Part shown: one piece after another, positions 1-64,000 of the stretch
How the letters are laid out: each line of letters opens with the position of its first letter
Position numbering within the stretch: the first letter of the stretch is position 1
Source of the DNA: Candidatus Pristimantibacillus sp.
GTDB lineage: Bacteria > Bacillota > Bacilli > Paenibacillales > Paenibacillaceae
NCBI GenBank assembly: GCA_048976605.1
Contig: JBHGUX010000031.1
Coordinates: 19,029-83,028, forward strand
Direction of reading: 5' to 3'
Length of the DNA: 64,000 nt
The notes under the pieces: generated by a model
The model's input: only the letters and a program-made list of their open reading frames with translations
Told to the model about the DNA's origin: nothing
Database searches by the model: none
Translations under genes and position numbers: made by a program

Positions 1-66
1 TGCGGTTGGTTCTTCAATGTTCTCCAACCGTAAATCTTTCAATCCATGCCATCTTAATGCTTTCAT
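1..66 (-). CDS. 5' end (partial) of a Zn-dependent medium-chain dehydrogenase, 2,3-butanediol dehydrogenase-like
   Basis: Manual translation MKALRWHGLKDLRLENIEEPTA from ATG at 66, GGGAGA RBS 8 nt upstream; resembles the BdhA N-terminus; runs off the window. Confidence 0.7.
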   Translation of the reverse strand, partial: MKALRWHGLKDLRLENIEEPTA

Positions 67-137
67 AGGTGTCATCTCCCAAGTCATGTTGAATTACGAA
101 AAAAACTGTTGTAATTACGGAAATTTAATAAGTATTT

Positions 138-151
138 CGGAAACGTTTCCG
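138..151. promoter_or_regulatory. LacI-family operator
   Basis: Perfect palindrome CGGAAACGTTTCCG between the divergent dehydrogenase and LacI regulator genes; matches the LacI-family GxAAxCGxTTxC pattern. Confidence 0.65.
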
Positions 152-246
152 TCAACTACTATGTCACAGCATGGACACATTGTCAACATAGTTACGTATT
201 TCACATGTTGATATTCATCAAATGATTCGGCTATGTTATAATTAGA

Positions 247-1332
247 TTGTTTTTAATGCATAATATTGTGGAAACAATTTCAAAGTGGCGGGAAGTGCGC
301 GGATTGGGAAATGATAAAATAACGATTGAAGATGTTGCCACACGAGCGGGTGTTGGTATTGCAACGGTCTCAAGAGCTATTAATAATATGGATGGTATTA
401 GCCCGAAGACCAAGGCGAGAGTCTTGCAAGCTGTAGAAGAGCTTGGATTTATTCCAAATTCCTTCGCCCAGAATCTGAAGGTTCGTCAAACGAAACAGAT
501 TGCACTCGCTGTTCCTGATATACGAAATGCTTTTGTACCGGAAATTTCCTATGCCGTCGAACAGGCTGCCAAACATTATGGATATCGTGTCGTTCAGATC
601 AATACTTTAGGCAATTCCAGATCAGAGCTGGAACTTCTACGAGATATTAAGAAACTACATGTGGATGGACTTATTATATTGCCGCTTGCTTACCCAAAAA
701 CGTTAAAAGACCTTATTAATAAAGCTAGTCTTCCCATATCCATCATCAATTACGGTAAAAAATTAGATAAAGATGTTAAGGCTGATATTGTTAGTCTCTC
801 GACACAAGAGGGCAAGCTAGTTATGGAGCATTTATTGGGCATCGGAAGAACTCGAATTGGTTATGCTGGAGCGCCAAAAGAAATCATCGAAGAGAGATTT
901 TTCGCTTATGAGGATGCATTGGATCATATGGATCGTTCATTGATCTATTTCGGAGATGATTTTTCATTGCAGACAGGGGCAAGAGCGGCTGATTACTTTG
1001 TTAATCTGACACATATGCCAGATGGTATCTATGCTGGGAATGATATGGTTGCAATAGGGCTGCTCAATCGTTTCAAAGAACTTGGCATACGTGTACCAGA
1101 AGATATCGCCGTTGTAGGGATAGATAATAATTTGCTATGTACAATTACAACACCGAGAATCAGCTCTGTTTCCATTATGGGCGCAGAAGTGGCGAAGGTG
1201 GCAACGGAATTGCTGCTGCAACGAATTCATGAGCAGAAAAAAGGACTTTATGAAAGAGTTCAGTTCGAGCCAAGACTTATCGTTAGAGAATCAAGCTTAG
1301 CGCGTACCCAAATCACTCAACAACTAGATTAG
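247..1332 (+). CDS. LacI-family transcriptional regulator (true start probably TTG near 304)
   Basis: N-terminal TIEDVATRAGVGIATVSRAIN HTH; C-terminal periplasmic-binding-like domain with VPEDIAVVGIDN. Confidence 0.93.
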   Translation: MFLMHNIVETISKWREVRGLGNDKITIEDVATRAGVGIATVSRAINNMDGISPKTKARVLQAVEELGFIPNSFAQNLKVRQTKQIALAVPDIRNAFVPEISYAVEQAAKHYGYRVVQINTLGNSRSELELLRDIKKLHVDGLIILPLAYPKTLKDLINKASLPISIINYGKKLDKDVKADIVSLSTQEGKLVMEHLLGIGRTRIGYAGAPKEIIEERFFAYEDALDHMDRSLIYFGDDFSLQTGARAADYFVNLTHMPDGIYAGNDMVAIGLLNRFKELGIRVPEDIAVVGIDNNLLCTITTPRISSVSIMGAEVAKVATELLLQRIHEQKKGLYERVQFEPRLIVRESSLARTQITQQLD

Positions 1333-1356
1333 GCGAGATGAAGGATGGATTAAAGA

Positions 1357-1509
1357 ATGGAACTCTTTTTAGCCATATTGGCATTCGTATCGCTAATCGC
1401 GGTGTCGCATATTATCAATCGAGTTGCTCCATTCATACCGGTGCCGATTAGAGGAGCAAATCGGGTAGATGCTGTTACGCATTTATTGTTGACGTATGGA
1501 GATAGATAA
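1357..1509 (+). pseudogene. Truncated Na+/H+ antiporter (NhaK/YvgP-like) N-terminus
   Basis: MELFLAILAFVSLIAVSHIINRVAPFIPVP resembles the first TM helix of CPA1 NhaK-type antiporters, then diverges and stops at 50 aa. Confidence 0.6.
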
Positions 1510-1552
1510 GGCAGGAGGGGCTGCTAAAAAAATTACTCAAGAAATTTACTTA

Positions 1553-1754
1553 AGGAATCGGGTTCGCTAAATAGCGAATCCGATTTCTTTGTTTCGGCGT
1601 AAAAGGATATTTGTCTGCGCAATAGCGAAGTGAATTTCTTTAGTGGGGAAACTAGGTTCGCCAACAAGGAAGTGAGATACATTAAACTTGTCATACTCAC
1701 TCGATATTGTGATAAACAGTGAATTTGGTTTCGCTAAATAGCGAAACGGTTACC
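1553..1754. repeat. ~200-bp hairpin-rich direct repeat, copy 1
   Basis: Aligns with 2186-2386; contains TTCGC-TAAATA-GCGAA hairpins at both ends. Confidence 0.9.
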
Positions 1755-1770
1755 GTAAAGAGCAGGCTAG

Positions 1771-2170
1771 TTAAGGGAAGTGTCGGAGTGCATGATTCGT
1801 TATTGAGTAACTAATGCTGTGTCGCTCTACTGTAGTTGCTACAGAGGATGTGAAGGAGGGCGTTGATTAGTTGAGGGAAGAGTTGGAGTGCATGATTCGT
1901 TATTGAGTAACTAATGCTGTGTAGCTCTACTGTAGTTGCTACAGAAGATGTGAAGGAGGGCGCTGATTAGTTGAGGGAAGAGTTGGAGTGCGTAATGTGT
2001 TGTTGAGTAACCTTTGCGGTGTCGGTGTTTATTGTAGTTGCTAAAGAAGATGTGAATGAAGGCGTTGATTAGTTGAGGGAAGTGTTGGAGTGCGTAATGT
2101 GTTGTTGAGTAACCATTGCGGTGTCGGACTTATTACTGTTATAGATGTGGAGGGCAGGGCTGGTTAAAGG
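1771..2170. repeat. Tandem array of ~4 units with 100/100/102-bp period
   Basis: Unit starts TT(A/G)AGGGAAG at 1771, 1871, 1971 and 2073; units 1-2 nearly identical, units 3-4 form a second subtype. Confidence 0.9.
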
Positions 2171-2185
2171 TACATTTACTGAATT

Positions 2186-2386
2186 AGGAATCGGGTTCGC
2201 TAAATAGCGAATCCGATTTCCTTGTTTCGGTGTAAAAGGAGATCCGTCTGCGCAATAACGAAGTGAATTTCCTTAGTGGGGAAACTAGGTTCGCCACTAA
2301 GGAAATGATATACATAAAGCACTCCGAATCGCTCGAAAGTGGGTTGGACAACGAATATCACTTCGCTAAATAGCGAAACGGTTACC
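2186..2386. repeat. ~200-bp hairpin-rich direct repeat, copy 2
   Basis: Aligns with 1553-1754 (AGGAATCGGGTTCGCTAAATAGCGAATCCGATTTC ... GCGAAACGGTTACC). Confidence 0.9.
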
Positions 2387-2446
2387 ATGAGGAGTAGGTT
2401 TGACCAGCAAGCTGTAAATAAACGGAAAAACACAGACAAACGGAAT

Positions 2447-2619
2447 AAGGCAAAACAACAAGGCAAACCAAATAAGGCAAATTAACAAAGGCAAACCAAA
2501 TAGGGCAAATCAACAAAGGCAAACCAAATAGGGCAAATCAACAAAGGCAAACCAAACAAGGCAAACCAAACAAGGCAAACCAAACAAGGCAAACCAAACC
2601 AAATCAAACCAAACAAGAA
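2447..2619. repeat. Low-complexity 14-15-bp tandem repeats (GGCAAACCAAACAA variants)
   Basis: About 11 imperfect units visible directly. Confidence 0.9.
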
Positions 2620-2661
2620 AAACAAATAACCTCCCCAAAAAAACGGGGAGGTTATTTGTTT
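2620..2661 (-). terminator. Intrinsic terminator downstream of greA
   Basis: AAACAAATAACCTCCCC / GGGGAGGTTATTTGTTT inverted repeat. Confidence 0.8.
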
Positions 2662-2693
2662 TATAAACATGCAGTCAGATCATTCAAATTCAA

Positions 2694-3167
2694 CTAAGTT
2701 GCTTTGATCTCGAGCAATTCATATTTAATGACGCCCATAGGAGCAGCCACACTAATAATATCACCTGATTTTTTGTTCATCAGAGCGCTTCCCAATGGAC
2801 TTTCGTACGATATTTTATTATCGAGTACATCTGCTTCAGCAGGACCAACAATTCTATACTCAATTTTCTCTGAGACCTCGATGTCGTTCAATACAACGAG
2901 AGATCCAACGGCTACTTTTGTGTTGTCAGCACTCTCGGCAACACGAGCGTTCTTCAACAATTTTTCAATGGTAGCGATTCTGGTTTCCATGAATGCTTGA
3001 TCGTCTTTGGCGGAATGATACTCGCTGTTTTCCTTAAGATCGCCGTAGCTGATTGCTACCTTCAGACGATGTGCTAGCTCAGAACGTTTAACGGTCTTAA
3101 GCTCCTCCAATTCAACTTCAAGCTTAGCCAATCCCTCACGGGTTAGTATGATTTCATTTTGAGACAC
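2694..3167 (-). CDS. greA: Transcription elongation factor GreA
   Basis: GDLKENSEYHSAK motif and C-terminal ISYESPLGSALM. Confidence 0.97.
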   Translation of the reverse strand: MSQNEIILTREGLAKLEVELEELKTVKRSELAHRLKVAISYGDLKENSEYHSAKDDQAFMETRIATIEKLLKNARVAESADNTKVAVGSLVVLNDIEVSEKIEYRIVGPAEADVLDNKISYESPLGSALMNKKSGDIISVAAPMGVIKYELLEIKAT

Positions 3168-3532
3168 AAATACAACTCCTACTTCATTGAATAATTTATT
3201 TGGTCATTCTGTGATCAATTCTACACTATATTCCGTCCTTATGCGAAAATGTCTTGGCAATCGTATGAACTTTATAAAAATAATTTGAAAATGGCCTATC
3301 ATTTTTTCTAATAGATATCATCATTATTTATAATGAAATTGCAATAATCAGGGCGAAATACCCTGATTTCTTGGTTTTTTTAAGGATTATGTATATTTAT
3401 GTATATAGATGTATGAAAAGGGCGAAAAACGGTCATTGATCGTTTCCTTATATTGTGTTAGTTTGGTAGCGATAAAGATAAAATTCAGGGTAATTCAATA
3501 GGTAATGATCTTATGTTTATGAGAGGTGGATT

Positions 3533-5398
3533 TTGTTGCAACTTCAAGTAACGAACAGTCCTTTTAATCAGGAGCAAGTTGAACTTTTGAATCGTCTTCT
3601 ACCGTCGTTGACAGAGACACAGCAAATTTGGATTAGCGGATATTTATCCGCACTCAGCAGGTCAGCTTTAACAGGTGCGGAGCAGCACGCTGCTGCTACA
3701 GCAGAACTAGGAACCGTGGCTACTCTTTCTTCAGTAGTTAGTCAACCAGTCGGGTCACGTGAAGTTACCATTCTCTTTGGTTCTCAGACCGGCAACTGCC
3801 AGAGACTAGCGGGCAAATTGTCCCGTAAACTAGAAGAGCAAGGCTATCAAGTTTCACTTGCAGCAATGAATACCTTTAAGCCAAATGGCTTGAAGAAGGT
3901 TGAGAATTTGCTTATTCTGGCAAGTACTCACGGTGAAGGAGATCCACCAGACAATGCGATATCATTCCATGAGTTTATTTATAGCAAAAGAGCTCCTCAG
4001 CTTGAGAGCCTATGGTACTCCGTGCTTTCGCTGGGTGACACCTCTTATGAGTTTTTCTGTAAAACAGGTAAGGATTTCGATCAACGTCTAGAGGAGCTTG
4101 GCGGTCAACGTCTTAGCCCGCGTGTCGATTGTGATCTGGATTATGATGAGCCAGCTGCTGAATGGTTTGACAATGTTATCAGCGCCCTCAATCAGCGATT
4201 GAATGCTTCTGCAACCGCAGCTACAGTGTCTGTGAGTGCGACGGGCAGCGGGACAATGGCCGAACAATCTATATATTCCCGTACCAATCCATTCAAGGCG
4301 GAAGTACTTGCGAATATTAATCTGAACGGACGCGGCTCTGACCGTGAAACCAGACATCTAGAGTTGTCTCTTGAGGGTTCTAACCTGCAATATGAGCCAG
4401 GTGATTGCTTGGGTATTTGCCCGGAGAATCATCCTGAATTGGTGAACAGCCTAATTGAAGCGATGGGTTGGAAGGCTGACGAATTGGTACCAATTAATAA
4501 AAAGGGCGAAGAGCGTACTTTGCTTGAGGCACTCTCGCAGCATTATGAAATAACGGTACTAACGAAGCCTTTAGTGGAGCAAATCGCCCAAATAACTTCA
4601 AGTGCTAAACTTCGTGAGTTGTTGTCAACAGGTCATGAACAAGAGCTTAAGAGTTATATCGCGGGACGGGATCTGTTGGATCTTGTTCAAGAGCTTTCAC
4701 CATGGCAAATCTCAGCACGCGACTTTGTCGCTATTCTAAGAAAATTGCCTGCACGTCTGTATTCTATTGCGAGCAGCTTTAAGGCTAATCCAGATGAAGT
4801 ACATTTGACAATCAGAGCAGTTCGCTACGAGTCACATGGACGTGATCGGTACGGAGTTTGTTCGGTACAATGTGCAGAGCGATTGCAGCCAGGTGACACT
4901 TTGCCGATCTATATCCAGCATAATCCTAATTTCAAGCTTCCTGTGGTTTCGGATACGCCAGTTATTATGATTGGTCCTGGAACAGGAGTTGCTCCATTCC
5001 GAGCATTTCTGGAGGAACGTGAAGAGCTTGGTGCGGAAGGTAAAACATGGCTGTTCTACGGTGATCGTCATTTTGTAACCGACTTCCTCTATCAGACGGA
5101 TTGGCAGCGGATGCTTAAAGATGGAGCATTAACTCGTCTTGATGTCGCATTCTCTCGTGATACAGAAGAAAAGGTGTACGTACAAAACCGTTTGATTGAG
5201 AAGAGTCGTGAAATCTTCCAGTGGCTGCAAGAAGGAGCTCATGTCTATATTTGCGGAGATGAGAAGCATATGGCACATGATGTTCATGCGGCACTAATCA
5301 GCATCCTCGAAAGTGAAGGTAAAATGAGTCACGAAGAGGCAACGGCTTATCTAGCCGAAATGCAGCAACAACAGCGATATCAAAGAGATGTTTATTAA
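3533..5398 (+). CDS. cysJ: Sulfite reductase (NADPH) flavoprotein alpha subunit
   Basis: Flavodoxin FGSQTGN, RLYSIASS FAD motif, GPGTGVAPF, VYICGD, terminal RYQRDVY. Confidence 0.97.
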   Translation: MLQLQVTNSPFNQEQVELLNRLLPSLTETQQIWISGYLSALSRSALTGAEQHAAATAELGTVATLSSVVSQPVGSREVTILFGSQTGNCQRLAGKLSRKLEEQGYQVSLAAMNTFKPNGLKKVENLLILASTHGEGDPPDNAISFHEFIYSKRAPQLESLWYSVLSLGDTSYEFFCKTGKDFDQRLEELGGQRLSPRVDCDLDYDEPAAEWFDNVISALNQRLNASATAATVSVSATGSGTMAEQSIYSRTNPFKAEVLANINLNGRGSDRETRHLELSLEGSNLQYEPGDCLGICPENHPELVNSLIEAMGWKADELVPINKKGEERTLLEALSQHYEITVLTKPLVEQIAQITSSAKLRELLSTGHEQELKSYIAGRDLLDLVQELSPWQISARDFVAILRKLPARLYSIASSFKANPDEVHLTIRAVRYESHGRDRYGVCSVQCAERLQPGDTLPIYIQHNPNFKLPVVSDTPVIMIGPGTGVAPFRAFLEEREELGAEGKTWLFYGDRHFVTDFLYQTDWQRMLKDGALTRLDVAFSRDTEEKVYVQNRLIEKSREIFQWLQEGAHVYICGDEKHMAHDVHAALISILESEGKMSHEEATAYLAEMQQQQRYQRDVY

Positions 5399-5443
5399 TA
5401 TAGATGAAGTCAGACTGATTGAAAGCGAGAGGAGACTGCAATA

Positions 5444-7165
5444 ATGGCGAATGATCAAGCAGTGAAGCCTATAGGCGGACCGCCTAGCGATGTTGAGCAT
5501 ATAAAAAGCGAAAGCAATTACTTGCGTGGAGCACTAGTCGAAACGCTGAAAAATCCGGTTACCGGCGGCTTGCCAGATGACGACAACCGTTTGTTGAAGT
5601 TCCACGGGAGCTATATGCAGGATGATCGGGATTTGCGCAATGAGCGTGAACGGCAGAAGCTAGAGCCTGCTTATCAGTTCATGCTTCGCGTTGTATCGGC
5701 TGGAGGTGTTGCAACACCTGAGCAATGGTTGACGATGGATGGATTGGCACGGAAGTATGGCAATCATACGATGCGTGTTACCACTCGCCAAGCTTTTCAA
5801 ATACACGGCATTCTGAAGTGGAACTTAAAAAGCACGATTAAAGAGATTAACGACACGATGTTGACTACACTCGCGGCTTGCGGTGATGTTAACCGTAATG
5901 TCATGTGTAATCCGAATCCCTATCAATCTGAAATTCATGGTGAAGCTTATGAGTGGGCTAGACGTGTAAGTGATCATCTAGCGCCAAGGACAGCTGCGTA
6001 TCATGAAATATGGCTGGATGGCGAAAAGGTTGTAGATGGCCTGGAAGGTCAAGAGGTTGAACCGATTTACGGTCCTGTCTACTTGCCGCGTAAGTTCAAA
6101 ATCGGGATGGCAGTTCCACCGTCCAATGATGTAGATGTCTATTCTCAGGATCTAGGTTTCATTGCTATCGTTGAGAACGATAAGCTTGTAGGATTTAATA
6201 TTACAGTAGGCGGCGGAATGGGTATGACCCATGGTGATACGGCTACTTACCCTCAACTAGGACGGGTAATCGGTTTCTGTACACCAGAGAAAATCATCGA
6301 TGTGGCAGAGAAGACCGTAACTATCCAACGTGATTATGGCAATCGTTCTGTTCGTAAAAACGCTCGATTCAAATATACGATTGACCGTCATGGCATTGAA
6401 TGGTTCATTAGTGAACTTCATGAGCGATTGGGCTGGGAGCTTGAGACAGCACGCTCGTATCATTTTGATCATAATGGCGATCGTTATGGTTGGGTGAAGG
6501 GCAGTAATGGCAAATGGAATTATACATTGTTCATTCAGAGTGGAAGAATTCATGATGATGGCGACTATCAGCTGATGACTGGGTTGCGAGAAATTGCGAA
6601 GATTCACACGGGTGACTTCAGACTATCGCCGAACCAGAATCTTGTCATTGCCAATGTGACTACCCAGAAGAAGCGTAAAATAGTGGATATGATTGAGCAA
6701 TATGGACTTTCTGATGGCGCTCATCATTCTGCATTGCGCAGAAGCTCGATGTCTTGCGTGGCGTTACCGACTTGTGGTCTGGCTATGGCGGAAGCAGAGC
6801 GTTACATGCCGACTCTGTTAGATAAACTGGAACTGATAATGGATGAAGCTGGATTGCGCAATGATTCCATCGTTATTCGCATGACTGGCTGTCCTAATGG
6901 CTGTGCGCGTCCAGCTTTGGGTGAGATCTCGTTCATTGGTAAATCACCAGGCAAATACAATATGTACATGGGCGCAAGCTTTGTAGGTGATCGTCTGAAT
7001 AAGATCTATAAAGAAAGTATTGATGAGAAAGAAATCTTGGAGACGCTGGAGCCTATTCTTCACAGATATGCAAAAGAGCGGGAGAAAGACGAGCATTTCG
7101 GAGATTTTGTTATCCGTACAGGTTATGTTAAAGCGACGACTTCAGGACTTAATTTCCATGATTAG
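5444..7165 (+). CDS. cysI: Sulfite reductase hemoprotein beta subunit
   Basis: [17 protein letters not shown] and [10 protein letters not shown] siroheme/4Fe-4S motifs; directly after cysJ. Confidence 0.97.
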
Positions 7166-7179
7166 TCACATATAATAGA

Positions 7180-7209
7180 AGGGGATCAGAGCACATGCTC
7201 TGGTCCCCT
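7180..7209. terminator. Bidirectional terminator between cysI and the VOC gene
   Basis: AGGGGATCAGAGC / GCTCTGGTCCCCT hairpin between convergent genes. Confidence 0.75.
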
Positions 7210-7235
7210 TATTTATTCCTATAGTAGAGAATGAA

Positions 7236-7652
7236 TTAATTACTTTCGTAATTAAATTGCCATTCAATCCCGAATTTATCCCTTACACTGCCGTATAATT
7301 TACTCCAAAACGTTTCTTGAAGCTCCATAATTACGGTGCCGCCATCACTAAGCTTGTTATAGTAGCCTTTAATTTTTTCTAAATCTTTATTGACGATAGC
7401 TAGGCTGATATTATTCCCTTGATTAAAGGGCATTCCAGGAAACACATCAGAAAACATGACATTGCTTCCATCGATGTTAAGGCGAGTGTGCATGACTAGA
7501 TCCTTCGCTTCTTCTGGCAGAGGATAGTTGGGGTCAGAAGGTGTTTCTCCAAAAGTCATAATTTCTGGTTTGTCTGTCTCGAACACTTGAGCATAGAACT
7601 CAACTGCTTCACGAGTGTTACCATTAAAATTAAGATAAACATCAACAGCCAT
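7236..7652 (-). CDS. VOC/glyoxalase (PhnB-like) family protein
   Basis: YLNFNGNTREAVEFY...FWSKLYGSVRDKFGIEWQ; AAGGAG RBS favours ATG at 7652. Confidence 0.9.
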   Translation of the reverse strand: MAVDVYLNFNGNTREAVEFYAQVFETDKPEIMTFGETPSDPNYPLPEEAKDLVMHTRLNIDGSNVMFSDVFPGMPFNQGNNISLAIVNKDLEKIKGYYNKLSDGGTVIMELQETFWSKLYGSVRDKFGIEWQFNYESN

Positions 7653-7793
7653 TTGCGCCACTCCTTAGATTAACTAGGTAGTCATTCATTAATGAATGAC
7701 TAGAATATTGTACCATTTACTGCATTAGAATCAAATTCACTAAAGTCGCATTTTTGACCGTTGATTCTAGCTGCTTGTCCTCATAAATAATTA

Positions 7794-7829
7794 AATACAA
7801 CAATCCGACAAATGTCGGATTGTTGTATT
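7794..7829. terminator. 17-bp-stem hairpin, probable terminator of the DUF2935 gene
   Basis: AATACAACAATCCGACA-AA-TGTCGGATTGTTGTATT. Confidence 0.7.
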
Positions 7830-7853
7830 TTGCTATTGAATAAGTAGTCGTCC

Positions 7854-8654
7854 TTATGAAGACTTCACGTTTAATAAACTTTCCTCGAACATATCAATGA
7901 TGAATAAGAATCTCTCAGCCTCACGGAAGACATGATCTGCAAGTAAAGGGTGGATGATGCTTTTTATACGACAAGATTCAATTAGATCCTTCGCTGTTTT
8001 TTTGAAATCACGAAGAGATGCCACAGATACTCGATTTTGATCTAAAAATTGATCAAGAAGCGGAACGGTCTGGGATTGGGGACGCATGGAATCCAAGTCT
8101 TGAGCTTGGAACAAAAGCTGATCAAAGTCTTGACTGAAATTTCGAGCTTGATCTACTAATTGTCTTTCAGACGGGTCGAGTAGATGTCCAATGAATTTGG
8201 CGTGATCTGCCATAATGCGTAAGAAAAACACATTTTCGTTGATAATTGCATCAGGTAATGGGTCTAATCTTCCGCTATTAAGTTCCTCCAATCGATTTCT
8301 AAAATAATTGGCTTCCCTGCTAGTATGGTCGATTAATAAGGGGAAATTATTAGCCCCTGGCATCTGGCAGGTTAATACCAAACCTAATACTTTTCTTTTG
8401 AATGCCCAAATATAAGAAGCTGCACTGTGAACCTCTACATTAAAACGTCTAATCTGTTCAGGGTCTGTTCCGGTTGTAAACGTATGAGACTTTCTTTCAA
8501 TCTCATCAAATAAGGAATAAAATTGATTCGCTTCATTGATTAATTGTGTATCATCACATCTAAAGCCTAATTTAAGAAACAGCGAATGTTCCTTCATAAT
8601 GCGTGACCAAAAACGGATTTCATCTAACGAGCGGGTTACGAATGCATTCGACAG
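7854..8654 (-). CDS. DUF2935 family protein, probably initiating at a CTG codon (8654)
   Basis: Repeated FW/FF-x-RIMxxHxxF motifs; the frame extends 19 codons upstream of the track ATG (LSNAFVTRSLDEIRFWSRI), with a GGGGGTG RBS 8 nt before the CTG. Confidence 0.85.
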   Translation of the reverse strand: MSNAFVTRSLDEIRFWSRIMKEHSLFLKLGFRCDDTQLINEANQFYSLFDEIERKSHTFTTGTDPEQIRRFNVEVHSAASYIWAFKRKVLGLVLTCQMPGANNFPLLIDHTSREANYFRNRLEELNSGRLDPLPDAIINENVFFLRIMADHAKFIGHLLDPSERQLVDQARNFSQDFDQLLFQAQDLDSMRPQSQTVPLLDQFLDQNRVSVASLRDFKKTAKDLIESCRIKSIIHPLLADHVFREAERFLFIIDMFEESLLNVKSS

Positions 8655-8848
8655 TTTATTGTCACCCCCACAACTTGTAGTAAACAGTAATGAATATTCA
8701 GTTTCAGTAACAGGTATGCAAGGAAAATGGTGTTACTAGTCCAAATTCCATGTCGGTCATTGTCGTGATCATAGATATGGTCTATCATTGTAGGGGAGTC
8801 AGACAAACAATGTTGTTTGAATACTGATATGGTGTATGAGGGATATGA

Positions 8849-9340
8849 GTGGGGGGAGATACTTTGAGCAACCGAAGTGTTTCGAAATTGTTCGTAATTA
8901 TGATGGTTATTTGTGTATTGGTAGGATGTGCTAGCAAAGAGAAGCATGAAACAGTAGAAGTGTATTCGGTTGAATCGTTATCAGACTCTACTGATAGTGA
9001 AGGTATGTACACACCAATAGGGCATAAGCTTGTTAACGCGATCACTATTATAGAGGAATCTAAGAATGGTAAGAAGTGGGAGTTATTTGTTGTAGAGGAT
9101 CATTATGATCTTGACGGAGATTTTATGGAAAGTTCTATCGAATATGGACAAGGAAGTAAGGATTTTGTTACTGAACATATGACTTCTGATGGAGACAAGA
9201 TGAATAGTGATAAACCTCTAACCATATTAACCACTGAATTAATCGATAAGGACTTTAAAGCAAGAGATCTATCTGATTTAGAAAAGGAACAAGTTAAGAA
9301 GCATATCCTCAATTTAGTTGCCACTATTGAGAAAAAATAA
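8849..9340 (+). CDS. Hypothetical lipoprotein
   Basis: Hydrophobic stretch ending in lipobox-like LVGC; 163-aa ORF. Confidence 0.65.
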   Translation: MGGDTLSNRSVSKLFVIMMVICVLVGCASKEKHETVEVYSVESLSDSTDSEGMYTPIGHKLVNAITIIEESKNGKKWELFVVEDHYDLDGDFMESSIEYGQGSKDFVTEHMTSDGDKMNSDKPLTILTTELIDKDFKARDLSDLEKEQVKKHILNLVATIEKK

Positions 9341-9398
9341 TTAGAAGAGACGTTAATAAGTTAGCGTCTCTTCAGTGATTCCTCGTTCATGAAATCAG

Positions 9399-9593
9399 TT
9401 AATCCTCCCAAAACAAATCATTCAACGTTTTCGATAATGCTCTGCAAATTGCAACACAAAGACTTAGGCTGGGATTATATTTCCCTAATTCAATTAATCC
9501 AATTGTTTGTCTAGACACTCCGACAAGTTGAGCCAGCTCCTCTTGGGATAAGTCTTTCTCAACCCGGGCTAGTTTTAATCTTATATTTTTCAT
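9399..9593 (-). CDS. XRE/Cro-C1 HTH transcriptional regulator
   Basis: LSQEELAQLVGVSRQTIGLIELGKYNPSLSL. Confidence 0.93.
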   Translation of the reverse strand: MKNIRLKLARVEKDLSQEELAQLVGVSRQTIGLIELGKYNPSLSLCVAICRALSKTLNDLFWED

Positions 9594-9621
9594 TTACAAC
9601 CACCTTACTTAATACTGTCTC

Positions 9622-10131
9622 TTATTCAACTAGATCATCATCAGCAGCTTTTTTACTGATCTGATTTGCAAAATAATGTGTAGATGTCAAAACGATAAGC
9701 AAAAATGGAATATAAATGATCATTGAAACGAAGAAGACAACAATGAAATACTTCACGGATTGCATGTCGTTGTCTGCATAGACAATAGAGCTTCTTATGC
9801 CGAAAAATAAGGCAATCACAATACCGAGAGCTAAACCCCAAATCATATTTTTAGTACTAAATGGAATTTTACTTTTTCGATCATGAACCTCAACTTCGTC
9901 AGAATATAGCCCAAGCATAACGGATCTAATTCCGAAATAAAGTGAAGAAGCTAGCAATATGACAAGTTCTGTGGCGATCATATTTATGTTTTGCCCATAA
10001 TAGATATATTTCACAATTACCGAAACACTACATAATAAGCTTACGATTACATAGGTTTCTTTATAAATCTTATTGCGAGTATTTACAATCCTTTCGTCAA
10101 CTATTTTGTTCTTGAATGGCCACCATTTCAT
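9622..10131 (-). CDS. DUF6773-like membrane protein, usually paired with a small XRE regulator
   Basis: N-terminal IVDERI motif, four TM segments, co-oriented with the XRE gene. Confidence 0.75.
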   Translation of the reverse strand: MKWWPFKNKIVDERIVNTRNKIYKETYVIVSLLCSVSVIVKYIYYGQNINMIATELVILLASSLYFGIRSVMLGLYSDEVEVHDRKSKIPFSTKNMIWGLALGIVIALFFGIRSSIVYADNDMQSVKYFIVVFFVSMIIYIPFLLIVLTSTHYFANQISKKAADDDLVE

Positions 10132-10532
10132 TTGCCATCAACCTCCAAGTTAGTTTTTCTTCTGGTTACTTCTGTAAACAATATATAATACAGATGTCAA
10201 AATGTCAAATATATATTGCATTATAAATGTTATGTACGTCATTATGCGTGCTATACATGCATCACCATTAAACCTCTAGGAAGTGAGAAAATCCCCGCTG
10301 CCAACCGTTAAATTAACGAGAAGCGCGGGGATTTTATTGTGAAGAAGTGAATTGATTAGGAATAGTTATAATGACGATAGGATCAGAACGAATACATCTA
10401 ATACAATCGCACCATCGAAAAGCGACACCTTGATTAAAAAATAATTTCCTAATTATCAAGACCTAAATATTTAAATAATCTCCTTTTCCTGTTCCACTAT
10501 CGTTCCCCGGCAGCTTATTTTTTCGTTCATCC

Positions 10533-11054
10533 TCAGGCATTCGGTTCAAGTAGCTTGTAATAAAGAACCGTCGCATCCAGATTTCCGTTTGCTGATCTCG
10601 CGTAGGACGGGATTGTCCCCGCCTGTTGATATCCTATAGAACGATACAAAAGGTTTGACGAGTCGCCTTCCCGCGTATCCAGTAAGAGCAATGAGCGGCC
10701 TTCGCTCCCCGCTGCCACTTCCGCCTTACTCATAAGTGCACGACCAATTCCCGTTCTTCTGTGTTGTGGCCGCGTCATCAATTTGGCAATTTCCGCACGA
10801 TGTTTGCCGTTCGGCTTATCGCAGAGATGTAGCTGCACAGTACCTACCACGCGTTCATGCTGTACGGCAATCCATAACCTTATGTCCGGATTCAAGAGAT
10901 TATCCCAATAGTCCAGAGCCTCATGATGTAAGAGTGGAGGTAAGAAGCCGATGGAAGCTCCGTCTTCTACAACTTGTACCAGAAGGTCTGCAAGATCCTC
11001 GATATAATCGTCAATAGTGTTCACTTGTTCAATATGCAACAACTTATCATTCAT
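10533..11054 (-). CDS. GNAT acetyltransferase
   Basis: GASIGF, HRAEIAKLMT, RRTGIGRALM, LLDTREGD motifs. Confidence 0.92.
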   Translation of the reverse strand: MNDKLLHIEQVNTIDDYIEDLADLLVQVVEDGASIGFLPPLLHHEALDYWDNLLNPDIRLWIAVQHERVVGTVQLHLCDKPNGKHRAEIAKLMTRPQHRRTGIGRALMSKAEVAAGSEGRSLLLLDTREGDSSNLLYRSIGYQQAGTIPSYARSANGNLDATVLYYKLLEPNA

Positions 11055-11187
11055 TATTTATGACCTCCCATACCTGAGTTTTGCTTGCAATAAATATCTT
11101 GCAAGATAAGTATAGTTTGCCTACAATGATTTGTATAACAAATCTTAAGCATCGCAGTAATAAAAAAAACGAATCGAGGAAACACGA

Positions 11188-12045
11188 ATGGACCTGTCTC
11201 AATTGGAGGCGTTTATTACGGTTTGTCAAACCCTCAACTTCACCACGGCCGCCAAACATATGCACATCTCCCAATCCGCTGTGACGGCCAGAATTCGGGC
11301 GTTGGAACAAGCCGTTGACAAGCGGTTGTTTGATCGTGACAATAGAACCGTCAGACTGACGCGTTCTGGCATTGCTTTTCTACCCTACGCTGAACGTATG
11401 CTCCAGCTCTTCCAGGAGAGCAAACTGTCGCTATCCGAACAATATCGGGAACATCTTGTGGTGAGCGGCCCTGGCTCCGTATGGCACTATCGATACTTGA
11501 ATCGGATTCTCGACTTCAGAAGCAAAAATCCGCATGTCGCTGTCAAATTTTTTAGCTATCTCGACCCGAGTTATATGATACGTGATTTGCTGCTTGACGG
11601 GACTGTCAATCTTGCGATCAAGCTGGACCCGCCCGACCATTCAGGTATTTCGAAAAGGTTGCTTTTCGAAGACGAAATCATTCTTGTATCTGCAGTCCGA
11701 GCGACCGAGTTCCGCCAGCCTGATTTTTCCGAGCCGACCTATTGCCACATCGATTGGGGCAAACCCTTCACGGAATGGTTCGCCTCCCTTGTTAAGCCCG
11801 GATTTATTCCAGCTCTTCAAACCGACCATTCGGCCACTATGCTGACGATGTTGTTGAGCAACTCTGTTTTCGGTTTTTTGCCAAAATCGATTGCCGATCC
11901 GTATCTCCAGTCGAAGAGGCTGTATCGAATCCCGCTGCGTGTCAAATCACCAATTATCAAGGGATACGCCTGTTATTTGACTGAGAAGCGCGAGCAAATC
12001 CACGTTAGAATGGCATTGGAACTGCTCGGGGCTGACGCAAATTGA
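11188..12045 (+). CDS. LysR-family regulator, divergent from the GNAT gene
   Basis: MDLSQLEAF...NFTTAAKHMHISQSAVTARIRALE HTH. Confidence 0.93.
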   Translation: MDLSQLEAFITVCQTLNFTTAAKHMHISQSAVTARIRALEQAVDKRLFDRDNRTVRLTRSGIAFLPYAERMLQLFQESKLSLSEQYREHLVVSGPGSVWHYRYLNRILDFRSKNPHVAVKFFSYLDPSYMIRDLLLDGTVNLAIKLDPPDHSGISKRLLFEDEIILVSAVRATEFRQPDFSEPTYCHIDWGKPFTEWFASLVKPGFIPALQTDHSATMLTMLLSNSVFGFLPKSIADPYLQSKRLYRIPLRVKSPIIKGYACYLTEKREQIHVRMALELLGADAN

Positions 12046-12316
12046 TCTTAACTTGGTACTATCATTTCAATTGTTATTAGATATCTTGTCAGTTAGCTTA
12101 ATCAGTGAGTTAAAATTTATCGTAAACCTGAGCATAAGCTTTTTTTATTTACTCTCACAGCATCTTTTTTTCATTCTCCAATGCCTTGACTTTTCGTTTT
12201 AGGGCTTCTCTCAATTCCATTAATTATAAAAAATATCCTCACTTTTTTTATATGACATAAGGTGACGTATTTGAAGGTCTAGGATGGTGGTAGATCAAAA
12301 GAAGGAGTGATGAATC

Positions 12317-12871
12317 ATGACACGAAGAATAATTTTAGATTTAGCAGTAACTTTGGATGGTTTTATAGAGGGGAATAATGGTGAAGTTGATTGGTGCGTT
12401 ATGGACTCTGAGATGGGGTTCAATGATTTTTTAAATCAAATTGATACCATTCTCTACGGAAGAAAAAGCTATGATTTATGGGGACAATTTACTCCAGAAA
12501 TGGAACATACAGATGCTGAAAAAGAGTTGTGGGACTTGGTTCATAGTAAAAAGAAATATGTGTTTTCCAGGACGCAAAAGGGGACCGATGATAAAGCAAT
12601 ATTCATAAATAATAATATTCTTGAAGAAGTAAATAAATTAAAGAGTGAGCCGGGCAATGACATTTGGTTATATGGCGGAGCAAACCTTATTACAACTTTT
12701 ATCCATTTAGGGCTTGTCGATGAATTCAGATTATCTGTTCATCCTGTTGTGTTGGGAGAAGGGAAACCGCTGTTTGTGGATATAAAGCAGAGATTGAATT
12801 TGAAAATGGTTCAATCAAAAACGTTCTCCTCAGGTGTTGTACAACTCATTTATCATTATGATGGAAACTAA
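12317..12871 (+). CDS. Dihydrofolate reductase family (RibD C-terminal-like) protein
   Basis: LAVTLDGFIEG, ILYGRKSY, DIWLYGGA, VDEFRLSVHPVVLGEGKPLF. Confidence 0.92.
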   Translation: MTRRIILDLAVTLDGFIEGNNGEVDWCVMDSEMGFNDFLNQIDTILYGRKSYDLWGQFTPEMEHTDAEKELWDLVHSKKKYVFSRTQKGTDDKAIFINNNILEEVNKLKSEPGNDIWLYGGANLITTFIHLGLVDEFRLSVHPVVLGEGKPLFVDIKQRLNLKMVQSKTFSSGVVQLIYHYDGN

Positions 12872-12914
12872 ATCCTATTGTTGGATTCTAATGATACAAT
12901 CATTCGTTTTATAT

Positions 12915-12965
12915 AAAAAGCGGTAAATCTAAGACTTTATTTCAGGTCTTCGGATGCCGCTTTTT
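12915..12965. terminator. Stem-loop / terminator-like element
   Basis: AAAAAGCGGTA ... TGCCGCTTTTT inverted repeat. Confidence 0.6.
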
Positions 12966-12966
12966 C

Positions 12967-13242
12967 TTGTTGATCAATTTTGCAGAAAAAAGCAATGGGT
13001 CCACATTTATTCCTCCTGATCGTGTATCCTGGCATCATCTATACGTTTGCACCATTGAGAACGACGAATATAAGCGTCATATCTTTTTTCGAGATTATTT
13101 AAGAAGACATCCTGAAGCCGTAAGAATGTATGGTGACTTGAAATTAGAACTCGCACAACGATTCCAAAATGATCGTACGGCATATACAAATGCTAAGAGC
13201 GATATAGTGAAAGAGATACTACAAAGTGCTGGTTGGAAATGA
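12967..13242 (+). pseudogene. C-terminal half of a GrpB-family protein
   Basis: HHLYVC...RHIFFRDYLRRHPE...YGDLKLELA...YTNAKS; N-terminal half absent and no RBS. Confidence 0.7.
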
Positions 13243-13390
13243 TGTGATTGGCAAAATCATCATACTACATTGTTAAACAAAGACATATTAAAGTTCGATT
13301 TTATGATATATCCGGTAAGTGATTTCTATGTAGAAGTGTTGGTTATTGTTTACAACTTTAACGAATGATTGTTAAAATAATATGTAAATA

Positions 13391-13894
13391 ATGGAGGTGG
13401 AAATCATACGACGTTCGAGTGTAATACTGTTATCCCTATTAACTATGGTCATCGTTATCTATATCGGTTGTCTGGTTTATAATCCACCATTGGATATTGG
13501 ATATTCGGGTTCATCTTCTGAAAAACAAGTTATATTAATGGGAGTAGGTAATAAGAGTCGTCTTGCGGATATTCGGGTTGAAGATGTCTTTGTTAATAAC
13601 AATAGTTTACCTTCTAATGTAAAGATTCAGGTGAGTAATCCCTTAAAGGGTTTTATCATATCGAGCAATTTTGAAGGTGAAGAAGAAAAAAAGTATAATT
13701 TTCAAGATTTAAAATCAGTATCCATTCAAACTAAAACTGAAAGACAAAAACAGTTTGATAAATTAAGTAATGGAACTGCAACAGAAAAGGATACAATTTA
13801 CGCAATTTCAATTGGTCATCATGAAACTATTCAAAAGGTTAGAATTAAGTATCGGTTTCTTGGACTTACATTCAATAAGGTCATCCAGATATAA
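13391..13894 (+). CDS. Hypothetical membrane-anchored or secreted protein
   Basis: N-terminal hydrophobic helix, 167-aa ORF. Confidence 0.6.
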   Translation: MEVEIIRRSSVILLSLLTMVIVIYIGCLVYNPPLDIGYSGSSSEKQVILMGVGNKSRLADIRVEDVFVNNNSLPSNVKIQVSNPLKGFIISSNFEGEEEKKYNFQDLKSVSIQTKTERQKQFDKLSNGTATEKDTIYAISIGHHETIQKVRIKYRFLGLTFNKVIQI

Positions 13895-14144
13895 TGAATT
13901 AAGTATTCCGCTCAATTGATGAGCTAAAGCCTTGGATCAAATGGGTACAGACTCAGCATTCTGCATATCTACTGGATTGACACGCGGTATTGTGTAATAG
14001 AATTGATGGGATTGGTGAGCTTTCTTTTTGAGAGCCGGCAGATTACGAATTAAGAGATAAAGTTTCTCGTAGACTATATAATGAGAACAACCATAAGATT
14101 ATCAGCGTAATAGACGATTTCGTATCTAAGGAGAAGATTAAACA

Positions 14145-14732
14145 ATGAATGAGTTATGGCAAGAAGATATAATCAGATCGGCTGAAGAATTGAAGCAAAT
14201 GATAGGTGAACCTCATGAAGCTGTAGTTAAGAAAACGGTCACCCAGATCGATTCGCATATTGCGAACTTTATCGCCCAATCACCGCTCTTTTTTCTAGCG
14301 ACTGCGGCTGCGAATGGAAGGGCTGATGTATCCCCTCGAGGGGATCATGCCGGGTTCGTTAAAGTGTTGGATAACAAAAGGATCGTATTTGCAGATCGCC
14401 CAGGCAATCGACGTATCGATTCCATGCTGAATATGCTCGAAAATCCACAGGTAGGCATGATTTTCCTTATTCCACCGTTGCAGGAAGTGCTTCGTATTAA
14501 TGGAGTTGCTACACTTACCCGCAATGAAGCATTTATCAATGAGATGCAATTCGAAGGGAAATCAACAGGAATAGCTGTTGTTATTGAAGTACAGGAATGT
14601 TTCATACATTGCCCGAGAGCCTTTAAACAAGCAGGAATATGGGATAATGAAAAGTGGTTATCCAAAGAAGAGCTGCCTGTTGTCGCAGACATGTTTCGCG
14701 CACATTTGGAAATGAATAATTACAAGGGATAG
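14145..14732 (+). CDS. Pyridoxamine 5'-phosphate oxidase-like FMN-binding protein (MSMEG_1061 type)
   Basis: ADVSPRGDHAGFV, DRPGNRRIDS, ECFIHCPRAF. Confidence 0.92.
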   Translation: MNELWQEDIIRSAEELKQMIGEPHEAVVKKTVTQIDSHIANFIAQSPLFFLATAAANGRADVSPRGDHAGFVKVLDNKRIVFADRPGNRRIDSMLNMLENPQVGMIFLIPPLQEVLRINGVATLTRNEAFINEMQFEGKSTGIAVVIEVQECFIHCPRAFKQAGIWDNEKWLSKEELPVVADMFRAHLEMNNYKG

Positions 14733-14833
14733 AAGTTAAAATATGATCCAAATGGGCTCTGCCTTATAGCTACGAATTATTTGGTCCTCTTTGGGACAGC
14801 CCCTCATGGAGAAATGAGAGGACAATTTGTACG

Positions 14834-15010
14834 AGGACTGAGATTCCGCTATTTGTCCGATTTTAGTCATTTGAGTATTTAAGCGGACAGGAGATCCGTT
14901 ATTACCTATTAATCAAGTGAATTCAGGGCTCTGGTGAGGAAATAACGGATTCTCTGTCCGCATGGATCAACATATTGAGCTAATTCCTACAAATAACGGA
15001 TTCTCTGTCC
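14834..15010. repeat. Cluster of four ~21-bp repeats, two direct then two inverted (BIME/REP-like)
   Basis: GGACTGAGATTCCGCTATTT and GCGGACAGGAGATCCGTTATT followed by two copies of AAATAACGGATTCTCTGTCC. Confidence 0.75.
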
Positions 15011-15363
15011 TTAAGGTTGATGAAACGCATAGAAGTGAGTTGAAACGGTAAATCGGTCATTGCTATATCTAGCCTATGGAAGTTATTTGATTTTCGTCCT
15101 ATTTCGTAGGAAAAAGCTTCAAGCAAATGCCTAACTAAACTTTATATTTATTGATATTTATCAAAAGATTCATCAATGACATGAGGGCAATTGCCTTCAT
15201 GTCATTTTTTTATATACATGCACGCACTAGAAACTAATCACAATTGGTTAAACAATAGCGGAATTAGTAAATGTGATACTTGAAACATGCTCTCTATAAT
15301 GAAATTATACATCAATAGAATATCCTCAGATACTGATTAACACCAATAATCAAAAGGAGGAAA

Positions 15364-18300
15364 ATGGTGATGGTAAGCTTGCAGAAGACAAGGTACGGAA
15401 AGACAGCGGTATGCATTTTGTTTGTTACTGTATTATTCCTCACAATACTTGGCAATGGGGTTAATGCTGCAAGTTTCACACAAGCAACAGGCACCTTGAA
15501 AAATCACGTAATCAACAGCAGTTTTGAGGACAGCAGCAACTTAACTACGGATGTGAATAATCGTAATGGCACATGGGTTACTTATCTAAGCTCTGTTGCA
15601 GCAGGAGTAGGTCGCGACGAGAGTAGGGCGGCGGTTGTATCTTCAGTAGGAGCATCACTGGAGCAGGATATAGTAGACTTGAAGCCAAATACGGAGTACG
15701 CCATTAAAGTATGGGCCAAGACTACAGCTCCTACAGCGAAATTCTACATCGGTGTAAAAAACTTTGGTTCAACTCAATCAACTTTATTAGTTGACAGTAC
15801 AGAGTACAAACAATATCAAGTTAAGTTCACGACTGGAGCTAGCAATACGAGTGCTAGAGTATTCTTCTGGAAGGAATCCGGAGGCGGTACGGGATATGTG
15901 GATGATTATGAGGTAAAACAGTCAACCGTACTGGAGAGTGTAATCGTTCGTGAGGAAGGTACGATGGAAATTAGCTTCAATAACATCCCTGCTGCAGTAG
16001 CAGCTGATGCTTTTGCAGCATCCTACACAACTTCACTGGACCCGGATCAAACCAATACGATTACACTTACTAATTTCAACTTCAATGCAGCTACCAGTAA
16101 AGTAACCTATAACTATCCACCGATTGCAGCAGCTCCACTTGCCCAACAGATCACTATGGCGGTTGAGTACAAGCAAGACAGAGGTCAAGTAGAGGTCTTG
16201 TTTGATCTGCCAGCTAATGGCGAGCAAGTCATAGAGCCTGTTGTTGAAGAAATGAGTGTGAGCAACGGTAATATCGAAATCATTTTAGCGGAAAATCCAA
16301 CTTATGCACCTAAATTATCAGATTTCGGAGTTAACTATACCGTAAATAGTGGTGCAGAGTCTTTAGTGCTTCCAATTCAAAGCTTGCAATATTCTGCAGC
16401 AGACAAAAAAGTGGATTTGGCATTTAACGGCTTCTCTAAAGAAGCAGCGCAAAAAACGATTCATATTCAAGTAACACTAAAAGGAGTTGAAACGGCCGGC
16501 GACTTAGTTATCGAGGCTCTAGGTATTGGTATAACCTATTATGTGGATGATGTGAATGGGAATGACTTGAACGATGGAACGTCGCCGGAACATGCATGGC
16601 AATCGATCGAGAAGGTGAACAATACGACGTTCTCCGGTAATGACAAATTGCTATTTAAAGCTGGAGGCAACTGGACTGGGGAGTTGTGGCCAAAAGGTTC
16701 TGGTGTAGAAGGCAAACCGATTATTGTTGATAAGTATGGAGAAGGTCCCAAACCAAGATTTATGGCAGGAGCAGATACGACTATCCCTTACATGACATGG
16801 GTGCAGCGTTCAATTGAGAATGTAAAGGTCAATAATGGGTTAAAGCTGTCCAACCAATCTTATTGGGAAATCAATAATTTAGAGCTATTCGATCCCAGCT
16901 ATGATAGTGTCAGTCCTAATCATACAAATGTCTACCGCCGTGGTGTATTTATTCATGCAGAGGATGTCGGAGAGATTAAACATATTTATTTGAACAATTT
17001 GTATATTCATGGGTTCAGAGGACCTAGCTATAACGAAGGGAAAGTATCTGGAGGCATTATCGCTCATGTATTTACGAGCAAAGATGCTTCTAAACGGAAG
17101 AAAACCTGGTTTGATGATCTAAAGATAACGAATAATAAAATCGAAAAAGTCGGAAGATCAGGTGTTAACTTTCATACGCCATGGACAACAAGGAAAGCAG
17201 AAGATGGAAAATGGGCGAATTTCTCATACGTAGGTGTAGGTGAATGGACTCCTTTCACTAATGTATACATCGGTCATAACATTTTCAAAGAAATTGATGG
17301 AGATGGAACGATTATTGATAATACGTTAGGTGCAGTGTTTGAACATAATCTAGTTGATAAAGCTCTGAATAATTCCGGCTATGCGGCGGGTGTATTCAGC
17401 TGGAACTCAACAGATACCGTTATTCAATTCAATGAATTGAGCAACACTGGACGAGGGAATGATGCTCAAGGGGTAGAAATTGATGCTTTGAATGATAATA
17501 CCATCGTTCAGTACAATTACTCACATGACAATTTCGGTGGGTTTTTGGAATGGTGTACGATCCCTGGTTACCCAAGCTATGACGGTATCTTCAGATACAA
17601 TATTAGTCAGAATGACGGAACGGGTTACGGTGTTATTGCTTTATTCACGAATAATTTCGGAAGCAAAGCGTATAACAATACCATTTATCTTGCACCTGGC
17701 CTAGATCGAACCGTTTTCTCGAGAAAATCAGGCGGGTACAACAACAAAATTCAATTCTTCAATAATATCGTCTATAATGCAGGCGGTCTCAAGGATTCTC
17801 TCTTCCATGAAGATGTTGTTGAATATAGCAACAATATATTCTATGGATTCCCGAGCGCACCACAGGGATCAATTACAGCAGATCCGAAGCTTGTGGCTAT
17901 TGGGACAGGTGGATCCTATAGTGCTGAAGTGGATGTGTTCTCGACGCTTACGGGATACAATTTATTGCCGGATTCACCAGCAATTGATGCAGGTGTGAAC
18001 GTAGAGAATAATGGCGGTAGAGATATTCTGAACAATCCTTTATACAACGGGTTAGCTGATATTGGAGCAGTGGAATATTACGAAGAAGAGGAACAAGAGC
18101 CTGAACCTACTACACTCTTCATCAAAGGACCGACTATAGTGAACGCCAATGAACATTTCCAAGTTAAATTGGGCTTCAAATATTTGGATAAGCCGATACT
18201 CGCCGAACAGATTGTCCTTCAGTATGATCAGAGCAAATTCGATTTTGTTGAAGCCATTTCTCTTGTTGAAGGGGTTCGAATTCTGGACGTCGTGAACGAG

Positions 18301-18699
18301 GCAGGACAAATTAAACTGCTTGTCATTAGCGAAGGCTCTGCACATGCAGTCTCGGATGATAAAGAAATGGTAGAACTTGAATTCACTGCGAAGTCAGGAG
18401 AAGCAAACGCTGCAGGTGTGATAGCTGCTACTGAAGCAGTTGTTGCAGATGCTAACGGTGAGGAGTGGGAGGCAACACTAGCTTCCATTTCGATTTCCAT
18501 TAACTCTGGCACTTCAGGTGATTTGAATAATGATGGTAAAATAAGCATCGGTGATTTGGCAATGATCGCTGCAAATTATGGTAAGAATGAGGAAAGCTCA
18601 GATTGGGCGCAAGTGAACAGATTTGATCTGGATGCCAACGGCAGTATAGATATTAATGATCTTGCAATCGTTGCAAGTAAAATTGTTCTAGAACCATAA
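15364..18699 (+). CDS. Secreted multidomain glycan-active protein: CBM-like, two Ig-like repeats, right-handed beta-helix (GH136-like), cohesin-like and dockerin-like domains
   Basis: Signal peptide; YYVDDVNGNDLNDG...GSGVEGKPIIVDKYGEGPKP beta-helix start; QYNYSHDNFGG; C-terminal GDLNNDGKISIGDL and DLDANGSIDINDL EF-hand pair. Confidence 0.85.
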   Translation: MVMVSLQKTRYGKTAVCILFVTVLFLTILGNGVNAASFTQATGTLKNHVINSSFEDSSNLTTDVNNRNGTWVTYLSSVAAGVGRDESRAAVVSSVGASLEQDIVDLKPNTEYAIKVWAKTTAPTAKFYIGVKNFGSTQSTLLVDSTEYKQYQVKFTTGASNTSARVFFWKESGGGTGYVDDYEVKQSTVLESVIVREEGTMEISFNNIPAAVAADAFAASYTTSLDPDQTNTITLTNFNFNAATSKVTYNYPPIAAAPLAQQITMAVEYKQDRGQVEVLFDLPANGEQVIEPVVEEMSVSNGNIEIILAENPTYAPKLSDFGVNYTVNSGAESLVLPIQSLQYSAADKKVDLAFNGFSKEAAQKTIHIQVTLKGVETAGDLVIEALGIGITYYVDDVNGNDLNDGTSPEHAWQSIEKVNNTTFSGNDKLLFKAGGNWTGELWPKGSGVEGKPIIVDKYGEGPKPRFMAGADTTIPYMTWVQRSIENVKVNNGLKLSNQSYWEINNLELFDPSYDSVSPNHTNVYRRGVFIHAEDVGEIKHIYLNNLYIHGFRGPSYNEGKVSGGIIAHVFTSKDASKRKKTWFDDLKITNNKIEKVGRSGVNFHTPWTTRKAEDGKWANFSYVGVGEWTPFTNVYIGHNIFKEIDGDGTIIDNTLGAVFEHNLVDKALNNSGYAAGVFSWNSTDTVIQFNELSNTGRGNDAQGVEIDALNDNTIVQYNYSHDNFGGFLEWCTIPGYPSYDGIFRYNISQNDGTGYGVIALFTNNFGSKAYNNTIYLAPGLDRTVFSRKSGGYNNKIQFFNNIVYNAGGLKDSLFHEDVVEYSNNIFYGFPSAPQGSITADPKLVAIGTGGSYSAEVDVFSTLTGYNLLPDSPAIDAGVNVENNGGRDILNNPLYNGLADIGAVEYYEEEEQEPEPTTLFIKGPTIVNANEHFQVKLGFKYLDKPILAEQIVLQYDQSKFDFVEAISLVEGVRILDVVNEAGQIKLLVISEGSAHAVSDDKEMVELEFTAKSGEANAAGVIAATEAVVADANGEEWEATLASISISINSGTSGDLNNDGKISIGDLAMIAANYGKNEESSDWAQVNRFDLDANGSIDINDLAIVASKIVLEP

Positions 18700-18775
18700 T
18701 GTTAAAGTCTGCGCATGTGCTTACATGCGTAGACTTATTATCCATGTGATCCGAATTGAACTGGAGGGGATCTTC

Positions 18776-19681
18776 ATGATTAAATTAAATAAAAATAAGT
18801 CAGGATTCGTTCTAATTGCTGCCTCGTTCATGGTTGTCGTATCTATCGTTATCGTATTTATCTTTACAAGTCTTAATGAATCGGAAGCTAATGCTGCAGC
18901 TGAATCATTGAAATTCAAGGTCGAAGAGGAAGAATTCTCATTTTATCTCGATATCGTCGGCAGCTCCGAGGTGAATAGAGAAAGGAATGAAGAGCTAATA
19001 GATAAAACAAAGGAATATACACGGCAAATGTATGCTAGATGGATATTAGCTCATCAATCATCAATCATCGAACCCTTTTCATTTGATCAGTTAAAGCTTC
19101 AACATATCGAGGAAAATAATAAACGAAAAAAAATGAAAGAAGAAGGTCAAGTTTTTTATGGCCCTGAGCAGCTTGAATTAAGAGATTATTATGAATATAA
19201 GATTGATGAAGCAGCCAACGGGACCATTAAAAAAATAGCTGACGAAGCAAATCGCGAGTTAGTTGAGGAAAGCAAACGATATTATAATGAAATTAAGGAA
19301 ATTTATACCGATGAAACAATCGAGTTTGATAGGGTACAAGTATTTGAGGATGGGAAGCTGGGTGAGATAGAAAGGGTTCTCATCAATAATGACAACAAAC
19401 GAATAATGGAAAACTCTGATCCTGAAATGATCCGTTTCCTTGAGAACTTAAAGGAAGGTGAAGAAGCATCCTATGAGAGATATGATAACCATTACTTAAT
19501 CACTATGAGGTCTAAAGAAAGCCATCAGCGTTCATTCGAAGATAATAAATATAATGCGATCAAAAATTATGTAGAAGATATTTATTATGAAGAACGACTG
19601 AGTGAAATTTTTAATAAGCTGGAGATTGAATTTGTCTTAAACGGCAAGTCCATTTCTTACTTGCAAAAAGAAGCTTATTGA
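18776..19681 (+). CDS. Membrane-anchored SurA-N/LnbY-like putative folding partner of the upstream beta-helix enzyme
   Basis: GGAGGG RBS before ATG 18776; N-terminal TM; EENNKRKKMKEEGQVFYGP motif recalled from GH136 accessory proteins. Confidence 0.55.
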   Translation: MIKLNKNKSGFVLIAASFMVVVSIVIVFIFTSLNESEANAAAESLKFKVEEEEFSFYLDIVGSSEVNRERNEELIDKTKEYTRQMYARWILAHQSSIIEPFSFDQLKLQHIEENNKRKKMKEEGQVFYGPEQLELRDYYEYKIDEAANGTIKKIADEANRELVEESKRYYNEIKEIYTDETIEFDRVQVFEDGKLGEIERVLINNDNKRIMENSDPEMIRFLENLKEGEEASYERYDNHYLITMRSKESHQRSFEDNKYNAIKNYVEDIYYEERLSEIFNKLEIEFVLNGKSISYLQKEAY

Positions 19682-20619
19682 TCGGAATGGGGCTGATCAG
19701 GAACACTCTCCAACGTACGGTGTTTGGGACGGAAATGACTTGGTGCTTGATTCGACCATCTGCGAAATTGTCTGGAGAAGTGACTAACCGAATGAAAACC
19801 GAGCTGATCAGCCACGGCTTCTACTGTCATGTTGGTGTTCACTAACAGTTCCTTTGCTTTATTCAGCTTGAGTCGACTTAAGTATTGACGCGGCGACATT
19901 CCATACACTTGCGAGAAAATTTTAGAGCTTTGATAACGGCTTAGATGGAATTCAGTAGAAATGTCGGTAATCGAGATATCCGCGTTGAGATTCCGAACCA
20001 GACATTCTTCGATAGCATGAGCAACATCAGTAATATAGGAAGAGGACATGCTGTGCGTAGAGCCAGCTGTCTTTTTTTGTTGAGGGAAGGAAAGTAGCTC
20101 TCCGATGATAAGAAAGATGTGGGCTTGAAGGTAAATACGATCAATAAAAGAAGAATGAATAATTTTAACCTCGACGATCTCCTGTATCTGATTCTTGATT
20201 AGCCCTTTGTGGAACAGAGATTCCATAACTTCTGCATATGAGGGCAGCTTAGTTAGGGCTGCTTCTTCGCTTGTTATCATGATGTACGGGGATACTCCAA
20301 GCTGCTTGCGTATCTTCATATCATCCAAGTCGAAATGGGCATTGAAGTATACATAATGGGAGTTGGATCGATTCATCGTATAATGCCGGACACCTGAGTT
20401 AATTAACAACCAGTCACCTTGATTGAGATGCACAACCTCTCGATTAATCACCTGTGTGATTTCGCCGTCCCAGCAGAACAACAGCTCGAAAAAGTGGTGA
20501 TGATGCTTAGGAAACTCCCAAGAAGGAGGCTTAACACCGAAGTGACAGCCAATCAATTGCAAGGTGTTGGTTATGTCAGGAAATTTGATGGTGGTATCCA
20601 TAGCGTAGCTCCTTTTCAC
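19675..20619 (-). CDS. AraC-family regulator with N-terminal cupin
   Basis: HHHHFFELLFC cupin; C-terminal KAKELL...VADQLGFHSVSHFSRQFRR. Confidence 0.92.
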   Translation of the reverse strand: MKRSYAMDTTIKFPDITNTLQLIGCHFGVKPPSWEFPKHHHHFFELLFCWDGEITQVINREVVHLNQGDWLLINSGVRHYTMNRSNSHYVYFNAHFDLDDMKIRKQLGVSPYIMITSEEAALTKLPSYAEVMESLFHKGLIKNQIQEIVEVKIIHSSFIDRIYLQAHIFLIIGELLSFPQQKKTAGSTHSMSSSYITDVAHAIEECLVRNLNADISITDISTEFHLSRYQSSKIFSQVYGMSPRQYLSRLKLNKAKELLVNTNMTVEAVADQLGFHSVSHFSRQFRRWSNQAPSHFRPKHRTLESVPDQPHSDQ

Positions 20620-20823
20620 AACAAGAAGTTTGGATATAGTATAGCATGATAGAAATGATTATGGATTCGAAGTTCACAATTGGTTAATAAATATGTTGAT
20701 ATTGCAATCTGGGGACAATAAGGATCATTTGACGAACAAATGATTCGTTTGTTACAATTTCCCCATCTAATAGGAACAGGATTACGTTCCAAGGGGTAAC
20801 GTAAAACTATCTCTCGGAAAAGG

Positions 20824-21780
20824 GTGCAGGGCATGAACAAAACAGATCGTTTGTTAGCTATAGTGCTAGAGCTGCAGCGTAACGAAGTGTTACGAGCTGA
20901 GGATTTGGCGGCTACATTTGAAACAAGCGTGCGAACCATCTATAGAGATATACAGGCTTTGAGTGAAGCTGGCGTATCCGTGATAGGGGCGCCAGGACAG
21001 GGATACTCCTTAATGGAGGGGTACTTCCTGCCGCCAGTCAGTTTCACGGTGGAAGAAGCAGTGACACTTCTCATCGGGACAGATTTTATCGAGCATTGGT
21101 TTGATGCCCACTATAGCAATAAGTCTCGAACTTCTAGAGGGAAGATTGAAGCTATCCTGCCGGAAACGATCCGCAGTGAGGCATCCCGGATTCGCAAAAG
21201 CTTTCGTTTGTTTGTGTCCTCTGAAGATGCAGCTCGATTACAAGAGAAAGCATACTTGGAAGCGATTCGTCGAGCGATGCTGGAGGAAAGGAAAATAAGC
21301 TTCCGTTATTCCAAAAGAATCGCCGAAGCTGATGGGAACCGTCAAAGTGTACGTACAGTTGCTCCATATGGACTTGTTTTTCATCAAGGGTCATGGGTAC
21401 TCATTGCATGGTGTGAACTGCGTCAAGATATTCGACATTTCCGGTTATCACGGATGAAAGAGCTTATCGATTTGGAAGATAAATTTATACTGCCAGCAGA
21501 TTTTTGTTTAGAAATATACCAGCCTCCAGATGATCGCGACGTAAGTGTGCGCATCTTGGTCCTACCTGACATTGCCGATAAGGTAAGGGAAGCGAACAAC
21601 TTCTATTTGGAAACCATAGAGGATCATAAGGAAGGGTTGCTTATGACCTTTCGCGTTCGGCAACCTGAGGAATTGCTGCATTGGGTGCTCGGATGGGGAG
21701 GCGGAGTGGTTGTACTGGAGCCGGAATCCTTCCGACAGCGGGTTAGAAACGAACTAGAAAATACGTTGAAACGCTACTGA
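20824..21780 (+). CDS. YafY-family HTH-WYL-WCX transcriptional regulator
   Basis: MNKTDRLLAI, LAATFETSVRTIYRDIQALSE, APYGLVFHQGSWVLIAWC, RHFRLSR. Confidence 0.94.
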   Translation: MQGMNKTDRLLAIVLELQRNEVLRAEDLAATFETSVRTIYRDIQALSEAGVSVIGAPGQGYSLMEGYFLPPVSFTVEEAVTLLIGTDFIEHWFDAHYSNKSRTSRGKIEAILPETIRSEASRIRKSFRLFVSSEDAARLQEKAYLEAIRRAMLEERKISFRYSKRIAEADGNRQSVRTVAPYGLVFHQGSWVLIAWCELRQDIRHFRLSRMKELIDLEDKFILPADFCLEIYQPPDDRDVSVRILVLPDIADKVREANNFYLETIEDHKEGLLMTFRVRQPEELLHWVLGWGGGVVVLEPESFRQRVRNELENTLKRY

Positions 21781-21811
21781 CATAATGTTGTCAGTAGCGT
21801 TTTTGTATACT
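21771..21811 (+). promoter_or_regulatory. Palindromic operator for the WYL regulator plus a -10 box
   Basis: ACGCTACTGACA-N6-TGTCAGTAGCGT (21771-21800) overlapping the regulator stop codon, TATACT at 21806-21811. Confidence 0.7.
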
Positions 21812-21835
21812 TAGATAAAAAGATGACAAAAGGCG

Positions 21836-22390
21836 ATGATAATGATGATTACAACAAAGAAAGCATTACAACGATTTGAAGAGACTGCAACCTATTATAT
21901 TCATGAACTAGATCAATTCAGTCTGGAGCAGCTGAGACAAAAGCCAAGTGACAATGAGTGGTCGATCGGAGAGATGCTTCAGCATCTCATTAGCTCGGCG
22001 CTTTATATGCAGCTTCGTAATCTTGATCAATGTCTTCTGTCAAGCCAAGATGCCTTGGTATCGCGAACGCAAAAAACCGAGGTTGGTGCTGCAATATTTG
22101 CTCAGGGGAGCTTTCCGCCCATTCGGATTCATGTTCCGCCTTCCCCACAATATACGCCTGAGCTGCCGGAAAGCAAAGAGCAGCTCATTCAAGGCTTACA
22201 GACTGTCATTCAAAGAATGAATGAGATTGAACCTAACCTTGAACAAGCGTCCAAACAAAATACAGTATCCCATCCGCGATTCGGTGAACTATGTGCGGAG
22301 GAATGGTTTCTGCTTGTTGAAATGCATTACCGTCATCATCTTCTGCAGCTGGACCGCTTAAAACAAGGATTGGTAGAGAAAGAGACCTAA
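21836..22390 (+). CDS. DinB/YfiT-family protein
   Basis: WSIGEMLQHL and HPRFG...EMHYRHHLLQ His motifs. Confidence 0.9.
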   Translation: MIMMITTKKALQRFEETATYYIHELDQFSLEQLRQKPSDNEWSIGEMLQHLISSALYMQLRNLDQCLLSSQDALVSRTQKTEVGAAIFAQGSFPPIRIHVPPSPQYTPELPESKEQLIQGLQTVIQRMNEIEPNLEQASKQNTVSHPRFGELCAEEWFLLVEMHYRHHLLQLDRLKQGLVEKET

Positions 22391-22416
22391 CTTAATGTAA
22401 GAGGGGAAATCGAAAT

Positions 22417-22878
22417 ATGCAAATGGATAAAATAAGTCAACAAAGTCGCTTTTGGATTGGTGTCGTGTCCGCATCTCATGTGAAGTATGGAGTGTTGGGG
22501 GGATTCGCTCAGCTTTGTCACGGTAAGTCAGCGTCTTTACGTAAGATGCGAGCTGGCGATTGGTTGATCTACTATTCCCCCCGTACAGAAATGACGAAAG
22601 GAGCACTACTCCAAGCGTTCACTGCTATCGGGGAATTGGATGATGATCATGTATATGAATATCAGATGTCCGAATCGTTTGTGCCATTCCGCAGAAATAT
22701 CCGTTATATTTCATGCCAGGAGGTACAAATTAGAGATCTACTAGAACAGCTTAGCTTTACTCGCGGGAACCGAAATTGGGGGTATTCCTTTCGCTATGGC
22801 CATTTTGAGATCAGTCGGGAGGACTTTTTGACGATAGCCAGTGCGATGCTGAGCAATGAGTTAATTGAATGTTCTTAA
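22417..22878 (+). CDS. EVE-domain protein
   Basis: FWIGVVSASHV, QLCHGK, GDWLIYYSP, FRYGHFEISREDF. Confidence 0.9.
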   Translation: MQMDKISQQSRFWIGVVSASHVKYGVLGGFAQLCHGKSASLRKMRAGDWLIYYSPRTEMTKGALLQAFTAIGELDDDHVYEYQMSESFVPFRRNIRYISCQEVQIRDLLEQLSFTRGNRNWGYSFRYGHFEISREDFLTIASAMLSNELIECS

Positions 22879-22975
22879 AAGCTTGTAAAGGAAATCGAGG
22901 TGGGAGAGCAATAATGGAGTAAGGACTGATACAGCTGAGTAAGGGAGCCAACGCTGTGTCAGCTCCCTAGCTTAG

Positions 22976-23383
22976 TTATATGGCTCTCATACGATTATTC
23001 CGAGCATGATGTTCTACCTCAGCTAGTCCTAATTGCTCCAATAACGGCGGAATATACATGCCGAATCGTCCTCGCAGCCCTTTTTTCAAACCATACCATC
23101 CTCCAATAGGATTCACTTCCGAGCGACCCCAAGCTTCAACGGTACCTTCCTTAGCAGATTTCTGCTCATCAGCACTGCCAAGCTCTATCCAGTCAGAATG
23201 TTGTTTGAGCATATTGTGCAAGTCAGCAATACAACGATAATCATAATGCAATACCGTTTTTCCAACGGTACATACTAAGATTTCTCTACCGTCTTTTTCG
23301 TCTTTATACATTTCATATTCGGATGACAGGGGAGGAGTTTTTAATTTCCATGGGTTTTCCTTTGTTCCAAGTACGGAGGACAT
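22976..23383 (-). CDS. Conserved hypothetical protein (DUF6855-like)
   Basis: GTKENPWKLKTPP...GWYGLKKGLRGRFGMYIPP...NNRMRA. Confidence 0.75.
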   Translation of the reverse strand: MSSVLGTKENPWKLKTPPLSSEYEMYKDEKDGREILVCTVGKTVLHYDYRCIADLHNMLKQHSDWIELGSADEQKSAKEGTVEAWGRSEVNPIGGWYGLKKGLRGRFGMYIPPLLEQLGLAEVEHHARNNRMRAI

Positions 23384-23407
23384 TTGTAATTCTCCTTTTA
23401 CTGTTTA

Positions 23408-23774
23408 CTATAATTTCGATTTAGATCTCTTTAGTATAATAGATACGATTAGTGCAATTGCAAATCCCAAAGAAATAGATATTAGATATTTATTCTTCCA
23501 AAGGGGTTCAGTCAAGTTGTTTAGTGTTCGAATATCCTTGCCTGCTTCCATGCCCATCTGCAAGTTCACCTTTCCAAACCTTATCTATACTAAAAACATT
23601 TCCGCCTTCAGAATCTTTACTTTCCAAAGTGCCTGTGAATACGACGCTGGACTGCTCAAAGTTTTTTTTAGTGCCTGGTTCTGCACAACTACAAGCATAT
23701 GCCTTGTTCGGGCTGAATGCACTTATACTAACAATTATACCGAGTAGTAGAACAAACGGTAGTATTCTTTTCAT
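23408..23774 (-). pseudogene. Internally deleted / frameshifted TIMP-like (ACSC motif) surface protein
   Basis: Signal peptide, AYACSC, VVFTG, VWKG, then loss of frame; TM anchor NLISISLGFAIALIVSIILKRSK lies in another frame ending at TAG 23408. Confidence 0.6.
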
Positions 23775-23859
23775 TCAAACCGTCCCCAATCTATTAACGA
23801 AATCGCTAATATAGACGTCAATTGGGAAACAATGTTGCAACTAGGTGATGACTGCCCAG

Positions 23860-24180
23860 TTACGAAGAATATTCTCTTTCAATTTTACAGATCTTCACTT
23901 TATAGTTATGGTACCAATCTTGCATGCCCTTATCCTGGGCGACCTTGTGAGATTGATGCTGCTTCCAATTACTGATCGCCTCCAGGCTATCCCAATAGGA
24001 GATGGTAATGCCAGCGCCTGAAGAATCTCTAACACCTTCAACACCTAAGAAACCAGGTTGCTCGGCAGCAAGCTGCTCCATTTTGTCGGACATTAGACTA
24101 TAACCATTATCACCATCAGTACGTTGACTTGAAAAAATAACTGCATAATAAGATCCATTTGTTTCAGGTGCCATTATCAT
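23860..24180 (-). CDS. Antibiotic biosynthesis monooxygenase (ABM) family protein
   Basis: YYAVIFSSQR, QPGFLGVE, ITISYWDSLEAI. Confidence 0.92.
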   Translation of the reverse strand: MIMAPETNGSYYAVIFSSQRTDGDNGYSLMSDKMEQLAAEQPGFLGVEGVRDSSGAGITISYWDSLEAISNWKQHQSHKVAQDKGMQDWYHNYKVKICKIEREYSS

Positions 24181-24380
24181 CGAGCTCCTTCAATTATTGT
24201 TTCGGTTTATATTAGATTGTACTATTATAATTTCTAAATAAAAAATAAATGTTATTCATAACTTTAATGCATAAGTTTAATGATTTATTGATTTATCTGT
24301 CCACTTAATTGATCAAAATTTCTAAAGACACAGTAAGCTAATACCTAGAATACACTATTCTAAAAGGAGATTGCAGCCTG

Positions 24381-24953
24381 ATGAATAGACACAACGAACT
24401 AAGCCTTGTGACGAAGGCCTATCTAGATTGTTACTTCAATATTCTGAATACCATGATTCGGGATATGACAAGTGTGCCCCTCACCAATAGTATTTCCGAT
24501 ATTTTTATTAGGCAGATGATTCCCCATCACAGAGCAGCAATTGAAATGTCTAACAATATATTGAAATACACAACAAATCTTGAATTGCAAAGTATCGCTT
24601 TGAACATTATTGCTGAACAAACAAAAAGTATTACGAATATGCAAGCCATACAGCATCAATGCGGCCTTATGACAAATACAGATTACGAGCGATCTCACTA
24701 CATGACTAGATTTAATGAAATATCGAACACCATGTTTGTTGAAATGAGTTCAGCTCCTATTACAAATGGTGTAAATGCAAATTTTGTGAGAGAAATGATT
24801 CCGCATCACGTGGGTGCTATACGCATGTCTAACAACGTACTTCAATTCAATATCTGTCCCGAGTTAAAGCCGATTCTATATGCTATCATAACTTCCCAAT
24901 GCAAAGGTATCGAACAAATGCAGCAGCTGCTAGAACGGCTTGGTTCTTGTTGA
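24381..24953 (+). CDS. DUF305 ferritin-like protein
   Basis: Two MIPHH-x2-AI-x-MS repeats. Confidence 0.92.
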   Translation: MNRHNELSLVTKAYLDCYFNILNTMIRDMTSVPLTNSISDIFIRQMIPHHRAAIEMSNNILKYTTNLELQSIALNIIAEQTKSITNMQAIQHQCGLMTNTDYERSHYMTRFNEISNTMFVEMSSAPITNGVNANFVREMIPHHVGAIRMSNNVLQFNICPELKPILYAIITSQCKGIEQMQQLLERLGSC

Positions 24954-25087
24954 ATGAATACAAAATTACCATATAAAATAAAATGAGCACCCCTATGGAT
25001 AAGATGCTTCAATGATTATCCTTAAAGGGGTGTTAAAGTTTGTTCGGTTAGATGCTATGATTAAATAAATGATTAAATCCTCATAGA

Positions 25088-25585
25088 TTGGAGCAGACGT
25101 TAATGGCACAAAGCAAGACGAATGCGATGCGAATGTTGGACAAGGCCCAAATTCCGTATGCAATTATGACCTATGATAATGAAGATGGTAAAATACATGG
25201 ATCGGCTGTTGCCGAGAAGATCGGTAAACCGAAGGAGATCGTTTTCAAGACGTTAGTCGCTCACCAAGCCGCGAATTTATTCATATATGTCATTCCAGTA
25301 GAGGAGGAGCTTGATCTTAAAGTAGCAGCACAGGCGGCTGGTGTGAAGAAGATCGAGATGCTCCCTGTTAAGGATCTTCAAAAGTGGACGGGCTATATTC
25401 GTGGTGGCTGTTCACCAATAGGAATGAAAAAGCTGTATCCTACTTATATGGACAGCAGCGCTCAAGATTTACAAAAGATGATTGTGAGTGCTGGTAAGAT
25501 CGGACTTCAGCTAGAACTTGAGCCGAAGCAGCTAGCTGAACAACTATCGGCTGTGTTCATTCCTTTAGTAAAAGAGAATTATTAA
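25088..25585 (+). CDS. ybaK: Cys-tRNA(Pro) deacylase
   Basis: KTNAMRML, VFKTLV, TGYIRGGCSPIGMKK, VSAGKIG. Confidence 0.95.
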   Translation: MEQTLMAQSKTNAMRMLDKAQIPYAIMTYDNEDGKIHGSAVAEKIGKPKEIVFKTLVAHQAANLFIYVIPVEEELDLKVAAQAAGVKKIEMLPVKDLQKWTGYIRGGCSPIGMKKLYPTYMDSSAQDLQKMIVSAGKIGLQLELEPKQLAEQLSAVFIPLVKENY

Positions 25586-25649
25586 CGTTTCACCATATCG
25601 TTTTAAGTTTTTATACTTATAAAGCATTGCTTATAGAGGAGGGAGTCTT

Positions 25650-25871
25650 TTGGATAAAGTAAATAAACAGGTTGAGGAGAATAGATGCCCCTTATGTAGT
25701 GATGTAAATCAATGCAGTGTTGAGAGCGGTGACTGCTGGTGTTTCAATACGAAATTCCCCATAGAGTTGAATGAACGTTTACCTGAAGAGTTAGTAGGGA
25801 AAGTCTGTATTTGTCAAAAATGTGTGGAGAAATATAAAAGACATTCAAATCTATCAGAATCACAATTATAG
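25650..25871 (+). CDS. Cysteine-rich CWC family protein
   Basis: CPLC-x3-NQC, CWC, CICQKC. Confidence 0.88.
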   Translation: MDKVNKQVEENRCPLCSDVNQCSVESGDCWCFNTKFPIELNERLPEELVGKVCICQKCVEKYKRHSNLSESQL

Positions 25872-26066
25872 AAACTCTTGTGGCATGTTTTGATAAGGTA
25901 TGGAGATCCGCTTCGGGATTATAAATTGTAAATATTCTTTTTTTCTTATGGGATTAGCTGTATTCAAATGTTAGTGGAAAAAGTTGCATAGTAGTGTAGA
26001 GGATTATCGAACGCAAAATAGTTGTAATTAAAATAATAATATGATAATCTAAAAAAACGAAATGCA

Positions 26067-26080
26067 TGTAACCGGTTACA
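26067..26080. promoter_or_regulatory. RbsR/CcpA-type operator
   Basis: Perfect palindrome TGTAACCGGTTACA just upstream of the rbsR RBS. Confidence 0.7.
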
Positions 26081-26100
26081 CATTGGGGGATGAATCGTTA

Positions 26101-27078
26101 ATGACTATTAAAGATGTTGCAAGAATCGCTGGAGTCTCGGTGGCCACCGTCTCACGGGTGATCAATGAATCTGGTTATGTAAATGTAGATACCCGCAAAA
26201 AGGTCGAAGCAGCGGTCAAACAAATTAATTACACCCCTAATGAAGTAGCACGGTCGTTATACAAACGGAAGTCCAAATTAATCGGATTGTTATTGCCTGA
26301 CATCACCAATCCATTTTTCCCGCAGTTAGCAAGAGGGATAGAGGATCGAATGCAGGAGAATGGTTATCGGATTATATTTGGGAACAGCGATGAGAATGGG
26401 GACAAGGAATTGGATTATATTCGAACCTTTGTCCAAAACAATGTCATCGGAGTAATTGCATCAACGAATTTTCCTGACAGTGATACTTATCTTGATTTGA
26501 AAATTCCAATCGTATTTTTGGATCGTACTTCTAATGACAGTCCTTCTGTATATGCAGACGGGAGAAAAGGCGGACGTCTTGCTGCTGAAGAAATCATTGC
26601 TCGAGGAAGTAAACTAATTACGGTTGTACAAGGACCGGCACATATCAAACCTGCACAGGATCGTTTTCTTGGAGCTGTTGAGGTGCTGAATGAAATGGAT
26701 ATAACCTATAATGTGATCCAGACTTCATCCTTCTCATTCGCAGAAGCGGAGCAATGGGCCCAAGAGTTATTTGATAAATATATAGATACCGATGGAGTCA
26801 TTGCTAGTAATGATATCGTAGCAACGGCCGTTCTTCATGAAGCACATCGTCTAGGCAAAAAAGTACCACAGGATGTTCAAATCATCGGATTCGATGATAT
26901 CCCGCTTAGCAGTCTGTTGTCACCATCTTTATCAACCATTCGCCAGCCTGCACATGACATGGGCAGAGAAGCGGCTGGTTTACTTATTAAGTTAATTGAA
27001 CAAGATAAGGTAGAAGATAAGATTATTCAATTGCCTGTTAGCTTCGTGGAACGAGAGACGACCAGGCCGAAGCATTAG
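26101..27078 (+). CDS. rbsR: Ribose operon repressor (LacI family)
   Basis: MTIKDVARIAGVSVATVSRV; first gene of the ribose operon; RBS favours ATG 26101. Confidence 0.93.
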   Translation: MTIKDVARIAGVSVATVSRVINESGYVNVDTRKKVEAAVKQINYTPNEVARSLYKRKSKLIGLLLPDITNPFFPQLARGIEDRMQENGYRIIFGNSDENGDKELDYIRTFVQNNVIGVIASTNFPDSDTYLDLKIPIVFLDRTSNDSPSVYADGRKGGRLAAEEIIARGSKLITVVQGPAHIKPAQDRFLGAVEVLNEMDITYNVIQTSSFSFAEAEQWAQELFDKYIDTDGVIASNDIVATAVLHEAHRLGKKVPQDVQIIGFDDIPLSSLLSPSLSTIRQPAHDMGREAAGLLIKLIEQDKVEDKIIQLPVSFVERETTRPKH

Positions 27079-27096
27079 ATTAAACCATGAGAAAGG

Positions 27097-27984
27097 TTGA
27101 TGATTATGGCTAAGATTTGTGTAGTAGGAAGCAGTTCAATGGATTTGGTGGTGACTGCATCCAAGCGCCCTCAGGCTGGTGAAACGGTTCTTGGAGACAG
27201 CTTCACTACAGTTCCTGGAGGTAAGGGAGCGAACCAAGCAGTTGCAGCAGCGCGTCTAGGTGCTGAAGTTAGTATGATCGGCTGCATAGGAGAGGATTTC
27301 TATGGGAAAGCTATTTTGGACAATCTAAAAGCAAATCATATTATTACCACCTATGTGGAACCGGTTACACATATCGAAAGCGGAACAGCTCATATCATTT
27401 TGGCTGAAGGCGATAATAGCATTGTTGTTGTAAAAGGGGCCAATGATCGAGTTACTCCAGCTTACGTTGAACGAGCACTTGATGCGATTCACAGCGCTGA
27501 TATCGTTCTCATTCAACAAGAAATACCGGAAGAAACGGTAGCTTATGTAAGCGACCTTTGCCGTAACTTGAATATCCCATTACTGCTTAATCCGGCACCA
27601 GCACGTTCCATTAGCGATGCGATTATTGAGAATGCGACCTACTTAACGCCTAATGAACATGAATGTACGATATTGTTCCCTGGGATGAGCACGTCAGAAG
27701 CTTTGCAGAAATATCCCAATAAGCTAATCATTACAGAAGGCAGCAGAGGCGTACGATATTTCGATGGTGATCAAGAAGTACTGATTCCCACTTATAAAGT
27801 GGAGGCTATAGATACGACTGGAGCGGGAGATACTTTTAATGCAGCATTCGCAGTCGCTGTAGCAGAAGGCCATTCCATACCAGAGGGCTTGAAGTTCGCT
27901 AATCGCGCTGCTTCTCTATCGGTTACCAAATTCGGTGCTCAAGGCGGTATGCCAACAAGAGCAGAGGTTGAGGCGAATCTTTAA
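27097..27984 (+). CDS. rbsK: Ribokinase
   Basis: PGGKGANQAVAAARLG and DTTGAGDTFN PfkB motifs. Confidence 0.96.
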   Translation: MMIMAKICVVGSSSMDLVVTASKRPQAGETVLGDSFTTVPGGKGANQAVAAARLGAEVSMIGCIGEDFYGKAILDNLKANHIITTYVEPVTHIESGTAHIILAEGDNSIVVVKGANDRVTPAYVERALDAIHSADIVLIQQEIPEETVAYVSDLCRNLNIPLLLNPAPARSISDAIIENATYLTPNEHECTILFPGMSTSEALQKYPNKLIITEGSRGVRYFDGDQEVLIPTYKVEAIDTTGAGDTFNAAFAVAVAEGHSIPEGLKFANRAASLSVTKFGAQGGMPTRAEVEANL

Positions 27985-27985
27985 T

Positions 27986-28384
27986 ATGAAGAAGCTTGGG
28001 ATATTAAATAGTCATATTTCCAAAATACTTGCTGATTTAGGTCACACCGACACGATCGTCATTGCAGATGTTGGTCTGCCCATCCCACCCGATGTTCCTA
28101 AGATTGATCTGGCTCTTAAGCTTGGCATTCCTAGCTTCCAAGATGTTGTTGATATCATTGCGGAGGATATGGTCATAGAAAAGGTGATCGTGGCAGAGGA
28201 ACTAGCTGAGAATAATAAAACAACGTCTTACTACTTAAAAGATAAGTTTAAGGAAATAACTATAGAAGAATATTCACATGAACAATTTAAGCAATTAACC
28301 CAGAATGCGAAGGTTGTTATTCGGACGGGTGAGGCTAAACCTTATGCGAACTGCATTTTACAAGCTGGTGTCTACTTTGGATAA
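27986..28384 (+). CDS. rbsD: D-ribose pyranase
   Basis: MKKLGILNSHI...LGHTD...DVGLP...RTGEAKPYAN; start ATG 27986. Confidence 0.95.
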   Translation: MKKLGILNSHISKILADLGHTDTIVIADVGLPIPPDVPKIDLALKLGIPSFQDVVDIIAEDMVIEKVIVAEELAENNKTTSYYLKDKFKEITIEEYSHEQFKQLTQNAKVVIRTGEAKPYANCILQAGVYFG

Positions 28385-28396
28385 TAAGGGGGTTCT

Positions 28397-29884
28397 ATGG
28401 ATATGCACATAACAATGAAAGATATTTATAAGTCATTTGGTGCTAACCGAGTGTTGACCGGTGTGGATTTCGAGCTTCTGGATGGTGAAGTCCATGCCCT
28501 TATGGGTGAGAATGGCGCCGGTAAGTCTACTATGATGAATATTCTAATTGGTCTGCATCAGCGTGACCAAGGAACGATAATGATCGATGGGCAGGAAACC
28601 TATTTTTCCAATCCAAGAGAGGCGGAACGAAGCGGGATAGCTTTCATCCATCAAGAATTGAATGTGTGGCCAGATATGACGGTTCTGGACAACCTATTCA
28701 TCGGTAAAGAACGAACTTCCAAATTAGGTTTGCTAAATAGGAATGAGATGAAAGCGTTAGCAAATGAACAGTTTCATAAGCTTTCCGTGACGATTCCGCT
28801 GAGTCAAGAGGCGGGGAAATGCTCCGTAGGCGAGAAACAGATGATTGAGATTGCCAAAGCGCTCATGACCCATGCGAAGGTTATCGTCATGGACGAGCCC
28901 ACTGCTGCATTAACAGAGCGAGAAATACAGAAACTATTCGAAGTTATTACTGCTCTTAAGAAAGAAGGAGTCTCCATCGTCTATATTTCGCATCGGATGG
29001 AGGAGATTTTTACCATATGTGATCGAATAACTGTCATGCGGGATGGGAAAACGGTAGATACCAAAGCAATCCCAGATACGAACTTTGACGATGTCGTTAG
29101 AAAGATGGTTGGACGAGAATTAACAGATCGTTTCCCTGAGCGTCAATCCGAACCTGGTGAAATAGTGCTTGAAGTTAAGAGCGCTTCTAAGAAGGGTCAA
29201 TTCAAGGATGTTAATTTCTCTGTTCGATCTGGTGAAATTATCGGATTCTCCGGCTTAATGGGTTCTGGACGGACAGAAATGATGAGAACCTTATTCGGAC
29301 TAGATTCATTAGATTCCGGTGAGATTTGGGTAAAGGGGAAAAAGGTTGCGATCCGTAATCCCAATGACGCAATGAAGGCGGGAATAGGTTTTGTTACAGA
29401 GGATCGTAAGGATGAAGGATTAGTTCTTGATTTCTCGATTCGAGACAATATGGTTCTTACGAATTTATATAGCTTTGCACCGAAGGGCGTTATCAATGAT
29501 AAGAAAGAACAAGAATTCGTAGAGATTCTTATCAAACGGCTGCAGATCAAGACACAGTCCTCTTCAACCTTAGTACGTCATTTATCTGGGGGCAACCAAC
29601 AGAAGGTGGTCATTGCCAAATGGATTGGAATTGGCCTTAGTGTTCTCATTCTGGATGAACCGACACGTGGAGTCGACGTAGGAGCTAAGCGAGAAATCTA
29701 TCAACTTATGAATGAATTAACAGAACGTGGCGTCGCCATTATTATGGTATCCTCTGAACTTCCTGAAGTATTGGGGATGAGTGACCGAATTATCGTTGTT
29801 CATGAAGGTAAAATCAGCGGTGAACTTAAACAAGAGGAAGCAACGCAAGAAAACATTATGACGTTAGCTACAGGAGGGCAATAG
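28397..29884 (+). CDS. rbsA: Ribose ABC transporter ATPase
   Basis: GENGAGKST, duplicated NBD, LSGGNQQKV. Confidence 0.96.
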   Translation: MDMHITMKDIYKSFGANRVLTGVDFELLDGEVHALMGENGAGKSTMMNILIGLHQRDQGTIMIDGQETYFSNPREAERSGIAFIHQELNVWPDMTVLDNLFIGKERTSKLGLLNRNEMKALANEQFHKLSVTIPLSQEAGKCSVGEKQMIEIAKALMTHAKVIVMDEPTAALTEREIQKLFEVITALKKEGVSIVYISHRMEEIFTICDRITVMRDGKTVDTKAIPDTNFDDVVRKMVGRELTDRFPERQSEPGEIVLEVKSASKKGQFKDVNFSVRSGEIIGFSGLMGSGRTEMMRTLFGLDSLDSGEIWVKGKKVAIRNPNDAMKAGIGFVTEDRKDEGLVLDFSIRDNMVLTNLYSFAPKGVINDKKEQEFVEILIKRLQIKTQSSSTLVRHLSGGNQQKVVIAKWIGIGLSVLILDEPTRGVDVGAKREIYQLMNELTERGVAIIMVSSELPEVLGMSDRIIVVHEGKISGELKQEEATQENIMTLATGGQ

Positions 29885-30861
29885 TGATGACGACAACTAC
29901 GATTAACGACGATAGAGACAAAAAAGGCTTTCAAATGGGACAACTGACACAGAAACTAGGTCCATTGCTAGGGCTGATCATTCTTATTGTTATTGTATCC
30001 GTGCTCAACCCAAGCTTTTTGGAGCCACTTAATATTCTGAACTTGCTCAGACAAGTCGCGATTAACGCACTGATCGCTTTTGGTATGACCTTTGTTATTC
30101 TGACAGGCGGGATCGATTTATCTGTAGGTTCAATTCTCGCTTTATCTAGTGCTCTCATGGCAAATATGATGTTATCCGGATTTGACCCTATATTAGCCAT
30201 TATTGTTGGTTGTTTGTTAGGTGGAGTAATGGGGATGGTCAATGGGCTCATGATTACGAAAGGTAGAATGGCTCCATTTATCGCTACTTTAGCGACTATG
30301 ACCATTTTCCGAGGATTAACCCTTGTCTATACGAATGGTAATCCAATTACAGGTCTTGGGGACAGCATGGTGTTCCAATTGTTCGGCCGCGGTTATTTCC
30401 TTGGTATTCCAGTTCCTGCTATTACGATGATTATTGTGTTCGCTGTCTTGTGGATTGTACTGAACAAAACGCCATTTGGCCGTAAAACGTATGCGATAGG
30501 CGGTAATGAGAAAGCTTCGATTATTTCAGGTATTAAAGTTGATCGCGTCAAAATTATGATTTATTCATTAATCGGTATGTTATCCGCATTAGCAGGAGCT
30601 ATCTTGACCTCTAGATTGAACTCCGCACAACCAACAGCGGGTACATCTTATGAGTTGGATGCCATTGCGGCAGTTGTATTAGGCGGCACAAGCTTAACCG
30701 GTGGTCGTGGACGTATAGTAGGTACATTAATTGGTGCTCTTATTATCGGGATTTTGAACAATGGTTTGAACCTGCTCGGCGTATCTTCTTTTTACCAGAT
30801 GGTCGTAAAAGGGATTGTAATCGCAATTGCTGTACTAATTGACCGTAAGAAAGCTGCATAA
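29884..30861 (+). CDS. rbsC: Ribose ABC transporter permease
   Basis: ILTGGIDLSVGS, YELDAIAAVVLGGTSL. Confidence 0.96.
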   Translation: MMTTTTINDDRDKKGFQMGQLTQKLGPLLGLIILIVIVSVLNPSFLEPLNILNLLRQVAINALIAFGMTFVILTGGIDLSVGSILALSSALMANMMLSGFDPILAIIVGCLLGGVMGMVNGLMITKGRMAPFIATLATMTIFRGLTLVYTNGNPITGLGDSMVFQLFGRGYFLGIPVPAITMIIVFAVLWIVLNKTPFGRKTYAIGGNEKASIISGIKVDRVKIMIYSLIGMLSALAGAILTSRLNSAQPTAGTSYELDAIAAVVLGGTSLTGGRGRIVGTLIGALIIGILNNGLNLLGVSSFYQMVVKGIVIAIAVLIDRKKAA

Positions 30862-30876
30862 GAGGGGGATTCCAAC

Positions 30877-31794
30877 ATGAAAAAACTTACTTTAATTCTC
30901 ACTGCCTTACTATTAGTCCTTATGACAGGCTGTTCGCTTGAGCCGCCAGATTGGGCCAAACCCAATGCTGGGGGTGACTTGAAGAATATGAAGATTGGAT
31001 TATCCATATCTACATTGAACAATCCATTCTTCGTATCCGTTAAAGATGGAGTCGTGGCAGAGGCTAAGAAGCAAGGGTTGGAAGTCCTCGTCATCGATGC
31101 ACAGAACGATTCTGCCAAGCAAAGTAATGACGTGGAGGATTTAATGCAAAAGGGTGTTAATGCATTGTTGATTAATCCTGTAGATTCATCAGCGATCTCG
31201 ACCGTCGTTCAGACGGCTAACAGTCTAGCTATTCCAGTCATTACATTGGATCGTTCTGCAGATAAAGGGGAGATTCAAGCTCTTGTTGCGTCTGATAATG
31301 TCAAAGGCGGCTCGATGGCAGCAGAGTATATCGTAGAGAAGCTTGGAAAAGGGGCAAAGGTCATTGAGCTCGAAGGATCACCAGGCGCATCAGCTACTCG
31401 TGAACGTGGCAAGGGATTCCATGAGATTGCGGATACGCAGCTTAAAGTCATTGCGAAGCAAACCGCTGATTTCGACCGTACGAAAGGATTAACCGTTATG
31501 GAGAACCTTCTGCAAGGAAATCCAGGCGTACAGGCTGTCTTCGCTCACAATGATGAGATGGCTCTAGGTGCCATTGAAGCGATCCAAAGCTCGGGTAAGA
31601 ATATTCCGATAATCGGATTCGATGGCAATGAAGATGCACTAAATTCCATCCAAGCTGGTAAATTAACCGGAACTATTGCCCAACAGCCTGAATTGATTGG
31701 ACAGCTGGCTGTACAAGCGGCCAAGGATGTTCTTGATGGGAAAGCAGTGGAGAAGTTGATTGCTGCACCGCTGAAGCTGGTCGTTAAGGAGTAA
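30877..31794 (+). CDS. rbsB: Ribose ABC transporter substrate-binding lipoprotein
   Basis: Lipobox MTGC, ISTLNNPFFV, VFAHNDEMALGA. Confidence 0.96.
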   Translation: MKKLTLILTALLLVLMTGCSLEPPDWAKPNAGGDLKNMKIGLSISTLNNPFFVSVKDGVVAEAKKQGLEVLVIDAQNDSAKQSNDVEDLMQKGVNALLINPVDSSAISTVVQTANSLAIPVITLDRSADKGEIQALVASDNVKGGSMAAEYIVEKLGKGAKVIELEGSPGASATRERGKGFHEIADTQLKVIAKQTADFDRTKGLTVMENLLQGNPGVQAVFAHNDEMALGAIEAIQSSGKNIPIIGFDGNEDALNSIQAGKLTGTIAQQPELIGQLAVQAAKDVLDGKAVEKLIAAPLKLVVKE

Positions 31795-31830
31795 GAGGGT
31801 TAGGATACTATAAGCGAAGGGCTCAATTAT

Positions 31831-31871
31831 AAACACTGCGTTTACCTTATAGGTGAGCGCGGTGTTTTTTT
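31831..31871 (+). terminator. rbs operon terminator
   Basis: AACACTGCG...CGCGGTGTT hairpin followed by a T-run. Confidence 0.75.
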
Positions 31872-31894
31872 GGTTTTTGTTAGAAATATTCTTC

Positions 31895-31925
31895 TTGACT
31901 TGGAGTCAACACCAAGTTGTAGGAT
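31895..31925 (+). promoter_or_regulatory. MerR-type promoter with a 19-bp spacer and dyad operator
   Basis: TTGACT (31895-31900), 19-nt spacer, TAGGAT (31920-31925); dyad ACTTGG-N8-CCAAGT overlapping the -35 and spacer. Confidence 0.7.
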
Positions 31926-31986
31926 CAATTGTATCCTTAATTTCGGAAATACATCTTACGACTAATTAATACTCGGAGGTTACAAA

Positions 31987-32832
31987 TTGGATACTATAAG
32001 ACAAAATAAGGTTGCACTTATTACTGGGGCAAAATCTGGGGTAGGGTTCGAATTAACAAAACGATTGCTCTCGGAGGGAATGCAAGTAGTAGCCCTGATC
32101 CGATCTGATTTTCAGAATAACGATTCTCTTATTCGAGAATCCCTAAAGAATAACAGTCTCCGAGTCTATAAAGCTGATTTAAGTGATTATGAAAGTTTGA
32201 AAGCAGCGTTAAAGGATATCAAATCGAGCGAAGAACGAATGGATGTGATTTTTAACAATGCAGGTGTTATGCCTGATAAGATAAGTTACTCCAGACAGGG
32301 TCGGGAGATGCAATTCGAGGTCCATACGGTTGTTCCTTATATCATTTTCATGGAATTAAGAGAACTAGTATTAAAGGGGGAGTTGCGCTCCATAGTCAAT
32401 ACTTCCTCTAATGCTTTGCTTTCAGTGAAACGGTTCGAGCTTGAAACGTTGGAGAAGCCGACTGAATTCAAAAAGCTTCTGGGAGGATATGCATCTACAA
32501 AGCTGGCATTGACGCTCTGGACGCAAGCAGCATCCCAGACAGCTTCTGCAGAAGGCATCGAGATCAGGAGTGTCTGCCCAGGGCCCAATAAAACCCCGAT
32601 GAGCGGAAGTTCGGGCATGCCGACATGGCTGATTCCCATTCGTCATCTCTTCTTTTCCCACCCAAGCAAGGGTGCAGTACGTCTGTATGATGCAGCATTC
32701 GGAGAGAGTAGAGGGAAATCAGGCGACTTCCTCAATAAAGGCAAAACTACGCCTGTGAAATTCATGCATAAGAGTCGAAGTATGCTGGAGAAAGTAGATT
32801 CTATTTATAGGGATGAGTTTCTTAGAGCTTGA
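31987..32832 (+). CDS. Short-chain dehydrogenase/reductase
   Basis: TGAKSGVG, NNAG, YASTK catalytic motif. Confidence 0.92.
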   Translation: MDTIRQNKVALITGAKSGVGFELTKRLLSEGMQVVALIRSDFQNNDSLIRESLKNNSLRVYKADLSDYESLKAALKDIKSSEERMDVIFNNAGVMPDKISYSRQGREMQFEVHTVVPYIIFMELRELVLKGELRSIVNTSSNALLSVKRFELETLEKPTEFKKLLGGYASTKLALTLWTQAASQTASAEGIEIRSVCPGPNKTPMSGSSGMPTWLIPIRHLFFSHPSKGAVRLYDAAFGESRGKSGDFLNKGKTTPVKFMHKSRSMLEKVDSIYRDEFLRA

Positions 32833-32913
32833 TGGGGATAAGGTATGATTTATTGGGGTAACCCTTATTTTAGTGTAAAATGTACTCATCTTTAATAAAG
32901 AGGGGACTTTGAG

Positions 32914-33591
32914 ATGAACTCAACGATTTTACATATTGAGGATGATCAAGATATTGGATCATGGGTCAATGAATTTTTAACCGAAAGAGGTTATGAAGTA
33001 ATTTGGTTGAATTCTGGACAAGATGCAATGGAGCATATGGTGAAAGTTGATCTCGTCATTTTAGATATCATGCTGCCTGGGTTAGATGGGTATACCATCG
33101 GACAGCGTCTTAAACAAAAGTACCCTGAAAAACCAATTATGATGCTGACAGCAAGAACCTCCATTGAGGATAAACTGCAGGGACTTTCGTTTGCGGATGA
33201 CTATATGACAAAGCCATATCATCCCGACGAACTCGAAGCGCGGATTCAAATTCTGCTCAGGCGCTCAGGCGGCGTAGTCTCTACTGATCTTATGCAGTTG
33301 GGGCATTTGAGTATAGATAGGAAAGCCAACCGAATTGTGAATACAGACACGAATACGGAGATTGTTCTGACCGGTAAACAGTTTCATATCTTTATGTATC
33401 TTCTCGATCATCCCAATCAGATCTTGACCCAAAGGCAAATATACGAAGCAGTGTGGGAAGATCCCTATATTAAAGGGGATCGAACCCTTATGGTGCATAT
33501 CCGTCATTTGCGTGAAAAAATAGAGCGTGATCCCAGTTATCCGCAGATGATCGGAACGATTCGCGGCATCGGTTATAGGTTGAAGTTATGA
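32914..33591 (+). CDS. OmpR-family response regulator
   Basis: ILDIMLPGLDG, MLTART, DDYMTKP, HIRHLREKIE...TIRGIGY. Confidence 0.95.
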   Translation: MNSTILHIEDDQDIGSWVNEFLTERGYEVIWLNSGQDAMEHMVKVDLVILDIMLPGLDGYTIGQRLKQKYPEKPIMMLTARTSIEDKLQGLSFADDYMTKPYHPDELEARIQILLRRSGGVVSTDLMQLGHLSIDRKANRIVNTDTNTEIVLTGKQFHIFMYLLDHPNQILTQRQIYEAVWEDPYIKGDRTLMVHIRHLREKIERDPSYPQMIGTIRGIGYRLKL

Positions 33592-34922
33592 ATATTCGAA
33601 GATCGCTTGTCACCAAATATTTGATTCTGATTCTCGCATCTATACTCATGTGGCCTATATTGCCAGCCCTCTATTATTTACCTGGCATCTTGCTTAAACA
33701 GAATGCGATTCATGAGCCACTGGAAATAGAAAAAATGTGGAAGCATGCAGCTGAACAACTAAATGAAGCTGATGAGCATACAATCAATGAAAAGCTGGAT
33801 AAAATACAAGAGCATTATCCGAAAGCTAAGGTGTTTTGGGTCGACAAAGCGGGGAAAACCCATATGATCCATAAACATACCACAGAAATTCCCGATCAAT
33901 GGACACCCTCCAATCTCATCAACTATCTCGAAAAGAATAAGGAACTAGACCTGTTCACTGTGAAAGCTGTGATGGGTACAGACGGGAAACAAGGATTTAT
34001 GGTATTTTATATTCCCAAATCCGCTACGACACTCGCAATAAAGCCCGTAAATGGAAATTTCTTTTTAATCCTCATTATTTTTGCTGCAGGTGTTTTGATC
34101 GTGATGGTATCCTTGATATTCTTCTTAAGCATTCGCAAAAGGCTTGTAAAACTCCAAACTGCAATGTCAGATACCGGAAATAACGGAATGTCGGATGAGG
34201 TCACAGTCAATAACAGCGATGAGATTGGACAGTTGGAACAAGCCTTTAATCGGATGGTGAACCAATTGAAAAGCAGTAGAGAGAGAGAGAAAGAGGAAGA
34301 GAACCTTCGCAAACTATGGATCGCCAACGTATCTCACGATCTACGCACACCATTGACCGTTATTCAACAGCATGCCTACACTGTTCAGAGTAATCCATCA
34401 TCACCAAGAGCAACAAAGTCAATGCAAATCATTATCAACAAAGTCAATGATGTTGGAAAATTACTTGAAAACCTGCTTACCTATACATTGCTTTCAGCGG
34501 GAAAACACCCAATAAAACGGGAGAATATCGACGTTGTAGAAGAATTGCACCATGCCGCTGTTGAATGGTATCCTGTCTTAGAAAAAGAAGGATTTCGAGT
34601 GGATATAGACTTGCCGGATCAAGTGCTAAATTGGAAAGTTGATCCGTTATGGTTGCGATGCATCTTGGATAACCTGGTGCAAAATGTGATCAGGTATGCC
34701 AAACTCGGTCAATACATAGGAATTGGTTTTGTTGAACGGAATGGCATAATGCATATGTTCATTGAAGATAAAGGAGAAGGGATAAAGCACGACACAGAAG
34801 CGAAAGGGGCAGGTATTGGTCTGTCAATCGTCTCCTTCATGACGAAAGAAATGGACATCGATTGGGAGATATCCAGCTCTCCAAACGGGACACTCCATTA
34901 TTTAAGCCAGAAATTAAACTAA
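33588..34922 (+). CDS. HAMP-domain sensor histidine kinase
   Basis: Two TMs, DEIGQL HAMP, SHDLRTPLT H-box, GAGIGLSI G-box. Confidence 0.95.
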   Translation: MNIRRSLVTKYLILILASILMWPILPALYYLPGILLKQNAIHEPLEIEKMWKHAAEQLNEADEHTINEKLDKIQEHYPKAKVFWVDKAGKTHMIHKHTTEIPDQWTPSNLINYLEKNKELDLFTVKAVMGTDGKQGFMVFYIPKSATTLAIKPVNGNFFLILIIFAAGVLIVMVSLIFFLSIRKRLVKLQTAMSDTGNNGMSDEVTVNNSDEIGQLEQAFNRMVNQLKSSREREKEEENLRKLWIANVSHDLRTPLTVIQQHAYTVQSNPSSPRATKSMQIIINKVNDVGKLLENLLTYTLLSAGKHPIKRENIDVVEELHHAAVEWYPVLEKEGFRVDIDLPDQVLNWKVDPLWLRCILDNLVQNVIRYAKLGQYIGIGFVERNGIMHMFIEDKGEGIKHDTEAKGAGIGLSIVSFMTKEMDIDWEISSSPNGTLHYLSQKLN

Positions 34923-34931
34923 ATTTAAACT
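34914..34931 (+). promoter_or_regulatory. Probable OmpR-family binding site (direct repeat)
   Basis: TTAAACT-AAAT-TTAAACT, 11-bp period, at the kinase stop codon and upstream of the next gene. Confidence 0.5.
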
Positions 34932-35110
34932 TCCGGTCACCTTAATTTCCCATTGAGCAAGTAAAGTGGGATATGAGGTGATTTTATTTTGGAAAGGTGT
35001 TAGTAATGTCAATCCAATTTATTGATATCCGACGAGGACCGAATTGTTTACTTCCTTAATAATGTCTCACACCTTTATTAACGAAAATATAAGAAGGTAG
35101 GAATGACAAG

Positions 35111-36079
35111 ATGATAGTAACGACAGAAGATAAAGCATCACGTTTGATGAGAATGCGAAGAATTTGGGGATATGGGACCGCCATAGCGGTATCGCCGTAT
35201 CTGCTGATTAAAATCGCCTGGACATTTGGTCTATTCATGCCGACCAATCAAATGGGCGACCCCAGTTGGCGTATTGCCAACGCAGTAACCATGGTTCTCG
35301 CCGCGGCCTGTATCTTGTTGGCGATGGCGATCTGCAGGCCGTGGGGTGAGCGGTTGCCCTCGTGGTTGGTGGCTCTTCCGGTGTGGGTGGGCACCGGTCT
35401 TCTCGTACCCATGCTGCTGCTAGCACCGTTACTCGGTCCGGCCGCCATTACCCGGGATATGGAGGCAGGTACCGCCGACTTTTGGGTTTATGAGCAGATC
35501 TTTGTCATGGTCTCGCTGGTCGGAGTCGGTATCTGTCTGCCTCTCGCCTTGGCAGGATATGCCAAGACACGGTGGCCGGAGGCACTTGTTGGTCCAATCG
35601 ACTGCGGGGAGCTGCTGCCGGGACACACCCGGCAACTTCAGATTACCCTGGCCAGATTTGTAGCAGGAGGTTGCATCTTGCTTTCCTTCATCAAGATATT
35701 CTGGGCGATGGGCGGCACTCTCGGCATCGCACCTGCCATGCTGGATTACCGCGATATATGGTGGGGCTTGCTGTCGTTGAGTACCGGCGTATGGGCCTTC
35801 GCGGGGGCATGGGGCTTGCTGGTGATTACTTCCCGCCGTGGCTCGTGGAGGTTCTTACCCCCCATGGCGGCGGCATGGATATCGTCGGGAATGCTGTTCT
35901 CTTACAATCTCTTCAACCGCTTGTCCACCTCTCGCCCTGATGCCCAGCCCGCCCCAGAGTACCCGCTGGCACAAGTGCTGACCACGGAGGCAGGCACCGT
36001 CCTGGGGGTGATGATGGGGATGATTCTCCTTCTGGTACTGCATGATCGCCGACGCGCCTTGAGCGGCGAATCAGTTTGA
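35111..36079 (+). CDS. GC-rich multi-pass membrane protein of unknown function
   Basis: About 8 hydrophobic segments; G/C-ending codons much more frequent than in neighbours. Confidence 0.8.
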   Translation: MIVTTEDKASRLMRMRRIWGYGTAIAVSPYLLIKIAWTFGLFMPTNQMGDPSWRIANAVTMVLAAACILLAMAICRPWGERLPSWLVALPVWVGTGLLVPMLLLAPLLGPAAITRDMEAGTADFWVYEQIFVMVSLVGVGICLPLALAGYAKTRWPEALVGPIDCGELLPGHTRQLQITLARFVAGGCILLSFIKIFWAMGGTLGIAPAMLDYRDIWWGLLSLSTGVWAFAGAWGLLVITSRRGSWRFLPPMAAAWISSGMLFSYNLFNRLSTSRPDAQPAPEYPLAQVLTTEAGTVLGVMMGMILLLVLHDRRRALSGESV

Positions 36080-36205
36080 GGCGAAGCAGCATACAACTGA
36101 TTCCTGTTGAGAATAGCAACTCAGCTTAAAGAGCATGAAATAGGCAGATAACTAGGCAAACCTGCAAATCCATTGCTACTTGCAAGACTTGAAAAATTCA
36201 AGAAT

Positions 36206-36393
36206 CTTAATTCAATTCAAGCGGGTAAAATAAAAGGAACAACTGCTTAACAGTCTGAATTAATTGAACAGCTAGCTGTTCAAGCAGCTAAAGCAGCTAA
36301 AGCATTGAAGAAGTTGAAGATTAAGTGGTATAGATTGGAAGTGAAGATTGGCAACACTGCTGTCACCTTTGGGTGAGGGTAGTGTTTTTTTTT
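36206..36393 (+). pseudogene. Degenerate second copy of the rbsB 3' end and its terminator
   Basis: 36206-36292 translates LNSIQAGKIKGTTA*QSELIEQLAVQAAK, 68/87 nt identical to rbsB 31639-31725; terminator 36353-36393 resembles 31831-31871. Confidence 0.8.
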
Positions 36394-36638
36394 ATTTATT
36401 TATTCATTAGAAAGATTGAATGCACCTGCCGGGATAGAATAGACTCGTGTGTTTATGGGAAAATTAATAAATGGTCCGAACAAACGGTGCTAGATGTAAG
36501 ACATTAAGGATTTGATGGCTTGATTTAACGCGTTTTTTCGATAATATTCGTCAAATTCACAAAACATTCATTTTGTCTTCATGCATTCTTCATGAACAAA
36601 ATGATCGTAAGTGTTATTATCTTAGTACAAGCAGTAAA

Positions 36639-36653
36639 TAAGAATGATTCTAG
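36639..36653. promoter_or_regulatory. Possible PerR/Fur-type box upstream of ahpC
   Basis: TAAGAAT-G-ATTCTAG, imperfect 7-1-7 repeat, 10/14 match to TTATAATNATTATAA. Confidence 0.35.
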
Positions 36654-36720
36654 ACAACGAAATACCGGATCTATTGTCATTCTAAAAAAATCTAAAACCA
36701 CTACTAGGAGGAATTTCATT

Positions 36721-37284
36721 ATGTCCCTTATCGGAACTGAAGTACAACCATTCAAAGCAACAGCTTATCAAAACGGCAAGTTCGTTGATCTTACAGAAGC
36801 AAATTTCAAAGGCAAATGGAGCGTAGTTTGCTTCTATCCAGCTGACTTCACATTCGTATGCCCTACTGAACTAGGAGATTTGCAAGATCAATATGAAACA
36901 TTGAAATCTCTGGGCGTTGAAGTGTACTCTGTATCGACTGATACTCACTTTACTCATAAAGCATGGCATGACAGTTCAGACACAATCGGCAAAATCACTT
37001 ACCTGATGATCGGTGACCCGACTCACACGATCTCCCGCAACTTTGATGTATTGATCGAAGCTGATGGTATGGCTGATCGCGGTACGTTCATTATCGATCC
37101 AGATGGAGTTATCCAAACTGTTGAAATCAATGCAGGCGGTATCGGCCGTGATGCAAGCGCGCTTATTGGCAAAGTGAAAGCAGCTCAATACGTTCGCAAC
37201 AATCCGGGCGAAGTTTGCCCTGCGAAATGGCAAGAAGGCGGCGAAACGCTTAAACCAAGCCTTGATCTTGTAGGCAAAATCTAA
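36721..37284 (+). CDS. ahpC: Alkyl hydroperoxide reductase subunit C
   Basis: [13 protein letters not shown] and GEVCPAKW; AGGAGG RBS gives start 36721 (track start 36592 is too long). Confidence 0.97.
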
Positions 37285-37296
37285 GGAGGGCTAAAC

Positions 37297-38826
37297 ATGG
37301 TATTGGATGCACAGATTAAAGAGCAGCTCAACCAATACCTTCAGCTCTTGGAAGGCGATGTGCTGATTAAAGTCAGCGCAGCGTCTGACGCAGTATCTAC
37401 CGACATGCTGGCTTTAGTGAATGAGCTGGCCAGCATGTCGTCCAGAATTACCGTGGAGAAAGCACAGCTTTTCAGAACGCCAAGCTTCAGCGTGAATCGC
37501 GTTGGAGAAGACACTGGAGTAGCTTTCGCCGGTATTCCTTTGGGACATGAATTTACTTCATTGGTACTTGCCTTGCTGCAGGTTAGCGGAAGAGCTCCGA
37601 AGGTTGAACAGAATGTTATTGATCAGATTAAGAATCTTCGCGGCGAATATGCGTTTGAATCATACATCAGCTTGAGTTGCCATAACTGTCCTGATGTTGT
37701 GCAAGCACTCAACTTGATGAGCATCCTCAATCCTGGCATTACCCATACCATGATTGATGGAGCTGCCTTTAAAGAAGAAGTTGAAAGCAAAGAGATTATG
37801 GCGGTACCGTCCGTATTCCTGAACGGCGAGTTTTTCGGAAGCGGTCGTATGACGCTGGAAGAAATTATTGCCAAGCTCGACGACGCTCCAGATGCTTCTG
37901 TTTTTGCAGATAAAGAGCCCTTCGATGTGCTCGTAGTAGGCGGCGGCCCTGCCGGCGCAAGCTCTGCGATCTATGCGGCACGCAAAGGTATACGCACAGG
38001 TATTGTTGCTGAACGCTTTGGCGGTCAAGTGATGGACACTGTAGGTATTGAGAACTTTATCAGCATGACATATACCGAAGGTCCAAAGCTGGCAGCGAGT
38101 CTTGAAGAGCATGTGAAAGAGTACAACATTGACGTTATGAAGCTGCAGCGCGCCAAGCGCCTGGAGAAGAAGGAACTAATCGAAGTTGAACTCGAGAACG
38201 GCGCTGTTCTGAAAAGTAAAACCGTAATCCTCTCAACCGGTGCACGCTGGCGTAATGTTGGTGTTCCCGGCGAAGCGGAATTCAAGAACAAAGGTGTAGC
38301 TTATTGCCCTCATTGTGATGGTCCTTTGTTTGCCGGCAAGCATGTAGCGGTTATCGGCGGGGGTAATTCCGGTATCGAAGCAGCTATTGACCTCGCAGGT
38401 ATTGTGAGTCATGTTACCGTTCTTGAATTTAATCCAGAACTGAAAGCAGATTCTGTATTACAAGATCGTCTTTACAGTCTGCCGAACGTAACGGTGCTTA
38501 AAAACGTTCAAACCAAAGAGATTACCGGTACGGATAAAGTGAACGGCATCTCTTATACGGATCGTGAAACAGGAAACGTTCATCATATCGAATTACAAGG
38601 CGTATTCGTTCAGATCGGCCTAGTGCCGAACACCGAATGGCTTGGCGATACGCTCGAACGTACTCCTATGGGAGAAATCGTCGTAGATCGCCACGGCGCT
38701 ACAAGCATCCCAGGCGTATTCGCGGCAGGCGACTGCACGAATAGTGCTTATAAGCAAATTATTATCTCGATGGGTTCGGGTGCTACAGCAGCCTTGGGCG
38801 CATTTGATTATATGATTCGCAATTAA
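37297..38826 (+). CDS. ahpF: Alkyl hydroperoxide reductase subunit F
   Basis: CHNC and CPHC redox motifs, GGGPAG, GGGNSG. Confidence 0.97.
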
Positions 38827-38839
38827 TAGCTGGATAAAG

Positions 38840-38876
38840 GATGCCCTCTGAACTTAGGTTCAGGGGGTGTTTTTTT
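38840..38876 (+). terminator. ahpCF terminator
   Basis: GATGCCCTCTGAAC / GTTCAGGGGGTGTT hairpin plus T-run. Confidence 0.8.
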
Positions 38877-39623
38877 GTGTCTTAAGGAGGTGCCTCAGGT
38901 GAAAAGATAGAAAGGAAATACAGAAGTTACTTCGGCATAAGACAAGGATGCTACGTGTACTGGCAAGTGAAATACATATGAGTTACATCACTTATAGCAA
39001 AACCCGTTCCAAGCTTGGTCAGGTGGAAATTCTACCCCAAGAAGTGCGAATTAAAGTCATGGGGTCACATGAAAATTGAAAATGCCGGAAGAACAAGAAG
39101 CGATTATGGAACTACTGTTTAAGAACAGAATCGAATTCAAGACGTCACATTTTTCCTTTTTGTCAGGCTTGCTGTTTTGTAAGAAATCCGGTTCCCTGAT
39201 GAGGTTTCGGGTAGGCGAGAACTTGAAGCAGTGGTAGCATTGGATGCATAGTGCTATCACCAGTATATTAAAGAAACTTTTAAACTGTGGAGTGTATATA
39301 TGAGCGAGTAGAGCAGTTTAGGGAAGTGAGGGGGGCCGCAGTAACGAGAATTGAGCGATTGAAGAAGTTGGTAGTATAATCGGGAAGGAATCGGGTGGAG
39401 GGAGGGTTTAATATAGGTTAGGAATAATACGTTTTTTACCACTGTCTTCTCACATGTGGAACTGATAATATTCATATTTTGGAAATAAGATGTGGCAGAA
39501 TCGCTAATTGTGAGAGAGTAACATCAAATAGATGTTCTCATGTGAAAAGCTTACATATTAAAACTATTTTCGCTGCTCTTATACTTATTAGGTGGTATAA
39601 TATACCTATAAGGAGGGGTAAAA

Positions 39624-42518
39624 TTGAACGATGTTCGGGGATCTAAATGGAGAAAATGGGACTTACATTTCCATACTCCATCTTCATTTGACTATCAAAA
39701 CAAGTCAATTACTAATGTTGAGATAATAGAGATGCTTGAGGCAAAAGAGATTAAAGCTGTTGCAATAACAGATCACCACGTAATGGACGTACACAGAATA
39801 GAAGAACTTCAACGATTGGGGAAAGCAAAAGGAATTACTGTATTTCCAGGTATTGAATTAAGGTCTGAACTCGGTGGAAGTGAATCGATACATTTTATAG
39901 GTATTTTTCCAGAAGATTCAGATGTTATGGATTTATCAGTGAAATTACAGGGCAAGCTTGAAATTACTTCTGCAGATATAAAGAGGAAAGGTGACGATTT
40001 TGTTTATTGTGATTTTAAAGAATCGTCCAAACTAATACATGAACTAGGTGGAATTGTAACAGTACACGCGGGCAAAAAAACAAATGGTACAAATGGTATT
40101 GAAAGTATTCGTAATAATCAAAAATACAAGCAAGCAATAAAGAAAGATTTAGTAGAAGGTGGATATATAGACGTATTCGAGATTGGTCAACTAGACGATG
40201 TGACCGATTACCAAAATATTGTTTTCCCTCACCTAGGTAAAAGCTTTCCTTTAATTATTTGTTCAGATAACCATTTGATAAGAGAGTATCACATAAAAGA
40301 AAGTCTATGGATTAAATCTGATTTAACATACAAAGGCTTGAAACAAGCAATTACAGAGTCCAAAGATAGAATTAAACTAGGAATAAAACCAGAACAAATA
40401 GTAAACTACGAAACAAAAAAAACTAAAATTATAGATTCAATTACTGTTAAAAAAATAGACGATAAATTAACAGATGCTTGGTTTGATAAATGTGAGGTAA
40501 AGTTTAATTCAGGACTTGTTTCCATTATCGGTAACAAAGGAAATGGAAAAAGTGCTTTAGTTGATATACTTGGACTTCTAGGGGGCTGTACACATAATTC
40601 GTTTGAATTCTTAAATGATAAGAAATTTAGGAATTCAAAGCACAATATCTCACAGCACTTCGAAGCGACTTTAAAATGGGCAAGTGAAGATACAGCTACA
40701 AAAAAACTATCCGAAAATGTACTTGATACTGAAGTAGAAAAAGTCAAATACATCCCCCAACAGTATTTGGAAAAATTATGCAATGAAATGAATGTTGCTA
40801 GTGGCAACAGTTTTGATGCCGAAATAAAAAAAGTTATTTTTTCTCATATTAGTATAGAAAATAGACTTGGTTGTGAAACTTTTGACCAATTACTGAATTT
40901 AAAGACTAAAGAGCTGTCTGAGGAAATAAATATTTATAGAAGACAAGTTAGTGAAGTTAATTCATCTATATGTGAAATAGAAATTAAACTTACAAGTAGT
41001 TACCGAGAACAAATAAATGAACAACTAAAAGCAAAGCAAATTGAGTATGATCAACATTTAAGGATAATGCCAGAGGAGGTAGAAAAGCCATTAAGTGATA
41101 ATCAAGCGGATAGCGGTTATATTGAACTGAATAAGGAAGTAAGTTTGTTGAATAACCAAAAGGCTCTTCTTCAGGAAGACAGATATAAAAAAATAGAAGA
41201 AAGAAAGTCTCTTGTTAAGAAACAAGAAGCATTGAAAAGTGCGTTTGGGAAAATTGATAATTTTATGTTGCAATTTGATAAATTATTAAAAGATTTAGGT
41301 GAACATCTAGGGTTATTGGGGATAAATCAAGAACAAGTTATTTCTTTGAAAATAGATAAATTTGCACTTTTGTCAAAACAAGAAGAAATTAATGGGAATC
41401 TTGAAAAGCTTGCTCAATACTTAGATGGAAACTCTGATGGATCATATAATATTGTTTATGGAATGCTTGAAGAAAAATTAAGGCACCTGGACGACAAGCT
41501 TGATAGACCAAATAAACTCTACCAAGAATACTTGGGTAAAATTGAAGAGTGGAGTAAAGTAGAGAAGGAATTAATGGGAGATACATCTACACCAAATTCT
41601 CTAAGCTACATAAGGAACCAACTTAATGACCTTGATTCAGTGTTACCAAATAAACTGGTTGAGGCTAAAAAGTCTAGAAAGTTCCTTTCGAACCAAATAT
41701 TTGATTTGATTCAAAATCTAATATCAACTTATCAAGATCTTTATAATCCTGTTCAAAATGCAATAAGTGTCCATCATTTGATCAGAGAAAAATATCAACT
41801 TAATTTTGAAGTATCAATAGTACTAGGCTCTTTCGTGGAAGATTTTTTTAAAATGGTTGGGAATTCTAGAGGATCCTTTTATGGAGCTGAGGACGGTAAT
41901 AGAAGGTTAAAAGAAATTATTGATAGGTATGAATTTCTTGATTTTGATTCCATCATATCTTTTATCGATGAAGTTATTCTAAACCTAGAGACTGATCAAA
42001 GAGATTCTTCAAAATCTAGCCTTCCTGTTGAGTCGCAGCTTCGAAAAGGATCGACTAAGCAAGAACTTTATGATTTGTTGTTTAATTTGAGCTATTTATC
42101 ACCAATCTATGCTTTAAAGCTTGGAGATAAAGAAATTAACAAACTTTCACCGGGGGAAAAGGGTGCATTGTTATTAATGTTTTATCTCTTGGTTGATCGT
42201 GATGACCGACCTTTAATTATAGATCAGCCTGAGGAAAATCTGGATAATCAGTCTGTTTTTGAACTGTTGGTTCCTTGCATAAAAGAAGCAAAAAATAGAA
42301 GACAAATATTTATTGTTACACATAATCCAAACTTAGCAGTTGTTTGTGATGCGGAACAAGTGATTTATAGTTCTATTGATAAAAAAAATGCAAACAAAGT
42401 AAATTATCTTACAGGGTCAATCGAAAATATTGAGGTTAATAATAAAATTGTAGACATTCTTGAAGGTACATGGCCTGCTTTCGATAATAGAACAAGTAAA
42501 TATATTATGGTGGTATAA
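39624..42518 (+). CDS. PHP phosphoesterase + SMC-like AAA/ABC ATPase fusion (TrlF / Ppl-like defence protein)
   Basis: WRKWDLHFHTP, AITDHH, CSDNH PHP motifs; GNKGNGKS Walker A; long coiled coil; LSPGE signature; IIDQPEENLDN Walker B; VTHNPN. Confidence 0.9.
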   Translation: MNDVRGSKWRKWDLHFHTPSSFDYQNKSITNVEIIEMLEAKEIKAVAITDHHVMDVHRIEELQRLGKAKGITVFPGIELRSELGGSESIHFIGIFPEDSDVMDLSVKLQGKLEITSADIKRKGDDFVYCDFKESSKLIHELGGIVTVHAGKKTNGTNGIESIRNNQKYKQAIKKDLVEGGYIDVFEIGQLDDVTDYQNIVFPHLGKSFPLIICSDNHLIREYHIKESLWIKSDLTYKGLKQAITESKDRIKLGIKPEQIVNYETKKTKIIDSITVKKIDDKLTDAWFDKCEVKFNSGLVSIIGNKGNGKSALVDILGLLGGCTHNSFEFLNDKKFRNSKHNISQHFEATLKWASEDTATKKLSENVLDTEVEKVKYIPQQYLEKLCNEMNVASGNSFDAEIKKVIFSHISIENRLGCETFDQLLNLKTKELSEEINIYRRQVSEVNSSICEIEIKLTSSYREQINEQLKAKQIEYDQHLRIMPEEVEKPLSDNQADSGYIELNKEVSLLNNQKALLQEDRYKKIEERKSLVKKQEALKSAFGKIDNFMLQFDKLLKDLGEHLGLLGINQEQVISLKIDKFALLSKQEEINGNLEKLAQYLDGNSDGSYNIVYGMLEEKLRHLDDKLDRPNKLYQEYLGKIEEWSKVEKELMGDTSTPNSLSYIRNQLNDLDSVLPNKLVEAKKSRKFLSNQIFDLIQNLISTYQDLYNPVQNAISVHHLIREKYQLNFEVSIVLGSFVEDFFKMVGNSRGSFYGAEDGNRRLKEIIDRYEFLDFDSIISFIDEVILNLETDQRDSSKSSLPVESQLRKGSTKQELYDLLFNLSYLSPIYALKLGDKEINKLSPGEKGALLLMFYLLVDRDDRPLIIDQPEENLDNQSVFELLVPCIKEAKNRRQIFIVTHNPNLAVVCDAEQVIYSSIDKKNANKVNYLTGSIENIEVNNKIVDILEGTWPAFDNRTSKYIMVV

Positions 42519-42876
42519 AGAAAAAAATTTATATAACTTGTTATTCATGCCCCTCTCAAGTTTACCTCAAGAATAATATTGGGAGGGGATTTTGTTGCGG
42601 TGGTATCCCTTATTAGTTGAAATTATCTTTTGCGGATAATTGAACATCTTTTTTAACCTTAAGTAGATTGTTATCCAACATGCGAAAAGTGCTGATCCCC
42701 ATGATATCTCAAAAAGTACCCATATTTACTGCAACACGTATATAACCCAGTAAATTGGTTTCCTTAGATCACAATAAGCTTTTGATAAAGCTAATAGTTT
42801 TACGTGGTTATGACGAGGTTTTGTGAATGAATCATGCAATTATTAAGACTGATATTGTTAATTATAGGGTGGAATA

Positions 42877-43725
42877 ATGTCGGATATTCATTATAGAACA
42901 AAAGAATTCTATAGATTGATTCAAATTGGAAAAAGTATATCAAAACAAAATAGAATACAAATTAATACTTCATCAATGCGGTCATTTTTCTCAGAAACTA
43001 TTTATGAAAAATCATTGTTAAATGCAAATAGTATCATTAATTTAATTCCGAATTTAAAAATGGATAATCTTAAAGAGGCACAAAAATACTTGGACATCAG
43101 TTCAATAGCGAGTTTAGCTAGAAACTTAATTGAAATTCATAATGTTTATAACTACATGTGTGAACGTGGGATTTCAGATGATGAATTTGATTTCAGGTTC
43201 TATCTGTTTTCTTATCACCAAAATTTCTCGTCAGACAGAATTATTTCAACGCTTGGTATTCCAAAGTCTTCAGGTTATTTGGCGGGTTATGGATTACTTT
43301 ACAGTGAAGGCATGCTCACTAACAATAATGTCTTTTTGTACCTTAGTGATGGCTTAAAAAAGGAAATAATTAAAGGTAAGAAACCGTTTTTATTTGATAG
43401 AATACTGAAGAGATACTCTCCAATTAATAAAGAGATTGAATCTGGAATCTACAATTTACTATCTAACAGTGTTCATACCCTACCTATTGGATTATTTAAT
43501 AATTCTGCTTATCCTGGGGATTCACATCTTGATAGGAGTAATCTAGCGTTTATTGCTTTAGAAACTTCGATATTATTTTTCTCAACAATACTTTTGGAAT
43601 ATGTAAAACGAAGAAATAAGCTATCTAAAATGTTAACCTCAGAAGATTTACTATTCATTAATGAAATGACTATAAGTGATAATTTATTGAACTGGATAGA
43701 GCGTCGAGGTGCAGTAGAATATTAA
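42877..43725 (+). CDS. DUF5677-like (HEPN-related) helical protein
   Basis: ASLARNLIE and YNLLSNSVH motifs typical of this family; AT-rich. Confidence 0.6.
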   Translation: MSDIHYRTKEFYRLIQIGKSISKQNRIQINTSSMRSFFSETIYEKSLLNANSIINLIPNLKMDNLKEAQKYLDISSIASLARNLIEIHNVYNYMCERGISDDEFDFRFYLFSYHQNFSSDRIISTLGIPKSSGYLAGYGLLYSEGMLTNNNVFLYLSDGLKKEIIKGKKPFLFDRILKRYSPINKEIESGIYNLLSNSVHTLPIGLFNNSAYPGDSHLDRSNLAFIALETSILFFSTILLEYVKRRNKLSKMLTSEDLLFINEMTISDNLLNWIERRGAVEY

Positions 43726-43891
43726 ATTGTATAATTCAAATTTGCAGTATTCACAAAAGTTTTTTTATGATCGTACTCCTTAAGAAATCTCGTCAAACTA
43801 ATGAATAATGTCATTTATTCCTCGGCAAGATGGCTGACTGTATCACTTCGTTTCAATAATTTACATATTCCAGTGAGAAAAGGGGGGTGGA

Positions 43892-45130
43892 ATGATGGAA
43901 GATAAGCCTCATTGGCTGTTAAGGATGGAAAATGGGGGATTAGCTGAAGCTAGAACAAAAGCATTTTTAATGGATAGATTTTGGATATTAGAACGCTCCG
44001 TAGATATTCAAGGTGCGGATTTTATTATTCAAAGACGTCTCACTTCTCAGAATATATTAGATGTAACTCCTCCAAGATTTGGAGTTATTCAAGTTAAATT
44101 TTATCAAAATACAAACACTTCTCACTACTTACACGAAGAATATATTTGTGACACTGACGGACAGCCCCGTAATGAATTTTTCTTAGTTGTACATACAGGG
44201 GTTGGTGACCACTCTGAATGCTTTCTTTTGTCATCAAAAGATATTTTATCAGGTTTTTCAATTGTGGATAGTTCAAAAACGCAGGGGAATAAATATTATT
44301 TGCCCGGAAGACATGTTTTAAACAATAAATATAAAATAACTTCGTTTTCTCGTGCCTTAGATAGAATTGAACGCGCATTGCTACTTTCTAACTTTCAAAG
44401 AAATCGTAGTTTTATGTCATGGATTCTACAATCTTTTTCAGAAATCTCTATTGAACATATTGAAAATGAGTATACACTACCGCTAGAAAACTGGTATGCA
44501 GATATTCCTCAAGGAATTTTTGAGCTTAAGAAGAACATTGAAATGATTACATATGATTTAAATGAACTAAACACTTCTTTTAATACTGTTCTAAATGAAA
44601 CAGACCCATTAAAAATACTTGGTATTTTAGAGAGAGTCTATTCAAATTTCGCTCAGACTTTTCCTTTGGGAGATATTTATTATGATAGTGAACTTCATAA
44701 TGCAGTTTTGTATCATAAAAATATATTTGATAGTTTGAGAACTGACGGGTTATTAGAAAACTTCTTGGATCTTCAAAGCGCTCTAGGAGACTTTATTTGT
44801 AGAGATTTAGCTCTCAACATAAAGCCTGATTCAAATTTTTCCTATGTGATTAATGTGTCGTATAATAAGTCCGACCTTTCTAACTTTAGCTTTCATTCTA
44901 AAATAGTGCCATTCGGGGATATATCAGAAGATAAAAAGAGAGTAATGGGTTTTTTAAGTATTTCACCAGGAAATATCGAGGCTTATATTATTCCAGGTAG
45001 ACTAGGATTTGGGACATTCAAAAATGGAGGATATTCAGAAGAAGATATTACAGATTGGCATGAAGCTATTAATAATAAACTATGGCTAATTCGTAGACCC
45101 ATTATGGAAAAAATATATGAGGTAAGTTAA
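43892..45130 (+). CDS. Hypothetical protein with N-terminal PD-(D/E)xK (DUF4365-like) nuclease domain
   Basis: GGLAE...RSVDIQGADFIIQ...FGVIQVKF matches an E..D-x-G-x-D..QVK restriction-like core; C-terminal ~250 aa unrecognised. Confidence 0.6.
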   Translation: MMEDKPHWLLRMENGGLAEARTKAFLMDRFWILERSVDIQGADFIIQRRLTSQNILDVTPPRFGVIQVKFYQNTNTSHYLHEEYICDTDGQPRNEFFLVVHTGVGDHSECFLLSSKDILSGFSIVDSSKTQGNKYYLPGRHVLNNKYKITSFSRALDRIERALLLSNFQRNRSFMSWILQSFSEISIEHIENEYTLPLENWYADIPQGIFELKKNIEMITYDLNELNTSFNTVLNETDPLKILGILERVYSNFAQTFPLGDIYYDSELHNAVLYHKNIFDSLRTDGLLENFLDLQSALGDFICRDLALNIKPDSNFSYVINVSYNKSDLSNFSFHSKIVPFGDISEDKKRVMGFLSISPGNIEAYIIPGRLGFGTFKNGGYSEEDITDWHEAINNKLWLIRRPIMEKIYEVS

Positions 45131-45280
45131 TAATATTCAAAGAGTAAAAGATGTACAGCTGATGAAGTTGGTAACCCAAACATACTTATTAAGAATAATA
45201 TTTAATAGGGCTATCTCACCTCTATATAGTGTGCCTACATGTGTACGTTTTTTCTATCAATCTAATTTAAGTTCTTTTAA

Positions 45281-45630
45281 AGCCTATTCAATATAGTCAT
45301 CACTCGTCATAGCAAAATCTATTTCTGGAATGTCAAATCAGACTATGACGAAGGTAAAATCAAATTTCATATTCTATCTGAAGACAAAAAATTCAATGTC
45401 ACTTTATTTTAGTTGTGGGAAAAGAGTTTGAGGGATATGTAGAAAATCGCGTAGGTTACATACGAGTCCAAACACCACTTTGGGACGACCTTTCTGCTAC
45501 GCCGGGCCTAATAGGTGAAATAATTGACTGGTGTTATACCAAAAAGGAACAGATCACATTGGTAGATTGGATGGGAGCAGTGCCCAGTAGTAATCAAACT
45601 TCAACTGATATAAATGAAGTACACCCATAG
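45281..45630 (+). pseudogene. Frameshifted hypothetical gene remnant
   Basis: TRHSKIYFWNVKSDYDEGKIKFHILSEDKKFNVTLF in one frame continues as LVVGKEFEGY...WDDLSATPGLIGEIIDWC in another; break at the T-run near 45405. Confidence 0.45.
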
Positions 45631-45685
45631 AATATTATCGGTAATAACCTCATGGTTAGCCGATGAAACTCTATGGGTGTATTTT

Positions 45686-46246
45686 TTATCCAGATATAAC
45701 AGAACTGTGAAACATCTTCTCAAAAATACTAAAACCATCTTTTTCACCCATATAAGTATATCCGCATCCCTTGTAAAAGCGGTCAAGTGCTTCATTATTC
45801 GCAATACAATCCAGCCTAATGCTATCTATCCCTGAGAACCGGATACCTTTCTCAATCCATTTCAACATATCACTACCAAGTCCATTGCCAGCGCATTGAC
45901 GATTAATGACTAAGCGATGTAGATACAGTGCTGTCCCCGGATTAGATTCTTCCAACCCCCATAAATTGCGATCCCAATCACTTGGCTGTTGGAGGATGAG
46001 TGAACCTGCCAAATCCTCACTCTCTATTTGTCTAAACATAATGACGTCTCCACGAGAGATAGCGCCAGCAAGATCATGGCTATCTTCCCCTCGGAGCAAA
46101 CCGCCCCACTGAGATGATCCTTTACTGTGCAGCCATCTAGCTGTCTGCATAACTAACTCATGAATCTGTTCATGATTATCGGAACCTGCGTGAAAAGCAG
46201 ATACTTCAGCATTGACGGAAGGATGTACAATTTCAAAATTTGTCAT
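45686..46246 (-). CDS. GNAT acetyltransferase
   Basis: LYLHRLVINRQCAGNGLG, IRLDC, LDRFYKGCGY. Confidence 0.9.
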   Translation of the reverse strand: MTNFEIVHPSVNAEVSAFHAGSDNHEQIHELVMQTARWLHSKGSSQWGGLLRGEDSHDLAGAISRGDVIMFRQIESEDLAGSLILQQPSDWDRNLWGLEESNPGTALYLHRLVINRQCAGNGLGSDMLKWIEKGIRFSGIDSIRLDCIANNEALDRFYKGCGYTYMGEKDGFSIFEKMFHSSVISG

Positions 46247-46326
46247 ATCTACACCTCGGATATCTCAAAATAGGAACTAAAAATCCTCGGACCCCACATG
46301 ACGTGGGGCTGCCGAGGATTATTATT

Positions 46327-48249
46327 TTACTTCATGCGGAGCATCGCTGTCCACAGATCGGAGCTCTCATAACCGAGCCGCCAAGCGGCTATACCGGCGA
46401 GGTCGTATTTCTTAGCTAGATTGATTCTAGCTTGTACTGTAGAAGTAGTCTCAGCCCAGAATAAATAGGTAGAGCCATCTTTTACATACTTATACTTCGT
46501 TTGTCCCGATACAGGATCAGCAGTACCAACCGCGTTGGTATCTTTGATTAGCTGTGGTACTTCCTTCATGTAGACAGCACGGTTGCTAATGACTTTGCCT
46601 TTACTATCTACTTTCCATTCTCTTACGTAAAAAGGAATACCGAGCATTAGCTTATTGCGCGGAATGCCGTAGGATAGAAATTGTTCGATTCCTTCTTCGA
46701 CCCATTTCAGTCCAGCGACGGAACCTGGTGTTGTGCTTCCGCTCCAATGCTCGTCATAAGCCATAATGATAACGGTATCTACGATGGAACCAAGAACAGC
46801 GTGATCATAAGCCGTTTTATCATTCCAGCTGACACTGCCGCGCGGCAGGTCGATGGATAGCTTCATACCTTTAGCATGCACAGCATTTGTAAGTGCAGTG
46901 ACAAATGCTGTGTATTTGGAACGATCAGCCCCTGCAACTTCCTCAAAATCGAGATTAACGCCATAAGCGCCAATTGCAACAAGCTTATCCACCAAAGTAG
47001 TAATAAATTTCTTAGTAGCTTTCGAATCAGCTAGAAATTTACTAGTCATTTGACGATCGAATTGATTGTTAACGAGCGGCATGACAAGAATATTTTGTTC
47101 CTTCAACGTTGTCACGACTTCGGCATTAGATGTATCTTTTATCGAACCATCCGCCGCACTAAGTTCGAACCAGGTAGGGGAATCAATGGACAACCCTTGC
47201 GTATTCGCAACATGGCTTAGAATCGTCGAGCTACTGGATGAACCATTCCATCCAAGATAGACTAGACTTTTCTGATTATTCCACAGCTTACGTCCTTCCG
47301 AAGTCTGAACAGAACTATTGGAATATTTTTTCGCATACTTTAACGCCGATGTGAGGGAGTGGAATGTGGCCAATTTTTTATCTTTTTGATAAACAGATAA
47401 ATAGGCGATATTCGTCCACCAAACCGCATCATTATAGATGATTTCAGAATTCGTATAATATTTGGCGTACTGGATCGCTTTCGTCATCGATATAAAGCTT
47501 TTAATTTCTTTCCCATTTTGAAGGACTGTATAAGCTGGAATATTAGAATGGGCAATAGCGGACGTTTTACTGTTAAGAACAGCACTGTTAGCGACGGATG
47601 CAGCAGCTTTCACTGCGTCGTATAGGAATGAATAGGTTTTCGTTCCTTCCGCTTGAACGCCATCAACCATGATTTGATAGACCGCTTGACCTTCACGTTG
47701 CTTTTTCTTCTCAGCAGCAGATAGATTATCCCAAAGCCACTGATTCGAAGAGAGCTCAATAATATGAGAATTCGTCCACTTCTTTGCTTCTTTTTTTGCA
47801 GCCTCGAGCGTTGTATATCCCCATTTAGTCATCGTTTTATCGCCTTGATACAACTGATACTTGGCATACGATTCATAAATCCAGCCCGGCTTCTCTAAAT
47901 CCCGAATATGTACGTTATTCAGTTTTTTAGCAGCTGCTAATGCTTGCTCATAAGAGCGATATTCCCATTTGGGATTGGACACGCTTCCTTGATAAATCTT
48001 ATACCGCGGAAAGTTGTCCCATAACCAAGTGCGACCTGTAATGGATTCTACATGGCTGTATTCGAAATTTTTCGCATAGTTTACAGCCTGCTGCTGTGTC
48101 GCAAATTCTCGCAGCGCCTTATCATTTTGATAGACTCGATACTTCGTCATTGCATTTGAACCTGTTCCAGCCGCCATACTAACTGCTGAAGTACTTAATG
48201 TTTGGCAAGCAAACAACAGCAGAATAGCGATTGTTAGTTTTTTTAGCAT
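46327..48249 (-). CDS. Secreted GH18 glycoside hydrolase (spore YdhD/YaaH-like catalytic domain) with six N-terminal repeats
   Basis: GVNLDFEE, IMAYDEHW, KLMLGIPFY, GIAAWRLG; start ATG 48249 (MLKKLTIAILLL signal peptide). Confidence 0.9.
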   Translation of the reverse strand: MLKKLTIAILLLFACQTLSTSAVSMAAGTGSNAMTKYRVYQNDKALREFATQQQAVNYAKNFEYSHVESITGRTWLWDNFPRYKIYQGSVSNPKWEYRSYEQALAAAKKLNNVHIRDLEKPGWIYESYAKYQLYQGDKTMTKWGYTTLEAAKKEAKKWTNSHIIELSSNQWLWDNLSAAEKKKQREGQAVYQIMVDGVQAEGTKTYSFLYDAVKAAASVANSAVLNSKTSAIAHSNIPAYTVLQNGKEIKSFISMTKAIQYAKYYTNSEIIYNDAVWWTNIAYLSVYQKDKKLATFHSLTSALKYAKKYSNSSVQTSEGRKLWNNQKSLVYLGWNGSSSSSTILSHVANTQGLSIDSPTWFELSAADGSIKDTSNAEVVTTLKEQNILVMPLVNNQFDRQMTSKFLADSKATKKFITTLVDKLVAIGAYGVNLDFEEVAGADRSKYTAFVTALTNAVHAKGMKLSIDLPRGSVSWNDKTAYDHAVLGSIVDTVIIMAYDEHWSGSTTPGSVAGLKWVEEGIEQFLSYGIPRNKLMLGIPFYVREWKVDSKGKVISNRAVYMKEVPQLIKDTNAVGTADPVSGQTKYKYVKDGSTYLFWAETTSTVQARINLAKKYDLAGIAAWRLGYESSDLWTAMLRMK

Positions 48250-48454
48250 AGCTCTTTCTGTCACTCTCCTCTCATTATCTATTATAGACGCACTAGAGTC
48301 ATAGAGGTTGCTGAAAAATAGATTTGCCATGTGCAAATATTACCAATCGATATAAATAACCGGATGGATAAAAAAAGTGGAAAACAATAACAATAAGACA
48401 AAGTGAATGTGTGTAGGTATGCACATTGAAGATAAAGGATTAGGGAGGTGGGAC

Positions 48455-49147
48455 ATGGAACGGCTCCAGAAGAAGGAATGGCTCGATGAGGAAGATGTCG
48501 AGTTAGCCGAGTTGGAACATAGCTTGGGTGAAGTATGGAACGTCAATCGTTATTTAGGCGGTAACCCGGCGTTATTCTCACACTTGAACAAGCTGGTAAG
48601 AAGAATGGGAGCAGTAGACTGCATAAAAGTTCTCGACGTAGCAACCGGTCTTGCTGACATTCCGCTCGCATTGCTTAGTTGGTGCGAGAAGAGAGGCATT
48701 AAAGTGACAATTGTGGGTGTTGATACTCATTCGAAAATAGTTGAGTTAGCGATGAAAAATACATCGAATCATTCAGCGATACAAGTGTTGAAGGCTGATG
48801 GGACACAGTTGCCATTCGATAACAATAGCTTTGATATTGTGTTCAGCAATCTTGCTCTGCATCACATGGATGAAGATGCTGCTGTGAAGCTAGTGTCCGA
48901 GATGGACCGGGTGTCTCGTGCTGGCTGGGTAATCACGGATCTGGAACGGCATAAATATGCTTATTTGGCTGCTAAGCTGCTAGCCAAATTCGTATGGCGA
49001 AGTCCTGTAACCAAGCATGATGGCCCGCTTTCTGTTCAACGTTCATTCACTGCGAGTGAAGCTCGGAGCTTAGTGGAGCGGGCAGGGGTACAAGCTTCGG
49101 TGCATCGACATTTCCCATTTCGGCTCGCATTAGTGCGCTATGTATGA
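48455..49147 (+). CDS. SAM-dependent methyltransferase of the type found beside type III PKS genes
   Basis: VLDVATGLAD SAM motif, VFSNLALHH, ITDLERH, HDGPLSVQRSFT; GGAGGT RBS before ATG 48455. Confidence 0.9.
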   Translation: MERLQKKEWLDEEDVELAELEHSLGEVWNVNRYLGGNPALFSHLNKLVRRMGAVDCIKVLDVATGLADIPLALLSWCEKRGIKVTIVGVDTHSKIVELAMKNTSNHSAIQVLKADGTQLPFDNNSFDIVFSNLALHHMDEDAAVKLVSEMDRVSRAGWVITDLERHKYAYLAAKLLAKFVWRSPVTKHDGPLSVQRSFTASEARSLVERAGVQASVHRHFPFRLALVRYV

Positions 49148-50321
49148 TGTCATCGTGGTCGGTGCTGGACCTGCTGGCAGCGTATTAGCTCGATTATTGG
49201 CACTGCAAGGTGTTAAGGTGCTGATGCTAGACGCTGCACACTTTCCGCGGCGCAAGCCTTGCGGAGAATCTTTGAACCCGGGAGCTGTAGCTGCGCTTCA
49301 ACGAGTGATGGGTAGGGAAAGTGCAGCAGCTCTCACAAATATGCTGCGGATACCATTCAGTGTAGTGAACGGTTGGCAATTGAACAGCCAAGGAATTGAA
49401 ATATCCGCTTCTTTTCCAGTAGGTAGTTATGGAATCGGCTGCAGCAGAGAGCTGTTCGATTATTGGCTAGTCGAAGAAGCATGCCGAGCGGGAGCACAGT
49501 TTGAACAGGAAACTAGGGTTCAGCAGTTGTTATGGGATGCGGGACGTGTCATAGGTGTGCAAGTGAGAACCTCGAGCAATAAAACGCATGATTTGCATGC
49601 TGCATTCGTTGCAGGCGCTGATGGCATTCGTTCGGCAGTCGCCAGAAGCGCGGGAATTAGCCGCTTTGGCCCGCTTCGGAAAGCGGCATTAACGGCAAGG
49701 CTAAACGGAGTTGCAGAGCTAAGCGATAAGGTCGAACTATTTATGCGAGCCGATGGCGTAGTTGGTCTTGCGCCAATCGGGGATGGGATGGCGAATATGA
49801 CAGTAGCGCTTCAAGGGACAAGCATTGCCGCGTCTGCTTCTAAAGGCAAAGCAGCTTTCATGATGGAGGCAGCACAAGAAATACCGCTTCTTGCAGAGCG
49901 TATGAAGCATGTCGAGCTGCAAGGCGAGGTGCTGGCATGCGGTCCATTTGAACGTCAGGTTCGTACATGTGTGATCAACGGGATGATTCTCGTTGGCGAT
50001 GCGGCAGGTTACTATGATCCATTAACGGGACAAGGGATCTACCGTGCGATTAGAAGCGCTGAGCTTGCTGCACCAACGCTTTTGCAAGCTTTGCAGACAG
50101 GCAGCGAGCAGCCGCTCAGTCGTTATAATCGCGAATGTGAGCAACAGTTCGCTGGTGGTACAAGACTGCAGCGAGTGATCGAGCATATCAGCAGGAATCG
50201 GATAGTCTGGAGTGCCGCGCTCCATGTGATCGGTTCGTCTTCCTTGTTGAAGAACAAATTAGTTCAGGCAGTCGGAGATTGCCCGAAAGGAGGCAAGTCA
50301 TGTATACCTTCAACGAAATAG
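49140..50321 (+). CDS. FAD-dependent oxidoreductase (geranylgeranyl reductase / aromatic hydroxylase family)
   Basis: YDVIVVGAGPAGS, RRKPCGE, VAGADG, LVGDAAGYYDPLTGQGI. Confidence 0.92.
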   Translation: MYDVIVVGAGPAGSVLARLLALQGVKVLMLDAAHFPRRKPCGESLNPGAVAALQRVMGRESAAALTNMLRIPFSVVNGWQLNSQGIEISASFPVGSYGIGCSRELFDYWLVEEACRAGAQFEQETRVQQLLWDAGRVIGVQVRTSSNKTHDLHAAFVAGADGIRSAVARSAGISRFGPLRKAALTARLNGVAELSDKVELFMRADGVVGLAPIGDGMANMTVALQGTSIAASASKGKAAFMMEAAQEIPLLAERMKHVELQGEVLACGPFERQVRTCVINGMILVGDAAGYYDPLTGQGIYRAIRSAELAAPTLLQALQTGSEQPLSRYNRECEQQFAGGTRLQRVIEHISRNRIVWSAALHVIGSSSLLKNKLVQAVGDCPKGGKSCIPSTK

Positions 50322-50770
50322 CGATGAAATGTACACCTGAGACAGCTTTTCGTTATGCGAGACAGGTTGAGCATTGGCCGGAGCTGCTGCCGCATTATCG
50401 TTCAACCGTTTTTCACCGAGGTGGAAGTGAAAGGGGTGGGCTGGTTGAAATGGCGGCGATCAGATCCTTCAAACCATACAATTGGCCTGTATGGTGGGTT
50501 AGTGAAATGGAAGTTAGACAGGATGAGATGATTGTCGCCTATAAGCATATCCGTGGTGTGACAAAAGGAATGGAAGTCGAATGGCGGCTTGCAAGTGAAG
50601 GAGAGTCCGTCATCGTATCCATCACGCATCAATGGGACCGTCCACCAATAGGAAGGAAACTTGCGTCTAACTTAATTGGTGAAATGTTTGTTCATGTCAT
50701 TGCGGATCAAACACTGCAGGGATTGAAGCTGCAAGCAGAACAAGAAGGTGAGGTGAGCTTATATGGCTGA
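50300..50770 (+). CDS. SRPBCC/START-fold polyketide cyclase/aromatase-like protein
   Basis: ARQVEHWPELLPHY, WWVSEM, HIRGVTKGMEVEW; GGAGG RBS before ATG 50300. Confidence 0.88.
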   Translation: MYTFNEIAMKCTPETAFRYARQVEHWPELLPHYRSTVFHRGGSERGGLVEMAAIRSFKPYNWPVWWVSEMEVRQDEMIVAYKHIRGVTKGMEVEWRLASEGESVIVSITHQWDRPPIGRKLASNLIGEMFVHVIADQTLQGLKLQAEQEGEVSLYG

Positions 50771-51995
50771 GATTCGAGTGGTTATTACCGGAATAGGCTG
50801 TGTAACACCAATAGGAACAGGTGTCGAAGCATTATGGAATGGCGTTCAGAGAGGGGAGAGCGCGGTTAAACATATGGATCGTTTCGTGCCAGAAGGATTA
50901 AGGAGCCGAATATCTGCGCAAATTCCTAACTTCGAAGCAGAGGATTATATGAATAAGAAGCGGGCGCATCGAATGGATCGCTTCTCTCAGTTGGCAGTAG
51001 CAGCAGGGATGCTTGCATTGCAGGATGCTAGGTTGAACTCAACCGATATGGATTCGGAACGATCAGGTATATTTATGGGCAGCGCATTGGGCGGAATTGC
51101 CTTTGCCGAAGAGCAGTGTGGTTTATATTACAATGGCGGCTTTCGATCGGTATCGCCAACACTTGGCTTCTCAGTATTCGGCGGCGCGGCATCCTGTAAT
51201 CTGGCGATGGAATTCGGCTTTACTGGTCCGAACGAGACAAACTCGATGTCCTGTGCGTCAGGTTCTGTAGCGATTGGAAGAGCGATGCAAGCGATTAAAC
51301 GCGGAGAGGCAGATGTCATTCTGGCTGGTGGATCAGAAGCGCCATTAGCACCATTGTCCTTCGGCGCTTTCGATATGCTGAGGGCGATGTCTACGCGAAA
51401 TGAACGACCAGATACGGCAAGCCGGCCTTTCGACCGTAATCGAGATGGTTTTGTTATGGGCGAAGGCTCTGCGATTCTTGTCCTTGAAGCTGAGCATCAC
51501 GCCAAAGCTCGTGGGGCAACCATATACGGTGAAGTGGCAGGCTTTGGTCTGACTAATGACGCACATCACATGAGTGCGCCTTTGCCTTGTGGAACGCAAG
51601 CAGCTCGTGCTTTAAGACAAGCATTGACCAGTGCGGATATGTCACCGGATGATGTTAATTACGTGAATGCCCATGGATCATCAACCTTGCTGAATGATGT
51701 AACCGAATCGAAGGTCATCCGTACCGTATTTGGAAATCGTCCAGTTGCGGTCAGCGGGACGAAGGGTTTATACGGCCATCCACTAGGAGCGTCTGGTGCA
51801 ATAGAGGCCGCCATAACACTATTGTCGATCCGCAACCGTTGGCTGCCGCCAACGACAAATTTAGAAGAGCCGGATCCTGCTGCAGAGATCGACCTCGTTG
51901 CCCGCCAAGCTCGCCAAGTAAAAGCTGAGGCGGCGGTCTCGAATTCATATGGTTTCGGGGGCGTCAATTCCGTTCTTGCTTTTCGCCGTGCGTAA
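50763..51995 (+). CDS. FabF-like beta-ketoacyl synthase with intact Cys-His-His triad
   Basis: SMSCASG, SRPFDRNRDGFVMGEG, YVNAHGSST, GLYGHPLGASG, SNSYGFGG. Confidence 0.93.
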   Translation: MAEIRVVITGIGCVTPIGTGVEALWNGVQRGESAVKHMDRFVPEGLRSRISAQIPNFEAEDYMNKKRAHRMDRFSQLAVAAGMLALQDARLNSTDMDSERSGIFMGSALGGIAFAEEQCGLYYNGGFRSVSPTLGFSVFGGAASCNLAMEFGFTGPNETNSMSCASGSVAIGRAMQAIKRGEADVILAGGSEAPLAPLSFGAFDMLRAMSTRNERPDTASRPFDRNRDGFVMGEGSAILVLEAEHHAKARGATIYGEVAGFGLTNDAHHMSAPLPCGTQAARALRQALTSADMSPDDVNYVNAHGSSTLLNDVTESKVIRTVFGNRPVAVSGTKGLYGHPLGASGAIEAAITLLSIRNRWLPPTTNLEEPDPAAEIDLVARQARQVKAEAAVSNSYGFGGVNSVLAFRRA

Positions 51996-52005
51996 TCCAT
52001 ACAAC

Positions 52006-52040
52006 AACGGGATCACCCTAATAGAAGGGTGATCCCGTTT
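52006..52040. terminator. Bidirectional terminator ending the KS operon
   Basis: AACGGGATCACCCT / AGGGTGATCCCGTT. Confidence 0.85.
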
Positions 52041-52057
52041 CATTTGAATCAATATAC

Positions 52058-52339
52058 TTAATCGGCTATATCAGCCCAGAATTCTTCATCAGCATCAAGT
52101 TTGATGTCTGAACGGAATACTCGGCGATTATATTGCTTAAACATATATTGCTCAATAGCTTCAAGCAGATTGGACTCAATCAAATATTGGCTTCGTCCAC
52201 TAACCCATACTTCTGCTGTGAAACCGTATTGCTCTTCCCAAGAAAGCTGCACTTCCACGTCCGAAGGTTTAACACCTCTGCGGTCGGCCACATGCAGACA
52301 AACAGCATTGATAATTTCGTCCGTGTAAATACGAGTCAT
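52058..52339 (-). CDS. YxcD/DUF2653 family protein
   Basis: DEIINAVCLH...VEVQLSW...GFTAEVWV. Confidence 0.85.
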   Translation of the reverse strand: MTRIYTDEIINAVCLHVADRRGVKPSDVEVQLSWEEQYGFTAEVWVSGRSQYLIESNLLEAIEQYMFKQYNRRVFRSDIKLDADEEFWADIAD

Positions 52340-52755
52340 TAGTAAGGTCCCCGAGGAGTCGGTGTATTTTTTCTGCGGACATACTTGATCGCAGCCACTA
52401 TAACCATAACAAGCGCGAAGATCGCGATTAGATTGACCATCAGTCCTAGGAATTGTCCCATGCCGCCCATACCAGCGAACATACTACCGAACATCAAACC
52501 CGCAAGACCACCGATCATCATACCTTTCATCAAGCCACCGCCACTGAAAAATCCTGGTTTAGTTGCTCCAGCATTTGTAGTTGGTGATTTGGTGTCTGTC
52601 TTAGCTGCATTGTCCGCCTTCTTAGGCGTTTGTGTGTAGCTTTGTTTTGGAGATTTGATCCCACCGCCGCCACCGCGTTTAGCATCGGCAGTTTGTCCGA
52701 AACTAAGCGTCAGGAGCAATGTCAAAGCCATCATTACCATTAACCCTTTTTTCAT
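52339..52755 (-). CDS. Gly-rich membrane protein with signal peptide
   Basis: MKKGLMVMM...ADAKRGGG; GGLMKGMMIGGLAGLMFG. Confidence 0.75.
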   Translation of the reverse strand: MKKGLMVMMALTLLLTLSFGQTADAKRGGGGGIKSPKQSYTQTPKKADNAAKTDTKSPTTNAGATKPGFFSGGGLMKGMMIGGLAGLMFGSMFAGMGGMGQFLGLMVNLIAIFALVMVIVAAIKYVRRKNTPTPRGPY

Positions 52756-52893
52756 TACGATATTCTCCTCCTGCTTCTCTAATTGATGCATTCGTTGCTA
52801 TCATATACAATTACGGCTAATATTAACGAAGGTTTCAAAAAATCTTGAAATAATTCATAATTAATTTTATAAATAGTTAGGGGGCAGCCCATT

Positions 52894-53430
52894 ATGAAGT
52901 ATCCCAATTCTTATATTTCGTATTTAATTGAATATCATGCAACAAGAGATTATTTTGAATGTCATGAACTTCTTGAAGAATATTGGAAGGAGCATCCTGA
53001 TGATCCGCGTTCTGCGATATGGGTAGGATTAATTCAACTTGCTGTAGGCCATTATCATGAGCGAAGAGGCAATAGGATTGGTGCTTCCAAGATGTACGCG
53101 CAAGCTCTGAAGAAACTGCATAAGCAAGCATTAATTGACCTTGGATTAGACGGTGAGCAGGTTGTCCATGAGTTGAGTCTTAAGCACAATAAATTGTCGT
53201 CTGAGGATAGTGTGCCCTACATTGACATGAACTTAACAATCATCGATTCTGAGTTGGCAGAGCAATGTCATAAAAAATGCACAGTACAAGGATTGCAGTG
53301 GGGTGCAGCGAGCCCTATGTGGGATGAATCCCTTATTCATCGCCATAAACTCCGTGATCGCAGTGATGTAATCGCCGCACGCGCAGTATCAGCCAAAGCC
53401 AAAAAACAGAAACGTCTCGATGCGAAATAA
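52894..53430 (+). CDS. DUF309 family protein
   Basis: DYFECHELLEEYW, GLIQLAVGHYHERRGN. Confidence 0.92.
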   Translation: MKYPNSYISYLIEYHATRDYFECHELLEEYWKEHPDDPRSAIWVGLIQLAVGHYHERRGNRIGASKMYAQALKKLHKQALIDLGLDGEQVVHELSLKHNKLSSEDSVPYIDMNLTIIDSELAEQCHKKCTVQGLQWGAASPMWDESLIHRHKLRDRSDVIAARAVSAKAKKQKRLDAK

Positions 53431-53494
53431 GCATTGAGGCGTTTCTGTTTCTAGATACGGCAAGAATTCTATTTAGCTTTTATTAATATGATTA

Positions 53495-54079
53495 TTACTC
53501 TTTACTTTTAACGGTGGAATAACCATCAATGATGAGATCAAGATGGCCTGTCTCTGGGTGAATCGTTAAACCGTGTACTGGAATATTATGAGGGAGGAGT
53601 GGGTGATTACGGATGATGCTTACGCTCTTCTCAACACTTTCCTTTAAGTTATCGAAGCCAGTCAGCCAGCGCATGAGGTTTACACCGGAATGACGCAACG
53701 TTTCAATGGTATTATGGGGAATACCACGATCGACCATATGTTGAATAACTTCTTCAGGGTTAATACCAGTCATACCACATTCTTCATGTCCGATCACATA
53801 CACTTCGTCTGCTTGGAGTTCGTATACCGCGATCAGTATGCTTCGCATTAAGTTGCCGAAAGGCTGCGTAACGATGGCGCCGGCGTTTTTGATAATTTTG
53901 GAGTCGCCATTTTTTAAGTTCAATGCTTTAGGGAGCAGCTCAGTTAAGCGTGTGTCCATGCAAGTAACAATAACCATACGACGTTCAGGGAATTTGCCTG
54001 TCAAATATTGCTCATAGTCCTTGTTCTCAACAAAAGTTTTATTATAGTCCAAAATAAGATCCAGATTACGCATTTCCAT
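53495..54079 (-). CDS. Beta-class carbonic anhydrase
   Basis: VTCMDTRL and IGHEECGM Zn ligands. Confidence 0.94.
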   Translation of the reverse strand: MEMRNLDLILDYNKTFVENKDYEQYLTGKFPERRMVIVTCMDTRLTELLPKALNLKNGDSKIIKNAGAIVTQPFGNLMRSILIAVYELQADEVYVIGHEECGMTGINPEEVIQHMVDRGIPHNTIETLRHSGVNLMRWLTGFDNLKESVEKSVSIIRNHPLLPHNIPVHGLTIHPETGHLDLIIDGYSTVKSKE

Positions 54080-54159
54080 TCCTCCTGAAATTGTAGGCGA
54101 GAAGCACTGATATCACAAACCTGTTCAATAGTTTGTGAAAGTGGTCGTCTTATTATAAG

Positions 54160-54480
54160 TTAAGATTGAATAAATCGTAAATTAAGAGTATAGATTTGAT
54201 TGTCACTCTTTAAGCTATAGCTTTCACGATCCGGGTCGTAATTAATCCGCAAATTCGGTTCGTAATAAATTTCATGGCGCGGTTCGTACAAGAAGGGGAA
54301 AGGATCACCTTTCGTAAGCTTGTCGTCAACACTAGTTTCTTGAACCAGTTGAAGCGCGGGTACACCACTTACAACGCAACCACAGCCTTCAGTATCATGC
54401 AGCAACTTGAGTTTTTTAGTGCCATCGGATATGTAAGGAGATAGTTGTTCTATTGCAGATGCTGAAAATGTAATATGCAT
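54160..54480 (-). CDS. HesB-like Fe-S cluster biosynthesis family protein (YqkB type)
   Basis: DTEGCGCVVSGVP, LKSDNQIY. Confidence 0.85.
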   Translation of the reverse strand: MHITFSASAIEQLSPYISDGTKKLKLLHDTEGCGCVVSGVPALQLVQETSVDDKLTKGDPFPFLYEPRHEIYYEPNLRINYDPDRESYSLKSDNQIYTLNLRFIQS

Positions 54481-54617
54481 AAATAGTTCCTCTCTTTCTA
54501 TAGTCTTGCGTCCGAGAGACGTATAAGGTAAGGTTGATTATACTTTTTGTAGTCGTTAAGATCAAGTTAAGTTACATGGAAATTGATTAAGATAAACACG
54601 GAAGGATTGGTGCAAAT

Positions 54618-56132
54618 ATGGCTGTACATATTGATAAAGCGTTACCACAATTTTTGGAGATCATACAAAAAATCAAGAGCTACGATGAAGCTTTAGCTGT
54701 ATTGTACTGGGATTTGCGCACAGGAGCTCCCCGTAAAGGAATGGAAACTCGCTCAGAAGTAATTGGGTCATTGTCAGGTGATATGTTCAAGCTATCCACG
54801 TCACCAGAATTAGGCGAATACTTAACACAGTTGGAAGAACCGAGTGCGTTTGAGAAATTATCGACTATTGAGCGCAAGCTGGTTACTGAAACACGTAAAA
54901 GCTATGATCGCAGTGTCAAAATACCGCCTAAGCTCTATCAGGAATATGTCGTAATCACCGCACAAGCGGAGAACAAATGGGAAGAAGCGAAAGCGAATAA
55001 TGATTATGCTGGGTTCCAGCCTTATTTAGAAAAAATAATCGATTATACGCAGCAATTTATAGATCTATGGGGACCTAAAGCAACCCGCTATGACACCTTG
55101 CTTGATCAATACGAGCCGGGAATGACGACTGCTGAGCTGGATCGCGTATTCGGAGACTTGCGTGAACAGTTGGTCCCGCTTGCGGCAGACATTGCTAGTT
55201 CACCTCATCAGCCAGATACAGCGTTCCTGCGTCAAAACTACGACAAACAGGCTCAGAAGGCTTATAGCCTAGATATTCTGAAAAAGATGGGATTCAACTT
55301 TGAAGCGGGTAGACTTGATGAAAGCGTCCATCCTTTCGCAACAGGCTTGAATCCAGGTGATGTTCGAATTACGACTAGTTACTTGGAAGATGATGTTACA
55401 AGCGCTCTATTTGGGACGCTGCATGAAGGTGGACATGCGCTTTACGAGCAAAATATTATGCCTGAGCTAATCGGAACCACACTTTGCACAGGAACGTCTA
55501 TGGGGATACATGAATCGCAATCTCGTTTCTGGGAAAATGTTATTGGGCGCAGCAAACCATTCTGGGAGAACAACTTCAGCGATTTGCAGAAACAATTCCC
55601 GGGACAATTGGATGTCCCAGTTGAACAATTCTATCGTGGCATTAATGTCGTAGAGCCTTCTCTGATTCGTATTGAAGCAGATGAATTAACCTACAATTTG
55701 CACATCATTATTCGCTATGAAATTGAGAAGATGATTTTCAATGAAGGCGCCAAAGCAGCTGATCTTCCAGCCATCTGGAATGACAAGTATAAGGAATATT
55801 TGGGTATCGAACCGAGTACGGATGCTGAGGGTGTATTGCAGGACGTGCATTGGTCCGGCGGAGCATTTGGCTACTTCCCTTCCTATTCGCTAGGAAACAT
55901 GTATGCCGCACAATTTGCGGATACGATGGAGCGGGAAATAGACGGTTTCTGGTCGCTTGTCGGTCGTGGAGAACTGTTGCCAATAAAAGAGTGGCTTACA
56001 GAGCAGATTTACCAATACGGCAGCCTAAAAACGCCATCCGAGCTTATCGAAAATGTAACAGGTAAGCCGCTGGATCCTCAGCATCTCGTAAATTATCTGG
56101 ATCGCAAGTATCGTGAGATTTATAAGCTTTAA
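54618..56132 (+). CDS. M32 family carboxypeptidase
   Basis: HPF, DVRITT, HEGGH, HESQS, IRIEADE, GVLQDVHW, GYFPSY. Confidence 0.96.
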   Translation: MAVHIDKALPQFLEIIQKIKSYDEALAVLYWDLRTGAPRKGMETRSEVIGSLSGDMFKLSTSPELGEYLTQLEEPSAFEKLSTIERKLVTETRKSYDRSVKIPPKLYQEYVVITAQAENKWEEAKANNDYAGFQPYLEKIIDYTQQFIDLWGPKATRYDTLLDQYEPGMTTAELDRVFGDLREQLVPLAADIASSPHQPDTAFLRQNYDKQAQKAYSLDILKKMGFNFEAGRLDESVHPFATGLNPGDVRITTSYLEDDVTSALFGTLHEGGHALYEQNIMPELIGTTLCTGTSMGIHESQSRFWENVIGRSKPFWENNFSDLQKQFPGQLDVPVEQFYRGINVVEPSLIRIEADELTYNLHIIIRYEIEKMIFNEGAKAADLPAIWNDKYKEYLGIEPSTDAEGVLQDVHWSGGAFGYFPSYSLGNMYAAQFADTMEREIDGFWSLVGRGELLPIKEWLTEQIYQYGSLKTPSELIENVTGKPLDPQHLVNYLDRKYREIYKL

Positions 56133-56255
56133 TTGCTGATTTGAAATATGAATAGGATCAACAATAGCTGTCCTGCAGAGTATTCATTAGATCACTTCTC
56201 TAGGACAGCTTTTTCTTGCGGTCAAGATAATACACCTAACAGAGGAGGAGTTATC

Positions 56256-56681
56256 ATGGATGCTGAACAGAAGTTATACGATGCAGTTGTTGAGCTAATT
56301 AAAGTGAGGTACCCACAAGGCTGGGGCGGGGCAGCTGCAATGAGATTAGAAGATGGTACGATATTAACAAGCATAGCTCCCGAGATTATCAACGATTCTA
56401 CTAATCTATGTATCGAGACAGGGGCTATATTAGAAGCTCATAAACGAAATAGGAACATTACTCATTCAATATGTGTTGTACGTGATGATGAGAAATCAGA
56501 ATTCAAAGTGCTGTCACCATGCGGAATCTGTCAAGAAAGACTGTTTTATTGGGGTCCAACAGTTAAAGTAGCAGTTACCTTACCCGGTCAAGCCCTTACT
56601 TTTAAAACACTATCAGAAGTCCAGCCCTACCACTGGTCCGCTGCCTACGATGAATTCAAACAGCAATGGTCAAATCGATAA
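56256..56681 (+). CDS. Cytidine deaminase-like protein (blasticidin S deaminase type)
   Basis: CIETGA and SPCGICQERL Zn motifs; GAGGAG RBS gives start 56256. Confidence 0.88.
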   Translation: MDAEQKLYDAVVELIKVRYPQGWGGAAAMRLEDGTILTSIAPEIINDSTNLCIETGAILEAHKRNRNITHSICVVRDDEKSEFKVLSPCGICQERLFYWGPTVKVAVTLPGQALTFKTLSEVQPYHWSAAYDEFKQQWSNR

Positions 56682-57049
56682 ATTCGCAATGATAAGGATA
56701 GTTATTCAAATGAAATTAAGAGATTTGTAGAAGCACCTATCATAGGGGGGCTCGAAGATTGAAAGGGAAGGATCGGAGTGAACTACAACTCCGAGTTAGC
56801 CTTATCGATTTAGAAGGTGCTTAGTTATTTTTTTCTTTGATTCAATATCCCCAAGGCTCAGAATGCTAATTAAATTAGACCTATTGTGACTATGGCGAAT
56901 GTATGATTTACACCCAAAGTAAGACCAAATAATGCGACTTTGCTGAAAAGTAAAAAGTCATTATGTAGCATGTTGTTTAGTAGCTGCTACAGGTCTCAAT
57001 TTCAATTGAAGTAGACGCACACTCAACTGAAAAATTATGGAACAATCAC

Positions 57050-57078
57050 TTGAAATAAGAACAAATGTTCGATATAAT
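57050..57078 (+). promoter_or_regulatory. Sigma-A promoter with an embedded LexA (Cheo/SOS) box
   Basis: TTGAAA (57050-55), 17-nt spacer, TATAAT (57073-78); AGAAC-AAAT-GTTCG (57058-71) matches CGAAC-RNRY-GTTCG. Confidence 0.8.
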
Positions 57079-57110
57079 GCTAATAGAAACTGTTGAAGGG
57101 GCCGGGAAGA

Positions 57111-58004
57111 ATGACGATAGCAAGTGCCATTGATCAATTCGAGCTGCGTTTTCCAACAGAAGAAGCTTGTCTATCCTATTTAATTGGTTTAAAGTGGCCA
57201 AATGGTTATCGCTGCCCTCGTTGTAAGAATTGTTCTGCATTTACGATCACAACCCGTAATTCACCTCTTTATGAGTGCCGTTCTTGCCGTCACCAAACAA
57301 CTCTTACAGCCGGTACGATCATGGAGAAGAGCCGAACCTCTATGCGCAAGTGGCTATTGACAATATTTCTTGTCACCCAGTCGAATAGTACGGTTAATGC
57401 AGTGTGGCTGTCCGAATATTTAGAGGTGACGTACAAGACAGCATGGGCAATGCTTCATAAGATTCGTCAAGCGATTCACCAAATGGACAATAACATTTTG
57501 CTTGAAGGAGAAATGAAAGCAGCAGTAGAGCATTACGGCAAACCACATAATCCAACCATCTCGAAACATTCGCAAGAACATCCTGTCCTCGTTAGCGCTG
57601 CTTGCGAACCTCATACACCGACCTACTACAAATTCAAGGTTATCCCGCTAGAACATTTAAACGGTAAGACAATAACCCGCTACGGTGAAAAAGAATTTAG
57701 GAAAGAATATGTTTCAAATAAAAACAAGAATCCTCTCATCGTTCATCAACTATACCGTCAAGGTGACACTAGATTTATTAGAAGCTTGTTTAAGAAAGCA
57801 TCCAAATGGATGAACACAGCATTCCGTGGAATTGGCCGACACTATTTGCAATTTTATTTGGACGAGTTTTGTTTTCGATTGAACTTCTCTACTCATCAAG
57901 ATGTTCTGAGTCATCTATCAGAGCTCTGTTTAAGTTCGCCTCTTGTAAGGAAGCATCCTATCAACCTAAAAACCACATTACTAGACTCCACCTCTGCTGC
58001 GTAA
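57111..58004 (+). CDS. IS1595-family transposase-derived protein, catalytic triad apparently lost
   Basis: CPRC/CRSC Zn ribbon, TAGTIMEKSRT, VTYKTAW HTH, YLQFYLDEFCFRLN tail; the VEVDE motif reads EMKAAVE; no terminal inverted repeats seen. Confidence 0.8.
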   Translation: MTIASAIDQFELRFPTEEACLSYLIGLKWPNGYRCPRCKNCSAFTITTRNSPLYECRSCRHQTTLTAGTIMEKSRTSMRKWLLTIFLVTQSNSTVNAVWLSEYLEVTYKTAWAMLHKIRQAIHQMDNNILLEGEMKAAVEHYGKPHNPTISKHSQEHPVLVSAACEPHTPTYYKFKVIPLEHLNGKTITRYGEKEFRKEYVSNKNKNPLIVHQLYRQGDTRFIRSLFKKASKWMNTAFRGIGRHYLQFYLDEFCFRLNFSTHQDVLSHLSELCLSSPLVRKHPINLKTTLLDSTSAA

Positions 58005-58064
58005 TTTTTCTATACTAAATTATGGGTTTATTTTGTGATTTTTAATAAGAGTATTTTTCGTTTT

Positions 58065-58340
58065 CTAGTAGTTTTGAGTTAGAAAATGGTGCTTTTGTTG
58101 TTTAGTTGTTCTTTTGATGCTTAGTTGTGCGTAGTTGTTCTTTTGTGCAATTGTTCTTTTGTTCTTTTGTTTTTTGTTCTTTTTAGAGGTGGCTCAGGAG
58201 TTGTTAACGAACTTTTTCTGAGCTAAGGGAAGAGTGCTCGAAAGTAGTGAAAGAAGTATTAAGGAATTAAGGTCGAGGTAATGAGGTACTGAGGTATTGA
58301 GGTATTGAGGAATTAAGGAATTAAGGTGTTAAGGTATTAG
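58065..58340. repeat. Low-complexity tandem tracts (TTGTTCTTTTG-like; 8-bp GAGGTATT/AAGGAATT)
   Basis: Visible directly; also a ~25-bp direct repeat TTTTCTGAGCT(A/G)AGGGA(A/G)GAGTG near 58213 and 58370. Confidence 0.85.
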
Positions 58341-58522
58341 ATGATGATTTGAATATATGTGTTTATGAAATTTTCTGAGCTGAGGGAGGAGTGGATCAAA
58401 CTTGTAAAATATGGATAGTGGTCTATTTCTGGGTTAAGGGAGGTTAGATGACATACGATTCTGAGTGATTCACCGCTGAACGGGGAAACGCATAGGCTAA
58501 TAAACAACTATAAGCGTGAATA

Positions 58523-59548
58523 TTGGGAGGAATCGAGATGAACAGACGGGTATGGATGTCGCTGCTGCTTGCAGTGACGCTACTTGCAACTGCGGTACTT
58601 GCGGGCTGCGGCGGTGGCAATAAGGGAAATACGAAAATTGTAATTGGGGAGGTAACTAGATCACTTTTTTATGCGCCTGAATATGTTGCAGTGGCGAAAG
58701 GATTTTTTGAGGAAGAGGGACTTGATGTTGAGTTGACGACGACGCCAGGCGGTGACAAGACGATGACTGCGCTTTTGTCGAATGCGATTGATGTGGCGCT
58801 TGTTGGTTCTGAAACTTCCCTCTATGTACAGCAACAAGGAACGGATGATCCTGTCATTAACTTTGCACAACTGACGCAAACAGATGGCACATTCCTAGTG
58901 GCGCGTGAACAAGATGATTCATTTGATTGGGATAAATTAAAAGGGACTGTCTTCTTGGGGCAAAGAAAAGGTGGAATGCCGCAAATGGCAGGTGAGTTCA
59001 CATTGAAAAAGTATGGCATTGATCCGCAAAAAGATCTTGAATTGATTCAAAATGTCGATTTTGCGAATATTTCTGCAGCGTTTGCATCTGGTACTGGTAA
59101 ATATGTACAGTTGTTTGAGCCTACTGCTTCTATTTTTGAGAAGGAAGGCCAAGGTCATGTTGTTGCATCGTTTGGTGTTGAGAGCGGGCATTTGCCATAC
59201 ACGGTATTCATGACTAAGCAAAGCTATATTAAGAAAAATAAAGAGGCTGTTCAATCTTTTACTAATGCAATTCATAAAGCACAACTTTGGGTAGCAAATA
59301 ATAGTGCGGAATCAATTGCCGATGTTGTCATTCCATTCTTTAAAGATGTTGACCGAGATATTGTAATAAGTTCTATCAATCGTTATAAAGAGCAAGGCTC
59401 GTATGCTGCGGACCCTATTATAGATGAGGCGGAATGGAATAATTTATTGGATGTCATGTCATCTGCTGGCGAGCTGAAACAGCGCACGGAGCATGATGTA
59501 ATTGTAAACAATACTTTTGCCGAGAAAGCGATCAATGAATTGAAATAG
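58523..59548 (+). CDS. ABC transporter substrate-binding lipoprotein, NMT1/SsuA family (YtlA-like)
   Basis: Lipobox LAGC, EVTRSLFYAPEYVA, GQRKGGMP. Confidence 0.92.
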   Translation: MGGIEMNRRVWMSLLLAVTLLATAVLAGCGGGNKGNTKIVIGEVTRSLFYAPEYVAVAKGFFEEEGLDVELTTTPGGDKTMTALLSNAIDVALVGSETSLYVQQQGTDDPVINFAQLTQTDGTFLVAREQDDSFDWDKLKGTVFLGQRKGGMPQMAGEFTLKKYGIDPQKDLELIQNVDFANISAAFASGTGKYVQLFEPTASIFEKEGQGHVVASFGVESGHLPYTVFMTKQSYIKKNKEAVQSFTNAIHKAQLWVANNSAESIADVVIPFFKDVDRDIVISSINRYKEQGSYAADPIIDEAEWNNLLDVMSSAGELKQRTEHDVIVNNTFAEKAINELK

Positions 59549-59570
59549 TTCGGCAACTGGAGGGGAGAAG

Positions 59571-60365
59571 ATGGCTGATGACGCTCTGATGCTGGAGCTT
59601 CAGCGTGTATCTCATGTGTATGTTAATGACAAAGGAGCATCGCTTGCGGTTGAGGAGTTAGACCTGACTGTAGAGCGTGGAGAGTTTGTCAGTCTCGTCG
59701 GTCCAAGCGGTTGCGGCAAAACGACTGTGCTCAGCATGCTGGCCGGCTTGCTGCCTCCGACCCTTGGTACGGTTAAGTTAAATGGGGAGTTGGTAAGAGG
59801 GCCATCAACGAAAGTAGGTTATATGCTGCAGCAGGATTATTTGTTCCCTTGGAGAACAATTCGCGATAATGCAGCAATAGGACTGGAAATTATTAAGAAG
59901 AAGACAGAAGCTACGCTAGCAGAAGTAGACGCGCTTCTTAGTGAATTAGGGTTGCCAGGCTCAGGGGAACGTTATCCGTATGAGCTTTCTGGAGGTATGC
60001 GCCAGCGCATTGCGCTGGCTCGTACATTAGCAACAGAGCCAGATGTATTGTTGTTAGATGAGCCTTTCTCTGCACTCGATTTGCAAATAAAGCTTCAACT
60101 GGAGGATTTAGTTCAACAAACATTGAAGCGACTCGGTAAAACCGCTGTACTGGTCACTCATGATTTGGCTGAAGCTGTTGCAATGAGTGATCGAGTGATC
60201 GTACTTGCAGCCAACCCAGGTAGAATTGTATCAGAGTTTCAAATACCTGATGTAATTAGACAGGCTTCGCCGATGGAAGCTAGAAAGCTGCCAGGTTTTC
60301 AGGACGTTTTTGAACAGCTGTGGGCGGAACTGGATGTGGCGGAAGGTGGGTTCGACAATGAATGA
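59571..60365 (+). CDS. ABC transporter ATPase (TauB/SsuB-like)
   Basis: GPSGCGKTT, LSGGMRQR, LLLDEPF. Confidence 0.95.
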   Translation: MADDALMLELQRVSHVYVNDKGASLAVEELDLTVERGEFVSLVGPSGCGKTTVLSMLAGLLPPTLGTVKLNGELVRGPSTKVGYMLQQDYLFPWRTIRDNAAIGLEIIKKKTEATLAEVDALLSELGLPGSGERYPYELSGGMRQRIALARTLATEPDVLLLDEPFSALDLQIKLQLEDLVQQTLKRLGKTAVLVTHDLAEAVAMSDRVIVLAANPGRIVSEFQIPDVIRQASPMEARKLPGFQDVFEQLWAELDVAEGGFDNE

Positions 60366-61311
60366 TAATAATGGAGCCGATGATCTGCTACAAGAGATAC
60401 CAGGAAAAGAATGTAATACAAAGAATGAGTATACCAGCGAATATTCTATAGATGAGCAAGAGCAACAGGAGCGTGTTGTCATATCGGGAATTCAAGAGGA
60501 TCGAACGCATTGGATGGGAGAATTGCAAGAGCGGTACAAACGACGGGCAAAACGAACTACTAGAGCAGTTGGAATCACACAAGCAGCAATATTAGTATTG
60601 TTTGTTGCATTGTGGGAAGCTGCGGGTAAGCTGAAGTGGATCGATCCGTTGCTATTCAGCTATCCTTCGAAGCTGTTTCATCAGCTTTGGAGTACAATGT
60701 CTGACGGTTCTATTTGGCCGCATATTGGAATGACCGTATCTGAGACAGCATTGGGCTTTGCGCTTGGCACGTTGCTTGGAACCGCAATAGCAGCATTGAT
60801 GTGGTGGTTTCCTTTTTTATCAAGAGTATTGGATCCGTATATGGTCGTTCTAAACAGTATGCCTAAGGTAGCGTTAGGTCCTATCTTTATCGTATTGCTT
60901 GGACCAGGATTTATGTCAATTGTGGCAGTGACATTATCGGTGACGGTCATCATTACAACTTTAAATATTTATAATCAGTTTCGGGAAATAGATGCGGGAT
61001 ATATTAAGGTGGTAAGACTATTCGGCGCTAATCGAGCACAGTTATTTCGACTTGTTATTTTACCAGCATCATTCCCTGTCATTATTTCTGCACTTAAAGT
61101 GAATGTCGGTCTAGCGTGGGTTGGTGTCATTGTTGGAGAATTTCTCGTCGCACAAGTAGGACTTGGCTATTTGATTATTTACGGATTCCAAGTGTTTAAC
61201 TTCACACTTGTCCTATCAAGTCTAGTTGTAATCGGAGTAGTTGCCACTATTATGTATCAACTTGTGGCAATATTGGAACGAAAGTTGACGTCAGGATGGC
61301 GAGAACGTTAG
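60358..61311 (+). CDS. ABC transporter permease (TauC/SsuC-like)
   Basis: PKVALGP, GANRAQLFRLVILPAS, GVIVGEF, GLGYLI. Confidence 0.92.
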   Translation: MNDNNGADDLLQEIPGKECNTKNEYTSEYSIDEQEQQERVVISGIQEDRTHWMGELQERYKRRAKRTTRAVGITQAAILVLFVALWEAAGKLKWIDPLLFSYPSKLFHQLWSTMSDGSIWPHIGMTVSETALGFALGTLLGTAIAALMWWFPFLSRVLDPYMVVLNSMPKVALGPIFIVLLGPGFMSIVAVTLSVTVIITTLNIYNQFREIDAGYIKVVRLFGANRAQLFRLVILPASFPVIISALKVNVGLAWVGVIVGEFLVAQVGLGYLIIYGFQVFNFTLVLSSLVVIGVVATIMYQLVAILERKLTSGWRER

Positions 61312-61349
61312 GATGGATGTAAATATTACCTGCAGCGAGGAAACGATCA

Positions 61350-62318
61350 ATGGGCATTCGAATTATTAAAACGGCATTAGCAACGATAGCAGCTATCTAT
61401 ACTGCTGTGTATTTACAACTTGAAACTCCGCTTGGGGCGGGAATTCTTGCGATACTTGGCGTGGAAGTAAGCCGGATGAAGGGACTGAAAAGCGCCCTCG
61501 TCCGGTTTGTTGCTTCTGTGCTGGGTTTATTTTTTGCTTCGCTTATTTTTACGGTGTTTGGGTTTCATATTTGGGTGTTGGCCTTGTATATTCTCATCAC
61601 TTTTTCAATTCTGGCGCGGTTTCAGTTGAATAATGGGATGGTTACCAGTGCGGTCATCGTATTTCACTTGTTCAATAAAGAGGAAGTAACGGTACAAATT
61701 ATTGGGAATGAAATCATGTTGCTGTTAGCAGGATTGGGATGGGCGACCATTATCAATCTCATTTATATGCCGAAGGACAAGCATATATTGGAATCGTTAA
61801 AGGAAAAGGTTGAACGATTGTTCGCCGTTATTTTCACAGAAATGGCATTAACTTTGCGTGAGCCTACACATATATGGGATGGGAGTGAGTTGCTTGAGGT
61901 CTTCAGTACGATTGAAGAAGGCGAACGTAGGTCTGTTCTGAATCGTGATAATCGACTTTGGGGGCATGAGCAGTACTGGTTAACTTATTTTGAAATGCGC
62001 AGGCAGCAGTTCGAATCTATTCAAGAAATGCTTGAAGAGCTGGCTTTCGTCTATGAGAGATGGCCGCAGGGTGAACTAATTGCTGAGCTGCTGGAGAAGT
62101 TGTCTGAATATGTGAAATCCGATGTTTATCAGGGCTCCACAGAGAAAAGCTTGTCCGAGCTGAGGCTTATCTTTCGTGCAATGGACCTTCCTAAGACACG
62201 TGAAGAGTTCGAAGTACGCGCTGCATTATTGAAGTTATCACATGAGCTGGAGCGGTATTTGGCAATTGCAAAAAGACTTAAAAAAAGAAAAGTCATTTTA
62301 GACAATCAAGCGCCATAA
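61350..62318 (+). CDS. Aromatic acid exporter family protein (YgaE/YqjA-like)
   Basis: MGIRIIKTALA, SAVIVFH, YFEMRRQQ, PKTREEFEVRA. Confidence 0.88.
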   Translation: MGIRIIKTALATIAAIYTAVYLQLETPLGAGILAILGVEVSRMKGLKSALVRFVASVLGLFFASLIFTVFGFHIWVLALYILITFSILARFQLNNGMVTSAVIVFHLFNKEEVTVQIIGNEIMLLLAGLGWATIINLIYMPKDKHILESLKEKVERLFAVIFTEMALTLREPTHIWDGSELLEVFSTIEEGERRSVLNRDNRLWGHEQYWLTYFEMRRQQFESIQEMLEELAFVYERWPQGELIAELLEKLSEYVKSDVYQGSTEKSLSELRLIFRAMDLPKTREEFEVRAALLKLSHELERYLAIAKRLKKRKVILDNQAP

Positions 62319-62360
62319 AATAAAGAGGGAAAAATTCGTTGATGCGCGGGATAAGAAACA

Positions 62361-62390
62361 GTCACCCTAGACGAATGTCCTGCATACACT
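62361..62390 (+). promoter_or_regulatory. Probable sigma-E promoter of cotE
   Basis: CATACACT -10 (62383-90) with a GTCACCCT -35-like element 14 nt upstream; cotE is sigma-E controlled in B. subtilis. Confidence 0.5.
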
Positions 62391-62424
62391 TTAAATGAAT
62401 GATTGTATGGAGGAGGTTAAATCG

Positions 62425-62988
62425 ATGACTATTGCAGATAAACAGCTTCAAGGTAGAGAAATTATTACAAAAGCTGTCTGCGGAAAAGGTCGTAAGTTTT
62501 CCACTGTAACCCATACCGTAACGCCGCCTCATCATCCGACCAGCATTTTGGGCGCATGGATTATCAACCATCAATATGAAGCGGTTCGATCGGGCGACGG
62601 CATTGAGGTGATCGGTACTTACGATATCAACATTTGGTATTCGTACAGCAAAAATTCGCAAACTGATGTAGCAAAAGAATCCGTTAGTTATGTTGAGCAT
62701 GTTCCACTCTCGTATGTAGATCCGAAGCATAGGACTGCTACGGAGGAAGTGTCAGCTGAGGTTCTCCAAGAACCTAACTGCATTGAAGCGAATATCTCAT
62801 CAGGCGGGTCAAGCGTCGTTATTCGCGTTGAACGCGAGTACGCGGTGGAAATGATCGCAGAAACGAAGGTTTGGGTTGCAGTCTTCCCGGGCGGTTACGA
62901 CGACCAGGATGGCAAAGATCTAGATTTCGGTATCGGCGATGGAGATTACGAAGATTTGGATCCGGACCTACTGGACGACGAGCTTTAA
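62425..62988 (+). CDS. cotE: Outer spore coat morphogenetic protein CotE
   Basis: REIITKAVCGKGRKFS, SILGAWIINH, YDINIWYSY; GGAGG RBS before ATG 62425. Confidence 0.95.
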   Translation: MTIADKQLQGREIITKAVCGKGRKFSTVTHTVTPPHHPTSILGAWIINHQYEAVRSGDGIEVIGTYDINIWYSYSKNSQTDVAKESVSYVEHVPLSYVDPKHRTATEEVSAEVLQEPNCIEANISSGGSSVVIRVEREYAVEMIAETKVWVAVFPGGYDDQDGKDLDFGIGDGDYEDLDPDLLDDEL

Positions 62989-63108
62989 TCCGGAAACACA
63001 ATCTTTACAGTATGATATGCCGCTCCGGCGGCAAATTCGAGGGCGAAAGCCCTCTTTTTGTTGAATATGGGTAATAGCACATTAAATGAGCAAAAGAAGG
63101 TGGCGGCA

Positions 63109-64000
63109 TTGTCAGCGACTTGGCTTTGGCAGGGCGATTATGAAGGGATGGAACGGGTATCTACGGCTCCTGAAGCCTCCGGTTCAATAGGAAGCTGGTC
63201 AGAAGTGAAGCCTGAGGATGCTGTATTTGTGCTTGAGGAAAGTCGCATGATTGAATTGTGGCGCTTTCCAAATGCAACGGTGTTCAATGCTGGCGTTGCC
63301 GCCGCCTCAATTATGTCCATTACAGAGAAGCTTAGAAAATGGAGCAGAGCGGGATTAACTCGATCTGCTCTAGAGGACGAGCGTTTGTATAGAGTAAGTG
63401 TCGTACATCTAGAGCTTGTTGAACTAATGCGGATTAATAGCCGCGGTCAACCGCTTGGGAAAGGCAAGGCGATACTGCGGTTAGATGCTGGGATGATCGA
63501 GCATGATGAGTTGTTATGGCCGGATGATCCAGTGTTGCGTCGTGTTGTGCGAACAGCAGTAAGTGCTCTTTATGCAATTGGCCTCGATATGGGGGAAGCA
63601 GATATTGCCCTTTGTGGAGACGGAGGTACTGCAGTACGGGATGCTAGATCCATACAAGATGAGTCGCTGCGTATGATGGCTTTACGCAGGTTTGCAGTAT
63701 GGCACACGTTAATACAAGCCGATGCCGAGGCAATGGAGGGGAAAAAGCTGCTTATAGGGGCTGATCCAGAGTTTGTACTCCTTCGCCCTGATGGTAAAAT
63801 TGCACCAGCTTCACGCTTCCTTGGTGAAGGGGTGAACAACGCGGCAGGCAGCGATGCGATGCTAATTGGGAAACGGATTGTTTATCCCGTTGCTGAATTG
63901 CGCCCTGAACCGGCAGCAGATCCGACGACGCTTGCGAGGCACGTGCAACGGCTGTTGCACCGCGCAGCAGCAAAGATTGATGATGCCAGCCTGCGCTGGG
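63109..64000 (+). CDS. Partial putative amidoligase (COOH-NH2 ligase type 2 / YheCD-cluster-like)
   Basis: Open frame from TTG 63109 (or ATG 63067) to the window end, missed by the track; LIGADPEFVL and AELRPEPA motifs. Confidence 0.75.
   Translation, partial: MSATWLWQGDYEGMERVSTAPEASGSIGSWSEVKPEDAVFVLEESRMIELWRFPNATVFNAGVAAASIMSITEKLRKWSRAGLTRSALEDERLYRVSVVHLELVELMRINSRGQPLGKGKAILRLDAGMIEHDELLWPDDPVLRRVVRTAVSALYAIGLDMGEADIALCGDGGTAVRDARSIQDESLRMMALRRFAVWHTLIQADAEAMEGKKLLIGADPEFVLLRPDGKIAPASRFLGEGVNNAAGSDAMLIGKRIVYPVAELRPEPAADPTTLARHVQRLLHRAAAKIDDASLRW

Follow-up and report, generated by a model that had tools for sequence, protein, structure and literature searches.

A conserved four-gene operon, in which a FabF-derived ketosynthase (KS) and an SRPBCC protein resembling aromatase/cyclases are found in place of a type III polyketide synthase (PKS), occupies positions 48455 to 51995 of the 64-kb window (the whole stretch of DNA analysed, 64,000 nucleotides from Candidatus Pristimantibacillus sp.). 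The four genes form one unit, and behind related methyltransferase and FAD oxidoreductase genes the KS and SRPBCC genes exchange with type III PKS genes. By analogy with alkylresorcinol operons, we put at about even the chance that the KS and cyclase would build an alkyl-phenolic ring on the housekeeping acyl carrier protein (ACP), which would then be hydroxylated and methylated. The features of the locus are:

48366..48397, + strand: upstream element GGATAAAAAAAGTGGAAAACAATAACAATAAG, 32 nt, conserved; candidate promoter or operator of the cassette
48455..49147, + strand: methyltransferase (MT) gene, 230 aa; SAM-dependent, HidA/PRK06202-like family
49140..50321, + strand: FAD-dependent oxidoreductase gene, 393 aa; HidB/Fdo-like, geranylgeranyl-reductase-like superfamily; proposed ring hydroxylase
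50300..50770, + strand: SRPBCC gene, 156 aa; resembles mono-domain type II PKS aromatase/cyclases
50763..51995, + strand: ketosynthase (KS) gene, 410 aa; FabF-derived beta-ketoacyl synthase, distinct cassette clade
52006..52046, + strand: intrinsic terminator closing the operon; 14-bp stem, then UCAUUUG

All four open reading frames are intact and lie on the + strand. A preliminary description had given junction overlaps of 8, 22 and 8 nt and a single terminator; the coordinates confirm the overlaps, and one strong hairpin (52006-52039, 14 bp, −26.2 kcal/mol, z = −7.5 against shuffled sequences) with a U-rich tail is located 3′ of the KS stop codon. The Pfam assignments (MT, Methyltransf_11/25; SRPBCC, Polyketide_cyc2/Polyketide_cyc; KS, ketoacyl-synt N and C domains, PF00109/PF02801) establish the order of transcription as MT-FAD-SRPBCC-KS, the reverse of the ketosynthase-cyclase-oxidoreductase-methyltransferase order in the title of that description. 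The MT gene starts with the ATG at 48455, preceded by the ribosome binding site AGGGAGGTG; the ATG assigned to the SRPBCC gene at 50300 agrees with the invariant N-terminus of the family. Seven Paenibacillus cassettes share the 32-nt upstream element with little or no change, although the sequence on either side diverges, and the 6.49-Mb genome has a single copy of it, also when up to 6 mismatches are tolerated. A search of Rfam for a riboswitch or leader gave no match to the element. The element bears only a loose sigma-H-like resemblance.

We examined 83 related loci. The SRPBCC and KS genes adjoin in every one that is not cut by a contig end, and the MT and FAD genes are present in 76 and 75, respectively; in three Longimicrobiaceae loci neither was found alongside the SRPBCC-KS pair. 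The SRPBCC gene is present in 135 of 201 Gemmatimonadota species genomes and in 20 of 151 from Paenibacillaceae, and the same gene order is observed in a Symbiobacteriaceae MAG and in metagenome contigs. Predicted MT-SRPBCC and FAD-SRPBCC fusion proteins exist. Long open frames around the SRPBCC gene in high-GC genomes also suggested SRPBCC-KS fusions; the two genes lie in different frames in all three loci checked and are therefore not fused. In most Gemmatimonadota a flavin reductase gene adjoins the FAD enzyme gene, and in many a DUF92 gene, of a polyprenyl-phosphate-kinase-like family, lies upstream. Within the genus the four genes are present or absent as a block at one fixed site between the GH18 and DUF2653 genes, which abut in two genomes (G047 and G122) and are separated by the cassette in three. 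The cassette has a GC content of 50.2% in a genome of 44.0%, and ranks among the highest 1.1% of 3.5-kb windows. Conservation of the gene order, raised as a point to check in the preliminary description, is thus observed both across phyla and as a block indel within one genus.

Operons ordered methyltransferase-oxidoreductase-type III PKS yield alkylresorcinols and hierridins (PMC6836626, PMC10896814). HidA methylates 5-pentadecylresorcinol, an alkylresorcinol (PMC6836626), and the Gimesia maris methyltransferase (Mtr) belongs to a characterised alkylresorcinol operon of this order (PMC10896814). By far the best NCBIfam match of the cassette MT is NF004851, at 157 bits over the full length and below the 243-bit equivalog cut-off. 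The same model is the best match for MTs whose genes adjoin those for type III PKS in Geomonas and metagenome contig L121 (42% and 36% identity to the cassette enzyme), and it is the only one matched by the G. maris Mtr fragments (from the supplement of PMC10896814). BioC-like and quinone methyltransferase assignments were considered for the MT and rejected, all scores being far below cut-offs. In the MT tree, cassette and type III PKS neighbourhoods are intermixed. Two Gemmatimonadota genomes that lack the cassette carry an MT-FAD-type III PKS arrangement, and genomes of that phylum with type III PKS tend not to have the cassette (odds ratio 0.22, p = 0.02, without correction for phylogeny). 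The MT-FAD pair has other partners as well: a metallo-beta-lactamase-fold gene (L120) and, where SRPBCC is missing, an unrelated KS (L122); thus the pair alone does not fix the scaffold.

The FAD enzyme matches FAD_binding_3 (110 bits) and, below the cut-off, GG-red-SF (144 bits), and contains the motifs GAGPAG, FPRRKPCGESL, GADG and GDAAG. GDAAG is the reductase-type form of the last motif, classic hydroxylases having GDAAH, and counts against a hydroxylase role. The nearest PDB sequences are an archaeal geranylgeranyl reductase (GGR, 3oz2), the halogenase CndH (3e1t) and PgaE. With CndH and CmlS among the best PDB matches and a flavin reductase neighbour in Gemmatimonadota, a halogenase was considered; this was rejected because the WxWxIP motif is absent by inspection, GVVGLAPI standing in its place. 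Comparison with the G. maris Mtr and oxidoreductase (Fdo) was confined to fragments, the supplement DNA text containing recognition errors and frameshifts; the recognition errors make full-length identities incomputable. In readable Fdo fragments the identity to the cassette enzyme is 39% over 94 aa, 42% over 31 aa and 60% over 30 aa, and FPRxKxCG and GDAAGY are common to both. Even for HidB a hydroxylase role is no more than proposed, and the role of the G. maris oxidoreductase is left open by its paper (PMC10896814). The earlier view that MT and FAD enzyme resemble those flanking type III PKS genes is supported by the NF004851 match, the 36-42% identical homologues and the Fdo fragments.

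The best PDB matches of the SRPBCC family profile are WhiE-ORFVI (E = 5e-8) and TcmN (E = 1.7e-7), and the AF2 model (pLDDT 89.5) has ZhuI as its best fold match (TM 0.83). Both the profile search and the fold thus place the protein closest to aromatase/cyclases, in agreement with its earlier designation as a cyclase. COQ10 and RatA as closest relatives were not borne out, RatA-like 1t17 having an E value of only 0.035 against 5e-8 for the aromatase/cyclases. The COQ10 and RatA names given to the SRPBCC protein are automatic annotations of the source databases. The family has 32 residues that are invariant across phyla, and equivalents of TcmN W28, Y35, W63, W65, S67 and W95 are retained. Tyr-35 and Arg-69 are the catalytic pair of TcmN, in which Arg-69 is essential. 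Arg-69 aligns with the invariant Met-70 of the SRPBCC family (position set by the R69A mutant entry 2res), thus the TcmN catalytic mechanism cannot simply be transferred. Other invariant polar residues (H32, R34, R55, H83 and H110) might stand in for the arginine.

The KS scores 491.0 bits against TIGR03150 (fabF), for which the cut-off is 493.75, and 257 bits against PRK07103, a polyketide KS model; among PDB sequences, FabF gives 381 bits and the actinorhodin KS 244 bits. It retains Cys-164, His-304, His-339, Lys-334 and the GFGG Phe-398, and so is indeed the FabF-like enzyme with intact Cys-His-His residues that had been described. Identity to cassette KS proteins of other phyla is 52-59%, compared with 39-41% to the two FabF paralogues of the same genome. 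In a tree drawn without reference KS-alpha, CLF, FabB and DarB sequences, the cassette KS proteins form their own clade (100/100 support), sister to housekeeping FabF. The clade is marked by 13 active-site-proximal signature changes, with the signatures GSALGG, SCASG, HGSST and GTKGxYGH. The KS is FabF-derived yet sits in a separate, fully supported clade.

A tblastn search with the AcpP of the genome gave no match in the 64-kb window (E ≤ 10) and none in 88 related loci (1.1 Mb, E ≤ 1), a search that a very divergent ACP could escape. The sole free-standing ACP of the genome is encoded by acpP, which adjoins fabF on a separate contig (C67). No second KS or CLF-like gene was observed beside the cassette KS in any locus examined, and one KS per locus was counted in 77 loci. 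The AcpP searches and the locus comparison thus uphold the claim that ACP and chain-length factor are missing. No match to PF02797 (type III PKS) was found across the whole genome.

We propose that the cassette, a four-gene operon of the hidABC/alkylresorcinol type, was acquired by horizontal transfer, and that in it the FabF-derived KS and the mono-domain aromatase/cyclase-like SRPBCC protein would replace the type III PKS. The chemistry that we infer would begin with the KS, probably a homodimer, accepting a fatty acyl chain that the housekeeping AcpP delivers and adding malonyl-ACP units several times without reduction. The SRPBCC protein would then hold the poly-beta-keto end and close a resorcinol-type ring. 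By analogy with HidB and HidA, the flavoenzyme may hydroxylate this ring and the MT may methylate it, giving a methoxylated alkylphenol, alkylhydroquinone or alkylbenzoquinone lipid. The product might act in the spore or membrane; in Paenibacillus it could be an alternative membrane or respiratory lipid. The GDAAG motif, the methionine in place of TcmN Arg-69, the other partners of the MT-FAD pair and the three Longimicrobiaceae loci count against this reading, as do two further points. We know of no precedent for an iterative FabF-type homodimer that works with neither chain-length factor nor dedicated ACP, and FabG would have access to poly-beta-keto intermediates carried by AcpP.

The product need not be aromatic. 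The KS is FabF-like at 491 bits (TIGR03150) and FabF enzymes normally carry out single elongation steps; it might therefore perform one or two condensations on acyl-ACP, with the SRPBCC protein acting as a dehydratase, thioesterase or binding protein. The MT and flavoenzyme would then tailor an alkylpyrone, a beta-keto-derived ketone or a methyl-branched or otherwise modified fatty acid, which resembles the pairing of a methyltransferase with a flavin reductase in the synthesis of 10-methyl fatty acids. The absence of TcmN Arg-69, the reductase-like flavoenzyme (GGR-type family and PDB matches, GDAAG) and the other partners of the MT-FAD pair are consistent with such a route. We nevertheless regard it as rather unlikely: methylation of an alkylresorcinol has been demonstrated for this MT family (HidA, PMC6836626), whose members repeatedly adjoin type III PKS genes, and the cassette pair and type III PKS share an operon position and tend toward mutual exclusion. 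The SRPBCC protein moreover keeps most of the TcmN/WhiE aromatic pocket residues, and its matches to lipid-binding START proteins are far weaker than those to aromatase/cyclases.

Weak matches to the UbiE/MenG, MenJ, UbiH and GG-reductase families, the automatic COQ10/RatA annotations and the DUF92 gene upstream in many Gemmatimonadota would fit a module that tailors menaquinone or another prenyl lipid. It would consist of a UbiE-like C-methyltransferase, a MenJ/GGR-like side-chain reductase or UbiH-like hydroxylase and a COQ10-like quinone-binding START protein, the KS being accessory or unrelated. This appears improbable, as the matches lie far below cut-offs (46 bits against 158 for the UbiE subfamily, 72 against 700 for MenJ; RatA-like 1t17 reaches only E = 0.035), the KS is the tightest-linked partner of SRPBCC in all loci, and the transferred unit contains no prenyltransferase. 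Intact catalytic residues and strong FabF similarity would also suit a redundant FabF paralogue that serves normal fatty-acid elongation among functionally unrelated neighbours. We disfavour this and give it very little weight: the genome already has fabF beside acpP and a second paralogue, and the cassette KS, in its separate clade with its active-site-proximal changes, is always coupled to SRPBCC across phyla and is transferred in a single block with its three partner genes.

If ring formation by the KS and cyclase is correct, a minimal pair of proteins on the fatty-acid ACP can stand in for a type III PKS, and a new PKS architecture without chain-length factor or dedicated ACP would be at hand. 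Surveys of type III PKS would then greatly underestimate how common phenolic or quinone lipids are, most Gemmatimonadota being one example. More tentatively, and with somewhat less than even confidence, we suggest that mono-alkyl phenolic lipids and polyketide quinones may be made by a third route, which dispenses with type III PKS, uses an iterating FabF-derived homodimer on the housekeeping ACP with a mono-domain aromatase/cyclase, and has spread horizontally into spore-forming Paenibacillus. To our knowledge, current genome-mining rules would not detect a KS and SRPBCC route, and no published description of such a cassette was found in the literature searched, the coverage of which is incomplete. 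The locus is especially useful because the cassette occurs in culturable Paenibacillus, with several type strains among the relatives, most other carriers being uncultured MAGs. With natural cassette-bearing and empty-site relatives in one genus, the hypothesis is directly testable by lipidomics and genetics.

The preliminary description likened the operon to DarAB. The comparison with DarAB(C) holds as a loose analogy, in that a discrete KS and a separate ring-forming enzyme give a resorcinol lipid without type III PKS; homology was not found, none of the four proteins having a DarA- or DarB-named NCBIfam model among the matches listed. DarB is a FabH-type (KAS III) enzyme, DarA is not an SRPBCC protein and Dar clusters usually carry their own ACP, whereas the cassette KS is of the KAS I/II class (PF00109/PF02801) and KAS II-type. 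Housekeeping FabF (KAS II) shares fold, Cys-His-His triad, lysine and GFGG loop with the cassette KS at around 40% identity; the latter differs in its separate clade, its location outside the fab cluster, its signature substitutions and its accessory-gene distribution. Type II PKS systems (TcmN, WhiE-ORFVI, ZhuI) likewise combine a discrete KS with a helix-grip ARO/CYC-like protein and include the closest sequence and fold relatives of the SRPBCC protein. The cassette differs from them in having no chain-length factor or dedicated ACP, in a KS that groups with FabF and not KS-alpha, and in the replacement of Arg-69 by methionine.

The logic of synthase, methyltransferase and hydroxylase or oxidoreductase is shared with srsABC of Streptomyces griseus and pkqABC of Mycobacterium smegmatis and Streptomyces sp. 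MNU77 (PMC9927152), which use a type III PKS and another gene order. These alkylresorcinol/polyketide-quinone operons yield methylated alkyl-benzoquinone lipids, and their physiological roles depend on conditions, being seen in spores and in hypoxia (PMC9927152). The hierridin operon of picocyanobacteria, hidABC (PMC6836626), and the planctomycete mtr-fdo-t3pks operon (PMC10896814) have the same first two genes as the cassette, in the same order and of the same families (NF004851-like MT, GGR-like FAD oxidoreductase). All are compact, ACP-less operons with the scaffold gene or genes last and a long-chain fatty acyl thioester as presumed substrate; where hidABC and its planctomycete counterpart have a type III PKS (HidC), the cassette has the SRPBCC protein and a FabF-type KS.

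The four genes form a conserved mobile unit, which opens with the two genes known from alkylresorcinol operons and closes with genes for a distinct FabF-derived ketosynthase (KS) and an aromatase/cyclase-like protein, at the place usually taken by a type III PKS. Pfam assignments give the transcription order:

48455-49147, + strand, class I SAM methyltransferase
49140-50321, + strand, flavoenzyme (FAD_binding_3)
50300-50770, + strand, SRPBCC/Polyketide_cyc protein
50763-51995, + strand, two-domain beta-ketoacyl synthase (KS)

The junction overlaps of 8, 22 and 8 nt and the intact KS active site of the preliminary description were both borne out, the latter by Cys164, His304 and His339 together with Lys334 and the GFGG Phe. 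A strong ribosome-binding site precedes the methyltransferase start (48455), and the SRPBCC start (50300) agrees with the invariant N-terminus of its family. The terminator 3′ of the KS stop codon consists of a hairpin of 14 bp (−26.2 kcal/mol, z = −7.5) followed by a stretch rich in U. About 58 nt 5′ of the methyltransferase start lies a candidate 32-nt element (48366-48397), found once in this genome and invariant or nearly so in seven Paenibacillus cassettes. It probably serves as a promoter or operator specific to the cassette; any likeness to a sigma-H promoter is loose. A search for ACP-like sequences in the 64-kb window and around 88 related loci found none. The sole free-standing ACP of the genome is acpP, beside fabF on another contig.

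Members of the SRPBCC family, which keeps 32 invariant positions across phyla, occur in Paenibacillus, one Symbiobacteriaceae MAG, hundreds of Gemmatimonadota and metagenome contigs. Of 201 Gemmatimonadota species genomes 135 carry the gene, as do 20 of 151 Paenibacillaceae, with 6 of the 14 genomes of the window's genus among these 20. Conservation of gene order holds most strictly for the last two genes: across 83 loci the KS comes after the SRPBCC gene whenever the contig extends far enough, with a methyltransferase in 76 and a flavoenzyme in 75 of the 83. Two layouts are seen, that of the window and, in most Gemmatimonadaceae, flavoenzyme-flavin reductase-methyltransferase-SRPBCC-KS; three Longimicrobiaceae loci have SRPBCC-KS alone within the fetched flanks. 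Predicted methyltransferase-SRPBCC (403-408 aa) and flavoenzyme-SRPBCC (520 aa) fusions among public proteins (P0219, P0355, P0342) link both tailoring enzymes with the SRPBCC protein.

We note several variants among the related loci. A wider neighbourhood is conserved in locus L017 (3217-10557) and other Gemmatimonadaceae, comprising peptidase M24, an ECF sigma/anti-sigma pair, DUF92, the cassette with flavin reductase and a MIP channel. Locus L099 (5719-11693) reads aminotransferase class III, methyltransferase, flavoenzyme, SRPBCC, a 327-aa protein without Pfam match, and the earliest-branching member of the cassette KS clade. A spore-forming Bacillota genome (L100, 7001-7741) has a solitary methyltransferase that shares 45% identity with the window's and groups in the tree with that of the Symbiobacteriaceae cassette; none of the other three cassette genes lies near it, and it may be what is left of a lost cassette.

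Among genomes of the genus the block is either wholly present or wholly absent between GH18 and DUF2653. The four genes sit exactly between these neighbours in the window's genome and two others; in two genomes the site is empty and the neighbours adjoin, about 100-150 bp apart. At 50.2% GC (genome, 44.0%) the cassette ranks in the top 1.1% of 3.5-kb windows, and in the KS tree the cassette KS of Bacillota fall within Gemmatimonadota sequences; both fit horizontal acquisition. The gap (window 48337-52057; loci L149-L153) is a variable slot. In the window it holds the cassette alone. Two genomes have the cassette there together with a gene for a fused isobutyryl-CoA mutase (IcmF-like, 1077 aa), which follows shortly after the KS on the same strand, and one genome has a gerA-type germinant receptor operon. 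IcmF is absent from the window's genome.

The KS is FabF-like, scoring 491 bits against TIGR03150, just below the cut-off; FabF is nearest among PDB sequences (381 bits; actinorhodin KS, 244 bits). Phylogeny places the cassette KS as FabF-derived yet in a separate clade (100/100 support), sister to the housekeeping FabF of Paenibacillus, Gemmatimonadota and Geomonas. Cassette KS of different phyla share 52-59% identity, and 39-41% with this genome's two FabF paralogues. Thirteen substitutions set the clade apart; they are concentrated in motifs that surround the active site, with GSGIGG changed to GSALGG, ACA to SCA, HGTST to HGSST and STKSMTGH to GTKGxYGH. That such an enzyme is a spare FabF seems barely credible.

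The best solved relatives of the SRPBCC profile are the aromatase/cyclases WhiE-ORFVI, TcmN and BexL (5e-8 to 8e-6; a RatA-like protein gives 0.035), and the protein's confident AF2 model (pLDDT 89.5) matches the fold of ZhuI best (TM 0.83). Equivalents of TcmN W28, Y35, W63, W65, S67 and W95 are kept in the family. At the position of Arg69, which was placed via the R69A mutant entry, the family has Met without exception. By these comparisons the protein appears cyclase-like, not a textbook TcmN.

In the mechanism we propose, the KS would be loaded from AcpP with a fatty acyl chain, which it would extend by malonyl units without reduction. The poly-beta-keto end would be folded and cyclised by the SRPBCC protein to a resorcinol-type ring, which the flavoenzyme would hydroxylate and the methyltransferase methylate. 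We rate this chemistry at even chances. The missing Arg69 equivalent casts doubt on it, as does the occurrence of the methyltransferase-flavoenzyme pair with other partners at other loci. To our knowledge an iterative FabF homodimer working on a housekeeping ACP has no precedent, and the flavoenzyme carries motifs of reductase type; both count against the mechanism. A non-aromatic product (pyrone, ketone or modified fatty acid) is a rather unlikely alternative, and a role as quinone or isoprenoid tailoring module is more doubtful still.

We found no description of the KS/SRPBCC pairing in the literature covered, which was incomplete; this does not amount to proof. The window offers a Bacillota host open to culture, presence or absence of the block at a fixed site inside one genus, a conserved cassette-specific upstream element, and evidence from fusion proteins.

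The published methyltransferase-oxidoreductase-type III PKS operon, named hidABC in picocyanobacteria and mtr-fdo-t3pks in 58 planctomycetes, yields alkylresorcinols and, once these are methylated and hydroxylated, hierridins; HidA was shown in vitro to methylate 5-pentadecylresorcinol (PMC6836626, PMC10896814). Other operons of related type, likewise with a type III PKS, make polyketide quinones in mycobacteria and in spores of Streptomyces (PMC9927152). The likeness of the methyltransferase and flavoenzyme to genes flanking type III PKS, first seen in the sequence, stands. The standout NCBIfam match of the window methyltransferase is NF004851 (157 bits, full length), the sole model matched by the readable fragments of Gimesia maris Mtr, and the flavoenzyme is 39-60% identical to the G. 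maris Fdo fragments. In Geomonas anaerohicana and in a metagenome contig, a type III PKS shares its operon with a methyltransferase resembling the window's (42% and 36% identity, respectively); in both, the place of the flavoenzyme is taken by a peptidase-U32-family protein, and a codirectional B12-radical-SAM gene lies upstream.

We observed the order B12-radical-SAM, HidA-like methyltransferase, peptidase-U32-family protein, type III PKS at L098 (Geomonas, 5553-10019) and L121 (a related contig, 3613-9052). This could be a phenolic-lipid operon with an oxygen-independent hydroxylase, UbiU/UbiV being the analogy we assume for the U32 protein. Elsewhere the methyltransferase-flavoenzyme pair follows an unrelated FabF-like KS (38% identity) without SRPBCC (L122, 4724-7949), or precedes a metallo-beta-lactamase-fold gene without any KS (L120, 6001-8728).

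Type III PKS is missing from the window's genome, and two Gemmatimonadota genomes have methyltransferase-flavoenzyme-type III PKS without the cassette. In this phylum cassette and type III PKS tend toward mutual exclusion (4/12 versus 131/189; odds ratio 0.22, p = 0.02, uncorrected for phylogeny), and in the methyltransferase tree cassette and type III PKS neighbourhoods are interleaved.

Follow-up and report, generated by a model that had tools for sequence, protein, structure and literature searches.

A LexA-box-bearing, DDE-less IS1595 derivative in Paenibacillaceae as a putative damage-triggered regulator of transposition

Described systems comparable to the element

Non-catalytic inhibitors derived from transposases are known from IS1 (InsA), Tn5/IS50 (Inh) and the Drosophila P element (the KP repressor); InsA and Inh are produced by the same active element that they inhibit. 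IS1 and IS1595 are considered to be related. Another fate is represented by the RAYT genes, domesticated genes of the IS200/IS605 TnpA type that are flanked by REP repeats; RAYTs retain their catalytic residues, and the REPs are scattered in hundreds of copies. In PIF/Harbinger elements, a Myb-like protein acts as a non-catalytic end binder, with the two unrelated Harbinger proteins encoded on a single element. Control of mobile elements by LexA is known from integron integrases and SXT-type ICEs.

Among insertion sequences, ISCR1 and ISCR8 are LexA-controlled, with IS10 and Tn5 cited as further cases, and reports linking SOS to IS regulation are few (PMC13393415). Here, we describe an IS1595-derived gene at positions 57111–58004 of the window (the whole 64,000-nt stretch of DNA that was analysed), with the IS1595 family taken as defined in PMC8101967. 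Genes of this kind are named "transposase" or "IS1595 family transposase" in the databases. No literature linking IS1595 to LexA or SOS was found, and searches on the Paenibacillus SOS regulon and transposases, on domesticated or inactive bacterial transposases, and on Paenibacillus mitomycin C transcriptomes returned nothing on the family, nor did the literature searched contain a published description of such a system.

The intact cousins used for comparison (L036 and L063 of Paenibacillus mellifer, L035, L064–L067 and L175–L181) have a D-D-H-K plus E-x3-R-x2-R pattern, which we take to mark the ISSod11-type subgroup, reportedly described by Siguier, Gagnevin and Chandler in 2009. The gene and its DDE-less relatives share with these cousins the Zn ribbon, the HTH and the C-terminal YLDEFxFRxN helix, a homologous terminal inverted repeat (TIR) core, TTCTGAGC-N3/4-GGGAT, and a LexA-box promoter just within the left inverted repeat (IRL). 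Unlike the cousins, the family has lost the triad and the segment bearing the second Asp, and it lacks 8-bp target duplications. Its arms consist of 0.1–0.9 kb of tandem repeats and TIR arrays, whereas the cousin elements are compact (1.0 kb), and its copies have diverged from one another and keep their sites between species, instead of being identical and mobile.

The gene product and its catalytic positions

The open reading frame (57111–58004, plus strand) is intact, as the first-pass annotation had stated, and encodes a DDE-less IS1595-type protein of 297 aa. The protein comprises a Zn ribbon (C35, C38, C56 and C59), an HTH (approximately residues 78–128), a truncated RNase-H-like core (residues 134–212), the YLDEFCFRLN helix (residues 249–258) and a disordered tail (residues 287–297) that ends in -SAA. 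Residues 15–62 matched Zn_ribbon_IS1595 (PF12760) with E=4.6e-12 and 46 bits against a cut-off of 25.4. DDE_Tnp_IS1595 (PF12762) reached 19.7 bits against a cut-off of 27, with only the last 40 profile positions (114–153) matched, and the protein does not contain a complete, above-cut-off domain of this type. The NF033547 profile gave 69.2 bits against a cut-off of 75, split over two stretches. An AlphaFold2 model had a mean pLDDT of 90, with the tail disordered. Foldseek searches against the PDB returned weak matches only, to DDE transposases and integrases (ISCth4, Mos1 and MMTV integrase; best E=0.02), which agrees with a truncated RNase-H-like remnant but reveals little else. None of the PADLOC defence-system models matched the gene, and the single PHROGs family that did so is of unknown function and covers the N-terminal half only.

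Loss of the catalytic triad was judged by alignment with intact Paenibacillaceae IS1595 transposases. The VELDD sequence of the intact enzymes is replaced by EMKAA in the 297-aa protein, turning the first Asp into Lys; N, G, A and other residues are found at this position elsewhere in the clade. The strand and helix that bear the second Asp have been deleted. In 98–99 of 100 family proteins, the first Asp is replaced and the second-Asp segment is missing. The H/N..K positions are not conserved in the protein or in the clade, and YLDEFCFRLN is retained. In the E-x3-R(-x2-R) motif, E252 and R256 are present in 93% and 86% of the clade, respectively, and the third position, F259 here, is variable. 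The loss of the DDE residues that had been suspected from the gene alone was thus borne out by the alignment, and the protein is predicted to be catalytically dead.

Residues invariant in the family are the four Cys (scored over 71 relatives), W29, G32, R49, Q62, W81, Y108-K109-T110, R119 and Y249, while D251 and E252 are nearly so. The near-invariance of this acidic pair, together with the proliferation of the clade despite its lost canonical residues and the conservation of both TIRs, might suggest that the protein is still an active transposase with a non-canonical active site. However, all three canonical positions vary in the clade, the strand and helix of the second Asp are gone, and conservation within the protein is lowest in the central domain. 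D251 and E252, the sole conserved acidic residues, sit on a single helix, and neither target duplications nor identical copies were found. We consider a surviving enzyme very improbable.

Promoter, terminal repeats and insertion site

The gene is preceded by a plus-strand sigma-A-type promoter, consisting of TTGAAA (57050–57055), 17 nt and TATAAT (57073–57078), that agrees with the consensus at 11 of 12 positions and ranks first among the promoter-like sites within 56600–58600. A LexA operator (Cheo box), AGAACAAATGTTCG, at 57058–57071 lies entirely inside the 17-nt spacer, exactly where the first-pass annotation had seen it. Across the 6.5-Mb genome, 94 exact GAAC-N4-GTTC cores were counted, with 93 expected (about one per 69 kb), and at this frequency the position of the box in the spacer is not due to chance. 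The host LexA is 72% identical to that of B. subtilis, and boxes of the same type are found upstream of the host lexA (five boxes) and recA (CGAATGTATGTTCG). When one mismatch was allowed, 43 of 45 family loci had LexA boxes, compared to 12% of the control windows, so that the paralogues carry them as well; the exact core was present at 29 of the 45 loci and in 0.7% of controls, and 32 loci had at least two boxes. By these counts, the LexA operator overlapping the promoter is real and conserved.

It had previously been reasoned that host SOS control of a dead transposase gene implies exaptation. The intact cousins do not support this argument. In the intact DDHK elements of Paenibacillus, Alteribacter and other Bacilli, an equivalent layout of -35, box, -10 and box lies within the TIRs. 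In L036, the IRL is followed by two boxes that flank the -10, and an 8-bp target duplication, TTTTTATT, is found outside the element on both sides. LexA boxes were also found at L035, L064, L066, L067 and L175–L181, and a cousin from the gammaproteobacterium Psychromonas has a LexA box of the E. coli type. Since the intact cousins have the same promoter layout, LexA control was inherited from the insertion sequence and not added by the host. Insertion of an element beside a pre-existing LexA box was rejected for this clade, as the boxes are located within the TIRs and, in L036, within the target duplication.

The first-pass annotation had seen no terminal inverted repeats, but an imperfect 28–30-nt inverted repeat does surround the gene (56836–56863 versus 58373–58400 and 58216–58236). 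The IRL, TTTGATTCAATATCCCCAAGGCTCAGAA in plus-strand letters, occupies 56835–56864 on the minus strand (34.8 bits by the TIR weight matrix) and begins right behind the T-run of the terminator of the upstream gene. On the right, a repeat search found an inner IRR copy, TTTCTGAGCTAAGGGAAGAGTGCTCGAAAG, at 58215–58244 (plus strand, 35.8 bits), and an outer copy, TTTCTGAGCTGAGGGAGGAGTGGATCAAAC, at 58372–58401 (plus strand, 26.3 bits), which is the best partner of the IRL (28 nt, 71% complementary). A third, weak IRR-like copy (CTATTTCTGGGTTAAGGGA...) at 58423–58455 (plus strand) stops approximately 12 nt short of the sequence common to the empty sites. The tandem-repeat tracts that had been noted downstream of the gene are indeed present, the first (58092–58183) built of 19-, 10- and 8-nt units rich in TTGTTCTT, and the second (58256–58339) of approximately 8–10 copies of the 8-nt unit GAGGTATT. 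They form the right arm of the element, and similar arms of tandem repeats occur at most of the 45 family loci. The order of the element is thus IRL, promoter with LexA box, ORF, tandem-repeat arm and IRR copies. No Rfam match was obtained over 56600–58600, indicating that neither the repeat tract nor the ABC operon leader corresponds to a known RNA.

Properly oriented TIRs were found at 47 of 47 family loci, on both sides at 44 of them, with one match misplaced, against a background of 0.004–0.007 matrix matches per kb. In the family, LexA boxes and TIRs are very strongly enriched (p about 1e-37 to 1e-52). Within an element, the left and right ends are more alike than ends taken from different elements (outer-half identity 0.78 versus 0.64, p=4e-6). 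The inner TIR half, like the DNA-binding domain, is common to the family and the intact cousins. The TIRs of the gene are homologous to those of the intact L036. From these comparisons, both LexA boxes and TIRs came from intact IS ancestors and have been retained throughout the clade. In the genome under study, matches above 25 bits occur only at the gene, at one paralogue (62%/48% identity) and at one gene-less remnant, and near-identical copies are absent. A genome-wide REP-like role for the repeat, by analogy with RAYTs, was ruled out, because strong matches occur at these three loci only.

The equivalent intergenic region of at least 12 congeneric species lacks the DNA between 56133 and 58467. 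This segment contains a cytidine-deaminase-like gene with its terminator (56148–56822), followed by the whole element (56835 to about 58455). In the empty-site species, approximately 158 bp separate the M32 carboxypeptidase gene from the ABC substrate-binding gene, and neither a family gene nor a TIR is present. No neighbouring gene was conserved across the family loci compared, which include the mre/min-spoIVF cluster, an ABC transporter with PFL, and, here, the M32 peptidase and ABC transporter. No target duplication could be found in 40 elements (this one and 39 others) at any offset of 22–43 nt from the TIR motif; in the search for 8-bp duplications, the best matches were 3–6 of 8 positions, equal to the cross-element control. 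The existence of TIRs, which had been named beforehand along with target duplications and identical copies as evidence against domestication, does count against a simple domestication, while neither target duplications nor identical copies were found.

Distribution and selection of the family

The family is present in 74 of 201 Paenibacillaceae genomes (≈37%), with at least 11 copies in some genomes. The 44 DDE-less proteins analysed form one monophyletic clade (SH-aLRT 100, stem 1.38) that branches from within the intact Firmicutes elements; on this tree, the DD(H)K catalytic core was lost once, in the ancestry of the clade, and the clade reached many loci after the triad was lost. No close relative was found in plasmid and phage collections, where the best matches were intact IS1595 elements with ≈31% identity, and the clade appears to be chromosomal. 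Intact cousins occur in five of the 201 genomes, all five of which also hold DDE-less copies; the other 69 family-bearing genomes have no intact cousin.

An estimate of dN/dS was obtained for 24 of 27 pairs, with values of 0.09–0.33, and the frame is by this measure under purifying selection, rather than drifting at a ratio near 1. Among about 150 copies listed, only three had an internal stop. These data bear directly on the idea that the ORF is a decaying relic, a pseudogene in waiting, with a LexA box and repeats that are chance occurrences or functionless leftovers. Such decay would be consistent with the missing target duplications and with scores below the curated family cut-offs, but not with the low dN/dS, with open frames in more than 97% of the listed copies, or with the enrichment of LexA boxes and of TIRs (47 of 47 loci) described above, and we regard its probability as practically negligible.

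Six cross-species orthologue pairs were found to have homologous flanks, so that synteny is conserved. Together with long purifying selection, the conserved LexA boxes, a long clade stem consistent with a changed function, and the persistence of the gene in 69 of 74 genomes without an intact cousin, this synteny could favour a host-exapted SOS factor, that is, a damage-induced transcription factor or DNA-damage-response protein that serves the cell, with the TIRs acting only as operators. Several features argue against it: LexA control was already a feature of the ancestral insertion sequence and was not acquired from the host; the family is patchy (about one third of genomes), multi-copy and made up of divergent paralogues, unlike a core SOS gene; strong binding motifs are found solely around the gene copies; the neighbouring genes change between loci; and the gene described here is an insertion missing from at least 12 congeners. 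Exaptation by the host is consequently considered unlikely, and a general role of the protein in host SOS repair is improbable. Of the original proposal of an exapted DNA-binding factor, the loss of catalysis, the conserved LexA box, the purifying selection and the synteny all held up, whereas the reasoning from SOS control and from the absence of TIRs did not.

One genome contains five copies that are 91–96% identical (dS ≈0.1–0.2). This burst raises the possibility of a hitch-hiker, a mobile non-autonomous element whose protein binds the element-specific outer TIR half and recruits the transposase of a LexA-co-induced intact cousin. Such an adaptor would be in keeping with the spread to many loci, reaching at least 11 copies per genome, after triad loss, with the retention of both TIRs in inverted orientation, and with the inner TIR half and DNA-binding domain held in common with the cousins. 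Also retained is the C-terminal helix, which might serve in multimerisation, and DDE-less copies accompany the intact cousins in all five genomes that have them. However, target duplications were absent even from the five similar copies, identical copies within a genome were not seen (the lowest in-genome dS was ≈0.1), and the genome with the burst has no intact cousin now. Furthermore, selection through rare mobilisation would not keep dN/dS at 0.1–0.2 in immobile orthologues. We therefore find an ongoing hitch-hiker distinctly unlikely.

A possible damage-triggered regulator and its known counterparts

The presence of an intact gene, end repeats and a damage switch in approximately one third of the genomes suggests that the protein is probably now a damage-triggered DNA-binding regulator. 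Our preferred reading, to which we give about an even chance, is that the gene forms the coding part of an IS1595 derivative that is old and non-autonomous, and would encode an SOS-induced, TIR-binding, non-catalytic protein that regulates or inhibits, in a trans-dominant manner, the cognate SOS-induced IS lineage. According to this model, LexA would hold the gene off until DNA damage induces a short-lived protein. The induced protein would bind the TIRs of its own element and, via the common inner TIR half, those of intact cousins as well, where it would be unable to cut the DNA; the TIR arrays might serve as operators or decoys for it. Rapid turnover is suggested by the disordered tail, in which an Ala-Ala terminus resembling the ssrA tag is frequent: -AA closes 17.5% of the family proteins, compared to 0.3% of long ORFs in the genome. 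On the other hand, the Ala-Ala ending is not universal but clade-restricted, which counts against the preferred reading.

Among the functions considered for such a regulator, inhibition of IS1595 transposition, which the first-pass annotation had already raised, would be the most economical. Several observations weigh against it, however. With 69 of 74 genomes lacking an intact cousin, the inhibitor would usually be without a target, despite steady purifying selection. An inhibitor has no obvious need for both of its own TIRs, yet both are retained at immobile, syntenic copies, and the clade spread to many loci after triad loss without leaving a target duplication in 40 elements. The inhibitor model could be extended to a heritable transposon immunity, in which fixed DDE-less copies share the LexA switch of the active lineage, occupy or synapse its ends during SOS, when a burst of that lineage would otherwise be expected, and use the TIR arrays as decoys. 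Over millions of years, such copies would act as a vaccine of the cell against re-invasion, with the Ala-Ala tail clearing the protein after damage. We regard this extension as tentative and, on balance, doubtful.

Two additions to the known repertoire emerge. The first is a whole Bacilli IS1595 lineage with LexA operators in the transposase promoter. The second is a large, old clade in which catalysis was lost once, and in which selection has kept the frame open and preserved the LexA switch and the two ends at fixed sites. Non-catalytic, protein-coding and TIR-bearing derivatives under long selection are well known in eukaryotes, but have hardly been documented in bacteria. In practical terms, the "transposase" label is misleading for IS counts and mobility prediction, and the small gene, defined operators and defined ends offer a tractable system for asking how bacteria or their transposons restrain damage-induced transposition.

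Like InsA, Inh and KP, the family protein has retained the domain for end binding and probably that for multimerisation, has lost catalysis, and would be expected to compete for ends or poison the transposase. It differs from InsA and Inh in being encoded by separate, fixed elements, mostly without an active partner in the genome, and its role as an inhibitor is only putative. The LexA operator over a transposase-type promoter, and the use of the host SOS signal, are shared with other LexA-controlled mobile elements. Compared to the ISCR, IS10 and Tn5 cases, the operator belongs to the Cheo type of Gram-positive bacteria and has been conserved in an entire IS lineage, dead descendants included. 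As in the RAYT/REP systems, a transposase-derived gene occupies a fixed site with cognate repeats inverted on its flanks, but here catalysis has been lost and the repeat is confined to two or three element loci. Finally, the protein resembles the PIF/Harbinger Myb-like protein as a non-catalytic end binder that could recruit a separate catalytic transposase, with the difference that the putative binder is itself a dead transposase, carried on its own element.

A DDE-less protein of IS1595 descent

The gene under study, for which an ATG at 57111 is the most plausible start, extends to 58004 and encodes a 297-aa protein that is clearly descended from the IS1595 family. The IS1595 zinc ribbon was detected by Pfam (E = 4.6e-12), the match to the Pfam DDE domain was limited to the last 40 profile positions and fell below the cut-off, and the NCBIfam IS1595 model, also below its cut-off, matched two separate stretches. 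Since there was no intact IS1595 element in the host genome, two intact elements from other Paenibacillaceae, L035 and L036, were taken as yardsticks, with the motifs VELDD, SxDAYxSY, H-x6-K and YL(D/N)EFxxRxNRR. In the alignment with these, the first Asp of the triad is replaced (EMKAA), a segment of about 24 residues containing the second Asp is deleted, the H and K positions are lost, and YLDEFCFRLN is intact, confirming the loss of the DDE positions proposed in the first-pass annotation. The deletion is common to 98 of 100 full-length relatives and the triad is absent from 99, the one exception being an ordinary intact IS. Because the triad is absent and the scores lie below the curated cut-offs, the protein does not qualify as an IS1595 transposase in the enzymatic sense.

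Four Cys residues, a “KWP.G” box and a “TYKTAW..HKIR” helix-turn-helix are invariant among the relatives, D251, E252, R256 and N258 are nearly so, and conservation is lowest in the central domain. The AlphaFold2 model (mean pLDDT 90, pTM 0.88) consists of the zinc ribbon, helices, β1–3, an α-helix and β4, followed directly by helices, and the central fold is predicted to be an RNase-H-like core without its last strand. Foldseek returned only weak matches to DDE transposases. Residues 287–297 (encoded by 57969–58001) are disordered in the model. An Ala-Ala C-terminus was found in 21 of 120 family proteins (17.5%), compared to 0.3% of long ORFs in the host genome, and a C-terminal Ala in 44 of the 120, compared to 5.4%; in one genome, all eight copies end in -AA. 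With its disorder and frequent Ala-Ala ending, the tail resembles the ssrA/ClpXP tag, which suggests rapid removal of the protein and offers a lead that the tail may be a ClpXP-type degron.

LexA boxes in the family and in intact elements

The gene is preceded by a promoter with a −35 TTGAAA (57050–57055) and a −10 TATAAT (57073–57078), separated by a 17-nt spacer, that matches at 11 of 12 positions and is the top sigma-A-like site of 56600–58600. The LexA box AGAACAAATGTTCG (57058–57071) lies wholly within the spacer, as previously noted. In the 6.49-Mb host genome there are 94 instances of the exact core, GAAC-N4-GTTC (93 expected from composition), or about one per 69 kb. The host LexA and that of B. 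subtilis are 72% identical, and the host recA has the box CGAATGTATGTTCG and lexA has five such boxes upstream. Considering the rarity of the core, the similarity of LexA and the presence of the same boxes at lexA and recA, AGAACAAATGTTCG is, on sequence grounds, a credible LexA operator. The five Cheo-like boxes upstream of lexA (contig C19, about 5147, minus strand) fall within 150 nt, an unusually dense operator cluster.

A box with no more than one mismatch was present upstream in 31 of the 31 family loci first examined, frequently as two boxes 26–29 bp apart. When 45 family loci were searched from −250 to +20, with windows from those loci as controls, the exact core was found in 29 loci and in 3 of 450 control windows (p ≈ 5e-52). 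Allowing up to one mismatch, 43 of the 45 loci had a box, compared to 56 of the 450 control windows (p ≈ 9e-37), so that the paralogues do carry LexA boxes; at least two boxes were present in 32 loci.

Intact cousins, IS1595 elements that have catalytic residues, have the same arrangement. In Bacilli, −35, box, −10 and box follow each other just inside the left end, as in L036 from Paenibacillus mellifer, a 1,007-bp unit that has perfect 12-bp terminal repeats and is flanked by the 8-bp duplication TTTTTATT. The layout recurs in intact L035, L064, L066 and L067 (the last with the exact box AGAACGAGTGTTCG), and in six intact elements of other Bacilli families among L175–L181. An intact cousin in Psychromonas arctica, L112, has an E. 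coli-type SOS box, TACTGTATGTATAAACAG, over the −10. The LexA operators of the intact cousins, which are Cheo boxes in Bacilli, lie within the transposase promoter, inside the terminal inverted repeats (TIRs). Since the promoter and box layout is shared, SOS control belongs to the IS lineage, from which the dead clade inherited it. In the dead clade, too, the boxes lie inside the element, so that insertion beside an existing LexA box does not account for them. The first-pass annotation had taken host SOS control as a sign of exaptation; with SOS control ancestral to the lineage, this main argument is removed, and we consider it rather unlikely that the protein is a host SOS factor.

Element ends and insertion site

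The first-pass annotation was wrong in finding no TIRs. In five aligned, similar copies from one genome, a 30-nt motif precedes the gene and recurs after it as the reverse complement; in the window, 56836–56863 pairs with 58373–58400 and with 58216–58236. The strict pattern occurs five times in the host genome, three of them around the gene under study and one downstream of its paralogue. With a weight matrix derived from 19 instances of the motif, the background in the host genome was 0.004–0.007 matches per kb, and matches above 25 bits were found only at the gene under study, this paralogue (on contig C56) and a gene-less remnant on contig C37. The motif was present in the expected orientation at 47 of 47 family loci, and on both sides at 44, with only one match in an unexpected place. 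Many elements have 2–5 tandem copies of one end. Dead elements and intact cousins have the inner half of the repeat, TTCTGAGC-N3-GGGGAT, in common. The outer half is element-specific: the two ends of an element are more alike there (0.78 identity) than are ends of different elements (0.64; p = 4e-6, with each related group represented once).

In most elements, the arms, which extend from the ORF to the ends, consist of unrelated tandem repeats. The tandem-repeat tracts described earlier downstream of the gene (58065–58400) are indeed present, but they constitute the right arm of the element. In the window (58065–58455) and at most of the 45 loci, the tandem-repeat unit in the arms is 5–130 nt, and arrays of TIR copies have a period of 40–157 bp.

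In 12 or more congeneric species, the genes for an M32 carboxypeptidase and an ABC substrate-binding protein are about 158 bp apart, and the intergenic region contains neither a family gene nor a TIR, indicating that the element was inserted in the window's lineage. The conserved right-hand sequence restarts at about 58468, roughly 12 nt past a third, weak copy of the right repeat (IRR). A cytidine-deaminase-like gene (177 aa) and its terminator (56148–56822) are also absent from this region of the congeners, and were therefore inserted as well, separately from the element. The stem-loop at 56731–56822 (−32.8 kcal/mol, z = −2.1), which is followed by a T-run, looks like the long-stem terminator of that gene; the left repeat (IRL) begins right after the T-run. 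No target duplication was visible at the window's element or at 39 others.

The DDE-less paralogue on C56 (31511–32731, minus strand; loci L002/L003) shares 62% identity with the protein under study over the N-terminal half and 48% over the C-terminal half. Its frame is still open and includes an insert of roughly 120 aa, of low complexity and rich in Asn/Asp (ACAACA ×59), in the loop after the first β-strand. It has two exact LexA boxes, and IRR copies at C56:31051 and C56:30763, followed by TTAAACA ×8. The miniature at C37:63323–63521 has 62 bp between IRL and IRR, and another IRR copy after a further 77 bp; it is either an internal deletion or a MITE-like remnant.

Spread, selection and proposed mode of action

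The protein search gave 496 proteins, of which all named ones were from Paenibacillus or Cohnella and were labeled “transposase” in the database. Family matches were found in 74 of 201 Paenibacillaceae species genomes and 13 of 19 genera, with up to 11 copies scored per genome and an internal stop in only 3 of about 150 copies listed. Two other families of the class also have DDE-less copies bearing LexA boxes. Maximum-likelihood analysis placed 44 DDE-less proteins in a single group (SH-aLRT 100; stem length, 1.38) that branches from within the intact elements of Firmicutes, indicating that catalysis was lost once. The dN/dS ratio was 0.09–0.33 in the pairs that allowed estimation (24 of 27), which included both in-genome paralogues and cross-species orthologues, indicating purifying selection. 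In six pairs of orthologues, each from different species, the DNA on either side of the gene is homologous; these copies have stayed in place through speciation, with dS >1 in one pair and saturated in another. Selection and synteny, both suggested as checks in the first-pass annotation, were thus borne out. Eight copies in one genome share only 46–77% identity, and five copies in another are 91–96% identical. In Paenibacillus thiaminolyticus (L143; CP094446.1, 3015316–3026233), a family copy lies within an otherwise highly conserved mreCD-minCD-rodA / M23-M50 peptidase / rplU-rpmA cluster, with about 0.7–0.85 kb of non-coding DNA on either side.

The analysis has established that the promoter contains a LexA operator and that the DNA-binding domain and the ends are conserved, together with the absence of catalytic residues, purifying selection and positional stability. 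In the proposed mechanism, LexA would repress the window's gene and DNA damage would induce it. The protein would bind the TIRs of its own element and, via the shared inner half, might also recognize the ends of intact cousins, which would be induced by the same signal. Being unable to cut DNA, it would serve as a competitor or poison subunit, the way in which IS1 InsA, Tn5 Inh and the P-element KP repressor act.

Several observations argue against such a regulator. Intact cousins were found in only 5 of the 201 genomes (all five also with dead copies), so that an intact partner is lacking from most of the genomes in which the family occurs; both ends are retained, for which an inhibitor has no obvious need; and the DDE-less clade reached many loci after the triad was lost. 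These same points keep alive the host SOS factor and two further explanations: a hitch-hiker that recruits the transposase of a cousin, which we regard as improbable, and an unconventional enzyme, which seems very improbable for a protein lacking the triad. The first-pass observations are largely confirmed, apart from the inverted repeats. The exapted DNA-binding factor of the first-pass annotation is partly supported, in that the protein is dead and selected and its LexA box conserved, but it is an IS derivative with TIRs and its LexA box is ancestral. The regulator, encoded by a derivative of an IS lineage that has retained its ends, is the most likely of these readings.

LexA-controlled transposases as such are already known (ISCR1/8, IS10 and Tn5), although documented cases are few (PMC13393415). 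The literature search found no paper tying IS1595 to LexA, none on the DDE-less clade and no description of an SOS-wired IS1595 lineage. In its working, the DDE-less protein would most closely resemble non-catalytic derivatives of transposases that act as regulators of the parent element, from which it differs in being encoded by separate, fixed elements that retain both ends, and in the predicted control of its gene by LexA.
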